Positions 1 to 64,000 of a stretch of 64,000 nt of DNA are shown here, piece by piece (position 1 is the first letter of the stretch; each line of letters begins with the position of its first letter). Made by a program: the position numbers and the translations under genes. Location of the stretch: positions 5,633,527 through 5,697,526 of the forward strand of contig BDGG01000001.1 of assembly GCA_001949185.1 (NCBI GenBank), read 5' to 3'. The notes beneath the pieces were generated by a model that was not told where the DNA came from, ran no database searches, and was given only the letters and a program-made list of their open reading frames with translations. The DNA is from Ramazzottius varieornatus. Lineage: Eukaryota > Animalia > Tardigrada.

Positions 1-375
1 TGTCAACTTAGTTAGCAAAGCTTGGGAAGCAATCAGACCGGAAACGATTGAGAATGCGTTCGTAGGAGCTCAAATTCTTCCTGAACCGACGTATATGCTT
101 TCGGTTGAATTGGTTGAAAACCACAAACAGCTTCTGCAGTTTAGCTTTAGTTCGGTTGAAGAAGACAGTGATGCTGAAGTAGCGGAAGATCCCTCTTTGG
201 AGTACAGCTTTTCGAATGATTATTGATTGAGTAAAACCGAAAAAGTTTGCCCCCGCCAGGTGTAGTTTCCCAGCGCACAAGGGTATATGTCCATGTGTAT
301 CGCGAGAGTACAGTATGTAATTCGCTGTGTATTACCATTGTATAGTACGTCCTTTGAAAGCCACGACAGCCAGGC

Positions 376-642
376 TTATCCAGCCTCGATTTCTACTTGA
401 ATGAACTTTAGAGACTCAAAATTCATTGTTCGTCCGTCTCTGCACCAGACTTTACAGTTGATCCACCGTCCCAACGAAGGTTTTGAAATATGTAGCCGAG
501 CAGCGAATTCTCTGACGGTTACGCCGGTGATTGCCTTCTCAGCATAGTAATCGGCTACAGAGCGACGCTTTTCGGCTTCCGAATAGTACTTTCGGGTCAC
601 CACAAAGGCTTGATCACGATATTGGTAGAGAAGAAAGGACAA
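376..642 (-). other. Short helix-turn-helix ORF, possibly transposase-derived
   Basis: RKYYSEAEKRRSV...TVREFAARLHISKPSLGRW resembles transposase N-terminal HTH domains; no catalytic domain is visible nearby. Confidence 0.35.
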
Positions 643-1011
643 GAGAGAACCATTTCTTATCTCTGCTGAACAGAAATGAACACTCCCCGCTGACTACAGT
701 GCACTCGCTCGATATGCGTACACCGCTGTTCGATTTCAAAATTTTAAGATCATCGTGAACGCAAGAGCGTTCGCCATAAACGTATTTGAGTGTTTTGTTC
801 ATGAACGCAGCGGATGCACATGGTGGAAAACAAATACTTGATTTTCATTCAGCTTAACTGTTTGTGAGCTGTTGACGACGCTTTCTTCCGCTTCTGGTAA
901 GCTGTACACGCACAACGAGATATTATGAGCCAGTAAAAATTATGGACCAAGCCTTTTCGCTACGTCGGCACGGGCAGGTGAATCTTGCTACAAATGAAAA
1001 CCAGCATCGAA

Positions 1012-1252
1012 TGCAGAAGGCTCGGCGAAGCTCAAATAAGCCGCTCTAGCCGTTCTCAGCCGTGGCTAAACATATTTTAGCCACGGCTAGAATGTATTGT
1101 GTGTTTGAATGATTTATTGATGCCAAACTATTTCAGCCGACTCAATATCAATAAATCAATGGAACGCACAATACAGTCTAGCCGTGGCTAAAAGTATTTT
1201 AGCTGCTTTAGCCGCGGCTAAGAACGCCTCAAGCTTCGCCGAGCCTTCTATA
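1012..1252. mobile_element. hAT-like MITE
   Basis: TIR AGAAGGCTCGGCGAAGCT (1015-1032) / AGCTTCGCCGAGCCTTCT (1232-1249); internal TAGCCGTGGCTA palindromes; 8-bp direct repeat GCATCGAA at 1004-1011 and 1253-1260. Confidence 0.8.
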
Positions 1253-1330
1253 GCATCGAAGGCTGCACTGCTGCACGTGCTGGACATTGGGCAGAGGAGC
1301 TGAAACTTGTCATATTACTATTTTATATGA

Positions 1331-1488
1331 TACTGTATTCCCCCAATATATTCGCGAACCCCGTTACTCGTGGCGCCACCTACAGGACATACGTCATACA
1401 TACGCGCCTATCTGTCGTACGTCATGTACGTTGTCGTAGGTGGCGCCATAGGTATCAGGCTTCGCGGAGATATCGGGGGAATACAGTA
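1331..1488. mobile_element. TA-flanked palindromic MITE (Tc1/mariner-type)
   Basis: TACTGTATTCCCCC...TGGCGCCACCTAC pairs with GTAGGTGGCGCCA...GGGGGAATACAGTA. Confidence 0.75.
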
Positions 1489-2629
1489 TTGTGTGGTATC
1501 TTCGGCACAACGTAGGACGGTGCTGCGCGGAACTTTGAAGACCGGAGCTGCTTCGCGTAATCCCATTCTATTCTCGACAGCAGATAGCGCGTCCTTCGGG
1601 GCTTCTTTGGTGTATCATCGAGGCTGCTTGGTCTTGAAGGGCTGGATATACTCAAAAACCTTTACGGAAAGGATATCGAGACAGCGAGTCCAGAGCTTTT
1701 CCGAGAGAAAGTCGAATAGCCATGCACAACAGCGGAAAAGCATAAGAGTGAAATAGCTGATCGGGTGACTGCCGCTGTCCATGACAATTTTCTACGGTTG
1801 AATTTACGGCGTTACGTCGTTTGTCCGATTCTGTTGCTGGCTTCCATACAAAATGTAAATTTGCCGTCTTTTCCGCCTGGCCCATAATTTTTACTGGCTC
1901 ATAATATCTCGTCGTGCTTGTACGGTAAACGTTTGACTGGTGCCAAATAGAAATCGAAGAGTGATGTACACATCTCGAACGATTGAACTGTACCGGCACA
2001 GAGGTATCAGCTGTTCCCGGCTGGCAGCCTCAGTCAGAAAAGACCGTGACCGGGGTTTGTTTTACGCTGAGGAGGACCCAAACATGTCTCACTTCATTGG
2101 CAGTTTAAAGTACAAGCGCAGCGGTGAAATCGAAACGTTGCGAGCTCCCCTTCGTGGACTTCGTACGTTTCGCCGTTACGGGCGTAAAGAGTCGGAGAGC
2201 GCTTCTGACCTCCAAATGCGTCCCGTGTACATGTTCACCCATCATGGGAGTTCTTTGGTGATGAAAATTAGGAGGAAGAATCAGCTTGGACAGTACTTTT
2301 CGGGGAACCCAGTTTGAGTTGCGCGCTAGATGCAAGTTACTCTCCTGCAGTGACGTCATAATTTAACAAGAAAGGGGTGGGACCGGGCGCAGCCACTAGA
2401 CAGCAAACGTTACAGCACCCGCTCCATGCCGTATCAGGTTGCTTAAAGGATCCCGAGTCGTACTGGGACTTCCGGGAAAGTTTTTCGAAAAACGGCGATA
2501 TCGATCAATCCTCACGATTAAAAAATGTGGCCACAGACAGTGTTATTTTAATCGGTTGGAATTTTCTGTGAATTTTGGCGAACGAAATTCAAAAGTACGA
2601 GGTTCTTGCAGGAAAGTTTACCGGCCATA

Positions 2630-2758
2630 GTCCGCGCAGCACGTCGTCGTATAAGTGGAGTACAGCCCCGGTCTGGCCTTACTACTTGTTCAACCCCTTC
2701 GGAGCTGCGTCCTCACCTACGTGGACGTGCTGAGCGGACGCACCAAATTTTCACGGTG
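2630..2758. mobile_element. Degenerate MITE, same family as 41537-41664 and 60453-60602
   Basis: GTCCGCGCAG...AGTACAGCCCCGGTC...GTTCAACCC...GCGGACGCA shared with those copies. Confidence 0.6.
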
Positions 2759-3159
2759 CGTAAGTTTCGTCTCTAACGTAGCATACTGTACGGTGATTGT
2801 TTATCAGCCTCAAAATGAAATCGGATAATTTTTGTCCGAATTTCGAGCGAGCGGACTCAGTGATGGACCCCTACACTTTTAATTCTTTTTAGCAAGTGGA
2901 AATTCGTACGTCTAGCGGTTCTGGGTCGGGAGGTCGGTTTGAGCTGCGTTAGAGATCATCGGAACGGTTCGGTTTGGTTCGGTTCGCCATACATTTGAAA
3001 TTCGACTGCTAAGAAGAGTTAAAATTGTATGAGCTACTGCTGAGCAGACTGTACCGTATTGCTTCACGATCTTCATGAACTGACGTCACAGCAAGCGTTT
3101 ACTGGATGCGTTATCATACCGGTAAACTCTACGTGTATGGTAACGCTTGTGCGTCAAGT

Positions 3160-5904
3160 TCATGAAGGGTTACATACGGTACTATTGACTTGTTTATCGT
3201 GTTGTGTGGCTTTGATACTTCGGTACTCGGCGCTGATGGAAATCTGCGACGGATATGCGGACACACACGCGTTTTGCGGTACGATGCGGATATTCAGTCC
3301 GTTCGGGCAATAAGGCTGCGTAAACACCACCACTTGGGACGTTTTTGTACAGGAAAGCTCGACTTTACTTGGGTGAATGGATAGGCTGCTGACCATATCC
3401 GGGAGACCCGACACCGGCCGATACACAAAAGAAGGGAAACTTTGCGCGTAGGTGTTCGTCAGCAGGACCGATCTCGTCATCTCATTCAAATCACCCGTCA
3501 CCTTGGTTTCACTGATGTCCGTCATATTGATCCACTTGTCCTGGCTCGCACCTGTGACTGTCAACGGACCGTTCAACACCATGCTAATGCTGTTTTTCTG
3601 ATCGACCGGCGACCAAAGTCTCCCCAGGATCTTGAAAGACTCTCCTACGTCGATGTTGTGCTGAGGATCGTTCCCGCTGACAATGAACGAACTCCATGGG
3701 CAATCGCTCAATTTTATGCTGTCATCCAAGTTGATCAACTCGTGATCGACATTGATGTATGACTTTTGGGTGATGGCCAACGGAGACCCGCCGATCGTGA
3801 TGACGAATGGCCGATCGAAGCGGTCGACCCATAACGCGCTGTCGGACGGAGCGACCTTGTGCAACTGGACGACTTTCTTCGCAATGGGATTGCCATAGTA
3901 TATTCCATTGTTGCTGGTGATAAAAAACATCGAACCACCGGTGAGAAAGCGCGCGGAGCGCGTGCTATCCATTGTTGCTGTTGGAGTCGCCGCTTGGAGA
4001 GTTACTGTGTAGGAACGCGCTGCTATGTTCTTCCCGCCTGCGTTCACTGTCTGATTGGGATCCTGAATCAAATTTGAAAGATTAGTTGCATCAATAGTTT
4101 CTTATCAGAGCCGTATGTTGGATGTTTCTCCTTACCTTGCTGGCTGTAAACATTTGTGAAGTGAAAGTGATCAGTAGAGCAGGGTCATCTCCGAACAACG
4201 TATGCAAACGAAACTTGTTGAAAGCCGGTACTCCGGAAGACAGGTTGAACGACCAAGGACCAGTAAAGATCAGGTTGGCGTAATTCACTGCACTAACTCC
4301 AGGATCCTTCCAGTAATAAAACACGCTAACTGTTCCTATTGCACCATCCGTATTATACGTCATAAAATAGAATCCCGGTCTTCCAGGTGTCTTGTCGAGT
4401 ACCACATCCACCAACGTGTCGTTCTGGCCCAGCCACTCTGATCTAATCTGCTGAGTCCAGTACTCCTTCGGCGATCCGGTCGTTGTACCCCATACTACTG
4501 TGTCATTGTTCCATGCCAGGTAACCGTCTCTTACCGCGTTCTGTGTTCCGGAGAGACACCATTGGTGAGTACGGAGACCCAGAAAGGCGCTCACGCTCAG
4601 ATCCATCCTCGTCGCCTGACCTGTTGTGGTGTTTTTGTGAATGAGATACAGTGTTCCAGATGTCGGACTTTGTTCGCTGCCGTCAGTCAAGAAGATGACG
4701 TACGAGTTGGTTACGACTAAATTGCTCAGTTTAGCGGTAGACAAAGTCCCGAGTTGTACGTTGAGAGGAAATGTTGTCGTGAACTCGTCGTTTGTATAGA
4801 TACACCCGTCATTCTGTCTACACATGATGGCGAAGTTGGTGTTACATGGCGCAAAGCGGATGGACGTGTCAGGAACCCACGTGAGAGTAGTTTTTGAGTC
4901 CAAGGTCGATGGAAATGAAAATTTTGGTCGAGAAATGGTTTGCCTCGAATCACCCACCGTAAAGCCGAACTTATCCTGTTTTCCCACTGACGACACCAGT
5001 ATTTTCGTCTGATAGGCCAAGTCAACAAAGCCTCCATTGAGAGGAACACCAGGTGTACCGTTGAGTGCACGGTGATATCCATAACGGTCATTGGTGGTTC
5101 TGTTGCAGATAAACGTGAAGTACGAGCTATCGTTATTCCAACTCGGTGGTATACTAGTGTTGCAGTAATAAAAGATATCGTACTGTTCAACGTAGTTGTT
5201 CTTGATTTTAGGTACGAGACCCATTTGACGGAAGGTCCGTGTAAGCGCAGCGTCGTTGGGCGTGGGTGTGACCGAACCGTGAAAGCTGCTCGTTAGCTGA
5301 AGGTACTGGTCGATGTTGAACGTGGGCATAGCAGCGGTCAAGTCGCCAAGAGATTGACCAATCACCCATACCCGGAAGACCATGTAGTCGTTCTTCCATT
5401 CTCGATCGACTGTAGTTGTGGCAGGTGACGTGGAGTTATCCGTGATGACTGGGACGGCATACCATGCGTAGAGGTCTTGGCAATAGTCGATGTTGACACG
5501 AACTTCGAGCGGGTCACTGGTGGCAGGTGTACCGACCAAAAGGTAGGTTTGCGGTTTACTACAGCGTAATATTCCGGTTGTGCTGTTACTGACAGACGAG
5601 CAAAGGCCCGTCGGTGTGGCGGTCCATGTGTAGGTCGTACCACTCGTCACAGGAACAACTTTGAACTACCGAAAAGAAACCTGTCTTTTGCAAGACTGCG
5701 GTGATTAAGCCAAAGGTCTTTAGAGTAGAGCCGAAAACACTATTGACTTACGGGAACGTTGGAGCAAGTTCTGGTGGGATCTCCTCCTAGACTATACAGG
5801 TCGTACGGAGGTGGAGCTTGCAACGTAGTTTGCGGAAGCCAGAGAATTGTGATCACGAATACGATATCAAAAACGGAATAAACAGACAACCCAGTATGAG
5901 TCAT
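3160..5904 (-). CDS. CatSper auxiliary subunit epsilon-like protein (C-terminal part not found)
   Basis: Exons 5904-5752, 5665-4136 and 4062-3160 joined by phase-0 GT-AG introns give ~860 aa with a hydrophobic N-terminus. Motifs LRCSKP, AWY, FRVW, LTRTFRQMGLVPKI, APC..AI...YTNDEF, GLRTHQWC, CPW...IDVGE and YCPNG occur in the same order as in CATSPERE as I recall it. Confidence 0.65.
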
Positions 5905-7088
5905 CTCATCTCAGAGAAAAAACAGAAAACATACAGCTTATTAACATCCTTGTTTTCTCGCTGTCATCTTGCCTAACAGTTCAAAAAGTGGTCGGACGTC
6001 AGCAAATCGATGCACGAATGTCTTCAGATTCCACAATGGTCTCCAGCAGATTACCTAAGCTCTGAGATCGGGATGTGTAACTACATCGCCAGTGGCATTC
6101 TTCGTCATCCCGCGTAGCAACTGTCTCCACTCCTGCGCACAATCCTGGGTCCATGAAGAGACGGAGCAACTATAAAATCCGGCCAGTTTGGTCAGGTGGC
6201 GCCACCTCGATCCGTGCAGTATCGTAAACCGTCGGCGAGAAGGAATTAGTAAATAATGATTAAGGAACAGAGTTCTCTGTTCGCATTCCCGCAAGTAATT
6301 TTTATTGAGCAGAATATCAAAAGAACAAAACCAGTAGTTCTAAGGGACATCAATCATTCCAGGCATCGAGTATGGGCAGCCCCAAAGGCAAAAAAGACTT
6401 TGGTGGTCATCGTGCCTGTTTAGAGCTTGCTTCTTTTCCCTATTGGAAACAAGGGTCAGAAAGTTCGCAGCATACTAGAATCGTATGCGTAACAGCCCTG
6501 ATTAGGAAACAGTGTTCCGGTCGGAATAGGGTCGGATACTAGGTGAAAACTAGGTGGAAGCAGACTAAAATCATTCTTTCTTACCCATTTCATGGATTTT
6601 TCCTTGTAAAATCAAACTTTCTAGATGTTTTCAGACCAAAACACTGTTTCATAATCAGACCTATTACGCATATGATTCTAGCAAAAATCACACTTCTTGT
6701 ATCAATCGAGTTTAGAAACATTATCAATGTTAAATCGAAAAAATTTGCCAGTCTGAAAGTTTTCATCACTCATCAGCGTTTCAGTCTTTGACATCGCCGG
6801 AAAATTTCCGGCAGCTCCAATGTTTTTGGGTTTACCCTGCTCCATATTCTGGACACTTAAGCCGCATCATGTTATTCCTGGGAAAGCTTCCGTCGCTGGT
6901 GTGATGGAATACTGGCTAGCCGATCAGTCGTCAGGTAAGTTTGTGCAGAACAGATGTGGAAATCGCAACCCGCTACAGCAATATTCAGATAGAACTTCCG
7001 AACAACGCATCGTGCGTGCCTCCCTCCGGCATGTCTGATGCTCGAACAGTTCTCTCTTACCGTATATGTGCTAAGCGTACACGCACAG

Positions 7089-7222
7089 ATTATGGGACAA
7101 GCGGAAAGGACGGCAAAATGGAAATTCGACCGTAGAAACGTGTCGAAAAATGTATTACTGTGAATCGGTCAAGTACGTACGTGCTTTCGTACCGCCGTAG
7201 CGAAAAGACCTGTCCCATAGTT
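7089..7222. mobile_element. MITE, inverted copy of 47467-47619
   Basis: ATTATGGGACA...TGTCCCATAG ends; internal sequence is the near reverse complement of 47478-47608. Confidence 0.75.
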
Positions 7223-7287
7223 TCCCATCGTACGCGCACTGTTGTTCGATAGGAACTCGGAAGTACGTCGTTGGTGGTTCCTACTAA

Positions 7288-7972
7288 CAAGGTAATTATG
7301 CCTGTCCCGACCTCTGGTTGGCTAAAGCGTCCCGGCGAAACGATAGACGAGAGTCTCTCCTATCATCTGAGCTAGGTTGCTAAATCCCCGGACGAGCCTG
7401 GAAGAAACTACTGGACTCGGAAGTGACGTCAAAAACCTACACTGATGACGCAGCAACGTAATCTTCTCTTTGATCTACATCAGATTCAATGACTTTCTAA
7501 TTTTCAGTGTCTTTCTAATTTTTTCAGTGCTGTAATCAACCGTCAGAAGAAGCAAATATTACCTTTGACCGTCTCCATGAATGCCTTGTCAGCTTGGCTT
7601 GGAAAATCGTCTATACGATAATGCAGCCGATAATCCCAGTCCAGGAGCTTGATAACGTCCAGCGGGTTGACAGAAGCCATTTCACAGAAATCAGCGAGCA
7701 GATGACAGAAGATCGGAAAAAACAGAGAGAAGTGGATAAGGTAGGGCAGGCTCAATCAAAAACCCGAGTCAACCATCGAACAATCAGCTCTTGATTATTC
7801 GTTTCTCCGCCTATGCACCGCCCTAATTTTGACGTCACTTACGAGTCCTGCAGTTTCTTTCAGGATCATCGGGGGATTTAGCTACCTAGCTCAGATGATA
7901 GAAGAGACTCTCTTCTATCGTTTTGCCGGCACAGTTTAGCAATCCAGAGGTCGGGACAGCATAATCCTCTTG
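7288..7972 (-). mobile_element. Internally deleted Tc4/Tc5-like DNA transposon
   Basis: ~145-bp imperfect TIRs (CAAG...ATTATGCCTGTCCCGACCTCTGG...GTGACGTCAAAA); TAA on both flanks (7285-7287, 7973-7975); internal first exon MASVNPLDVIKLL homologous to the peptides at ~35018 (-) and 51937 (+). Confidence 0.8.
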
Positions 7973-8255
7973 TAACGTGAGCAAACATTTATCCGTAAAT
8001 AAAGCCACAGGAATGTTTCCTAAGCAATTACTGATCGACTGATTTCATCAAAGATTTATCTTGTCTAAGATTTTTCGGAAATTGTGAATCCGGGCGTACA
8101 TTAACTGGAAACTGCTGTAGTAGTTGAACCAAATCACTCATGTAGTAAGTTACATACATCGATCTTCATGCGTCCTGTGTACTATCGTTTTCACACACCA
8201 ATATCCAGAGAAGCGAACAGAAATGACTAGGTGACATATTGTATCGTTCTGGACC

Positions 8256-9075
8256 ATGGATCGACCATTTTGGCAATTCTGGACGTTACTGCTGCTCGTA
8301 CTCAAGAGTAAGGTAGAAACCTCATTCCCCATGCCGGTTGAGATTTCGTCTTAAAACAATCAGATCTTCTACTTGCAGTCATTGAAGGACTAACCTGCGA
8401 CACATGTAACGAGCCAGGTGAGCCGAAAGGTCCACCATGTGCTAGCTCGGTTTGTGAAGGTGGTAACGATGGATCAGTTTATATTCGGGCCGACTGTGTA
8501 CATCACTCCTGTTTTGATCCTTACTATGGTGTAGGAGACCATAACCCTGCGTCAACGTCGCTTAAAGGCAAGAAAGCCAGTTCGTAGATTTGTACCCACA
8601 TTGTGCGCTGAAACTCCCAGAAATAAAGTTGGTGGGCGTAGGTTCCATTTGGCAAGCTTGCATGACAAAGGTCAAGGCGACAGAGTGGATTGGATGGGCT
8701 GGAATAGGTCACTGTAAATACCTGGAAAAGTCAGGCTCTTTTCCCCAGTTTCCCGGGGATATTATTCGGTTCAATGGGACCCTTTGTGTTTGCAACACGG
8801 ACAACTGCAACGAAGACCCCGACATGGAAAAAGAACAGTATCGAGGACATACGTTACAAGAGCTACAAGCACTCAAGCCCAAAGAATGCAGTAAATGTCC
8901 AGACTGCAAATGCCCTGTGGCAACTTGCCCTTCGAACTCGCCTGGGGAAAGTCCGATAGTGGAAAGTCCGAGCGCTTGTATACCAGTTAACCATACAGGA
9001 CAGTTGTCAACTCCGCCATTTTCCGAAATTTTGTGTATTGTATCTCTTTTTCCTTTGAGTCTCCGTGAAGTCTAA
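8256..9075 (+). CDS. Ly6/uPAR three-finger family protein with Cys/Pro-rich stalk
   Basis: Signal exon MDRPFWQFWTLLLLVLK; exon LTCDTCNEP...CASSVCEG; exon from 8588 with HCALK...CVCNTDNCN; hydrophobic C-terminus. Confidence 0.7.
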
Positions 9076-9712
9076 CGCATTCGAGGTACTCTATGTGTAT
9101 GTATCAAAAGAAGAGAAGATTCGGTTGAAGCAACGCTGACTGAGGTCTGACGGTCAACTGCTACAGCGAAGCACTGCGTTTCCATCTACCGCAACAGTTG
9201 TTGACAAATGTACGAAATTCTGACATTCATCTGCGGTTTCCGCCGCACCGTAGTAGTTACGCATACCAACTGGAGGTACCGCTTTCTTGCAGCTGTACTG
9301 GGCGCTAACCCAACACTTGTACTTGCAGACGCACTTTCTGCCCAAGAACTCGTGATAATTTGGTCTGCGTCAAACAATAGATTCAAAAAAGTCAGCTCTG
9401 CACTTGCAACACCGACAACTGTAACGAAGATTTGGACATGGGATCTAACGGATTCGGAGTGGTCCGTTATTGGGGCGTTCGAATTCTTATATTATGCGTC
9501 CATGTGTACTGTGTCACTCTTTGTTCGGGGTAATAGAAAAATCAAAGACCGATTTTGTTGACAAACATAACCACGATTTTTGATTTCTTTCCCTACTTCG
9601 AGATACGGGAGAATTGTGAACGGACGCGTTTCAGCGATATAATAATATTAAAAAGTACTTAGAGCTTTACGAAATGAGTGCTTGCTTAAGTGTAAATGCC
9701 GGAAGGCTGAAA

Positions 9713-10562
9713 TCACCATAAAGGTCCGCTATCGTAAGCTTGACCACGGATATACGCCTTGGCTCCACCTGGCGAAATACCGGCTGGTGCACGGTTATCC
9801 CGCGCGAGCCTCACGCGCTGCTCGTTATCCGTTGTTCGTGTCTGCTCAGCTGAATGCCTTTGGCTAGCGGTAGCTGCTTCTAGTTCCGATTGTCCCGTTA
9901 ACACATTGAAAGCTGGAAAAGAAATTCCTTACTGTATACAGTTTCCACGGTGGACCTCACACTCAGCAATCTGGTTTTCTTCAGAGTTTGAGAGTACCTC
10001 GGTTAGACTGTCGGTATTTGTTCGTCATGGCAGCTCCTCGAGGTTCTCCAGCACTGGCCAAAACCGTGTCCGTATCATGGTGACCCATTGCTGCCCGTGA
10101 ATGAGACTGTTGATACCGACTGAACATGCTGTCGACAGATTCGTCTGTTTGTCTCTGCGAACAACCATGATCAGACGTGGAAAAACATACAACGATAAAA
10201 GTTGACTTTATGAATTTCATTCGGTTTTACAGTACCCTGTATCGAGGTGTTTGTTGAGGGGACACAGTTGAAGAACCTTGTCGATTGAAGCCTGCATCTT
10301 CGGCAAACCGCACTGAAGCGTCCTGTGCCGAAGGGTACAGCTGCTCCTGGCTCGGTACCTGCGGTGGTCTCACGAAGTCGTGACGGGGAATGGGAGGTTC
10401 TCGGTCAATGTTCCGGTCGTCGACAAATGAACTCTTGGGATATGACGGGTCACTGCCAGCAGCGGGTCTCCTGTCACCGCCAGGCCCATCTTCCTGTACA
10501 GGCAACATGGTACTGCGAGGTCGTGATGCTTCCTGGAAAGAGCGATATTCAACACGGAACAT
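9713..10562 (-). CDS. Small intrinsically disordered protein, weak Jupiter/HN1-like C-terminus
   Basis: Three exons (~10562-10236, ~10156-9997, ~9913-9713) join in frame through GT-AG introns; polar low-complexity composition; ends FNVLTG...PGG...SGPLW. Confidence 0.5.
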
Positions 10563-11624
10563 ACTTATCCTGCAGGACCATCCGACTGTACTTTTGGGGC
10601 GCAAGTGGTGGGAATGCTGTCGAAAATTTGGGACTTCATGTGTTGATTGTGTGCGTGATGCGAACGTATGGAGTGAGAGGGAGACGAGAGCGTCGATGCA
10701 TCGGCCAAAATGTTCATCTTGCTTTCTCCGCCCGGTGGCTGGATCGCCCTAAAATTCAAGAAAGACCAAAATATGAATGTAAGGCGGTACAGTACAAGTC
10801 TGTGGGGGAAATTCTTGAATATTAACGGCTCAGCAAAATTCAGGAGCAACCACCTTCTGCCTTTCCGGTCGGTCATGAATCCGTAGACCGACATACATGG
10901 ATTACAAACAAATACCGAACAAGTCAAATCGAATCCACTGTTCTCGAAGAACGGTATGGAATTGTGAACTTCACCGTCGATGCTGTGATGCCGTAAAGAA
11001 CACCGCTTTGTATTTCGAATCACTGGATGGTATAATTTTGATTCGGTCCAAGTATCCTGGGAAACCGTCTGCAGCCTATGTACTCTGATTTGTCAGTAAA
11101 GTTCAGAAGTTCGAATGAACAGTTTATTCCGCGTAGGAATTTTAGGAAAGCAACGAGATAAAACTAACTAAGAGATGAAGATCCTGAAAGGCACTGTAGA
11201 TGAATATGGGGATACAAAACAAATAAAAAAAACAAATCGTATAACCGAGATCCGCAACCAGAATCTGTTGAACAAAACCGTCATTAGGTACTATAATGCA
11301 CATAGAAATTTAGTCCACAAAATCAATGTATAAAAGGCAAAATCTTCCTTGCCAAATCATGAGCTGCTCTTTCGCCTGGCTTTGGTCTGCATTCTCGTCA
11401 ATTGCTGCACTTCATCGTAATACTGAAGCATAATGCACTTTCTCCCCATCCATTTGTCCGCTACACCAAACCTATGGATGAGAAAAACAAGGAAGAACTG
11501 GAAGAAGATAACTCAACGAGAGACTCAGAGTGACACAGGAGAAAAACACTGACAAGGGAACAAACATTCAGGGAAGACACATTCCACTGTGCAATCCAGA
11601 GAAAGCGTAAATTAAGCTATATAG

Positions 11625-14600
11625 TTAATGGCGGGTGGCGGGGGAAGGAGGGACAGCGAAGGACCCTGACGAGACGAACAGTTCGGGGTAGAAGGGACCT
11701 TTGGGACGAAGAACTATTTCTTCACCGATTGGAGCGAACTCCGAGCCGTAGAGGTTGTGTTGGTAGGCTTGTTTGATCTGGTGACGGTGTTCTTGTTCCA
11801 GGCGAGTCACGCAATCGATCAGTTCATCGATGGTGTCCATCCGACACTTGGCTTCCAGTCGACGGAGCGAGTCGGCGGAAGTCAACTCCTGCCTACAATT
11901 CTCTGCAAAAGAGAACACAAACCGGTTAAAGAAATTTCTTTGAAGTGAAACTCATCTTTAATCATCAGTTCATCAAGAAAATTTCTAACCCAAACAAAGT
12001 TTATTGGGTGCACCAAATAGAAACCGAGAGTCCAGTTCAGTAAGGCCAATGAACGGCAACCTGATTTATTTTTGGGTGTACTATTCTCGCTAATTTGGTC
12101 ATGTTGACGCAAACGAAGGGTGTTCGACGAGACTTTTGAAGTTCTTTATAGCTCACCGTGTAGTCTGTCGAGTTTATCCCTGTTTTTCAACAGAAGACAA
12201 TGGACTTTCTCCATCTCCCTCGTCACGTTGATATTCACCGGTAAGTCTTTCACCTTGTCTGTCGCCACACTTCCGCCCATCCCTCTTTCCAACGACTTCG
12301 CATCGGTATACCCACTACTGAACTCCGAGCTCGGTCTGGCACTTCGACGGGACAGAACGAACCTCAGTGCGTCCATCCACTCTTTGGCTTCGACAGAGCT
12401 GGCTGCCTGCAGACACAGCTGTCGATCACTTGCCGTGATCTGAAAGACGTCTCGAAAGTCCAATTCATCGCCGTTCTTGAGGTACTCGACGGACAGGATC
12501 TCGCTGACTGGAATGTGGTGTGAGGCAAACATGGGATCTTTGCCGTAGGAAAGCTCTTCCATCGTCAGCTTGAAGTAGCGTCGATTGGTCGAACGGCGAC
12601 CGAACAGCGACGGAGGCTGCGTCACTCGTTTCTTCAGAAACCTGAGGAACAAAAGAGCAACATTGGTAAAGCCTACAAAACCGAAGGATCGGCCCAGGAC
12701 TATGTTCACTTACCCTTTCAGCAGTTCTGCAGGAACAAACGACCGAATGACGTTCGAAGAAGACACCGTGTCCAGGAACATCTTCATCTCTTTCAGGTAT
12801 GGGTCGTACCCAAACTTCACGTGCATTTCCGTCATATACGGCTCCTTGAATCTGACCTACAACCATACAGAACATGTCAAAAACATGAATGCTTTTCACC
12901 CTTCAGGCCGTAGGCCAACAAACTCTAAAATATGGTTTTTCCCAAGCGGTGCACGTCTCTAGCCAATAAAACTGGAAACGTGCGCCACTTTGGAAATTAG
13001 CCTTATTTTAGAGTTTGCGACTTTCGCTTCGCTTCTATAGTGAGGACAACTCCAATTCTTACCTGTTCGGTGGAGTTGCTGAGGACGTTTCCCACGCTTT
13101 GCACCGCTTTCGAGACCAGCGTCAACGTTCTTGTCACGTTGTCCGACTTTCCTCCATCATTTCTCAGCCCAAAGCTCTCCGGGCTGAGGATAGCTGGCGC
13201 CACCAGTCTCAGCAGAATAAAGCCTGCGACGACCGAGTACTGGATCTCCGTTCTGTCAGGATAACGCTGCATGGCGCTGTTCCTAAGCTCGCTCAGCACG
13301 TCCGAGATGACCGACGGACAGTTAAGAGCCGAACTGGTAACGCTGTTGAGGATGTTGGACGTGTAGTTCATCAGGGCTTTCAGGTTACCCACTCGGTCGG
13401 CCGCGTTGTCCAGTTTGGCTGGGTCGATTTCGCAGTTGCGACTCTCTTCGTAAATCTTGTCGATGTGTTCTTTCAGGAAGGACTTGAGGTAGAACTTTCC
13501 AGTCAGCTTCATCAACTCATCTACGCACTTCGAGAGGAGGCTGTTGCCGCGGAAAAGCGTGTGAACATCTCTGGAACGAGAGAAACAAACCGTTACAATT
13601 AACAACAAAATTAATACTATCGAACACGAATTCTGAAGAAACGCGGGACATCGGCAAGCAATCTTAAGTGGCGCACGTTTTCGCTGTTATTAGCTGAGAG
13701 CGTGCGCCACTTGGGGGACACGATAGCGACAAGTCAATTTGCCGACGTTCCATTTCGGTTTCGCCGATCTAAGCAGGATGAAAAGACTTACAGTATGGTG
13801 TCCATTTCGAGCTTTGCCAGTTCGCGAATGACTTTGGACAGCCTATTAGTCTTGAGAAGGACTCTCACGAGCGGGATAGCCGCGCTGGTCTTGTCCTCAC
13901 AGATTTCTCCCAGAAGGAACGCTGGGCTGGCCGTTACCGGTCCACTCTTTGGTACTTTGCCGAGCATGAGTCTCAGAGGTTCGTAGTAGACGTCGGGAAT
14001 GATGATTTCGGAGGAGTAGCGAATGAAGAGTCGGACGGAACCTTTGGCTGATACTTCGTCGCGGGCTTCCAACGAGCGAGGTTGCAAGTACCACCAAGCT
14101 TTGTGCTTCTTGGTCCCGTTGAAGTTGCTGCCTAAAGGGACTCGGACTTCTCCGAGGAAGACATTTCCCCACACACCGGTCGATTCGTGCCAGACTGAGA
14201 ATTTAACTTCGAGCTCGGAGAGGTTGAGGTTTTCGACGTTGAAGCAGCAGCTCTCGTCGAACTGTGGTGCGGAAGTCTTTCTCAGCGTTTTTGTTTGGTG
14301 GATAGGAAACTTTTCTCGGTTTATTGCTTTGTTCTTTGAACCTTCAGGATATTCTAGGGAAATGAGCGTGAAGGAATCGCAGTCTCGTTTTTGACTGACG
14401 GACAGCTCGCTTCCTTCTTTCAACCTGAAAAAACAAATGCAATTCCGTTGATTGACTAGATTCCAAGCAATGGCGGCAGTTACACAACAAAAAATGTCCT
14501 TGATTGGCTGATCGACTGGCCGTTCTGTACCAAGTTCAACACTGTGCTTGATTGGGCACGTGCTTGATTGATCTGAGTTTCCTTTTTCAGATTTCTTACG

Positions 14601-15810
14601 TACTTGATGGTGAGTTCTTTGCCGACTTGGTTTATTTCCAGCAAGAGCTTCCCTCTGACTTCGCTGTTGGCATCGACCGGAACAATGGGTAGCCAGTGAT
14701 CTTTTCCGCTATACTTGTGAAGATCACTCTTGGCCAAGGCCACCTTGCCCAGAGCGCCATTGCCGTTAGCGCCGTTGACAGCTGTCAGCGATTCATTCTT
14801 GTCGAAGATGCAAATATTCAGGTAGCGGAAGGGCCTTGGTATCTCGAAGCCATACTCAGCTCCAAAGTAGGGACTGCAGAGAAAGAAGAAGTCGGTGAAA
14901 GCAAGACAAGAAGCGTCAAGACAAGAAGCGTTGTAGATTAGCCGGTGAAACGAACAATCGGTTTGTGAGTCACGTGGACAACCAGCAGGTGCAGACAGCA
15001 AACTGTCCACGTGGCCGAATGCACTCAACAAACGGCGCGCAGTGCTCACCATCCATGCTGTACACACAGAATGCGCACGCCAAGGCGAGACATGCACATG
15101 AGCAACAGGTTCATGGATGGCAAGCAATAAAGCACTCATCAACAGCTTATGACGCACTATGCAAATGAATGGACGTAAACACCACAATGCATGCAATTAT
15201 GTCGATGACGAATTATGAAATGACTCACTTGAAATTGTTCTTCACCGTTGCCGTCGAGTAGATCTGCTCCTGATCGAGATTGACGGTGCAGTAGGTGCTG
15301 CGATATTTCGGAGAGGTGCTTGACCGCGGTGGGAGATTCTTCAGTTCACCTGGGGAAGATTCCACGATGAAGTCATTGTGTGATACAAGATCAAACCATC
15401 AGATATCAACAATGGAAAAAATCACAATGCCTCGGTACATCCACGCACAGGAGCACGTGGAACTGTGGCTAATGCCATAGAAGCACGTGACATGTTGCAC
15501 TGGTTTGATAGTACTGCATCGTCGTAACCAAACCACGTTCCTTCAATCGACGCAAGACAATCCCGTGCTCTTACGCAAGCCACAGATAACCACGTTGACA
15601 TATGCGCGACTCAAAAGGTAGAATATGAATCTTAACTTCCATCACTTTCAACGTTGACCACTTCCGTTCTCGCTTCACTGTTTTCAACCTCTCATTCTTC
15701 AACATTCGTTGAATTCAGTGGAGTACAAATTACTGCGGCAGGTTCCACTTACAGATTTTGACGTTGAGGGTTTCCATCACTTGGATTCGTCCAGGATCAT
15801 CAGCAAGCAT
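11625..15810 (-). CDS. GAP1-family Ras GTPase-activating protein (RASA2/RASA3-like; C2-C2-RasGAP-PH)
   Basis: N-terminus MLADDPGRIQVMETLNVKI; two C2 domains (SPYFGAEY, FLGEVRVPL); arginine finger TLFRGNSL; LRLVAPAILSP; PH domain; C-terminal YGSEFAPIG. Multi-exon. Confidence 0.92.
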
Positions 15811-16320
15811 GTTGGTGAATGAACAGATCCATCCAATATTAAAAACAAGAATTCCAAACGCACACTTCCGGTCAGCCCTATTCCGTGACGTTCACGGAAA
15901 AGATGGGTTTCAGTTTCCCAAAGGCCGAACAGATCCGTAAAATTGGTTGTGCTGCCAGAAGCAGATTCAAAGAAACAACGTCATGAAAAGCTCAAAAAAT
16001 ATCAATGCGTATTTTCATTGAGAGAAATTTTGTGCTGCGTGGGCCAGAAAGCAATCAGACTGACTCGAAGCATGACACACGACCAGCCAAACTTCTTATC
16101 GGTAACTTTTCCGGCAAATGATTCAGCGCAGCTGCCCTGTCTCTTGCTCGGTCGGTTATACGCACCGCAATGAGAAGCAGCACTCTGGCTTAATTTGCCG
16201 GCTTGGGCGTGAATGACGTGGGAAACGGGTGATGGCCTGCCGTATAGGCCATGGACTGGACTAATGAAAGGCAGCGCCAATTATTAGGCAAACGAAACTG
16301 GCCCAAGGTGGAAAGTGACG

Positions 16321-16467
16321 TACTGTAATGCTTCATGGACTTCACGAAGTACGTCATCATACGCGTACAGTTGAATACCGGTCGGAAAATTTTGCCCTAC
16401 TAACCCCCTAATGGATCTTTGGCGCCTACGATAATGTGCTTCGCGAAGTTCATGAAGCATTACAGTA
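16321..16467. mobile_element. TA-flanked 147-bp MITE (same family as 45317-45463)
   Basis: TACTGTAATGCTTCATGGACTTCACGAAG / CTTCGCGAAGTTCATGAAGCATTACAGTA. Confidence 0.8.
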
Positions 16468-17680
16468 TGTGGCTGGCTGCTCCGCCCTTCCCTAGGCCTA
16501 CCGTGTCAGGAGTCGCCGTAGACGCACCGCATATCCAGTTTTCTGAAGATGACCAACGCAAGCTTGAAGATTAGTCGGTCCTCCCCGTTGTACAGCTTCT
16601 CAGGTTATGGAAAACCAGGATGAAAGTAGAACAACTCACTGGGAGCTACGAAAAGCCTACATCCCTTCGACAGTGAAGCGTGTTGCAGAATTTACGAGTA
16701 GAAAGTGACAGATGCCGATAGTTTCTAGCGTGAAACAAATTACTTTGTTTGTGAAACGGACAGATCGATAAGTCCGACAGGCCGTAAATCAGCACAATTT
16801 TCTAGAGAAAAATAGCCGAAGGAGGTGAAGAAGTGTCTGCCAAGCAAGCGAAGTTGGGTGTGCCTTGCTCCGTGTCATGAATTTACTTTGACGGAGAATT
16901 ACGGCGCCGTCAATGGCCAGTTTTCTGAACCGTGTCATTTTCTTGATGGGAAGTTTCCATCTCGTTGATTACCTATTAAGCGTTCATCACTTTGCCAAAA
17001 CAAACCACGGCGAGGTTACGAACAGTGGTAGACACTGTAATATCGGTTTGAGAAAATCCAAATACCAACACCGACCATGACGTCACTGCGCCGCAGTGAC
17101 CACCATCCAAGGACGTATCAAGGTCCCTGAGGGCCCGCAGTTTGGCCCTTTTCCTACAAGTTTTCATGGAATATCAGTCAGGGCTGTGTCGGGGACGGGT
17201 CTGACAGACAACTTCGTTGCCACCATCAGATTCTGTCTCAGATACCGTAGCGAAAAATGGCCACAGCTTTTCTCTTGCCGTGCTGCCAAAGTGCCAATAC
17301 TGCGGGGGGAGCTCGCTTTTGCGCAGTCATGGTTAGAATCAACACAGATGTCATTCTCGAATGCCTGAACTGCCGCACATGGTTGCAGCGGTGTTCGTTC
17401 GGACAAAGGATCCCGCTGTGCTGCCTTCAATCATACTTGATGAAATGAAGGAAAAAATGTGCTTTTGTGTAGGACAGGTACTGACGTGAACGACTTGTTT
17501 GCTCTCTCGCAACTGCATCCTAAAATTACTGGTCAAACAAAGTTGCAAAAATATCGCCAAATATAGTGAACAAAAGCAGTTCAACGCTACCAAGACTTGT
17601 TGCTGCAGCCACACAACGTCGCCGTGAAAGAGTAAGAAAGCCGACAAAATTAGTTTGCTTCATCTTTGAGGAAAAGAAAC

Positions 17681-19462
17681 TCAGACCTCCCACTCATCGT
17701 CCTCTTCCGTCTGGTTCCCGTTATCGTCTAAACAGAAAGCATAGTACTGTACTATGTATGTACACTCCCCGGGAAGATAACCGACAACGAACGTACCTTG
17801 TAGAGCCACTGCTTCCCTTCTTTGTGCCAATGCTCTGGACAGAATTTGAGCCATGGTATCCAGGCCGACTTCCTCGTTGCTTGATGGACGGCTGGTTGTA
17901 GTTGTGTGGGAGAGCACCTATGGTGGACCACCGGTCAAAGTTACCGGAACTCTGAGAAAAGGGATATTCGTGTTACCGGTCTTAACGCATGCTTTGTCCG
18001 GATGTCGCTCATCAGTTTATCCCGATCAGTCAGGGGTCGCGACTCGGTCAATACATTCTCGCTGGCCGACTTCCTCAACGTAAATCCTTCAGAAATAGCA
18101 TCGAGTAGAGCGCGTCGAGGCGCTGGTGGCGCCAGAAGTAACGGTGGAGGTGGCGGTGGCGGAGGAGGCAAGCTTTCGTACAGTGCATCAGTGGCCTTCG
18201 GTTCTTCGACGTCGTGGTATACCAGCGGAGGTGGCGGTGGAGGTGGCGGTGGCGCCACTGGTGGGGGTCTTTCCTGGACGGTAGGTGGCGATTGTTCCAC
18301 CCGACCAGGTTTGATCCCAGTTGTCGTACTACTGATTCTTGGTGGCGGTATAGGTGATAGTTTACGACTGTGATCGGTTTTCACCGTCCTTCTCCGAATG
18401 CCTTCCACTCCACCCAGATTTTGCTGTATGAAATTATAGATAAACTCTTTTTCTTTTGCGTCCTTACCGCTAACGTCGATTCCGGCCTTATTCAAAAGCC
18501 ACAACACCAGTGGGTCGTGTTCGTCAAATGACAATTCACCTTTGGGATCCCATCCAATATGTGATACGTGTCTGCACAGATTTTCTGTTTTTTAATACTG
18601 AGTTGAAAATGAGGACGACACCGTTTGAAACTCATGTGCATACTTACCGGAAGTCAGTCGGCTCACCAATCTCGGTTTTGTCGAGTACTCTCCCTTTTTT
18701 ATTTTTGCTTTTGAAACGTAGAGTCTTCTTCCCAGTACTGGCTAACGACTCAGTTGAGCGGGACACTGGAGCTTGCACTCCGAGTAGGTAAGAACTCGCA
18801 GCCTGGCCAGGGTAAGGTTTAGGTAACCCGGAAGTGTTCGACGGAAACACACTGCCGGGCGCCGTCTTCGGTATCTTATCTGCAGGTTGCGCCAAAGGTA
18901 CAGACGAGTTGTTTATCTTCTTCTGTAAAGCTACCAGCTTTTGCGTAACATGATGATAAAACTGTTGAGCGTCCTGCTCGTCGGCAAAGTTGAGTGCTAC
19001 CATACAAGTGTCAGCCTCGAATGCGTGAGCAAAACTTGTGGTCTGAACGTACTCCATCTCGGAATAGACTTCCTGTCTCCAAAGGAGAACTCCGCGGCCA
19101 TTGTCGAACGTGAGATCGAAAAGACATATGAAGAAAGAGCGGCAAGAGAAATCTTTCAAAAGGGAAACCACGCCAGTAGCAAAGGGACTCCATTGTCGGT
19201 GATCTGGACCATCCGTAACCAAAACTTGGCAGACACTCCAGCAGATGTTCTGAAAGAAACGTTAGTGCAACTAGTACGAAATTGTTTCCAGCAATTGTAC
19301 GGCACACTACGATGTAGTCACTAGAAAAAGGTTAATAAAGTGCTTGTGGTGCAATGTGGAACATACTTGGCAGTCTTTCGGGACCAAGCTGAATAGGGTA
19401 TCATTTTCCTGTTTTGTAAGCAAACGACAAGGTTGATGCGCAAGGGACTCACCAGACATCAT
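17681..19462 (-). CDS. WASp: Wiskott-Aldrich syndrome protein family member (WASP/N-WASP)
   Basis: WH1 (LLWRQEVY, ALNFADEQDA), basic region, CRIB EIGEPTDFR|HVSHIGWDP, polyproline runs, two WH2 motifs, central helix, acidic EEDDEWEV end. Confidence 0.95.
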
Positions 19463-21925
19463 AGCAAATGTACCGAAAACTATTTAAGCCAAACAGTTTC
19501 GTGCTACCTAGGTGGACTATTTTACAGTACACGTCATAAAGATGTGGCGGTACTTTATGAAACCGACGATGGAGCTCTGCGTGTGACTGTGCGAGTATGC
19601 TTCTCTGCTCCTAAAGGTACCTCGTTATCTACCTGCTTCCGAACGTCATTGTTACGATCACTGATAAGGATGACACTCGGCGGTGACAGCACAGGAAAGT
19701 TGAGGAAACGTTTCCTTACTTTACCCGAGGGAACGACTGAAAAACCAACCGCACTGTTACTCGGAGGTCGACGGGCCACAGGTGGTACGTCACCGCTTAA
19801 TACAGAATTTTTGTTGTATTTGCTTGTTCAACGAAGCGCATTGGCCATACGCCCTCATTGGAAAGCAAACACGGTTTGGACGGCGGATTAGAAGCCATTC
19901 GTGTGCTTTGATGTCTTCACGACACTGTTAGTCCGCGTGGGGGAACTGGCCGCTTGTGTAACAAGGATTGGACGTATCATATCCGAGACATGGACATGAT
20001 ACAGACACAGGCCAGAATTCACTAAAAACCCAGCAGAAACCGCACAAAAATACACAGATATCGTAGGAAGAAATTGCTGATCTAGCAGAGGAAAACGGGA
20101 AGAAAGATATTTCTTCTACAAACAATTTCTCGTCTGAGTGTTGAACGGCTTCAGTCTTATCAAAGCAGCAGGCAGAAAGCTGCAAAATTAGATCGAACAC
20201 AAGACTTTACCGGGGACAGCCCCACAGCTCCGACGACACCGATCTTCACCGGTCGCATGAAGTTTTGATGACACACCATGGCATCTTCCAACCTTGACCA
20301 GACCAACTGTCCCGGGTATGCTCGTGAGCCTCGCATCTCGCCTGCCAGGCGTGCCCAGCAATTCTCTACCTGCAGGGAAGAGAGCAAGATTAGAGTATGG
20401 AACGGTGAGAGGAGGCTTGATAAAGTGCAGCACGGCCTGATCAGTCATGTCAAGGCCGTTCCCAGACATTGGGCTCAATCAACAATCAAACTTTGATTGC
20501 TGATTGACCGAGAGTAAGGCATGCATGATCATGCACCAAAGCAAAGGGCAAGCTTTTACCGCTTTGCTCTGACAACGTTGACTTTTTTGGCTGGTGTGAT
20601 CATCTTTGTGAATGCTATCGTCCTCTCTCTGGAGCTTGGCCAGTCACGAGAATGTAGACTAACAAAACAAATACAAATACAGTCAAGACAAGTCAAACAG
20701 AAAGGGATGGTCGTCATAGCTGAATCTCACCCGATATTCTTACCTGATATTTGCGGCCAGCAGCTCCACCATCTGGGGCAATCCCCTCCGCTCATCCCAG
20801 TGTCTCTTCTGACTCCTTTGTATCCTCCGTCTCCATTCCCAGGTTGTCAGCTTTAGACGGTAGCAAGGCAACCGAAAAGACGAGGCAGAAACGAAAAAGG
20901 GACCAGACCAAACGAAAAGCCCAGCCGTTGAAGTTGAAATTTGAAAATCAATTTCGAAATTTAGCCAGGCTGCAGCCTGCAGGCTGACTTGCTCAAGCTG
21001 AGCGAGTGTCAATGACGTCAAAAGCGCGCAGAGCACGATGGCTTGATCGGCTTGATTGGTCAACAGCGCGTGTCTCGGAGATGTACGGTATCGAGGAGAC
21101 TGTTCTCTGCATGCATTGGCCTATGTTTTACATGGTGTGGAAATTCTCTGTTTTCGCTTTCCAGTGAGGGACGCGCGCTGGCGTTTATGGTGAACTCTTC
21201 ATTTCTATGCGTTAGCAGACAATCGACCTGGTACTCATCGCTCGAGAATCGAGACCACTATCGTACCCTGTTCGAATATCAGTGGAATACTTCATCTCGC
21301 TAAGATTGTAATCCGAGGTTCCGAAGTTCCTTAGCAAACTAGTGCGATCGAAATACAGTCTTGAGTACCGCTAGAGGAAGGGATCCCATCAAACGTGGAT
21401 ATTTTCAGATTTCTCACCTACTTCAGTTCCCAATTGTGTCTTCAGCATGCGTGAAACCCAACAAGCACAATGCCCATTCGATGCAACAGACACGCAAGGT
21501 GACACGACCGACACCGATGGTTCGCGTACTACAGTGTGAAGCATGAAAGAATCTGGCATCAGACCAGGAAGGAACAGACAAGTGTCTGGTGATTCGCCGA
21601 TGAATGAGTAAATGCATAGACATTTTTAACTTTTTATATCCGCTGTTTTCCTACAGTTTTCGCGGGCAGTTGTTTTTGGAGTTTGTTGGGAAGGACTTTC
21701 GCTGTGTGTTCGAGAATAGTTCCACGAATAGTAATCTCGATAGTTGTCAGGCTTTGCACGATGCACAGCACTATGAAAACGACGCTGAACATCTTACCGT
21801 CACCGCACGGCCCTCCGGTGGCGTCGGAACTCAAGCCAACTAAATCAACAAGCCACATTTGCAAGTATCACTTCAGCGACAAAACTGAAAAAAGTGCAGG
21901 ATCTTCCTTTGCTCGGTCTTCGTTC

Positions 21926-24473
21926 TCAAGCTCCGTTGTTTCCGTCAAGCTTAGCTTTCTTCACTTCTGCATCCGTATCATCTTCCGTCGATGGCGGACT
22001 TCTCTCCCTGTTGACAAAGGATAGAGCGTGAGAAAATATTACAGAAAGTAAGCAAATTGCATTTACCACGGAAGTCGTTTCGGCCGTGCCATTGGACCTT
22101 TCACGCCCGCGGTAGGAAACCTTAACATCTTGTTCTTCCGGCTACCAAAATCAGCATCCGGATGAAGAGTAAAGTTAGCCTGGATCTTGGGCTCCGGGCC
22201 GAGGATCCGTGCAATTTTGGGTTCGGACCTTCTGTTCTCAGCGATGGGGTTTTGCTTCACCTGTAAACAGCCCACAACTTCAACCACATCGATCGAGAAA
22301 AAGTGAGACGTTACCGTGCTTATAAGATTCACTTCCGGTTGAAGGTATCACCTTACCCAGCATCTTATGATGTCCCAGACGACATCGAAAGGTGCGTTAG
22401 TCTTGATAGAGTCCAGTTCGCAGTGTGTCGGAGAGTACTTATAGCCGGCATGATGGAGAGCCGAACTGTGAAAAAAGGAAGTTTCAGATAACTTTAAGAT
22501 GTTTTTATCGATAGAATTCAAAATTAATCGTCTGAACGCGTTCAACGAAGAATGAACAGTAAGTCCGGAAGTTGGTAAAGATCACGACACGTACAAGAAA
22601 TTTCTGCTGGGTATTGGCAGGCAGTGGACCACCTTGAAGATATCTTTGGACTGAATGTAGAAAGGCTGGTCGGGTAGCTCCTGCAAAAAAAGAAGCATGG
22701 TTGGCCGATCGCTCTGTGCTGATAAAAGGTGGAAAGGCTTGTCTAGTGTCCATTTACCTCTTGTATCATCGTGAGCTTTCCTCGAAGAAGGTCTTTAGTT
22801 CCGTATTGCGAAGAGTCCTTGTCAAGGTTTGACAGGAGAATAGTCACAAAAGCGTTATCGTGGATGTTGGCGTTCCAAATGGGTCCTCCGATCTTCATCA
22901 CGGTTCCGCAGATATCACAGGTACTTCCGCCACTCAGTGAAGCATTGTAAAATGCCGTCCTATAAACAGAAAGTCTCTAACTAACTCGGACTGACAAGTC
23001 TTATCGGACTGAGCGTGTCTCGTACTTATGAGGCTCACAGATAGGTTGCAGTTGGATATTGTGGCAGACGGTGCAGTTCTTCATATACGACGCCTTCCTA
23101 AGAGCAGACACAAGCATCCATGATGGTCGAAAATTACCAGTATCCAACTCCGAATAAGACTCACATGACGACTTGCTTCGCTTCTTGTGCACCTCTGTGG
23201 ACTGCCAGGAATACACGGACGTAATGGCCTTCGCGGACTGATATTAGGGGCTCAATGTTCTTGTTGTGATGCATGGCCCGGTTGGCTAGATAGTAAAGGA
23301 CGATCCTCAGGGACTGAAATCGAACAAAAAATTCAGCACTAAAAAAGCGATACACTTTAGCTGGACTCACAATTTCGTGATGGGCTGGGTTGCGGACCGC
23401 AGTTGCGCCGTATCGGGCGTAACAGGCTTCCGCGAAGTTACCACAAAGAATGGCTGTATCGGTGCACGTCGCCATCAGCAGGCCTAGTGATGAGAATGGA
23501 AGTTGAATTGAACCGAAAGGACATGACACGAAGACGACTTTCTTACCACCATCAGCAACGCATTGCAGGGCGCCTTCCACGAACGGCGAGGCGCTACCAA
23601 ACGGATCCAGATCGACTGCATGAAACCACTGTTCGTCGAAACCGCTGTTGATCATCAGGCGTCTGCGAAATCACATGCAAATCATTCCACTGGCAAGGTG
23701 ATACAAAACTAAGAAAGAACCATCACATATAGAGCACATCTTGAACAGTGGCGCATCCTGATGGCTTAACAGCGCTGAGAAGTGCGCCGCCACAAGTGAA
23801 AGCTTACCGAGCATCTTGATGGGTGACTATGACTTTGTCCGCGCAATTGTTCGCCTCCGCGTTGAGCCTGATGGCTTGGCAGGCGGTCTCATCGGAATCA
23901 TTGGCAACAACTTCAGCTACGAGTGGGCTTTGCAACGCGTATCGACAGCTGCGCAGACCCGTAGCAGCCATGGCATCCAAAACACGTGCTCGGAATGGGG
24001 GAAACTCCGAGTTGGGATTGCCATTCTCGGCCCTTCTTGCTTGCTTTTTGGCTTGCTTTTCTTCCAGGCGTATCTTGAACCGGTCCAGAAAAGCGCTCAG
24101 CACTAGACAACTGAAAGAAGAAGCAAGATCAGAATTTATGGACGAGCAGCAATGTATCAGCTGATTGGTTGACGGTGAACCTTTTGATTGGCCGGAAGTA
24201 AACATACCTCAGATCGCGATTGAACTCCTGGACAGGATTATAGAATACCTTGTCGGTGGCAACTCCAGCTGCTAGGACGGCCTTCCCTTCGCGAATCATG
24301 GTTTTGTCGGCCTCACCTTCGACAACTTCCATGTGCCCAGGTGAAGAGAAAAACCGACGAGTACCTTTGATGCAAGGACGAAGCAACCGGCTAAACTCTT
24401 GCTGGGACGAAGCTACTGCGCAGAATCCGGCGATGTTCCGGAATGTCCTGAGAGCAGAAGAGCACGCAATCAT
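21926..24473 (-). CDS. TRMT1: tRNA (guanine26-N2)-dimethyltransferase Trm1
   Basis: VFYNPVQEFNRDL, LDAMAATGLRSCRYA, VDLDPFGS, ATCTD, HYVRVF, GGPIW, SIKTNAP; about 11 exons. Confidence 0.95.
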
Positions 24474-24780
24474 AGATCGATGGTCTGACCCTTGCGGTTC
24501 AGCGGCAGAAGGTTTCGCTTGGAGATCCGCTCGAAGGAGAACGATTGAACGAGAGACTCATAAAGCGTCGAAAAAGGTGAAAAAACTGGTTACCTAATAT
24601 AGATTGCGAGCGAAAGCGCACTAGCACAATACGATACGCACAGGACATCGTGATGTTGTAGGAACAAGTACGTCTCACAATGTTTGCAAATGATTTCACG
24701 ATGTTCCTGTGCGTATCGAATTGTGCTACTGCGCTTCAGCTCGCAATCTCTATAATTATAACATCGCGATGCTCCTGGTG

Positions 24781-25389
24781 TAGAGATGGGATAAGTCATA
24801 AGTGTGAATGTGTGATTTGCCGAAATTTACCGAAACTAAATCGAACTTTTCGATTTGGTGTGAGAAGATACCGAAACTGAAAATTTGGGTGTGAGTCCCA
24901 CACCGAAAAATCGATTTCGGTGTGCGTTCGCACCAAATTGATACCAAATCGAAATCTTTAGGGAGNNNNNNNNNNNNNNNNNNNNNNNNNNNNNNNNNNN
25001 NNNNNNNNNNNNNNNAAAATTTGCCGATTTTTTGCCATATCGACAAAGTTTCCGGCTTTTTCACGGTGATTTGTGCTAGTCAGCCAAACCACGCCGTGTG
25101 GGGAAACGCTTCTACCATCTGAAGACACACCAAATAGCTCACAAACTCCCCGTTTTGGGCTAGCTCTGTCTGGTGTTTTCGTTCACAAGAGATTTTTTCA
25201 TGTTTTGGTTTACCGATTTTTCGGTGCGATTCGGTTTGGTAAATCGAAATTTCGGTGTAACGACTTACCAAACCGAAAATATCGGTGTGGACTTCATACC
25301 GAGAGTTTCGATTCGGTGTAAGAATTTACCGAATCGAAATATACCAAACCGAACGTGATCATGGTGCACTTCCGTTCGCAACCTCTGCT
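24781..25389. repeat. ACCGAAA/TTTCGGT-rich repeat, possibly hAT-derived, spanning an assembly gap
   Basis: Begins TAGAGATG; many ACCGAA/TTCGGT motifs in both orientations; N gap 24966-25015; no TSD found. Confidence 0.45.
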
Positions 25390-25778
25390 TCTCTATGGTA
25401 TCTCTGATATCTGACTGGCTGCTTGGCTAAACTCCGCCCAAGCTCACCATGACGTCATACAGGACAAAACCTGGTTTCAGTGATTGCCGTTCACATGACG
25501 TCACTGCTACGAAGACAGCCAGAAACGTCACTTGGATAAGTTGATTGTCATTTGTCAATCAACTGATGACAAAACTTTCTTCACCCAGACCCTGATCTTT
25601 CCAGGGTCCAGCTGTCAGCCAATCTTCGGATCTTATTTCCCACTTCACAGCCTTGAAGTTGTGGTATCCGTCGGTTTCTGTTCTCCACCAAATTTGTTTA
25701 TCTCCCGAGAAATGCATCCCTTTTAACCGCCCATGTCACGTGTGGCTCTCCCCTAGGTTGTAACCTCCCGTCTGAAGA

Positions 25779-28700
25779 ATGGTCCAGCAAGTTATCCACA
25801 AATCTGGCTTGGCGGCGTACTCCTCCACTTCCGGTCGGCTGCTCGTCCTACAGCGCAAGGGTGGCAATCCTCACGCATCTACCCGCTACTTTGCTTCTGC
25901 AGCTTCCAAGCCCTCCACCCAGTCCCAACCCAAACATGAACCCATCAAGAGCGTCCTAGTGGCTAACCGAGGCGAGATTGCCGTGCGAATCTTCCGCGCA
26001 TGCACCGAACTCGGCATCCGGTAAGCGACTCCTACCGTTGATTGGTCTTTCACTGGTGGTCCTCTCGTAATAAAAACCAAGGCAGTGGCGGTATTTGCCA
26101 TCTGGTGGAACTACCCATTTCTGTTCGTGTCGACCCACACTTTGTTTTTTTCAACTGTTATGTGGATGGTTGACTTTTTGGTGTCGCAGATCCGTGGCCA
26201 TCTACTCGGAGCAAGATCGCATGCAGATGCATCGGCAAAAAGCCGATGAATCTTACTTGATCGGCAAAGGAATGCAACCTGTTGCTGCATACTTGAACAT
26301 TCCCGAGATTGTGCGCATCTGCAAAGAGAACGACATTGACGCCGTCCATCCTGGTTACGGCTTCCTGTCCGAGCGTTCAGCCTTCGCTCAAGCCTGCGAG
26401 GATAACGGAATTAGATTCATCGGCCCTACGCCGGACGTTATGGCGAGGTTAGGAGACAAGGTGGTGGCTAGACAAACAGCCATCGAAGCCGGCTTGAAAG
26501 TCGTACCTGGCACGGAGCTTCCCATCGAAAATCCAGAGCAAGCGACGGCCTTCGCCGAAGAACATGGTCTCCCTATTATCCTGAAAGCCGCGTACGGTGG
26601 AGGTGGGAAAGGCATGCGAGTTGTTCGCGATTACAAAGTAACGCAGTATTTCATTGAGCAATATTCAAACTATAGCGAGGCCCCGTTGAACTCGCGCACT
26701 ACGTCACAGAGCGCTGTTCTGGGCTTTTTAAGGCGCTTCCGGTGACGTAGCGGAAGTGAGAGATAAAAGTAGAAACCGAGCAGATTTCGCATAAGTCTGC
26801 CGTTGGGTCTTCCATGGTTTCTATTTTGAGCAGCCCATTTGCTTGTAAGTTTGCTTTCCCATCACACTTTGACCATTTGCTCTGTAGGATATCAAGGAGT
26901 CCTTCAACCGAGCACATTCCGAGGCCCTCGCAGCTTTCGGTAACGGCGCTCTGTTCGTCGAGAAGTTCGTGGAGAAGCCTCGGCACATTGAAGTGCAGTT
27001 GATGGGTGATGGTTACGGTAACGTTGTTCACCTCCACGAACGCGACTGCTCTGTCCAACGCCGTCACCAGAAGATCATTGAGATCGCCCCTGCTTTCCAT
27101 CTGGACAAGAGCATTCGCGAAGCGATGCATCGTGACGCGGTGAAGATTGGCCAACATGTCGGATATCGGAATGCTGGGACTGTCGAGTTCCTACTGGGTA
27201 AAAACTTCACATGAGTCTTCTGAAATGCAGTTCAGGAAACAATTTTGATTGGAATTTCTCTAGCTCCTGACGGAAAGTACTACTTCATCGAAGTGAATGC
27301 TCGGTTACAAGTCGAGCATACAGTGACGGAAGAAGTGACAGGAGTCGACTTGGTCCAGACGCAGATCAAGGTGGCTGAAGGGCAAAGTTTACCGGAACTC
27401 GGCTTGACGCAGGACAAAATTAAAGCTTCGGGAGCCGCGATTCAGTGCCGTGTCACCACGGAAGATCCTGCCAAGAACTTTCAGCCCGACTCTGGCCGCG
27501 TACAACTTTTCCCAAAGCATTCTGTCATTGTAGGTTGAAAACTGTGTTGTTCATGTACTTAATGCGTCGCTTTTTGTCACAGATCGAAGTATTCCGAAGC
27601 GGAGAAGGTTTCGGTATCCGTCTGGACGGCGCTTCAGCTTTCTCCGGCGCAGTCATTTCCCCATTCTACGATAGTCTTCTGGTCAAAGTCATTGCCAAAG
27701 CCAGTAACTTGGAATCGGCGGCGGCTAAGATGACAAGAGCCTTGAGAGAATTTCGAGTTCGAGGTAAGTTGATCAAGATCAAGATCGTGGAAAGATTTGC
27801 GGCGTCTTCTAACACTCCTTTCTGAATGCTCGTATTATACATTAGAATTTCCATTTCCTATTTCGTACACGTGCCTGGCCTAAATGTGGGGAGGACAAAA
27901 ANNNNNNNNNNNNNNNNNNNNNNNNNNNNNNNNNNNNNNNNNNNNNNNNNNCCAGGCGCGTGTACCGTTGTTTCTTCTTATGGTTTTGACAGTGGAGGTT
28001 TTCTTGTAATTTCGAAACTATTACAGGTGTGAAGACCAACATACCTTTTATCCTGAACGTGATCAACCATGAAAAGTTCAAAGCCGGCGCGTTGGACACT
28101 TCCTTCCTCGACGAGCATCCTGAGCTCTTCCAGCTCAACACTGGGCAAGATCGCGCCAGTAAGCTCATCCACTACCTGGCTAATGTGATGGTCAACGGAC
28201 CCATGACACCTTTCGGCAACAAGCAGCTCCTGCCAGCCTCCATCACACCCACTGTGCCTTCCTACGAGTTCCACAACGCTACTGAAGGCTGGCGAGATGT
28301 TCTCAAGCAACAAGGACCTCAGGGACTGGCTAAAAAGATCAGACAGCATAAGCAGCTTCTTTTGACCGACACCACACTTCGCGACGCCCATCAAGTAAGC
28401 TCTTCCTTGAAAAACTGATCATGAAACGGTTCGCTGAACATGAATCAGAAATTAGGATTGAAAGATCTTATATTCTGCCATTTTCTAAAGGATATGGCTA
28501 CAGTCACCGCCTAAAAGTTTAAAGCCACCGCCTTTGATAAATTCCAATGTAACTGACTAAATTTGGGAAACCACGGAAGAAAAATATTTTCCTAAGCTAC
28601 AGTCGTCGCCTCGGAAATATTTGGTCTAACGTTCACCCGATTGTTGATCCGGGATATATCTTGCTTCAAATAGCTTATCTGCATGGCGGCGAAGTTCGAC

Positions 28701-31700
28701 CGGTAACAGTTAGGTTTGCCAAAGTTCATCGGCAGCTGCCTGGTACGAACCAGTGCGGATCAGTGGTCTGCTCATACAGGGCGGAGATTCTCGAGACGTG
28801 GGTATCTCGCGAACACCATGTTCTGTGATGATCGGGCCCGGCGTTAGTGGCTGCATACCTTGTTTGAGAGCGAAGTCCATTCCTTTTCCTCGTAGAAGAG
28901 GTCTGACGATCTTACTAACCGAAAAGCCGTCATGCGTAGGACTGTGGACCAGTCTGTACCCATCCGCAACCGCTCGGTAGCATGTCTAACTGGCCGATTC
29001 TTGGCTGGAAAGGCCGATCTGCTTTTGCGCGTCCCCCCCCCCTTGTCGAATCTCAAAAACGACAATGAAAGGCGGTGACCGACGATCTAAGGCGGTGTGG
29101 CATTAATTAGTCAAATCCAGAAAAAAGGCGTTGTCAATAGCTTTTTAGGCGGGTCGAGGTGCTCTCTACCCCGAAAAACGGTCTTATCGAGTTCGTTTGC
29201 CCAATAAGTCGTTTCATCAGAAAATGACAGGAGTAGAAAGGTTTGTTTGTGAAGAAATTCATGGAAAGTTACAAAATTCTCGTGAAATTTTCTTGATCAG
29301 AAAATTCAGATGTATATACTGTACAGCTGCTTCTTTTTTTGTTAGAGTTTGTTGGCAACGAGAGTGAGGACTTACGATATGAAGCGCATCGCGCCCTTTG
29401 TCTCATCGACCATGCCACAGCTCTTCTCGATGGAGAACTGGGGTGGCGCCACCTTCGACGTGGCCATGCGTTTCCTGTATGAGTGCCCATGGGAGCGTCT
29501 TCGAACGCTCTCCGCTGCCACACCCAACATTTTAACCCAGTGCCTGGTCCGAGGAGCCAATGGTGTCGGATACACGTCGTACCCCGACAATGCTATCTTC
29601 AAGTTCGTATGAATGACCCAGGACAAACCACCGTAACAGTTGGGTCTAGGGACGTCGGCAACAAATAACGAACTCACTATGATCGCTTTCCCAAATGGCG
29701 CACGCTGCCGGCCAGTAGTAATGAAAACGTGCGCCACTTGACAGTTCGACAGAATCGCGTTCCTAAGTGGCGCACGCTCTCAGCTAATAACAATGCATGC
29801 GTGCGCCATTTGAAATGAAGGCCCAGGTGAAATCGTTCACCGACGTCCTATTTTGAGTTAGAGTATGAAAGGTTGTCTGATATGGCATGGTTTGTTTGTA
29901 GGTTCTGCGATGTGGCGCACAGGAATGGTATGGACATTTTCCGGGTCTTCGACGCATTGAACTACTTGCCCAACTTGACGATGGGAATTGAGGCTGCTGG
30001 GAAGTCAGGAGCCGTGGTGGAAGGTGCTATTGCCTACAGTGGGGATATCAGCGACCCGAGGAAGAAAAAGTACACGTTGGAGTACTACATGCAGCTGGCC
30101 GATGAGCTGATCAAGACTGGCATCCACATCCTCTGTATCAAGGGTACGTTACGTTTCGGAAACAGTCTTCAGCTTTTTCCTCGCCAGCCAACATTCGCAG
30201 AAGCTAACCGCTTTCCTCTTCCGTGTTCTAGACATGGCTGGATTGCTGAAACCGGTGGCCGCGAAGAGACTTATCGGAAGTCTAAGGGAGAAGTACCCGG
30301 ACATTCCCATCCATGTCCATACTCACGACACGGCTGGCGCAGGTACTCGTACTGTTTTTTAGGCTTTCAAGTGTCGCGATGACGGAAATCCTACAAGTTT
30401 TGCTCTGCCTTAATATTTCGCGATAGAAGTGGTAGGCTGACACCGGTACAGCTCTTGACATTGGCGAAAATATGCCGCATTAACTTTAGTGGGTATTAAT
30501 TTTTCTCTACAGGTGTTGCAACGTTGCTGGCATGTTCCGAGGCTGGTGCTGATATCGTTGACGTGGCGGTGGACTCCATGTCCGGCATGACTTCTCAGCC
30601 AAGCATGGGTGCCGTCGTAGCTGCCCTCCAGGACACAGAACGTTCGACTGGTCTGAACCTCGAGCGAGTTCACGAGTACTCGGCCTACTGGGAACAGACT
30701 CGCATGCTCTACGCACCCTTCGAGTGCGCTGTCACCATGAAGACTGGTAACTCTGACGTGTACGACAATGAAATTCCTGGTGGGCAGTACACCAACCTCC
30801 AGTTCCAGGTAGAATATTGAAAAAAATTTCCCCTTTCAAAAAGAAAACAAATATTTTTTGCTTTGCTGTTGCGAATATTTGAAGATGTTTTCGTCCGCAG
30901 TTCTTTCGTTGTATGCATTCTATTCAACTTTTTTCAACGTATGTGTCTTGTTTGACAGGCTTTCAGTCTAGGGTTGGGTGACCAGTTTGAGGAAGTCAAG
31001 AAGCGGTACAGGGAGGCCAATCTGCTGCTGGGCGACATCGTCAAGGTGACACCGACGTCCAAGGTGGTGGGAGACTTGGCCCAGTTCATGGTCCAGAACA
31101 AGCTGGATGGAAAGGCTGTCCAGGAGAAGGCGGGCGACTTGAGCTTCCCCAGCTCGGTTATTGAGTACTTGCAGGGACATTTGGGAGTTCCACCGGGCGG
31201 ATTCCCGGAACCGTTCAGAAGTAAAGTCCTCAAAGACCTACCGAAGGTACGTCAAAAAATTGTGCTTTTTCCGTTCATATCGGTTTCCAGCACGAGTACC
31301 TTCAAATTACTGTACTAGCAAAACGCTGTTCAACCTCCTACATACTTCTTTAAGTTCGGCCGTTTTTCTGCATTAATTTTGACTGCTTGCTTGAATTAGG
31401 GGGTTGAGGGTCCTTTTTGTTAGGTTTCGGGTCGGCGCGGAGCGGAAATGCCACCGCTGGATTTCGAGAAGCTCCACCAGGAACTGCAGGACAAGTTCGG
31501 TCGTCGCATCGATGCCGAGACGGACGTCATGTCCGCTGCCATGTACCCGAAGGTGGCCGAAGAGTATTTTCAGTTCAGGAACCAGTACGGACCAGTGGAC
31601 ACCCTCGCTACTCGCATTTTCTTGCTTGGACCCAAAGTCGGCGAAGAGTTCAACGTAAGCCACAAACCATTTTTGTTTTGCTGGAAGTGAAGAAAAATGG

Positions 31701-32318
31701 GATGGAACGCCATGGGACAGGCTCGATAATCCATAGTTTTCAGTCAAGCAAGATTTTGGGAAGTCTTACCTTGCTCAGTGTACAACTTTGGTCATCTACG
31801 TCACGTCAGAAAGCCCAAGAAGCGCGCGTATAACTCGTGACGTATGGTGAGCAAACTAAGACCTTGCTCCGCGTACGGTTTTCTATTGGAATAGGATCTA
31901 AGAATTTTGTGGTGTGTTACAGGTTGAGATCGAACAAGGCAAGATTCTTCATTTCAAAGTGCTGGCCATCGGTGACGTCTCGGACCGTGGCGACCGCGAA
32001 GTCTTCTTCGAGATGAACGGGCAGTTCCGGTCGACGTACATTCGCGACGCCAAGGCCAAGAAGAGCGCCGATATCCGCCCCAAGATGCAGAAAGGTAAGC
32101 GCGAGCATGTGGGCAGTCCCATGATGGGCACCATCCTGGAAGTACCCGTCAAGGAAGGCGACACCGTCGAGAAGGGCCAAGCGGTGGCCGTGCTCAGTGC
32201 CATGAAGATGGAGATGGTCGTTCAAGCACCATTCAACGGCAAGATCAGTCGCGTCCATATCACGCCGAACGCCAAGGTGGAAGCTGATGACTTGCTGGTG
32301 GAAATGTCAGCTTCTTGA
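25779..32318 (+). CDS. PC: Pyruvate carboxylase, mitochondrial
   Basis: [75 protein letters not shown] and the biotinylation motif AMKM; basic N-terminal presequence; multi-exon. Confidence 0.98.
27866..27964. mobile_element. TA-flanked MITE in a PC intron, interior lost in a gap
   Basis: TACACGTGCCTGG / CCAGGCGCGTGTA flank N gap 27902-27951. Confidence 0.55.
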
Positions 32319-32763
32319 GAAAGAGAAGAAGTTTTTTGCCATATTTCATGCTCAATAAAAGATGCAATATTGCTTCCAACGATTCAGTCTTGCCTTTCGC
32401 TATGCATACCTTGCTGTGTCTTCCTGTGCCAATTTTTAACCCGTATTTTATTTTATTGTACTCCTTGCTGAGTGTGCTGTAATCTGTAATCTCGCTTGAT
32501 GCTTCGGTTGATGACCGGAAGGTTCTGGTTTTAATTTGACGTTCCAGTTTCACCACTTTCTGACAAAGTGCTCGTCCATGTTTTCAAGCTTTCCCACTTT
32601 TTGCTCACCTCGGTGATGTTTCATTCTCACTGTATCCACCGGCAAACCATTCATAAGAAGAAAAATGACTTGTAAGGAAAATGTACCGGGAAAGAACAGA
32701 CACGAAAGATGACAATAGCGAACACGAGACCAATGAAACAAGAATGGAAAAATAAGAAGAAAA

Positions 32764-33684
32764 TTAGCGACAACTTCTTGCAGACCGACTTCGTGCCGAG
32801 CGACTTCTTGCAGCGCTCCTTCTCTGCGACCTGCTCCGGTGTTGCGAGTGAGACCGCGTCCTCTGCGATCGACGCCGGGGTTGCACGGAACGTGATGGGG
32901 TCCTCTGCGACCGCCGCCGCCGCGGTTGCTGTATGCGCGACCGGGATCGAGAGCTTCGACGGCTCTGCGAGCGAGCTGAAGTTGGTCGCCGGGAGCGGGA
33001 CCGTGGTGGAAGGGGAGAGCGGCAGTATGACACATTCCGCTGGTAGATGGAGTAGATCTTTATTCTGACGCGGTAGTGCTGGTGACGCTCAACCTTGACG
33101 CTCCACTCCACCCGAATATGCCATACTACGTTGGAGGTGCTCCCAAAACACCACAGTTCGTCGGTGAACTCCCGGGTCCCTCTCTTGGGCATCTTGTGCT
33201 CCATGAACTGAAACACCAAGAACGTTAACCTTCCAGCACGTCCAAGACAGGTCCTGAAACACCATCTTTCGCAGTGAGGGTATAGCCTATCTATGGCCTC
33301 GCCCACGGCATGTGCAACGTCCAGCTCGCTGTCCGGATCGGCCTCCAGACTGACATAACTGCCCGACGGAGGACTGAGCATCCGGTGTTCCTCGTTGCGA
33401 TCGGAGAATGGCCTAGACAACCTCGGGTCGAAGACCTGTCGTCCTTTGGTGACATGAAGACTTAGTGTCATCCGTCGGGTGGTGACTGCGGCCGTCCGCG
33501 TCATATGGTATGCATGGCGCCAAAACCGCGGATCGCACCTGTTGTTGCCGCGCAGGTAGCCCAGGGAAATCTGACGACGGAAACCAAGAGTGATGGCTTC
33601 AGACTCTCGTTCCCCTTTCAGCGCCGCAGTCACGTCGTTGAACCGGCTGTCCTCCGATGAGATTGTGTACGGTCTTATGGCCAT
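32764..33684 (-). CDS. Orphan protein with Arg/Ser-rich protamine-like C-terminal tail
   Basis: Uninterrupted 306-codon ORF from MAIRPY; last ~85 aa are R/S/Q/P repeats; polypyrimidine-AG acceptor just upstream (33695). Confidence 0.55.
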   Translation of the reverse strand: MAIRPYTISSEDSRFNDVTAALKGERESEAITLGFRRQISLGYLRGNNRCDPRFWRHAYHMTRTAAVTTRRMTLSLHVTKGRQVFDPRLSRPFSDRNEEHRMLSPPSGSYVSLEADPDSELDVAHAVGEAIDRLYPHCERWCFRTCLGRAGRLTFLVFQFMEHKMPKRGTREFTDELWCFGSTSNVVWHIRVEWSVKVERHQHYRVRIKIYSIYQRNVSYCRSPLPPRSRSRRPTSARSQSRRSSRSRSRIQQPRRRRSQRTPSRSVQPRRRSQRTRSHSQHRSRSQRRSAARSRSARSRSARSCR

Positions 33685-33809
33685 CAAGATGTCGCTGTCC
33701 AGAAAGACAGAAGGAAAGGAAGACGGACGAATCCGGCCAATGAAGGAAGGGACACACAGATGCAAAGATGGAAATATCAGCTAAGCAGGCCGAGCGAAGC
33801 AATTCATTT

Positions 33810-35359
33810 CATTCGATATTCATTTCACGATCGGCCCAAAGACTTCTTGCAGCGTGAGGAAAAGAACTGGGAGAAACTTTCGAGTACCTGGAGACCGTAT
33901 AGCTGTGGGTCATCGGGTTCTCTGATCGGGTGAGTGCCAAAACATGCTCTGCGCCGACAAAATCCAGAGTTCGACCTGGACGCATCTCATATTCGAAGCC
34001 CGATTGGTCTGCGTTCCATAGACAGTCCATTCCCTAGGATTGAATGCGTGATCTAACTAGAGCAACGCATTCATCCGCACTTTTCTTCATTTCCGATTTG
34101 TTTTTGAGGTACTTTCAGTGACGAACTTCGCGATCTTCCTGTCACAAATGCCATGGTGTCTACAAGAGAGAACAATAGGATGACATTTCGCTTGATAGTG
34201 TCCGTACTTGTTTCTCGACTCACACATACCGTTTGAATTTCGCAACCCACCGAGACGAAGCCGTAAAGCCAACCAGACCGATTTCTCGGTTTGCTGTGTT
34301 TGCCCATCGCTGGATGTCCATGTCTTTTATGACGTGAGGTTGCTGCTTAGCGAGGAAGAACTGTTTTCCCGTTTCCAAACGTATCGCTTTCAGCTCATCG
34401 ATTCGTGAACCTCCTTCGGCTAACTGTCGCTTCCATTCGATCAGCTGACGTTAACTAGTGACCTTCTTAAAATTCGTCTAAACGCTGGACAGACAGTGAC
34501 GCTTCTTGGTGACTGGCTCAGTTCAGAAATTCACGGCCCGTTTCTTGTAGTCAACGTCGGCTGCTTGGTCAAATGGAACTCTGGGATCCGGTATTGTAGG
34601 GAAGAACAGCTCGCGCGACGACGGCTCGGTTTCGTTGGATGGAGGTTCGTAGTTCGTGAGACGGTCGTCTGCAGCAGCCTCGAAACCATCTTCGGTATGA
34701 CTATTCAGCGGGTTGGTTTCAGCAATGGACTTTTGCGACTCATCGAATGTCGAAAAGTTATTCGGCACCTCGTATTGCAAGTCCTCCTCGGTAGCCAAGA
34801 CTGGACAGCCACCCTGGCTGATATGAGTGTCCAGAAATCCTAAAAGAACAAAATCAACCCGTATATTCCACAGTGCGAACATCAGCGGTAATAATTAGTA
34901 CCTATGATGAGCGTCTTCAACAACTGATCTGTTGCACTTGGAGTGTCCCTTGACTGGAAGTGCTGTTCGTATTCCGTCTCCAGAGGCTTGAGGATGTTCA
35001 TAGGATTGACGGAATCCATATCGACAGTTGCTCGGGTTATGAAGAAGCAGAAGAAGATGGAAGAATGTCTACGGTATACATCAGCAAGCGCACCGTTTTG
35101 GTGAACATCAGCTGATCTTACGCGATACAGTGAAGTTTAGTCAATCAACACGCCAATCAACCATCACGTAATTAAACCTCTCGATTAACGGAACAGCCAT
35201 GTACCGCCCAGATTCTGACGTCACTTCCGCTGGTTGCTGTGTCTTCCAGGATTTTCTTCCGCCGATTCCGCCTGTCTCAGTCGATGGAGAAAGCTCTCCT
35301 CTACCTTTCTACCGTCTCAGTTTCTGAATCAAGACGAGAGGACAGTGCCAATCCCCCCG
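33810..35359 (-). pseudogene. Tc5-like transposase relic with one TIR
   Basis: TIR ~35200-35359; exon MDSVNPMNILK; CENP-B-type FTASSRWVAKFKR, HGICDRKIAKFVT; first catalytic-Asp motif WNADQSGFEYEM and THSYT; several in-frame stops and frameshifts. Confidence 0.75.
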
Positions 35360-36208
35360 CAAGTTACGGCTTCTGGGTGAGTCCGTTGTAGCCAAGGGCC
35401 TCTGTGACCTTGATCACGGCGTAAAGTGAGCAACGCCCTCTAAAGATAGGATATGGAAACCTCACAACCTCTGAAATCACTACAGGTTGAAGGTTGCCGT
35501 CATTCTCATCACAAACTCGATTTCGAATTAGATGACGTCCTGCGGCAGGGAATTGCTAGTTGCCTCATTTGCCGTTTTGTTCCAAGATATACCACGAGGT
35601 TGACAAACCGCGGCGTCAAGTTGTCGGGCCTGTAGTTTTGCAGCTTCGCTACGCATAATAATATTGTTCTCCTTGTAAGGCGGTGCGCTGATTGCTTGAT
35701 TCCCGGATTTTTTTCTGCGTCTTGTACTGTAGTGTATTCCCGACTGCAGTGAATTTATTTGCGATTCCCGAGTTCACAATTCCCGAGTTCACAATTCCAT
35801 AATCTCCTCTGGCTGAAAGACTCAACGTCTTCCGCTTTTGTAACCCAGTGTGTATTCGGCCTGGACAAACAGGTAAGAAGGTCGGCCATTAAAGTCTGAT
35901 AGCCGTTTTACGGAGCAGCGATAACGATAGCGAATTAGCGATAAAGTAGGCAGCAGCTGATAATCCAGCCTGAATGGGGTGATATCGTCTGACAGTCTAC
36001 GCCGTTCTTTTTCATACGTGCTCCTCTTTCTTTCATTGGCTTTTGAATCACCCGCATCTTTCATTCTTTACAGGAACAACTTACTTATTCCCGACAAGGA
36101 CGAAAGGACTGTGAAGCCCGTTGCTGCCCAGAATGATAAGACTTACCAGGCGACGAATCAACATCCATTGCCAGCTGACAGCCATTTGTTCCTGAAAGAG
36201 GCATATCC

Positions 36209-38359
36209 ATGGCTTCTTCCCTTGAAATCTTACTCACAACTCTCACTGTGATATGGAGAACCGTCTATTGCGACATTCTGGTGGTAAGAACTGTTTTTTG
36301 TTCACGACTTTTGATCGATTATATCATCAGACGGAAAACTGCGAATTAGTCAGGTTCATTTCGAAAGAAAGCGTAGACCATGTGATTTGCCTGCCCGATT
36401 TCTGCCTGATCTGGTCACGTGGGACTAGTTTCTTTCCAGCAGATTTACAGTTATTTCAAGCTCGTGTCAGAACTGCAGCGGTACCACGTGATCGTTTTCG
36501 TGCTTGGCTATACATGACGGTCACGTGCGTCTTCAAGTTGGTAGTGCAATTACTGCAGATCTTATTTGCGTGAAGTTTTTACGGCCCCTCTCGAAAACTT
36601 CGATCGCGTTCTCGTTGTATCGATTTCACCAGTCTACCGCGTGCCTGAGGCTGTGCTCTATAAAACGCGTCATATCTGACCTTCGTTTTTTTTCCATAGA
36701 TCGGAGGACCGAAGAACGACACCATGTACAAATTCGCAGCCATGCCTGCGTCATTTGGACCGGAAATACCGGGAGAAGGAGTGGAGGGATACCTTATTCT
36801 GGCCGAACCCCTGACGGCCTGTCAGTATGTACTCCCTCCACCAGATACCAACAACACCTACGACTGGATACTGTTAATTAAGCGCGGCCAGTGCGACTTT
36901 GACCGAAAAGTAAGTCTAGAAACTCTTTCATATTTTGAAGCTCCGCAAGCGAATTCGACAGGATTGTTTTCCACAGTGGCGCACCTTCTTAGTGTTATGG
37001 GTTGAAGACGTGCGCCACTTGGGGAAACGATCATGACGAGTTGTTTCTGTCTCGAAGTGGCGCGTGCTTTCGGTGTTTTTGGCTGAGAGCGCGCACCACG
37101 TGGGAAAACGATCGAGTTCCTGAGTCAACATATCATTCTTCCTTTAGTCTTGTTTTTTTTTCAGTAAAAATATTTGTCCTTGAAGGTTTTGAACGCACAA
37201 AGAGCCGGATACGCTGCAGCCATCGTCTATAATAACGGTTCGCAGACGCTCGTGCCGATGAGTGGCTCGAGGGAGAAAGACATTGGTATTCCCGCTGTTT
37301 TCGTCTCATACCGAGACGGCATCTTTCTTTCCGCCGACTTCCTCTATTCACCCCTTGTCGACAATCCCTATTACGTGGTAATCACCCCGGAGTATCCAGT
37401 GATTAGTCTCAACGCCATCCTTTTGCCGTTTGCGATAGTGGTGGGGATCTGCTTCTTCGTCCTGACCATGGTGCTTGTAAGTTCACCTCCGTTCTAAGGA
37501 AATTATTAGATTAAATGACTTCATATTTCCCTCGGGGCTCATGTTCACTTGGTGAAAGATGAATAAGACTCAGAAGTCTTGATTGGGCTTTTGCAGGTGG
37601 CGAAGTACTGGCGGGACCGTAGACGCAGGAGACGTCATCGTCTGCCTCGGTCCCAGCTGAAGAAACTGACAATCCGCAAGTTCAAAAAGGGAGAGGGAAA
37701 TGATGTCTGTGCCATATGCTTGGAGGAATTCGAAGAAGGAGACAAATGCCGAGTTCTACCCTGTCATCACCGTATGTGAATTTACCCCGATCGATTCGCG
37801 CATTCGTGTCATTTTTTTACAGTTTTATTATGATGGTAAATTCTTTCGTGTGCTTCCAGAGTATCACTGTAAGTGTATCGATCCGTGGCTGTTGAACAAC
37901 CGCCGCGTCTGTCCGGTGTGCAAGCGCAAAGTGATTCCGGGGGACTCGTCGGACGACGAAGCGACAGTGCAGAGCTCTAACGTGACGCCTCACAGAAGCT
38001 CGAGTAACATCTCAGAGTCGACACCGCTCCTGACAGCTTCACCGCAACCCGGCCAGTCCAGTCTACCTCTGCAGAACGACATGCTGGTCACACAGGCCAA
38101 CCCTCCACTCCTCGTCAATGTGGAGTTCCTCAGTGATGATGAGGACTATGACGGGGATACGGAAGAAGCACATGACAACGCCGGTATGCTTCACGATGAA
38201 GCGTATCCCGCAGCCTGCGGCGTGGTCCATACCGTGCCTGTCACTTTCGAAGAACTACCGGCGAAGGAGAGCTTGGTGGTTACCGAGACTGTAAAGGTTG
38301 AAGAGGAGCCTGATGTACCACTAATCTCTTTGACCGACACAAAAACAGTGAATTTATGA
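36209..38359 (+). CDS. RNF13: PA-TM-RING E3 ubiquitin ligase (RNF13/RNF167/Godzilla-like)
   Basis: Signal exon MASSLEILL...DILV; PA domain (PASFG, LIKRGQCDFDRKV, NAQRAGYAAAIVYN); TM; RING-H2 CAICLEEF...CHHEYHCKCIDPWL...CPVCK. Exons 36209-36283, 36700-36909, 37186-37476, 37597-37771, 37860-38359. Confidence 0.9.
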
Positions 38360-39377
38360 GATTGTCGTTTGACTCACGGTGTACTGTGTGTAGAATAATG
38401 GAATTTGAATGTTGTATTTCTTTATAGGTGAGTTTCGGTGAGAACATTTTTGGCAGCTTCGAATAAGCTGTTGGAGGTTGCGCTCTTTTTTTAGGTCTTC
38501 GCTGCAGAGCTTCTGTACATACAGTAGTGTGTAGGTTTAGTAGGGCTTGCTTGTTTGGTTTCTTCTGCACGGGATCCTTCTCTTTGCCGCTTTCACAACG
38601 AAATTGTACAAATTTTAGAGTCGTCACAGCTTATTGATCCAACTAAAGTCACTGCCGTAATTGAAACGGGTTCAGTTCGATGTCTAAACGGACTATGTAG
38701 AGAGAACCGGCACTGAGTGGAAGTTTTCCCTTGGGTTTGGTTGGCACTGAAGAACTGGTTTGTCACTTGGTTTTATTTTCACGTTTCCTATGCATAAGAA
38801 ATGTCGAACGCTGAAACTGACGGTGACGAAGAAGGGTGAGTACAGCTGTACAGGACAAGGAAGTGGTCGGCAGATTACAAAAAATCGCTCAACAGCTTCC
38901 CACCGTTGTTTACCTCTAATGAGTACACGTATACTTCATGCTGTTATCGATATTTATGCGCGCATGAATTCATGCATGCTGGGTGAGTAAATGGAAAGAA
39001 ATGGCGGGTTGGCCGTGGGCCATTCCGAACGAAGTCTTCTGGTGTTTTGTTGTGTAGAGTTGCTCACTGCGATAAAACCTGCTGAACAACAACTGCCTTC
39101 GTCGATCTAATGTATAATTATCCAGATGTGCTCTCAACTTTCAAGTTCGCTTTCTTCGCTTCGAACTTCTGAGAGTCCCCCAATTGATACTCGTTCGAAC
39201 AGGGCTACCATGCTGTCGACTTCCTCACATTGTTTAAAAGTACACGACCACGATGTGATCATCTAGTACATCAGCTGACTACTGTCGAAACTTTCGGAAC
39301 TAAAATTTAACGTGCGAAGCATCGTGTTCGGATTCAGATTGTCATCCATACTGATACTGACGACTAACTGAAGCAAG

Positions 39378-41275
39378 ATGTTGGCGTCACTGAAGCCACC
39401 ACTCATACCTTGCGGTCGTCGCTGCCTCACCGTCATTTCTATATCGTTTGTGCTTTCCTGGATCCGGATTTCTGGCGCCGCGGAGATCTTGGTGGTAATC
39501 TAACGCTATCTCGCCACTATACACCCTTTTGATCATTGTCATGTTTGATGCAGTTGTTCGATGGTCTGTTGTAGCATGCACGTCTTCTTCGTAGAAGTCG
39601 ACGCAGGGCTTGCAAGGAGCAGCACTTAGGGCGCAGGTTGCTCAGTTCGGTGCACCGATACCAGATGGCGGTCTTGTGGGTTATGTGGTACGTTCTCGTC
39701 CTCCCAACGCCTGCGGCCCATTGACCTATGAGGTGCACGAAGACGACATCGACTTCTGGCTCAAGCCGAAAATCCTTTTGGTTCAGCAAGGACCATGCTC
39801 GTTTTCCGACCAGGTATTCACAGTGATCTGCAGTTCGGTTATTGATGGCTAGACTCCCTAAGCGAGCCTCAATAGTCTGAGGGTGCTTCATTGTGAAATT
39901 TACTGAAACACCACCTCAACGAAATATCACTTCAATAATTAGCAGTACGAGGTAAAGGTTGTAAACTTGGCCACCCCATACCGGGTTTGTGAAGTTAGCC
40001 ACGGCTATAGCGTCTATCGCTTGATTGACTATTTGATTGTCAGTCTTGGCTGTTTAACATGAGATTTCAACGTTCTTTTAATTGCGGATCTCTTGGATTC
40101 TCTGACTCCTCGTGTTGACTATGCCTAATACCATTCGACAGCTCATTATCCTATCTATCGATCTATCCTTAAAAGCTCGGGACTATGTGGTAGAGAACAG
40201 GTGAACTTAGATGGCTAACTTTACAAACCAGGTATGGAGCGGCCAACTTTACAACCTTTCCCTCGTAGTGTTACTAGTGCAGGTCTGTCGACTAATCTCG
40301 ATTGACAGGTCGACAGGGCTGGTCAAGCAGGTTTTCGCGCTGTCATCATTTTCGAATTTGGTAATTCTTCGGAAGATCTTCGCCTGATGCGCCGCGATCG
40401 AAGTCAAAACTCGGGACTGAACGACAACAGAACAATACCGGCATTGTTCGTCCGTCAACGCGACGGTCTTCTGCTGTGGTACTCCTACACATGGTCCGAT
40501 GGATACTACATTGTTATTTCGTCCGAACTTCCGCGCCGTGAATTTGTTGCCTGGGACGTGGTCCTGATCCTCATCCCCATCGCTGTTGTGGTCGTTCCAT
40601 TGTCCGCCATTCTGCTCATGACGTTTGTAAGTGGAATTGAAAGGTTAATTCTGTCATCGTGGACATTGGTTACAAGCTCGGTACTCCTCACGTCCCAATT
40701 TGCAGGTTGCCGGAAGACGCCCACTTTTCCTTACGGCCTTCCGCCAAGCCAAAAGACGGACAAACCTGATCAACGGACTTCCGGAGAGAAAGATCTCGAA
40801 GAGCGAGAATCCTGTGAATACCGAACCGACTTCGTCCGTCATTGCTCTCAAGAGCGACGGACCCACCGTATGCTCAATTTGTCTGGAAAACTACAAACCA
40901 GGCGACAAAGTACGGATGCTACCACCCTGTTCCCACGGTACGTACTGTTCTGTCACCACTCACCTCCTCGTCAAAGAATACTTAGATGAAGCCTTCATTG
41001 AGGTGTTTTTTGCAGAGTTTCACAGCGCATGTGTCGACCCCTGGCTTCTTAGCGACCACATGGTCTGTCCACTTTGTCGTCAAGAAGTGGAACTTCCGGG
41101 CGATCCGTCTGCCAGAAAAGCAAACACGAGCACGCGCCAACGAATATTCTCCATACCTTTGGTAACTTTTCTCAGCTCACCGGGTCAGCTCCTTCGCCCC
41201 ACCCACGCACCAGATCTAGAGATAAGGACCAACCCTGCAGTCAGAGCTCAAGCTATGCAAGAACACGCTGTTTGA
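39378..41275 (+). CDS. Divergent tandem paralog, PA-TM-RING E3 ligase
   Basis: Signal exon ending AEILV; AQFGAP, LLVQQGPCSFSDQV, AGFRAVII; TM; CSICLENY...CSH|EFHSACVDPWL...CPLCR; same intron positions as the upstream gene. Confidence 0.85.
39946..40267. mobile_element. ~320-bp TA-flanked MITE in intron (copy at 57520-57840)
   Basis: TACGAGGTAAAGGTTGTAAACTTGGCC / GGCCAACTTTACAACCTTTCCCTCGTA; full-length similarity to the second copy. Confidence 0.85.
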
Positions 41276-41536
41276 AGTATATGCCGTTTCCAGCAGGTGT
41301 AGGATGGAAGGATGGAGCCTTTTTCGATCGACTCGACCAGTGATAAGTGTCAAAGTGATTGCGCCGCCTGTAGCGGTAAAGCAAACCGGCATCACCGCGA
41401 AAATGCTTTTCCTGGTCAAAAATGCTTTTCTTGGCATTAGATGCTGCCACGGATGAATGCACTGAGTTACTTGACCACCGGCAAGGAAGCTTTTTGACTT
41501 TATGCAGTAGAATAGACTGCAACCACGAACTACACA

Positions 41537-41664
41537 TACTGTAAATATTCGCTGCGTCCGCGCAGTACGTACACGTACGTGACGATGCAATCCGTGGAAC
41601 CCGACCGGGCTGTACTTCACTTGTACGATGACGTACTGCGCGGACGCAGCGAACATTTACAGCA
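41537..41664. mobile_element. Palindromic MITE
   Basis: TACTGTAAATATTCGCTGCGTCCGCGCAGTACGT / ACGTACTGCGCGGACGCAGCGAACATTTACAGCA. Confidence 0.8.
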
Positions 41665-42551
41665 AAAGATTTCATATTGAAGATAGCATCCTTTTACTGG
41701 TGGCATGGACGATAAGACTTGAGAAGGCATCGCCCAGAAGTGGTTCAGTGCGATTAGTGCTCGGGCATGGCAGTACTAGCATCTGAAGTATCCAGCTCGT
41801 AAACGTACTGTATAAAATGTGCACAACGATGATCAGTCAAGGATAGAGATCGTGAATGGAGTATCCGAGGATGGGTTTCGTGCGAACAACGTTACGAACA
41901 TTCCGTTGGTTAGCACTTAGCTTATGTGGAGAAAACCGCTCAAGCACAGTTTACCCGTCCACCACAAATTACTTTTCGGCCATGCAGGCTTTCGATCAGT
42001 CCAGAGTCTCCACAAATATTGTAGCCCATGCTCAAACAGTTTTGCATCTTGGAAAAGTTTCAGATTCGCGAAAAGATCTGCCCATTGGTCAAGAGAAAAT
42101 CGCTAGTTCGGGCCGTTTTGGGTTTGTGGGTGGGTGGTGCACTGTACATTATATTCACAACTTTTGGCCAATCGACGATGTGGTGGTTGGTACAATTTCG
42201 CGCCCCTCCGCTTCACCCAGTTGAAAGTGATTTTCCAGCATCGTCTTCTGAAAGCATGAAATCGCGAGGTGCTCAGGGTGTTAGGGTGTTAAGGCGGGTC
42301 ATAAAATTTACGAGTATGCAACCCGCATTGGTGTAGTGCCACATGCATTTACTGTGTCTGTGAATGTGTCAACGATAGCAAGGAACCCGGAAGTGAACAG
42401 ATACGATCACTCCTTCGGCATTGTATCTGGTGCGAATCTAACCATCGATTACCGCAGAAATTAAGCTCACCCGAGGTTGTCTGTGCGGTGTTGAAAATCA
42501 CCAATTTATTCTTTTTGTTTGTTGAGCAGACGCATTCCTTGGTTGTTTATA

Positions 42552-45064
42552 ATGACTCCGCGAAACCTCATGTCAGCCTGCACACTCCTACTGTTCTTCG
42601 TCTGGAGACTTCCATGTGACCAGGTAATTGCCTTTAGCCGGACAGATGGCACCGTATTTCTATCCAACGGACTGCGGCTGAACGGTGAACGAGCCAGTGA
42701 TGCCGGCGGTTTCGCTTACTACGGCATCAAATATGGTCAGGCGAAGCGATTCGAACAGTCGCACCTCAACACTGATTTTGCTTATCTGAATGACACTAAC
42801 CGACCAAAGAAAGGACCCGTATGTCAGCAAACGCTGTATCCTGTTCTCATGCTCGTAAATGGGCGGAATCTCACAATGAGCGAAGACTGCTTGTATTTGG
42901 ATATCTACCTGCCACCGGAAAACTCGACTCACAATGGCAGTTGGCCGATATTGTTTTGGATTCATGGAGGAGCTTTAAGAAGCACGTATCAAATTCCGTC
43001 TGGGCCGTTAAGTGCAATTTTTACACTGAGTATGGCCAGCACGAGGTTGCATTGCAATTGGTTAACTACGAGGGTTGGCTTCTGCAGTTGGCGACAAGGA
43101 CATGTTTGACGGAACTATACTTGCCAAGGCCACTGACGCCATCGTGGTAGTTATGAACTATCGAATTGGAGCTTTCGGTTGGTCATCCAGATTTGATAAT
43201 CTTGCTATACTTGGCCCATTAATGCTGTACTGTAATTTGAAGGGTTAAACATGGAACTATCATTGTTTCAGGCTGGTTCAGTACGGGTAATGACTTCGCT
43301 CCTGGCAATTACGGGCTAGGCGACGTTAAACTGGCCTTGAACTGGACAGTGGATAACATTGCAGCTTTTAATGGGGATGCGGACAAAATCACTATTTTTG
43401 GCGTCAGCTCGGGTGGCACACTGGTTTCGGCCATGATGCTCGATGATTACGTCCGAAGTTAGAGTCACCCTGGCTAGTATACTGTTGGAACTATTCAGAA
43501 ACGTCCTTTTTTGTTCCAGACAAGGTAAGTGCGGCGATACCAATGAGCGGCCGGCTCTTCTGGCCCGCTTCGGTGCAGAAGAACCCGAGAGAAGTGGCTG
43601 CGAGATTTGCCGCTAGACTGGACTGTCCAACGAGTACCTTGGAGGAAATGGTGGAATGTTTGCGTGCTGCTTCCGTAGATGACATACTCCGAGTATATAT
43701 GGGAATGGCCACTCCCCTCGGCTGGGTAAAACTCTGCTGTTGTTTTTTTACGGTGTATGAGTACATGGTACGCTATAGCAGTAATCGGTCTGTGCTTGCA
43801 GTTTGGCACAATGCCCTTGTTCCAGCCGGTGATCGACGGTTTGCATATCAGGGCATCTCCTCGGACTATCTTGAAAGATCGGGCGTCAAACAAGTTAAAT
43901 AACAGAGACTTTGGACGTTATATCGGCGGTATTATGCAAGGGGATGCCGGCCACCATATTCAACGCAAGTGGTTGAATTTTTCATGAGCTGTTTACGCCT
44001 CATTCTGCTGTGGTAATAATCAGTCCTCCGAAACTAATTCCGAGCTAAGCTAATTCTACCATTTCTCTACGAAAATCGGTACCGAGGCTGTGCTTGGCGC
44101 AGCCGTGACAGCAAATTTCGTAGCAAAAAGGAAGAATTAGCTTGGCTCGGAATTAGCTCCGCAGGACTGGTAATGATCCATCATTTAACACGCTCTGTGT
44201 ATCCAGGAAGTAATCCAGAGTGGCTGTGGGACCACACGACGCACACCTATAACACCACCGAGCGCCGACTAACTCAGTTCTTCGCCACTTTGAGGGGAAG
44301 CTGTAACGAGCAGGCTGTTTCCGAATCTCGTGCTCGCGCAGCATTGCACTTCTACAACGTTTCTCAAGAGCTGTCTACTGTGGAATACCGCCAAGTTTTG
44401 ATCGATGTAGGAAACCGACTCGTTATGACGACTAGGTCTTCCCAGTTTCCAAAAATATGGCAGGACTCCGCCGCAGCTTTCGCGTATCCGGCTCTTTGTG
44501 TTTATCCAGATCATCAGCGAAGTAATGTTCCTGTATCCCGAGCTAGTGGAGTATCTGCACTATGCTGAGGAGCGTCCAGAGGACAGTTACCTGTATATCA
44601 ACTCGTTTGATCCGGGTTTCCAGAACGTGGGTAAGAGGTTTACAAAGCTTGCAGTCTTTAGGAAAAAGCTTGGCGATAAAGTGAGATAACTAAGGTCTGA
44701 TACGTTTACCTACAGGAGCGTTTCACGGTGTCGATTACTTGCACCTGTTCCGCGGACCTTTAGACTCCATACTGGGCAACCTTACAAGTGATGCTTTGAC
44801 TGAAGCGCTTCAACATTACATTCGAACTATTGCACACACGGGGTACGTTATTGAGTATTCAGCGGTCGGTGCATGGTCTTTTGCTGAAAATGAAAGCTAA
44901 CCCCGAAACTTTCTCTTTCCAGGCATCCGCCCGGTATCTATACGGACAAAACTGGAAACCCAAACCAGTACGAAGCCATAGACCAGAATGCAACTTGGTC
45001 GGTTAAGAGTACGGACCTGCGAGAGCGGCTTCGGTTCCTCGAAAGTCTGGTGGCACCCTGTTAG
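42552..45064 (+). CDS. Secreted type-B carboxylesterase
   Basis: Signal peptide; SEDCLYLDIY, WIHGG, NYRIGAFGWF, GNYGLGD, nucleophile elbow GVSSGG, and GAFHGVD His motif; multi-exon. Confidence 0.9.
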
Positions 45065-45316
45065 ACTCAACTAGAATGGCCAGACTTAGTGTCAGTTCTG
45101 TCCTGACACCCGTTCTGTGAATATCAGAAATGGGAAGGCTCTAATTTTGACAAAGGTTTCCTAGAGCAACAACATGACTCGTTTTGGTTTATGCGGATTA
45201 AGTATTCAAATTCACACACAAGTAACATCAGGTAGCCAAATCACGAGAGATGAAAACCAAGCTTTATCATTCTTATACAAATTGAGAAAAAAGTGTTGTA
45301 AGCTGAGCAACAAAAG

Positions 45317-45463
45317 TACTGTAATGCTTCTCAAACTTCGCGAAATACGTTATAATACGCGTGAAACATCCCTCCGGGGGTTGGTAGGGTGTAGTCACCG
45401 GACCGGGGCTTAACTCGACGCGTACTATCGCGTGATTCGCGAAGTTCAAGAAGCATTACAGTA
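45317..45463. mobile_element. 147-bp TA-flanked MITE
   Basis: TACTGTAATGCTTC...ACTTCGCGAA / TTCGCGAAGTT...GAAGCATTACAGTA; same family as 16321-16467. Confidence 0.8.
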
Positions 45464-45560
45464 CCCGACATGGCTCAGGAGAAAATCAAAGCAGCAATGC
45501 AGCAACATCTGTTTAACAGATGTTGCTGCATTGCTGTTTAACACCCCGATGGCTGTTTAA

Positions 45561-46076
45561 CACCCCGATTACCACCTTACTCATTGTGAGTACAATACGG
45601 CACTTTTTCGCTCCCCATAATTTCCATTTTGCCCGGTTTGAACCAAACTCTTTTTCATTGCCTGGTCTGCGATCTTATCACCGAAACGCAGCTGATGACC
45701 ACTGTTCAGTACAACTTCCACAGGCTTGAAAAAATCCTTACGACTTCGGGAGTATTTTAGGTTTCCTGTCTTTGCTCGAGATACATAGCTACCATCTGTT
45801 TAGAAGAAAATGAAACACTAAGGAGAGCTTCCTCTACCGATACTAGGCTTGGAACAAACTTGGTGTCATCGGTGCGTCCAGAAAAAAATCAAAAGGGCCA
45901 GGGCTACTTTTCTTACGTTGGCCTTTACGGCTTGCCAATCGCCACAATTCCGAAATTCTGAAAGTTGTCGATTGGTTAATTTGGATTACGCCTTCCAGTT
46001 TCCTCCAGTTAAAGTTCTGTGCTGACTATGAGTACGCTGGTAATCTGCCGACACAAAAAGCTCGATATTCAGGGTG
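45561..46076. mobile_element. piggyBac-like non-autonomous element
   Basis: TTAA on both sides (45557-45560, 46077-46080); CACCC/GGGTG ends; subterminal inverted repeat ATTACCA..TACTCAT abuts the left end but lies ~25 bp inside the right end. Confidence 0.65.
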
Positions 46077-47466
46077 TTAACAGTTGACAAAGTGCGGTCC
46101 TTCATTGGTGACCACAAGTCAACTCCCACTATCGCAGTCATGTTTTGATTTGGTCACTCTCGTAGTCCAAGGATAATTGCAATTACTCATAGTCTGCTCT
46201 TGGCAGGTGCTCTGTCACTTGGACTTCAATTTCCTGCTTGTCGTTCTTCGCAATTAATTGTTAAAAGACTACAACTGCTCTCCAAGTCTTGCTTTCTGTA
46301 AGAGCTGGGTGTCACCTACCGGTTTGAATAAGTGAGCACAGCGTTGGGTCAAATTTTAAACTAGGACAGTTTGACCGCCGTCGAAAATCCCCAACATGAC
46401 ACAGCGTTCTGGCCGCCCTCGCGCCAACGAAGAATGCAATAGGCGACCATAGCCATGAATTTCCAATAACGGTGCGTCATGTGCATGATCTGAGACGATT
46501 ACTTGCTTCCTTTTGCTCCCATTTCGCATGTGGCAGGTTTAGTCCCATGACGGTGAACAGCAAATTTTCAACGTTTTCCCTGGTAGCGTACGATAATGAC
46601 AGCCACCATGGAACTCAGAAACTCTCTGTCTCGAGGATGATGGATACCAGGATACGCATTTTGTGAGTAAACCCACAGAAAGGCTTAACAGGAGAAGGAG
46701 ACTGAAAGCTCATCTTGAAAGTTCTCTCCTTACCTGATTCCAGATCCGTAACATCACTTATTCTGCGTTTCCTGTCAGCCTCGCCATGAACCGTAGTCGA
46801 ACAGTAATGTTTCCAACGGCTCCACTCTTTTCCCAACGGATAGACCGGAACACGTCCTTGGTATAAAGCGGGACATCAGTGTCTAACGAAACTACCGATG
46901 GCAGTGTATCCGCACCTCTGCGGCACATCTTCTTCTTCTCGTTGTCAGTCGTATTCGAGACGATAGACTTCGTCTTCAGCGTATGCCTTCTGGTCGCGCA
47001 GCTTGCACTGTAACCCGACCGCCGACATCATATTAGCGTGCGTTTATGGATCGATAACTTAGCTTTGACCTGTATCCTTTGAACAGTCAGGTGTTCCCAG
47101 CACCAGCAACCACAGCATTCATGCGAGCCGTGGACAACCATTCACCCCACTACGAACGCAGGGGCTCTTCAGGCGTTTGAGCTCGGCCTATTGCAGCATA
47201 TTAATACAAAAGTTGGCGCTGTTGAGAAACCAGGCGGACGGGCGTGCCAAGCAAGAGCTCGTAAAAAAATGATTTTGTTCGGGACAAGAATTGGCTTGAA
47301 CAAGCCAGAAGATGAAAAAGAAGACGCTTCTGGCCACGACCAATCGGATTCGCGCTTTGAACTTCAGGCTGCATGGCTTGCGAACGGGATTATTTTCGTA
47401 CGAAGAGTTGCAGTTGGGTGCGATCAAGATGACGATATTGAGTACACGCAGAACGAGAAATCATGG

Positions 47467-47619
47467 TACAGTAGAAATTATGGGACAGGCGTTTTCGCTA
47501 CGGCGGTACGGAAGAACGTACGTACTCGACCGATTCGCAGTAATACATTTTTCGACTCGTTTCTACGGTCGAATTTCCTTTTCGCCGTCCTTCCCGCCTG
47601 TCCTATAAATTTTACTGTA
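47467..47619. mobile_element. TA-flanked MITE
   Basis: TACAGTAGAAATTATGGGACAGGC / GCCTGTCCTATAAATTTTACTGTA; second copy at 7089-7222. Confidence 0.8.
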
Positions 47620-47742
47620 CCAAAAATGTTCGTCTTGCGTGTACTGCGTGCTCTCAAAACTGGCTGCGTAGTAAATCGTTTCGCAGATACTGTACTTCAT
47701 ATTCCGTCAAAACCAGAGAGAAGTCCGATTGCATGCATTTAA

Positions 47743-48160
47743 TACTGTAGTGCTCGCAGTTTATCGCGCACTCAACCACGTGACTAGTCAGGTTTGCCCG
47801 GCAAGATCAGCTGTTGCCAGAAGGGTGTGAGTTGATTGACTTTATTGGGTCGTCAGTTATTTTGAAAAACGATCCGGTCCAAATTCCAGTTTCTTTCACT
47901 GGATCCGAAGGTAGAAAACATTGTCATGGCTAGGACCCGTATATTTATGCCAATGAGGATGCGGAGAAAGCTTTGAGCAGATACCGGAAACGCTCCAGAT
48001 GGAAATGAGCAATTTGAGTTGACTTTTCAGAATAACACTTGTCTTAACCGATGGCCAATCATTGATTGTTGATTAAGCAGTACAACGTCTAAAATCCCCG
48101 ATCGGGCGTTATTTACTGTTCACGTGGTTGAGTGCGCGATAAACTGCGAGCACTACAGTA
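47743..48160. mobile_element. Young MITE with perfect 41-bp inverted ends
   Basis: 47743-47783 is the exact reverse complement of 48120-48160, including the terminal TA. Confidence 0.88.
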
Positions 48161-48450
48161 CTTGAACCCGGAAAGGCTGAATGCTTATTAAAGCGAAAAC
48201 TGCTCGACGAGGTGCAAAACCGTTTCTGATATCTTGTAAAGTACACTTCTGGGCGTTCTAAACTCTGACTAACTCAGCTTCCCACCTCTACAGTATTTCG
48301 ACTCTTCTCACATTTCCCACCTCTATTTTGCAAATCCTGCTCCATGTTACTCAATCGTGTTCTGTCACGACTCTTCGCACAATTATATTATGTAGCATCT
48401 AATCGGCAAAAATTTACGATAATCGACGTCAACTCGTCTAGTAGCTGGTA

Positions 48451-51400
48451 TTAAATGGCAATGGAGTAACCCATAGAGTAGTCGGACAAGCCGGACCGCC
48501 GTGAAAGAGCTTTTGTCAACTTTTCTTTTTGGTGGATGTGCTCCCCTGTGAGAATCCACCACGTATCATACTCCAACTTCCAGCTGGTCCTGAAAAACAA
48601 ACACTTTCCTGGCCCACTTTATAACGGGACGTGCACTTCGGGACGATGGTTTCGGTTACGAGGGAGAGGTTATTCAGTTAGCCGGCTGTGAGAACGGTTG
48701 TTGAGTTAGTCACCAGTTATTAGGGATCGGCCTTCGAAAGGTCCAGTCGATGCAGGCTATGGCTGACTCGACAACCGCTCCCTCATACCTGTTGAATCGA
48801 ACGATAGTGCCGATAACAAGCAGAACCAGTATCACCGCTACCACCACTCCAGCGATGAGGGCATCAGTTCTGTTGGCTTGAGTGCACACCATCTTCTCTC
48901 CACGAAACCCACAACGAGGCTCGTCGTCGATTGGCTGATTGTTTGGTGAGCCCCAGTTGATGGTCCCATTTGGGGCGAAGCTCAATTCGCCAGTCGAACC
49001 ATCGAACCGTAACACGGTGTGAAAGTTGCCTGAAGAACGGTCAAAGTCCGCCATGCAGTAATTACTCTGTCTTTCACCAAACTGATTGATGAAAACGTCC
49101 TCCAGCTCTAGGTAGAACGTTCTGTTGAGAAAGACAGATGCCAAGTCCGTGCCTCTCATTGACCCCATGGAAGAGGATCTCGACTGGTTAATCACCTGTG
49201 AAAAATCAAGATACTTTTTCCGTATTCGATTAGTTTGTAGCTGACGCATAGTACAGAATGACAGCGCTATACGCAATACAGTGGCTTATCCTGTCGATGT
49301 TTCATGGTGTAGTACCTGTCCGAGCATGTCCAGCGCTGAGTACACAGCGGTCGTAATCTGGGTTGGTCCTTCGTCCGGACTAGGAGATACGTTATATTTA
49401 TCGATCCCTCTTTGCCTTATCTCACTCAAAAGACGCGCACTGCTGGAGGACTGTTTCAACTTGCACGACGATATCCTGAAAAGGAACCTGAAGGCATCTG
49501 CTGCCGCCTGTTGGCATCAAAGCAGTTAGTCTACCGATAAAGCGCCCAACAACCAGCGTTGTTCCTCTTACCTGGTCGTTGCTTATATCCGACGAGTCGG
49601 TACAGCTTAATTTGCCGAACCACCGAGGACTGTCATACGGTTCAAAGTAGAAAAACACCTGCGAAGCAAGCAAGTACAGCGCATGACACTAAAACTTCAA
49701 TTAGGACAGCGGTGGACAATCTCAAAAACTGTCAGATAACCATGTTTTCAAACCTTCTAACGAAAGCATTTAGACCCTACTCAGCTCGGGCTAGAATGAA
49801 AACCACGACAGATCACAGCTTGTTTTGTCGAAATCTTTGCATAAAATGTTTCTTACATATTCCCCGTTTGTCATTCCCAGGCGTGCTGCCTGCAGCTGCA
49901 ATCGTTCATGGCCTCGTTAAAAACCATGAACGGAAGCGCGGTGGTACCACATATCGATTTTCTTACCAAGTATTTTCGGATATGGTTGCCTCTCATCGCT
50001 AATACCACGACTAGAAATCGTAATACGCATCCCGGTTATCCATACCGCCAATTGCAACTGCTGTGAGTACCAAGAACACAAGTGTAATAATTACTTCTGC
50101 TATGTCTCGCTGCTTCCTTCAGGGATGATTTCACCAATTGGTCGGAGGTGTTACTGTTGCGGGAACCAATGTTGATCGAGAAGAAGTTGAAACCTTCTCG
50201 GCGAAATCGTACAGTGGCTACTTCGGCCCAGCTGGCGTGAAACGGGCCGGCACCACTTCCGTCTCTTATGATCGTGAATGTTCTCCAATGGAACTTTTGA
50301 AATAAGGAGACAAAAACCTGCGTGAAGACGCCATATTGTAACGGGGAGGGAGCCACCGTGGTAGCGTATGCCTCGCGATTTCTGAACTTCGCATACGAGT
50401 TGGATCTACAAATTATTGGTTGTAAACCTTTCTTGAAATCTTCAGAAATGAACGCAAGCGCACTATTGTACAATCGCTTAGCTCAGGAGGTGCAAAAGCC
50501 TTACGTAGATAACAAAAGGATATCCCATTCTAGAACAGAGACACCTACTGTTACCTTTCAGAAACAATTATCACTGAGAACCTCCCGAAGCAAGTGCAGC
50601 ACGTGAATGATTACCTTTCGCCAGCAGTCCAATTTCGGGAACTTCTTCGCTTCCTGTGAAAGACAATATATGAAAAAAATCATGCCGGACTGATCGTTTG
50701 GGTCTGGGAAGAAAACTTGTCAGGAATCAATTTTATCATCTGGGGTACTTTTGGTCCAGCTAAAACGGCTGATGCAGTCTTTCGTATTACTCATCAAGGC
50801 TCTTCTAAGTCTAAAGTTCAGGCTGATCGGATGGGTCATGATCGAGTTATGACATTTTTAGTGAAGGGTGAATGGCTGGCATCAGTGTACTTTGGACCTC
50901 GTTGAATATTGGTCGCGTTTTGCTTTGAAATCAAAAAGGCACTGCTGAGATTTTGCTGGCTACCACTGTAGCCAAAACAATGGATGAAGTAGCTTCGGAG
51001 CAGGGAACGTGTAGTTATTATCGAAAACGAATGTCAATTCAGAAGGAAGCACAATGTATGATCAGCTGCGCATTTGGCAAGCCGACTGGGGAAAGATACA
51101 AATTGATGTCGAACGGAGTGGCAGGCAGATAACTGGATCCTGATGGCTTACCACACCCGCTCTGTGGAACTGTTTCCTTCGGACCCCCGGCAGGACAATT
51201 TCTCCCTGGAACAGGGCTAAGAGTGCAGTAGAAAGGGCGACCAGCGGTCAGTCGTTACCAATCGGTGACCAAAATTAACCATAAGTGACCAGATGCCTCT
51301 CATCAAAACCAGCAAACTGATTTTCTTAGGCAGCTTTTTGCAACGCCGCAACCAAAACGATCAGTCTGAAATGATTTGTCTTATATGGCAGTTGATCGCC

Positions 51401-53047
51401 GTAAACATGGGTGGCAAAGGGCAGTAATTTCACGGTCAAGAGCCACAACTCTGATGGCTGAAGTCAAATACGATCACAAACAATTTACAGTGCGAGGGAA
51501 AGGCTGTTGAATTAGCCACCTCAAATTGTCAGTCAGCCTGGGACTGGAGCCATCTTGGATGTTTTTTGGGGAACATTCCAGCTATTCGATAGCTGACTAC
51601 TGCTTCATTTTACAGGTCAACTGAACTGCAGCTGACGAGGGGATTATGCCTGTCCTCCGCCTTCCCGAAATATTCTGGTATGATAGAATGGTGGAGAAGA
51701 GTCTGCTCCATCATCTGAAACTGGCGTAGACTGCCAAATGAAATCCTGGAAGCCTATACAGGAAACGGAAGTGACGTCAAAATCTGGGCGGTACATAGTT
51801 AGTCAATCAAGCGGTTTGATCTCCATGTGGTTGATTCGTTGCTGATTGACAGAACTACATCGTACTTCAGCATGCAAGCTCATCACTTCTGTTTTTGAGA
51901 ATCCCTTTCTCCTCTTCTTCTCCTTCTGATAGCACCATGGATCCAGTTAATCCCTTCAACATTTTGAAACTACTGCAGTCGGACTACGAGCAACATTTTC
52001 AACTANNNNNNNNNNNNNNNNNNNNNNNNNNNNNNNNNNNNNNNNNNNNNNNNNNGGCATAATTCCCTCGTGAAAAGAAACATCCTTTCTCCACCTCCAT
52101 ATAGTTGTTCTTTTCTGTTTTGACTGTGGTGTTGCAGTCTTAAAGAAAGTCTTTCCGAGCTCGGTGCACATGGTGTCTTTTGATTTCGGCTGTGTCTTTT
52201 GCTCAATTCTGTAGGATTTTGAAACTAACTGCCTTCTTGGTGTTTTATGAAGTGTTTCGTGATTTTGGACAAGTTTCGATCAAATCAAATTTCTCTCCAG
52301 AAATAATGTTTTTCACCTTTCATCTAGCTAGGAAGCACAGCAGAATTAGCACCAGAATAATGCAGATCTTTTTTGTCGAAGGGATAGCTAAATTATAGCT
52401 TTTCTGACACTAAATAAACATTAATCCGTTTTCCAAAACTGCATATTTTTCGGACACAGAAAAAGCTCTTGTTGACAGGATGAAAAAAACGTTTTCTCTG
52501 CTTCTTTCCTTCGAATTTGTAGCCTATCTGATGTTTAATAACAGGTTTTTTTAGATCCGGGTTGGCAGACCACAAGGCCCGAAAAGTGACGACAGAATGA
52601 GCTGGCGTGGATAAAATGGAACGCCCTTTGCGCTTTTGTGGCGAATGGTCTGCCAATCTACAGTTTTTTATTGGCTGCCACTCGAGTCTCTAGAAGCTTG
52701 CTTGCGTGTTCTAATACACTTCTGAGAAACATCACCGCACATCCAGAAGAAACTACATAGGTATAATTATTGAGCTTACCTGGACAGACCAAGACCAACA
52801 CTCCGTTTTTATCCCACTGAGTGTAGTAGAACTCCGAAATCAAGTATAGGTTTTCGATCATTCCGTTAGTTGTGTCGACCAAGGGCGATCCGACGTAATG
52901 TACAGTTGCGTTCAATTGATAGCGTTGCGACAACATCTCCAGTCCCAAATCAAAGGATGCTCCAAGGTTAGGTTTGGAAGACTGGATAACAGGTTGAAAC
53001 ATAAGGTACGACACAACGGTCAGATTCATTGACGTCCGTTCGGCCAT
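48451..53047 (-). CDS. Natriuretic-peptide-receptor-like single-pass protein without kinase-homology or cyclase domain
   Basis: ANF-receptor-type ectodomain (LGASFDLGLE, EWDILLLS, FQKFHWRT, AARLGMTNGEYVFF, GERQSNY, WGSPNNQPIDDEPRCGF); TM ALIAGVVVAVILVLLVIGTIV; short tail with WW ending at the stop at 48451. 5' end uncertain. Confidence 0.8.
51636..52070 (+). mobile_element. Tc4/Tc5-like element in an intron, interior in a gap
   Basis: CGAGGGGATTATGCC / GGCATAATTCCCTCG ends with TGA on both flanks; exon MDPVNPFNILKLLQSDYEQHF from 51937 runs into gap 52006-52055. Confidence 0.75.
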
Positions 53048-53668
53048 ATATTCCTGAGCTATTTAGATTACCAGGACAAAAAAAAGAAGGGTCTAAACAT
53101 GCAGAAAGCAGACCAGATTCAACTAACGCCGAAGCTGTCAAGGCTCGATTAGCATACGTGACAACTCACAAGGATGCAAAGGTCAGCCCGAATACGCAGC
53201 CTCGTCTCAATGCATCACGAGCATGGTCGTTCAGAAGCAGTCGGAAGGATTTAATGAGTCAATATAATGCAGAGTACGATCACCAAGTACCGGCAGGAAC
53301 GTGAGTAAGTACCATTTGCTCCAAGCGCAATCTGTTTTGCGGCCGGTCAATTTTTCTCGTGATACAGTACACCCGCACGCTGCCGCAGGGTCCACCAACA
53401 AACCACGTTCAGAAAACGCCGATCATGGCGCCGTCACTGCAAAAGTCCAAATGGCAAAACACCTATTGCAGATCATAAGCAGCGAATTTAGAAGGGTTTG
53501 ACATAAGTCGCGAAGAGATCGAAGACCCTATGAAGCGTCTGATTTAAAAAGGTACACATCTTTTTCACGGCAAGGAGGCTCGCTCTTTTGATCTTCTGCA
53601 CTATCATACACGACCTTCATATGGTCTGTTACGTTGATTATCTTTCCCGCCCTCGATGTTTTTCCTTT

Positions 53669-53870
53669 CAAGCAGGATTCCCAAGGCACTCCCAAGCATA
53701 AAACGATACGAGTTTTCATTTTCACTATGGAGGTATTAAAGCCGGCTTAGTTTTGAGCATCTTCTGCCCTTGATATTCTTCTTCTCAAGCCAGATCCCAA
53801 GGCAGTTCCAAGTATGAAACGATACAATTTTCACTTTCACCATAGAGTAATAATTATTAAAGCCGGTTCA
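53669..53870. repeat. Degenerate two-unit tandem duplication (~115-bp period)
   Basis: CAAGC..GAT.CCCAAGGCA..CCAAG.AT.AAACGATAC...TATTAAAGCCGG occurs twice. Confidence 0.6.
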
Positions 53871-53909
53871 TGTACAAAAGCGCCGAGTACTGTATGGGAT
53901 TGTGAAGTA

Positions 53910-56900
53910 CGAGGAGCGAGGCCTTACTTCGTCCACGAGCATACTTTGTACAGTCAAGTTCTGCAGGCGGCGATGTTAGCTGCCTAGCTTGGTCATAATC
54001 AGCTGACCATGTTCACCGCCATAAGACACCCACAGAAGAGTGTACAAAGTTTTCGCCGTTCTGATTTTTCGTTGAAATCAGGGCAGAAGCCAATATGCAC
54101 CACAGCCTGAACACTATATTTCTACTTCCGCTGTCACATATGGTACACTTAGCACTTTGCGATGCTGCGAATAATTGTTTTCCGTAGTGGCGCACATTTC
54201 AGTGTTACTGGTCAGAAGCGTGCGCCACTTGGGAGAATGATGTTGTATTTTTCAGATGACGCACTATGTAGTACATTTAACTGGTAGCGTGCGCCACTTG
54301 GGGAAACGATCACGGCGAGTTTGTTGGCTGAGTTCCTACATTCTTCTTTCTCAAAGATGCAAAACGTCACAGCAGCTAAACAACTGAAATCTCAGCACAA
54401 CGAAGAATGTTTATATACCCTCTAGGTATTCTTAGCCTTCGACTTTACGGCAGAAGCTCTCGGTTTAGTTTTCGGTAAGAGGAGTATCTTGGCTTTTGCT
54501 TTCGAAGCTGGCGCTGACGGTTTCTTTCTGGGAGCTGGAGCGATCTTCGTCCGTGCCGTGGCGCGTTTTGCTCTGGTCTTCAGAGGGGACACTTCGGGAT
54601 CGTCTATCGGAGAATCAAAGAGCGACTGTGGTGCGGGAACGTCGTTTGCTATCTCTGCTGCCACCTGCTTAGCCGTCTTTCTCTGTCGCTTCGGTGGAGA
54701 TTGACAAGGGTATTCTTGGGTGGCGGGGCTGTCATCTTCGCTGCCTGTCGCGCTTTTCTCCAGCGCCTGGATGTTTCGCTTTCGGTTTCTCAGACCTTTG
54801 GCTTTCGCTTTGTTCTTTTCCATCGCGGCTTTCTTTGTGCTGATGTAAGCACTCTCGGTAAGGATTCTTCCGTTAGATACATCCAGACGGGAATCTTTTT
54901 CGCGGCGTTTCTTTTGAGGAGCGCTCCGCAGCAAGTTCTTGTAGAACTGCACAGCCACGACTGAGCCTGCCGATTCTCCTGTCATAATCTTTCTGATCTC
55001 CAACAGGCAACTGGTTATTTTATCTTCGGAAAGGCGAATCTTTTCGCGAAGAATCTTCGCGATATCTGCGAAATATTCTTCGCTTTGAGCTTCATTGTGT
55101 TCGACGACTTCTAAGCGAGGATTCACCGTGCCTCTGAGCAGTTCGGCGTCAAACGGATACATCCCCGTTTTGCGGAATCCTTCCTTCATAGGTCCACCTG
55201 GAAGGAGGACAGGTAACCTTCGCACGACCATAATTTTTGAAATCTCGGCACAAAAGCTCGACAAGATCGTTTTCCCAAGTGGCGCACACTTTTGGCCAGT
55301 ATTATCGACAAATTGCGCAAGTGGAGAAATCGATCTGGTCGACATTTATTTACCGAGCTTCCATTTGGTTTTCTTATCATCAACTCGTTGGTTCATGATT
55401 GCAGATAGCCAAAAGATACAAGGGCAACCTTGGGTGGCAGATTCTTACCTAAGTTAAACGAGTATGGCTGGAAGTTTGGATTCCAGAGTTTCACGATATG
55501 GGCAGGGAAGTTATGACGAGATACCTAGAATACAACAATCATATCGTCACACTTTTTTTATCGGTATGAAACTGCGAAGGGAAGACAGGTTTATGCCTAC
55601 TCACGTCGATGGATGTGTCAACCCTGGAATCACGAAGATACATATGCCACTTCTGCTTAACTCCCCCGAACACCTCTTTATCCAGTGGCTGCAAGAAAGC
55701 TGTTTGTCCAGAAGGGAGAACCACTACTTGGATTTCCTTCTCATGCTCCATACATGCCAGGAGAAAGGCGATACAGCTCAGGTGAGAGGAATGTCCGTCG
55801 AAAATTAATACGTTCTGCGAAAGAACAAAATTTACAAGGTTTACCTTGGTGTCATTCCGGCAGTGCACAGTGGAAGGTGCATGAAACAGAGGGAAGTATT
55901 ATCGCCACAACAGTTACAAGAATTACCTTGGGGCAAGTGATGGAGGATAGAAATTCCTTCTCCAAGAATTCGGTTAGCACTTCGGTGTCCATTACTCCCG
56001 AAGAATTCGTGCCAACGTAGCACGCATCGTGAGTTTCCCGGAAGTGAGACTCAAGGTGCATCTTGCCTTTGTAAAGAATCAGCGGCCGAAGCATCTTACC
56101 AGCTGCATTTCCCATAGCCAGAAGGGAAATATTTTCCCGATCGCATTCGCTGCTTTTCAGGTAGCCTACCGCTTCCTTCACGCCTCTCTCCGCGTACACC
56201 TTGTCGTACAGTTCAGCTAGCCGAAATCCCGATTCGTCTAGGTTCCATATCCCATTCGGATCAAGGAATCCATCGTCACTCAGTTTCTGTAGGAGGGAAA
56301 TCCATTCTTCGCAGCGCTGAGCGGTCCATTCCCTCGACTTCTTGAAGCTCAGTGCGCTCAGTACCCGTACAGAAACTCCACGGTTTCTCCGAAGAAAATT
56401 CCGGTGCCATCGGTCGGTAAACTTAGCCCAGTTCATGCCTACAAGAAACCGACACTATCGTTCATGCATGTTCGACCGGAAGTCAGCTGTTCGGACATTT
56501 CATGTTTAACAGGTGGCTGATGTTATCCAAAGGTTATCCATTCGTACGAGCGACATCCAAGCAACATCAGGCTTACCTTTTGCAATGGCGATGGCTTTGA
56601 CAATCTTGATCAAAGTACGTTTACCGAGAGGAACACCAATCTTGGAGCAGCGCACGAGAATTTCGGTAATGTCTTCCTCTTCTTCCATTGTAAAGGTACT
56701 GGGACGTCCAGCCTTCTTTCCGTGTTTCCCGTTGACTTTATTGGCGAGAGTTGTGTGAGGTATCTGATATCTCTCGGCGGCCATCCGTATGGACATCCCG
56801 TCGTTAACAGCAGTCACTGTAGCTTCCATGTCAGGATGTGCCTGCACATATCGCCGTTTCCGAGGTATGTCCATGGATTGCAGTTGAGCAGGAGCAGAAG

Positions 56901-57437
56901 GGTAGTCTTCAGAAGTCGCCGAAGTCACTGGAGAACGGTTTGCAGCCATCACGAAGACAAGGTAAAACTTGGACATTACAAAAGAAGAGGAAGAAGGATA
57001 GCCTTCCAGCAAGACAAGTTCAGCCGAGGAGGTAAACAATGCGTTTTCGCTTGGAAGTGTACAAAGTTTTTGCCGTTCCGATTTTGGTGAAAAACGGTCG
57101 TATGACATCATCACTAACGTTGGCCACACATCAAGAGATGTGTGCTTCTGCTCGGTCGGGCACATATGTGTTTTACTTGTCCCGGTCTGTTGTGCCCTCT
57201 GCAGAAAGCGTGTTCCCTAATATCGAATGAAATTCCCCAACGACTTCCGCTCAAGAATTTCTCCCGTCATGATCATTTATCTGATCCCACTTTTGGCTGG
57301 ATAGAAATGAAGCCAAGTGTTTGAAGGTACTTGTGAATTATTTTGAGGTTTTTATAGCGAAAGGTCAGTGAGAAAACCGTCAGTGGAACAAGTAGTCGCC
57401 TGTCCGGCAAACGTACAAAGTAGAGCCTCGCTCCTCG
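53910..57437 (-). mobile_element. Full-length pogo/Tigger-type DNA transposon
   Basis: TIRs CGAGGAGCGAGGC..TACTT.GT at both ends; TA at 53908-53909 and 57438-57439; encloses a spliced transposase. Confidence 0.9.
54422..56949 (-). CDS. pogo-type transposase (Psq-like HTH, CENP-B HTH, DDD catalytic domain)
   Basis: Exons 56949-56577, 56438-55927, 55814-55605, 55524-55449 and 55197-54422 join in frame to 648 aa; MSIRMAAERYQIP, WNLDESG, LIFDGHSSH, LQPLD, GFRKTGMYP. Confidence 0.85.
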
Positions 57438-57519
57438 TACCTCCACCTGAAGAGCCGGTCATTACGCTACAGTACAACCCGCGCAGCACGTGCGTGAGAG
57501 CCTGTAAAACATTTTTAGG

Positions 57520-57840
57520 TACGAGGTAAAGGTTGTAAACCTAACCGCCTCATACCGGGTTTGTAAAGTTAGCCACGGCTGTAGCGTCTATCGCTTGATT
57601 GACCATTTGATTGTCAGTTTTCGCTTTTTAACATGAGATTTCAACGTTCCTTTAACTGCGGATCTCATGGATTCTCCGAATCTTCACGTTGACTGTACCT
57701 AAAATCATTCGATAGCCCATTATTTTATCTATCGATCTATCCATAAATTTTTGGGAGTGAGTAGGAGAGAACAAGCGAACTCGGACGGCTAACTTCACAA
57801 ACCTGTATCGGATGGCTAACTTTACAACCTTTCCCTCGTA
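57520..57840. mobile_element. ~320-bp TA-flanked MITE
   Basis: Copy of 39946-40267 with TACGAGG...CCTCGTA ends. Confidence 0.85.
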
Positions 57841-58421
57841 AACCTTATTGATTGGTGTTTCATCAAGAAACATGTCAGGTGCAAGTGTCTTCTTTCCCAA
57901 ACAGCTGTCTCGACTATCAAAACGCAATGCTTGCTTTCATGTCAACTAAATCTGCTCCTGCCTTGGCGAGTGAAATATATGCGTTACATGGTCGAAATAA
58001 CATTGCCTCTATTCTCTGTCCATTGCAATTATAACTTACTGCATTCCCCCGAAAGTTTCGCGCAGTCACGTGACAGGCATTGATCACACGCAGGGCCTGA
58101 TATCACCGGTTGTTTGATTGTGGCACATTGCTGCACTTGATTGGCCAGGGATCTTGGATTAAAGGACTTGGATTAAAGGACTGCAGCGAAACACGATCTT
58201 TAACCATAGCCTTCCATTTCTTTGCTCTGTAGGCACCACCATACCCGAACTCACATCGGAAAATCTCGGTCTCCTTAAAGACTACCGGACGAATTCTAAC
58301 GACGCTTTTGCTAAGATTTTGCACAAAGCCGGCAGGAAATTTTCCTTTACTTACCGGGACCTGGTCGATATTCCTGCTGAAGATGCCCAGGATCTGCTAG
58401 CAAGATCCTTTACTACAAAGA

Positions 58422-59545
58422 GTGCGTTTGTCACAAAGTGCTTGCACCCTGAACACAAGTTCCACTACGACACGTCGTTGGCCTTACTGCAAATGTTTTG
58501 GCCGCTGTTCTTGGAGAGTAGTTTTGACCTTTTCGACAAAGAGGGCCAACTCGTGGCGGTGGCCGCACAAGCTCGTGTCCCAGATCGTCCCAGAAGTCGA
58601 CCTGGATGGAGTTACGGCCGAAGAAATCACCTTGTGGAGTGCAATTTGCGACGTCGAGCCACCGCCGAGCCTGATGCGATCAGTACAAAAGATGTGGGAC
58701 ACACCCATCGTCGAACGTCAGTTCCGAGTCTTGCTAGAGCAGTCCACGCCTACTGAGAAGGCCCGCCTCCATGCCGTTTCCTCAAAAGAATCTGGAGCCT
58801 GGCTGGACGCTTTGCCAGTCTCAGTCCTAGGTAATCTTCTTGATGACAATTGTTTTAGAATTTCTGTAGGTCTACGCATTGGAGCCAAGCTGTGCGAGCC
58901 GCATGCCTGTCGATGTGGAGTGCAGGTCGATGGCTTGGGACGCCACGGACTCGCCTGTAAGAACAGTGCTGGACGGCATAGCAGACACGACGCTCTGAAT
59001 GACATCATCCATCGTGCACTGACAAGTTGTCAGGTGTATAACATCAGAGAGCCGAATGGACTGCTACGAGATGACGGGAGGCGACCGGATGGCCTGACGC
59101 TCGTGCCTTGGTGTCAGGGAAAGGCGTTGGCCTGGGACGTTACAGTGGTGGATACTCTGACACAGACCTATCTCCAGGGATCCACCGAAAGGGTTGGGTT
59201 TGCTGCCAGCCAAGCTGAGGAAAAGAAACGATCAATGTACGTGGAGCTGGAAGGACGGTACCTGTTCTGCGCGGTGGGGTTTGAGACTTTCGGTGTTTTC
59301 GGGAACGAAGCGAGGGACCTCATCCAGAAGATTGGTAAGAAGATCATGGACAGTACAGGTGAACCAAGATCTCTTTCGTTCTTGAAGCAAAAAATTGGCA
59401 TTGAGATTCAAAGAGGAAATGCTGCTTGTGTTTTTGGTACTTTTGCTCAAAGTCGAGGTTTGGAAGAGATTTACAATATTTTAGATGCGAAGAAGAACCG
59501 CCTTTTGTCTTTGTGATAGATATTGTTTGTTTGTTTTTTGTGTGA
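58422..59545 (+). mobile_element. 5'-truncated non-LTR retrotransposon, restriction-like endonuclease type (CRE-like)
   Basis: GAWL, zinc knuckle CRCG...HGLAC, RHD, EP, RPDG, WDVTV, EEKK, ETFG and IQRGNA; no RT catalytic motif present. Confidence 0.85.
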
Positions 59546-60452
59546 GCGGTCTGGTCCTACCAGGCCGGCATTATGCTTTTGAAATCTGGCTTTTAATTGA
59601 GATATCTTAGGAAATTTATTCGTTTGTGAGTCATTATCTTGCTTGGCGAATGTCGGTTGCGTATGCCGCCCTTGCGCCATCCGTCTAACACAACGCGTTC
59701 AAAGTGAAATCTCTTGGTTTCTCTGAAGGTATGTGAATTCAAAGGGTTCTGAGCGGATTTCTGCTGGACAAATATAGCACACCGGAAAACGTATACGTGA
59801 TGGGCCTCCTAGCCAAGGAGCAGCATAAGCGGAATGCGGAGCGTGGTTATGGATACACCTTAGCCCAAAGCGCACATCCAGTTACTCAGGTGCGTCAGAA
59901 CGTCAAGTTTGGAGTATAATGTATCTCCAAAAAGCGTTTGATCTTCATCCTTATTTTCCGAAGTCTTGTTTGCGGTAAAAATCCTGATGTTCACAGCGTT
60001 TGGCACGACACCTCAACTGCAAACAGCTGCTGTTAGAGTACCCACGTAGTTACGTCGATGAACAGGGAAACAAACCCTCTGAGTGCCTGGACAATAATAT
60101 CTGCGTAGACCTCAACCTAAAAAACTACAAGAAAAGTAGCTTTATAATCCCCATATTAAAGCTTTGCATTCCACCATGAGAAATAAAACCACGGTTTCAC
60201 CTTGTATGAGTGATAAGTAATCAGGCCGAGCGAAGCGAGGCCCTTTTAAGTCTGTCGAGATTTCAATAGACGATCAGATTCTTCGAGCTTTCAGATATCG
60301 CAAACGCAGTACTGAAAAAAGACACGCCACTTGATCGGGGCGATTAAAAATTTTGCTGGGGAACCGTACTGTGAGTCACAAGTAAAAGTGCTCGCTCTAC
60401 ATGGTTTGCCTCCTTTGCTCGGCCTTTCCAGTGTTCAGAACCACTAGCTAGT

Positions 60453-60602
60453 TACTGTTAAAATTCGTTGCCTCCCCGCAGTACGTCATCATACTCGTGA
60501 AGTACAGCCCCGGTCGGACATTACTGCCTGTTCAACCCGTGCCGGGGGGTGCGTCGTTACGTACGTGTACGTAACTGCGCGGACGCAGCCAATTTCACAG
60601 TA
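60453..60602. mobile_element. TA-flanked MITE, same family as 41537-41664
   Basis: TACTGT.AAATT...CGCAG / CTGCGCGGACGCAGCCAATTTCACAGTA. Confidence 0.7.
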
Positions 60603-61812
60603 ACGAGGCAATCATTTTTCGCTTTGTGGCTGCTGTTTTACGGTACTGTACTCCTTGATACAAAAGAGTCCAACGCCGTTCTACTATGTTTACGGCGGCA
60701 GGGGCAAAAGAGAGGCTCTTCTCCGTTCCCTTTGGTATTGAAGTCTAATTAGAAGCTAAGTACTTTTGTCCAGTCTCACTGAAGTCAAGCTGACAACTAA
60801 GATGAAAATCCAGTTCGTTGTAAGCCAGTGTCGTAAGTACTGGGGTACAAGTCCCTTTGAGATTCACAGCGTCTTCGCGGCGAAGCGAGTGGCGCTGTAT
60901 GGATTCAGAGATTCAATCAGTATCCACCTGGGAATAGTTTAATGTTGGTTTTACTTCCGCGTCGGAGCAAAGGCATGCTTACCCGATAAAACCATCTTTT
61001 CCTACTGTGGGCCAGGCGTAAATCCAGCAAAGCTAAATGAGCAACTATACGACAGTGTTGGGCACAGCTGTTGTAGGGAATCTGGATGCAATGGATTTGC
61101 ATGACGAAACAGGGAAAACAGGGGGAAGTACCGCTGTCAGAATTTCCGCAGGCCGCCAGCGTCAAAGTCATTTCCGTTCCATCCTTCTCACTCAGTCCTT
61201 GAGGGAACCCGACACAAGCGTACACATGCGGCTGCCCTTTGCTTGGTTATCCGTTCACTGATCCAGCTCTGATCTTCCGCGTATTTGCTTTCGATACATG
61301 CGGGACAGCGTTCTTACTGCATGTTTTCTTCCGCTTGATTAAGCGACAAAACGGAGACATTAGCTTTCACATCAGCCGGCTCCGGATGATTTCTTCGGTC
61401 TTCTTTTCTTGATATAATCGTGATCACAACAGACTTTTTGCTTTGGTGTCGTAAGAAAAAATTAGCTCAATCCATTGCTCGTCGTTTTGTATTCAGTCTT
61501 CGGCCGGATCATTACAATAGTGTATTTTGACTGCTGGGTTCATCCAAGGATGGAAGCTGACGGGTAAATGCTGCAGCACACAATGAATAATGAGTCTGTA
61601 CGGATGTCGTAATAGCGGGAAGTATCATGAAAGGAAGACCCTTGCCAGTTTTATGGGAGATGAAAATGTCGCTGTCCCCTTGATGAACCATGGAAAGGCT
61701 CATAAAATAGCTTGCTGACAAAGAACCCTTGATCCCATTGACGACTTCGGTGTTACTTTGACTCGCCGGCTCTTCATATCTTTTACGCTTTTTTCTGGGA
61801 GCTCTTCACACC

Positions 61813-62644
61813 ATGGATCTTCACGTGTTAGGGATTTTCTTTCTGCAACTTCCTTACGGTAAGTTCCAGAGCATATTCAAATTCATCCCTCCCAAATTCT
61901 TAATACAATCAAGAATTTTTGGTGGTTTTGAGATGGTCTTCTTTCTAACTGAAATGAATCGTTAAGTACCCGAAGGTTTCTCTTTACAGGTTGGGCTCTT
62001 TGGTGTTACCAATGTTTCAGTACGGATGCGGAGAACGACTGCTCTCAGAGACCTCATACGTTATCGGAAATCTGCCAAGAAGCCTTCTGTCTCAAGACAG
62101 CCATATATTTCCCGAACGGTAACAATTCAAAGCTAAAAACTCAAAATACTTTTCCTTCTAAAAAAGCGCGCCATTCCATTGATACTCTATAGTTTCCGAG
62201 AAACGATGCAAGGTTTGCATGAATGAATCAAAATCGTATGAGGATGTGCAGGGAAATGCCACGGTAGACAATCTTGATTGGTTTACGTAATATACGAAAG
62301 CCGAACGAGCGAAGGAGTCCCAAGCTGAGATGTGTTTGTTATTCTGCCTTGCAGGGTCATTAATGAGTCTGAGTCGGACATGCACAAGTATCGACATGCC
62401 TTCCTATTGCTCCACAGGCCAAATGCAGATTGATCAGTCGGTTTTCGATCCTTTGCCCGCAAGTAGCGTCATCGATTCCCGCAAAAAAGAGCGCCTTAAA
62501 TTGTGTACTTATTTCTGCCACCACAATTACTGCAATTCAGCTCCTTCCTCCTTTACAGTCTTCGGCTTACCAGCCGCAAAACTCTTTGCTCCCTTGTTAG
62601 CTCTACTTTTACTTGCACATCCGTTCAGACAACTTGATCTATAG
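61813..62644 (+). CDS. GPI-anchored Ly6/Quiver(sleepless)-like three-finger protein
   Basis: Signal exon MDLHVLGIFFLQLPY; LWCYQC...C...C..FCLK; RTC...C...CTYFCHHNYCNSA; hydrophobic C-terminal tail. Confidence 0.85.
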
Positions 62645-64000
62645 GTTGCGCTCTGTTGGGTCTTTCTCTCTGATTGTCCGGTCCCAAGATAGATCACAAT
62701 TAACCTTGGGAATGTAAACTATGATATGTTACGTACTGTCTTACTAACAGTACATCAAGAAATATGAATGTTATAATCACATGCTAGAGCTAACAAGGGA
62801 ACCTGGGTGAGCCTGAGTGCTTGAACTTCTTCCAACTTATGCTGTCGAAAGTACTGGATCCTGACTACTGTTTGAAGGTACTCTCAATTGTGACAAAACA
62901 TCACCTGGGCCGGCAGGAAAGACCCGTTCGTACGGAGCAACTTCTACCATTTGAAATGTGCACTGGGTGTGTGGATATACAGTTCAACTGCGCAACTTAA
63001 ATGTAGATTACACACGAAATCTCTCCTAAGTTTCCTGCTCTGTTGGATTGCGCTTGGGAAACGGCTCCAGATGTGCTTTAGAAGAACTGGTTGCTCCTTG
63101 ACGGGGCTGTCGGGCAGACACGTGAGTGTTTGCAATGAAGACCGAAGATTACGGTTGGCCAGACCGACCGTAGGCTTTACTAGTGACGATGCAGCACAAG
63201 TTCGGTACCAAAAGAAGAATGGCTAGTGGTGGGTCGTTCGGAAGAAATTCCACATGTTGCCCAATCAGATCATTCGGCGCATTGAAAATCGATCAGCTAA
63301 TTTTTGAGCAGTACCGCGTGCACGTTTCGGCTCCATTCTGTAACGGCACAATTGTACAAGCACGTACGTAACGGTACGTTCAATCAATTTTACAACGTTG
63401 TGTGGTCATAACCTGACTCAGCATTTCCCACTTTACGGGAGATGCAGTTTCTGGACTTCCGGTGCGTCCTCGGTTCTGGATATTTATAGGAATGTCTGGT
63501 GGACAGTACGAAGGAAGGACCGCAACGATGATAAACTAAGGCCTAGATTTAACAAAGTAATACTTAATACGATAGTAATACGATGATAAGTAGTAACGGT
63601 GTCGACTGGTCATGGACTATGAGTACTAGACCTGGGAAACGGTAATCGGTAGCGGTGGTAACACACCTGCCTGGAACAAGCGAACTCGAGAAACCCTCGA
63701 GGTTTTAAAGCTCAAACGACAACCAAGTTTACAGTAAAGTAGAACCACATAGGAAAAGTTCTGGCAAACCACTAATTTATCGGAGACTGAAACTACGTGA
63801 AATGAAAGGACACAACTGGCAAAGTCGAATGAATACAAAGTCGAAATTTTCAAACAGTTTCGACCGAACCATGGCTCGACCAAGAGACAGCTTGAAATAT
63901 TCGACTGGTATGACTTCCGGTCAGGAAGACGATTAGTAGGAGGGTGGAACGCAGTCTGCAAAACTCCATAATCGAGTTCCCATCACGAACCTAATTCAGA

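What the first reader, a model, noticed from the sequence alone, without database searches (positions are those of the whole stretch)
3160..5904. CatSper-epsilon-like gene in an apparent ecdysozoan genome, lacking its membrane anchor
Seen: an ~860-aa spliced open frame with about nine motifs in the same order as sperm calcium channel subunit CATSPERE. Known: Drosophila and C. elegans lack the CatSper complex. Inference: this lineage may retain CatSper-based sperm signalling. The frame stops soon after the CP motif; I found no C-terminal Ig-like/stem region or TM helix in 1-3160. It could be a secreted or repurposed ectodomain, a truncated gene, or a gene whose last exons lie left of the window.
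Basis: partly seen in the sequence, partly recalled or inferred. Interest (0 to 1): 0.85.

Follow-up and report, generated by a model that had tools for sequence, protein, structure and literature searches.

The report
Tardigrade CatSper-epsilon gene, anchor exon found
The open frame is the first three exons of a tardigrade (Ramazzottius varieornatus) version of CATSPER-epsilon, a sperm calcium-channel accessory subunit; its membrane anchor is not missing but sits in a fourth exon 5.9 kb downstream, just left of the window, and RNA joins it on.

Summary

The "lacking its membrane anchor" reading fails. RNA contigs from three studies splice exon 3 to an exon 2.7 kb left of the window. The donor is GT at 3218/3217, not 3177. 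That exon carries the Pfam CATSPERD/E C-terminal domain (E 4e-23), a TM helix and a 47-residue tail. The gene model is 1,097 aa, like its full-length relatives in Hypsibius and Paramacrobiotus. The public model (RvY_02014, "hypothetical protein") is mis-terminated.

A 99-nt cassette exon (3008-2910) appears in contigs of all three runs alongside the skipping form. It brings a stop, so an anchorless product is a possible second form.

The genome also has CatSper1-4-like, beta-like and weakly gamma-like loci, so the complex seems retained. Some arthropods are already reported to keep CatSper. Tardigrade CatSper3 and the D/E domain are already named in public records, though no paper found discusses them.

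The odd point is that this species is parthenogenetic, yet the gene is intact and transcribed.

A neighbouring-window note (s1-790041) had flagged the anchor exon as an isolated exon; the two notes describe one gene.

The parts
5752..5904 (-). Exon 1: start codon at 5904-5902, 51 aa, hydrophobic signal-peptide-like segment, then a conserved LGGDP..C.NVP motif
   Evidence: Kyte-Doolittle 19-residue maximum 2.05; donor GTAAGT at 5751. The motif aligns with P0002 and P0010. Signal-peptide cleavage is inferred, not predicted with a dedicated tool.
4136..5665 (-). Exon 2: 510 aa, N-terminal domains and most of the beta-propeller of the ectodomain; 10 N-x-S/T sequons
   Evidence: Only 9 relatives among 1.84 billion representatives, all tardigrade-like. 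The structural match to CATSPERE spans residues 308-816 of public model P0001, which covers the C-terminal ~295 residues of this exon and most of exon 3.
3219..4062 (-). Exon 3: 281 codons plus 1 base (phase 1), end of the propeller and the Ig-like region with conserved CP..F, IHPS..SC and CP.GL.IR..PQ..C motifs
   Evidence: The donor GT at 3218/3217 is used in RNA contigs of runs X1, X4 and X8 (frames). This region lies inside the significant profile stretch against CATSPERE.
2910..3008 (-). Alternative 99-nt cassette exon inside intron 3. In frame it gives 17 residues and then TGA, so its product would lack the PF22850 domain and the TM helix.
   Evidence: Joints L018 5758->5972 (runs X1, X8) and 59->5663 (runs X1, X4, X8), both with minus-strand GT..AG ends. 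Translation. Contigs carrying it are present beside the skipping form; contig depth is a poor measure of abundance.
1..3218 (-). Window part of intron 3. The whole intron is 5,912 nt and runs on to G000:C1:5630833. It is filled with dispersed repeats and transposon remnants.
   Evidence: The joint skips 5,912 nt. Repeat families at 1-315 and 901-1923 have dozens of genomic copies. A 49-nt TIR pair lies at 904-952 and 1875-1923. A Tc5-transposase HTH ORF lies left of the window.
1..1 (-). Marker only: the gene runs off the left edge of the window. Exon 4 lies OUTSIDE the window at G000:C1:5630066-5630832 (L005 2067-2833), 2,694-3,460 bases left of window position 1. It holds 2 bases plus 254 codons plus the stop: CATSPERD/E C-terminal domain, a 26-residue TM helix and a 47-residue cytoplasmic tail.
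   Evidence: PF22850 at E 4.2e-23, 82 bits. It is the only such locus in the genome. phmmer to 7eeb_H CATSPERE gives 9.3e-20, with the alignment running into the TM helix. The acceptor AG is used in RNA contigs. Hydrophobic segment found.
2685..2729 (-). Terminal mini-exon of the public model RvY_02014 (15 aa then stop); probably a prediction artefact
   Evidence: Located. Zero contig depth in all four runs over L018 5401-5600, which contains it.
7564..7680 (-). Extra 5' exon of the public model (41 aa placed before the signal peptide); unverified and probably not coding for this protein
   Evidence: Located. The orthologues P0002 and P0010 start directly with a signal-like segment. No reads were laid here.

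Best explanation
Window 5904-3219 holds exons 1-3 of a four-exon, 1,097-codon gene. The gene is the R. varieornatus orthologue of CATSPER-epsilon, a single-pass type I membrane glycoprotein.

Shown here: signal-like N-terminus; an ectodomain that matches the CATSPERE beta-propeller and Ig-like region; splicing across a 5.9-kb transposon-laden intron to an exon that encodes the CATSPERD/E C-terminal (stem) domain, a TM helix and a short tail; transcription of the gene.

Inferred by homology with the solved mouse CatSpermasome (7EEB): the TM helix packs against the voltage sensor of a pore subunit (CatSper2 in mouse). The ectodomain joins those of beta and gamma in a canopy over the heterotetrameric CatSper1-4 Ca2+ channel. 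It is needed for assembly and trafficking of the channel in the sperm flagellum, where Ca2+ entry steers the beat.

Tardigrades have only this one D/E-type gene, as expected if delta arose later than epsilon. In sexual tardigrades, whose sperm swim freely through water to the female, this is the likely role.

In the parthenogenetic strain sequenced here the gene is intact and transcribed, but its present use is open. A cassette exon yields a second transcript that would encode an anchorless ectodomain or be degraded.
For: Gene structure.

RNA joints, with minus-strand GT..AG, in three runs from three studies: exon 3 to exon 4, and via the cassette exon.

Terminal exon: PF22850 at E 4.2e-23. 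Mouse CATSPERE 7eeb_H at 9.3e-20 against CATSPERD at 4.2e-11.

Family profile against the PDB: CATSPERE at 1.5e-27, with the main stretch covering profile 581-1010 and two weak collinear N-terminal stretches; delta at 1e-12.

Orthologues: the full-length proteins of H. exemplaris (1,153 aa) and P. metropolitanus (956 and 1,003 aa) are collinear and carry PF22850 plus a TM helix.

Partners in the same genome: CATSPERB_C at E 5.7e-13. A CatSper2-like locus whose top PDB hit is 7eeb_B. A CatSper1-like locus. A CatSper3-like locus whose relatives are named CatSper3 in NCBI. A CatSper4-like pore exon whose top hit is CatSper4. A weak CATSPERG_C match.

Literature: epsilon is as ancient as CatSper1-4, beta and gamma, and delta appeared later (PMC5362262). 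Paramacrobiotus sperm are released into water and swim and turn towards the female (PMC10127009).
Against: The structure model is of low confidence (mean pLDDT 46, pTM 0.42, 9 sequences), and the global TM-score to 7eeb_H is only 0.32.

The Pfam models for the CATSPERE and CATSPERD propellers (PF22844, PF15020) find nothing in this genome. The window's exons alone hit nothing in Pfam or the PDB by single-sequence search.

R. varieornatus reproduces without mating (PMC11175437), so a sperm role cannot currently be exercised in this strain.

Contigs carrying a premature-stop cassette exon stand beside the productive form in all three runs.

The CatSper4-like pore reads T-Q-R-G-W where mouse has T-Q-D-G-W, so channel properties may differ.

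Expression site, protein localisation and binding are untested. The complex prediction gave no verdict. The runs are labelled RNA only by guess; their RNA nature rests on the canonical spliced joints and on the absence of any processed copy in the genome.
Confidence: 0.85

Rival explanations
1. Relic in a parthenogen. The gene is a true CATSPERE orthologue, but in R. varieornatus it no longer does anything. It is transcribed at a low level and is drifting towards pseudogenisation.
For: The species lays eggs without mating (PMC11175437). Intron 3 has swollen to 5.9 kb with transposons in a compact 56-Mb genome. Contigs with a stop-bearing cassette exon stand beside the productive form. A small contig suggests a structural variant around exon 4.
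Against: All 1,097 codons are open, all splice sites are canonical, and the productive isoform is present in three studies. The CatSper1-4-like exons examined, and the beta-like exon, are also open. More than 130 positions are invariant across three tardigrade species, including many Cys, Trp, Gly and Pro. The Arg in the CatSper4-like filter is shared with another tardigrade sequence, so it is not private decay.
Confidence: 0.3
2. Anchorless secreted ectodomain as the main product. The gene chiefly makes a soluble protein of about 860 aa, repurposed away from the channel.
For: The cassette-exon isoform ends 17 codons after exon 3 and would give about 859 aa without the stem or TM helix. The public model is also anchorless.
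Against: The exon 3 to exon 4 joint is present in the same three runs. The public model's terminal mini-exon has no RNA contig coverage. All three full-length orthologous proteins (P0002, P0003, P0010) carry the TM helix. With about 0.8 kb of exon 4 as 3' UTR, the cassette transcript may be a decay target rather than a protein source (inference).
Confidence: 0.07
3. CatSper complex with a role outside sperm. The genes are kept and expressed in a parthenogen because the channel works in another cell type, such as the oocyte, the embryo or ciliated sensory cells.
For: Gene set with open reading frames in the exons examined, plus transcription of epsilon in an all-female strain (PMC11175437).
Against: No tissue data exist. 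CatSper has no reported somatic function (stated in PMC6660944). Retention can be explained by recent or incomplete loss of sex. Contigs cannot measure expression level.
Confidence: 0.1
4. An unrelated secreted beta-propeller protein that only resembles CATSPERE by fold.
For: There are no Pfam or PDB sequence hits for exons 1-3 alone. ESM feature neighbours were bacterial Ig/propeller proteins with scores under 0.8.
Against: The exons are spliced to a PF22850 exon. The profile alignment to CATSPERE extends into the exon-3 region. CATSPERE stands about 9 Z units and many orders of E-value above every generic propeller.
Confidence: 0.02

Closest known systems
Mouse CATSPER-epsilon (CatSpermasome, PDB 7EEB chain H; also 9UBW chain H)
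   Different: Identity over the ectodomain is only about 14-15%. Pfam's CATSPERE propeller and NTD models do not reach threshold. The protein is longer (1,097 against 985 aa). Complex membership and sperm expression are untested here. The host strain has no males.
Mouse CATSPER-delta (7EEB chain G; Pfam PF15020 plus PF22850)
   Same: It shares the C-terminal domain and TM helix (4.2e-11) and the overall propeller-stem-TM plan (Foldseek 1.4e-11).
   Different: It is clearly the weaker match on every measure. PF15020 finds nothing in the genome. The genome has a single D/E-type locus. This fits the report that delta arose later than epsilon (PMC5362262).
Hypsibius exemplaris OQV12029.1 (BV898_13679) and Paramacrobiotus metropolitanus LOC129597536
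   Same: These are direct orthologues, 30-38% identical over the ectodomain and 46-53% over the last exon. They are collinear from the LGGDP motif to the WNENR motif after the TM helix.
   Different: They are modelled full-length with the TM helix. The R. varieornatus public model RvY_02014 stops after exon 3 and adds a doubtful 5' exon. UniRef already labels the Hypsibius protein 'CATSPERD/E C-terminal domain-containing protein'.
CATSPER-beta and CATSPER-gamma (7EEB chains E and F)
   Same: They share the canopy-subunit architecture (propeller, Ig-like region, TM helix). They are the third to sixth ranked Foldseek hits (about 1e-7 to 1e-8).
   Different: They are separate families with their own loci in this genome: beta-like at C5:1381612-1382319 and a weak gamma-like match at C3:1905329-1905745.

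Membership tests
CATSPER-epsilon (CATSPERE) | CATSPERD/E C-terminal (stem) domain, Pfam PF22850 | tested here: met
   The exon at C1:5630066-5630832 scores E 4.2e-23, 82.4 bits, against a cut-off of 27.4. RNA contigs join it to the window's exon 3.
CATSPER-epsilon (CATSPERE) | Single C-terminal TM helix followed by a short cytoplasmic tail | tested here: met
   A 26-residue hydrophobic segment is followed by a 47-residue tail. The phmmer alignment to 7eeb_H runs into the TM helix.
CATSPER-epsilon (CATSPERE) | Ectodomain with a beta-propeller followed by an Ig-like domain, collinear with epsilon | tested here: met
CATSPER-epsilon (CATSPERE) | Match to Pfam's epsilon-specific ectodomain models (Beta-prop_CATSPERE PF22844, CATSPERE_NTD2 PF22843) | tested here: not met
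   PF22844 has no hit in the genome at E up to 0.1. The window's exons have no Pfam hit. The only trace is a sub-threshold PF22843 hit in the Paramacrobiotus orthologue (E 0.0018, 18.8 bits against a cut-off of 27). I read this as divergence of a fast-evolving ectodomain, not as exclusion.
CATSPER-epsilon (CATSPERE) | Closer to epsilon than to its paralogue delta | tested here: met
   Bit scores are 74.6 against 46.2 for the last exon and 99 against 50 for the profile. Foldseek gives 8.9e-26 against 1.4e-11. No tree with invertebrate D/E proteins could be built.
CATSPER-epsilon (CATSPERE) | Co-occurrence with CatSper1-4, beta and gamma genes | tested here: met
   There are candidates for all four pore subunits and for beta. 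Gamma is only weak: 32.5 bits summed over two exons.
CATSPER-epsilon (CATSPERE) | Physical membership of the CatSper complex (TM helix on a pore subunit's voltage sensor) | tested here: inconclusive
   The complex prediction of the stem plus TM helix with the CatSper2-like voltage-sensor exon gave no verdict. This needs biochemistry or cryo-EM.
CATSPER-epsilon (CATSPERE) | Testis- or sperm-flagellum-specific expression | not testable with these tools
   Only whole-run contigs of a parthenogenetic species were available. The Paramacrobiotus sex-bias paper and its held supplements do not mention CatSper.
CATSPER-delta (CATSPERD) | Beta-prop_CATSPERD, Pfam PF15020 | tested here: not met
   No hit in the genome at E up to 0.1. 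Delta is the weaker match throughout.

The most novel reading that the evidence does not exclude
A candidate full CatSper gene set (four pore subunits plus beta, epsilon and perhaps gamma) is kept, and epsilon at least is transcribed, in an obligately parthenogenetic animal because it has a role outside sperm. On this reading, the cassette exon is a regulated switch between a membrane-anchored epsilon and a soluble epsilon ectodomain. The Arg in the CatSper4-like filter (T-Q-R-G-W) would give the tardigrade channel an altered, non-DDDD selectivity.
Probability: 0.12. Interest if true: 0.8.

Novelty: new member of a known kind. Interest (0 to 1): 0.45.

Why it matters
The result corrects a mis-annotated gene. 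RvY_02014 is a "hypothetical protein" that ends in an unsupported mini-exon, and the gene turns out to be a complete, membrane-anchored CATSPER-epsilon.

With the other loci found here, tardigrades can be added to the patchy list of ecdysozoans that keep the CatSper sperm calcium channel, which flies and nematodes lost. Two full-text searches found no paper that discusses CatSper in tardigrades, although database names for CatSper3 and the D/E domain already hint at it.

Tardigrades offer sexual species with free-swimming sperm (Paramacrobiotus) beside parthenogens (Ramazzottius, Hypsibius). Heritable CRISPR now works in Ramazzottius. So the fate of a sperm-only channel after the loss of males becomes directly testable. 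The same holds for the single-epsilon, no-delta, presumably ancestral form of the complex.

Tried and rejected
- Single-sequence Pfam and PDB searches of exons 1-3 found nothing.
- ESM Atlas neighbours of exon 2 were bacterial Ig/propeller clusters with scores under 0.8, which is not informative.
- The word-index search with the C-terminal region of P0002 reached only tardigrade proteins, so no invertebrate D/E set could be gathered and no delta/epsilon tree was built.
RNA shows the donor at 3218/3217 and the acceptor at L005 2835/2834.
- The second structure job (H. exemplaris full length, 4 sequences) gave pLDDT 33. It was not searched because a model that poor gives meaningless matches.
- The complex prediction (epsilon stem plus TM helix with the CatSper2-like voltage sensor) gave no verdict. 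It is evidence neither for nor against binding.
- L022 (C4:1211000-1213800) looked like a Ca-type pore by motif but is a CNG-type channel in another frame.
- The bacterial-type promoter/terminator scan was irrelevant here.
- Cai et al. 2014 (PMC4169769) is not held.
- The joined four-exon protein was deliberately not assembled, searched or folded as one sequence. Searches were made exon by exon, by reference. The fold used the public model P0001 exactly as returned by the search.
Full report
WHERE AND WHAT. The window is G000:C1:5633527-5697526 of a 55.8-Mb, 200-contig assembly.

On the minus strand three open frames line up. Reading the DNA and checking by script gives:
- exon 1 at 5904-5752 (51 aa: Met, a strongly hydrophobic signal-like segment, then an LGGDP..C.NVP motif);
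- exon 2 at 5665-4136 (510 aa);
- exon 3 starting at 4062.

All junctions are GT/AG. The three translations are exact substrings of the public model. The two large ectodomain exons (2 and 3) carry 12 N-x-S/T sequons.

IS IT CATSPER-EPSILON-LIKE? Single-sequence searches of the window's exons fail: no Pfam family at E up to 1 and no CatSper chain by phmmer against the PDB. An exhaustive phmmer of exon 2 against 1.84 billion representatives finds only nine proteins. Besides the public model itself, these include full-length proteins of Hypsibius exemplaris (P0002, 1,153 aa) and Paramacrobiotus metropolitanus (P0003/P0010), plus fragments. Those two full-length proteins carry Pfam PF22850, the CATSPERD/E C-terminal domain (E 1e-19 and 3.5e-24), followed by a TM helix.

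A profile of the four tardigrade proteins hits mouse CATSPERE at E 1.5e-27 and CATSPERD at only 1e-12. The main aligned stretch (profile 581-1010 against chain 461-908) starts inside the part encoded by the window's exon 3. Two weak stretches further N-terminal are collinear with it.

Pfam's own epsilon-propeller model does not detect it. This fits the rapid evolution reported for CatSper ectodomains (PMC5362262).

THE "MISSING" ANCHOR. Left of the window, a 265-codon minus-strand open frame (L005 2864-2067 = C1:5630066-5630863) holds a clear TM segment. It matches PF22850 at E 4.2e-23. It is the only PF22850 locus in the genome. It aligns to mouse CATSPERE at E 9.3e-20, right into the TM helix, against 4.2e-11 for delta.

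I laid contigs of four public runs on a 6,000-nt stretch (L018 = C1:5630774-5636773) that spans the end of exon 3, the whole intron and the start of that exon. In three runs from three studies there are joints with minus-strand GT..AG ends:
- L018 59->5972 (skips 5,912 nt);
- the pair 59->5663 (three runs) and 5758->5972 (two runs).

Converted to window coordinates, exon 3 ends at window 3219, with the donor GT at 3218/3217. Exon 4 starts at L005 2833, with the acceptor AG at 2835/2834. The phases fit: exon 3 leaves one base, and the split codon reads Asn. The junction region then aligns with the Hypsibius protein.

The resulting model has 51+510+281+1+254 = 1,097 codons. It ends with a 26-residue TM helix and a 47-residue tail carrying the conserved WNENR motif.

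The runs are labelled RNA only by guess. Three things make a DNA explanation untenable: the splice signatures are canonical; the genome holds no second copy of the ectodomain; and it holds no processed copy.

THE PUBLIC MODEL AND THE CASSETTE EXON. The public model reads through the true donor and ends in a 15-residue mini-exon at window 2729-2685. That stretch has zero contig depth in all four runs. The model also places 41 residues from an exon at 7680-7564 in front of the signal peptide. The orthologues do not have these residues, and I could not test this part.

The second pair of joints defines a 99-nt cassette exon (3008-2910). One base differs from the genome at its 5' end. In frame it adds 17 residues and then TGA. 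Contigs with and without the cassette are both present in the three runs, although contig depth is a poor measure of abundance. The cassette transcript would encode an anchorless ectodomain of about 859 aa, or it may be degraded. I cannot tell which. This is the only surviving support for the "secreted ectodomain" idea.

THE INTRON. Intron 3 is 5.9 kb. It contains:
- a 1-kb non-autonomous element with 49-nt terminal inverted repeats (904-952 and 1875-1923), which has dozens of copies in the genome;
- another repeat at 1-315;
- left of the window, an ORF with a Tc5-transposase DNA-binding domain.

Contigs at 95-99% identity over these parts are best read as transcripts of other copies.

THE REST OF THE COMPLEX. 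The same genome holds the following loci.
- Beta-like: a CATSPERB C-terminal exon with a TM helix at C5:1381612-1382319 (E 5.7e-13 and 1.9e-14).
- Gamma-like, weak: a CATSPERG_C match spread over two small exons that end in a TM helix at C3:1905329-1905745 (32.5 bits summed against a cut-off of 27.6).
- CatSper2-like: a single-domain channel at C1:806.8 kb whose top PDB hit is CatSper2 (6.8e-18) with pore T-I-D-H-W.
- CatSper1-like: a channel at C1:7.741 Mb with a His-rich upstream exon. CatSper1 is its best single-domain hit (86.5 bits), and its pore is T-F-D-D-W.
- CatSper3-like: a channel at C13:47928-48938 whose relatives are named CatSper3 in H. exemplaris, P. metropolitanus and a crinoid.
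- CatSper4-like: a pore exon at C21 whose top hits are CatSper4 (7e-8).

The CatSper1 and CatSper2 leads came from earlier first-stage notes, and I tested them here. There is no delta-type propeller and only one D/E locus. This agrees with the report that epsilon is as old as CatSper1-4, beta and gamma, whereas delta appeared later (PMC5362262).

HOW IT MOST LIKELY WORKS. By homology with the mouse CatSpermasome, the protein is a type I membrane glycoprotein. Its TM helix sits on a pore subunit's voltage sensor. Its ectodomain helps form the extracellular canopy of the CatSper channel and is needed for assembly of the channel in the sperm flagellum. These steps are inferred, not shown.

The biology fits sexual tardigrades. 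Paramacrobiotus sperm are released into water, swim at about 260 um/s and turn towards the female (PMC10127009).

R. varieornatus, however, "lays eggs without mating" (PMC11175437). An intact, correctly spliced epsilon transcript in this species is either a not-yet-decayed relic or a sign of some other use. I rate the relic reading at about 0.3 and a non-sperm role at about 0.1. Neither changes what the gene is.

WHAT IS KNOWN. Flies lack CatSper (PMC6660944). That paper also reports a heterogeneous distribution among arthropods, and a springtail CatSper4-like EST was noted in 2008 (PMC2572835). An ecdysozoan with CatSper is therefore not unprecedented.

Full-text searches for CatSper together with "tardigrade" or "Ecdysozoa" found no paper that discusses tardigrade CatSper. 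The Paramacrobiotus sex-bias study does not mention it. Public records already name tardigrade CatSper3 and label the Hypsibius orthologue a "CATSPERD/E C-terminal domain-containing protein". I therefore class this as a new member of a known kind, with a corrected gene model.

LIMITS. The following limits apply.
- Only one reads call was allowed, so the E1-E2 and E2-E3 junctions rest on sequence, on the public model and on the orthologues.
- Contigs cannot give expression level, strand or tissue.
- The structure model is weak, so the Z and E values should be read as ranking evidence.
- No delta/epsilon tree was possible.
Exons were searched by reference, and the public model was used as returned.

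Noticed in passing
G000:C21:83611-84782 (L032, plus strand; pore exon L032 1300-~1450): A CatSper4-like gene. Its selectivity-filter motif reads T-Q-R-G-W where mouse CatSper4 has T-Q-D-G-W. The same Arg is present in a 70%-identical protein from another tardigrade assembly of unknown species (P0024). The public model RvY_18774 covers only part of the gene.
   Followed up: partly
G000:C185 (whole 1,431-nt contig, L040) against C1:5629064-5631226: The contig joins the sequence downstream of exon 4 directly to the end of intron 3 plus the start of exon 4 (junction L005 1065|3227). This is the signature of a tandem duplication of a 2.16-kb segment holding all of exon 4, or else a haplotig or assembly artefact. 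It is not a processed copy.
   Followed up: partly
G000:C5:1381612-1382319 (L007 1498-2301, plus strand): A CATSPERB C-terminal domain exon with a TM helix (Pfam PF15149, E 1.9e-14). It is a beta-subunit candidate. The rest of the gene was not modelled.
   Followed up: partly
G000:C3:1905329-1905745 (L019 1141-1683, minus strand): Two small exons give sub-threshold CATSPERG_C matches that sum to 32.5 bits, above the cut-off. The last exon ends in a TM helix. This is a weak gamma-subunit candidate.
   Followed up: partly
G000:C13:47928-48938; C1:806800-807543; C1:7741595-7741999: CatSper3-, CatSper2- and CatSper1-like single-domain channels with T-x-D-x-W pores. The CatSper1-like gene has a His-rich upstream exon, as mammalian CatSper1 does.
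   Followed up: partly
window 904-1923: A non-autonomous transposon of about 1 kb with 49-nt terminal inverted repeats (92% complementary) and internal palindromes. Dozens of copies at 77-89% identity are scattered over the genome. A second repeat at window 1-315 has copies at 93-96% identity.
   Followed up: partly
L005 4448-4957, plus strand (C1:5632447-5632956, inside intron 3, left of the window): An ORF with a Tc5-transposase DNA-binding domain (E 5e-8). RNA contigs at 95-99% identity cover it and show an 86-nt GT..AG intron on the plus strand (L018 2024->2111). These transcripts are probably from this element family rather than necessarily from this copy.
   Followed up: no
window 7564-7680 and 2685-2729, minus strand: The public model RvY_02014 adds a 41-residue exon in front of the signal peptide and ends in a 15-residue mini-exon without RNA contig coverage. 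Both look like prediction artefacts.
   Followed up: partly
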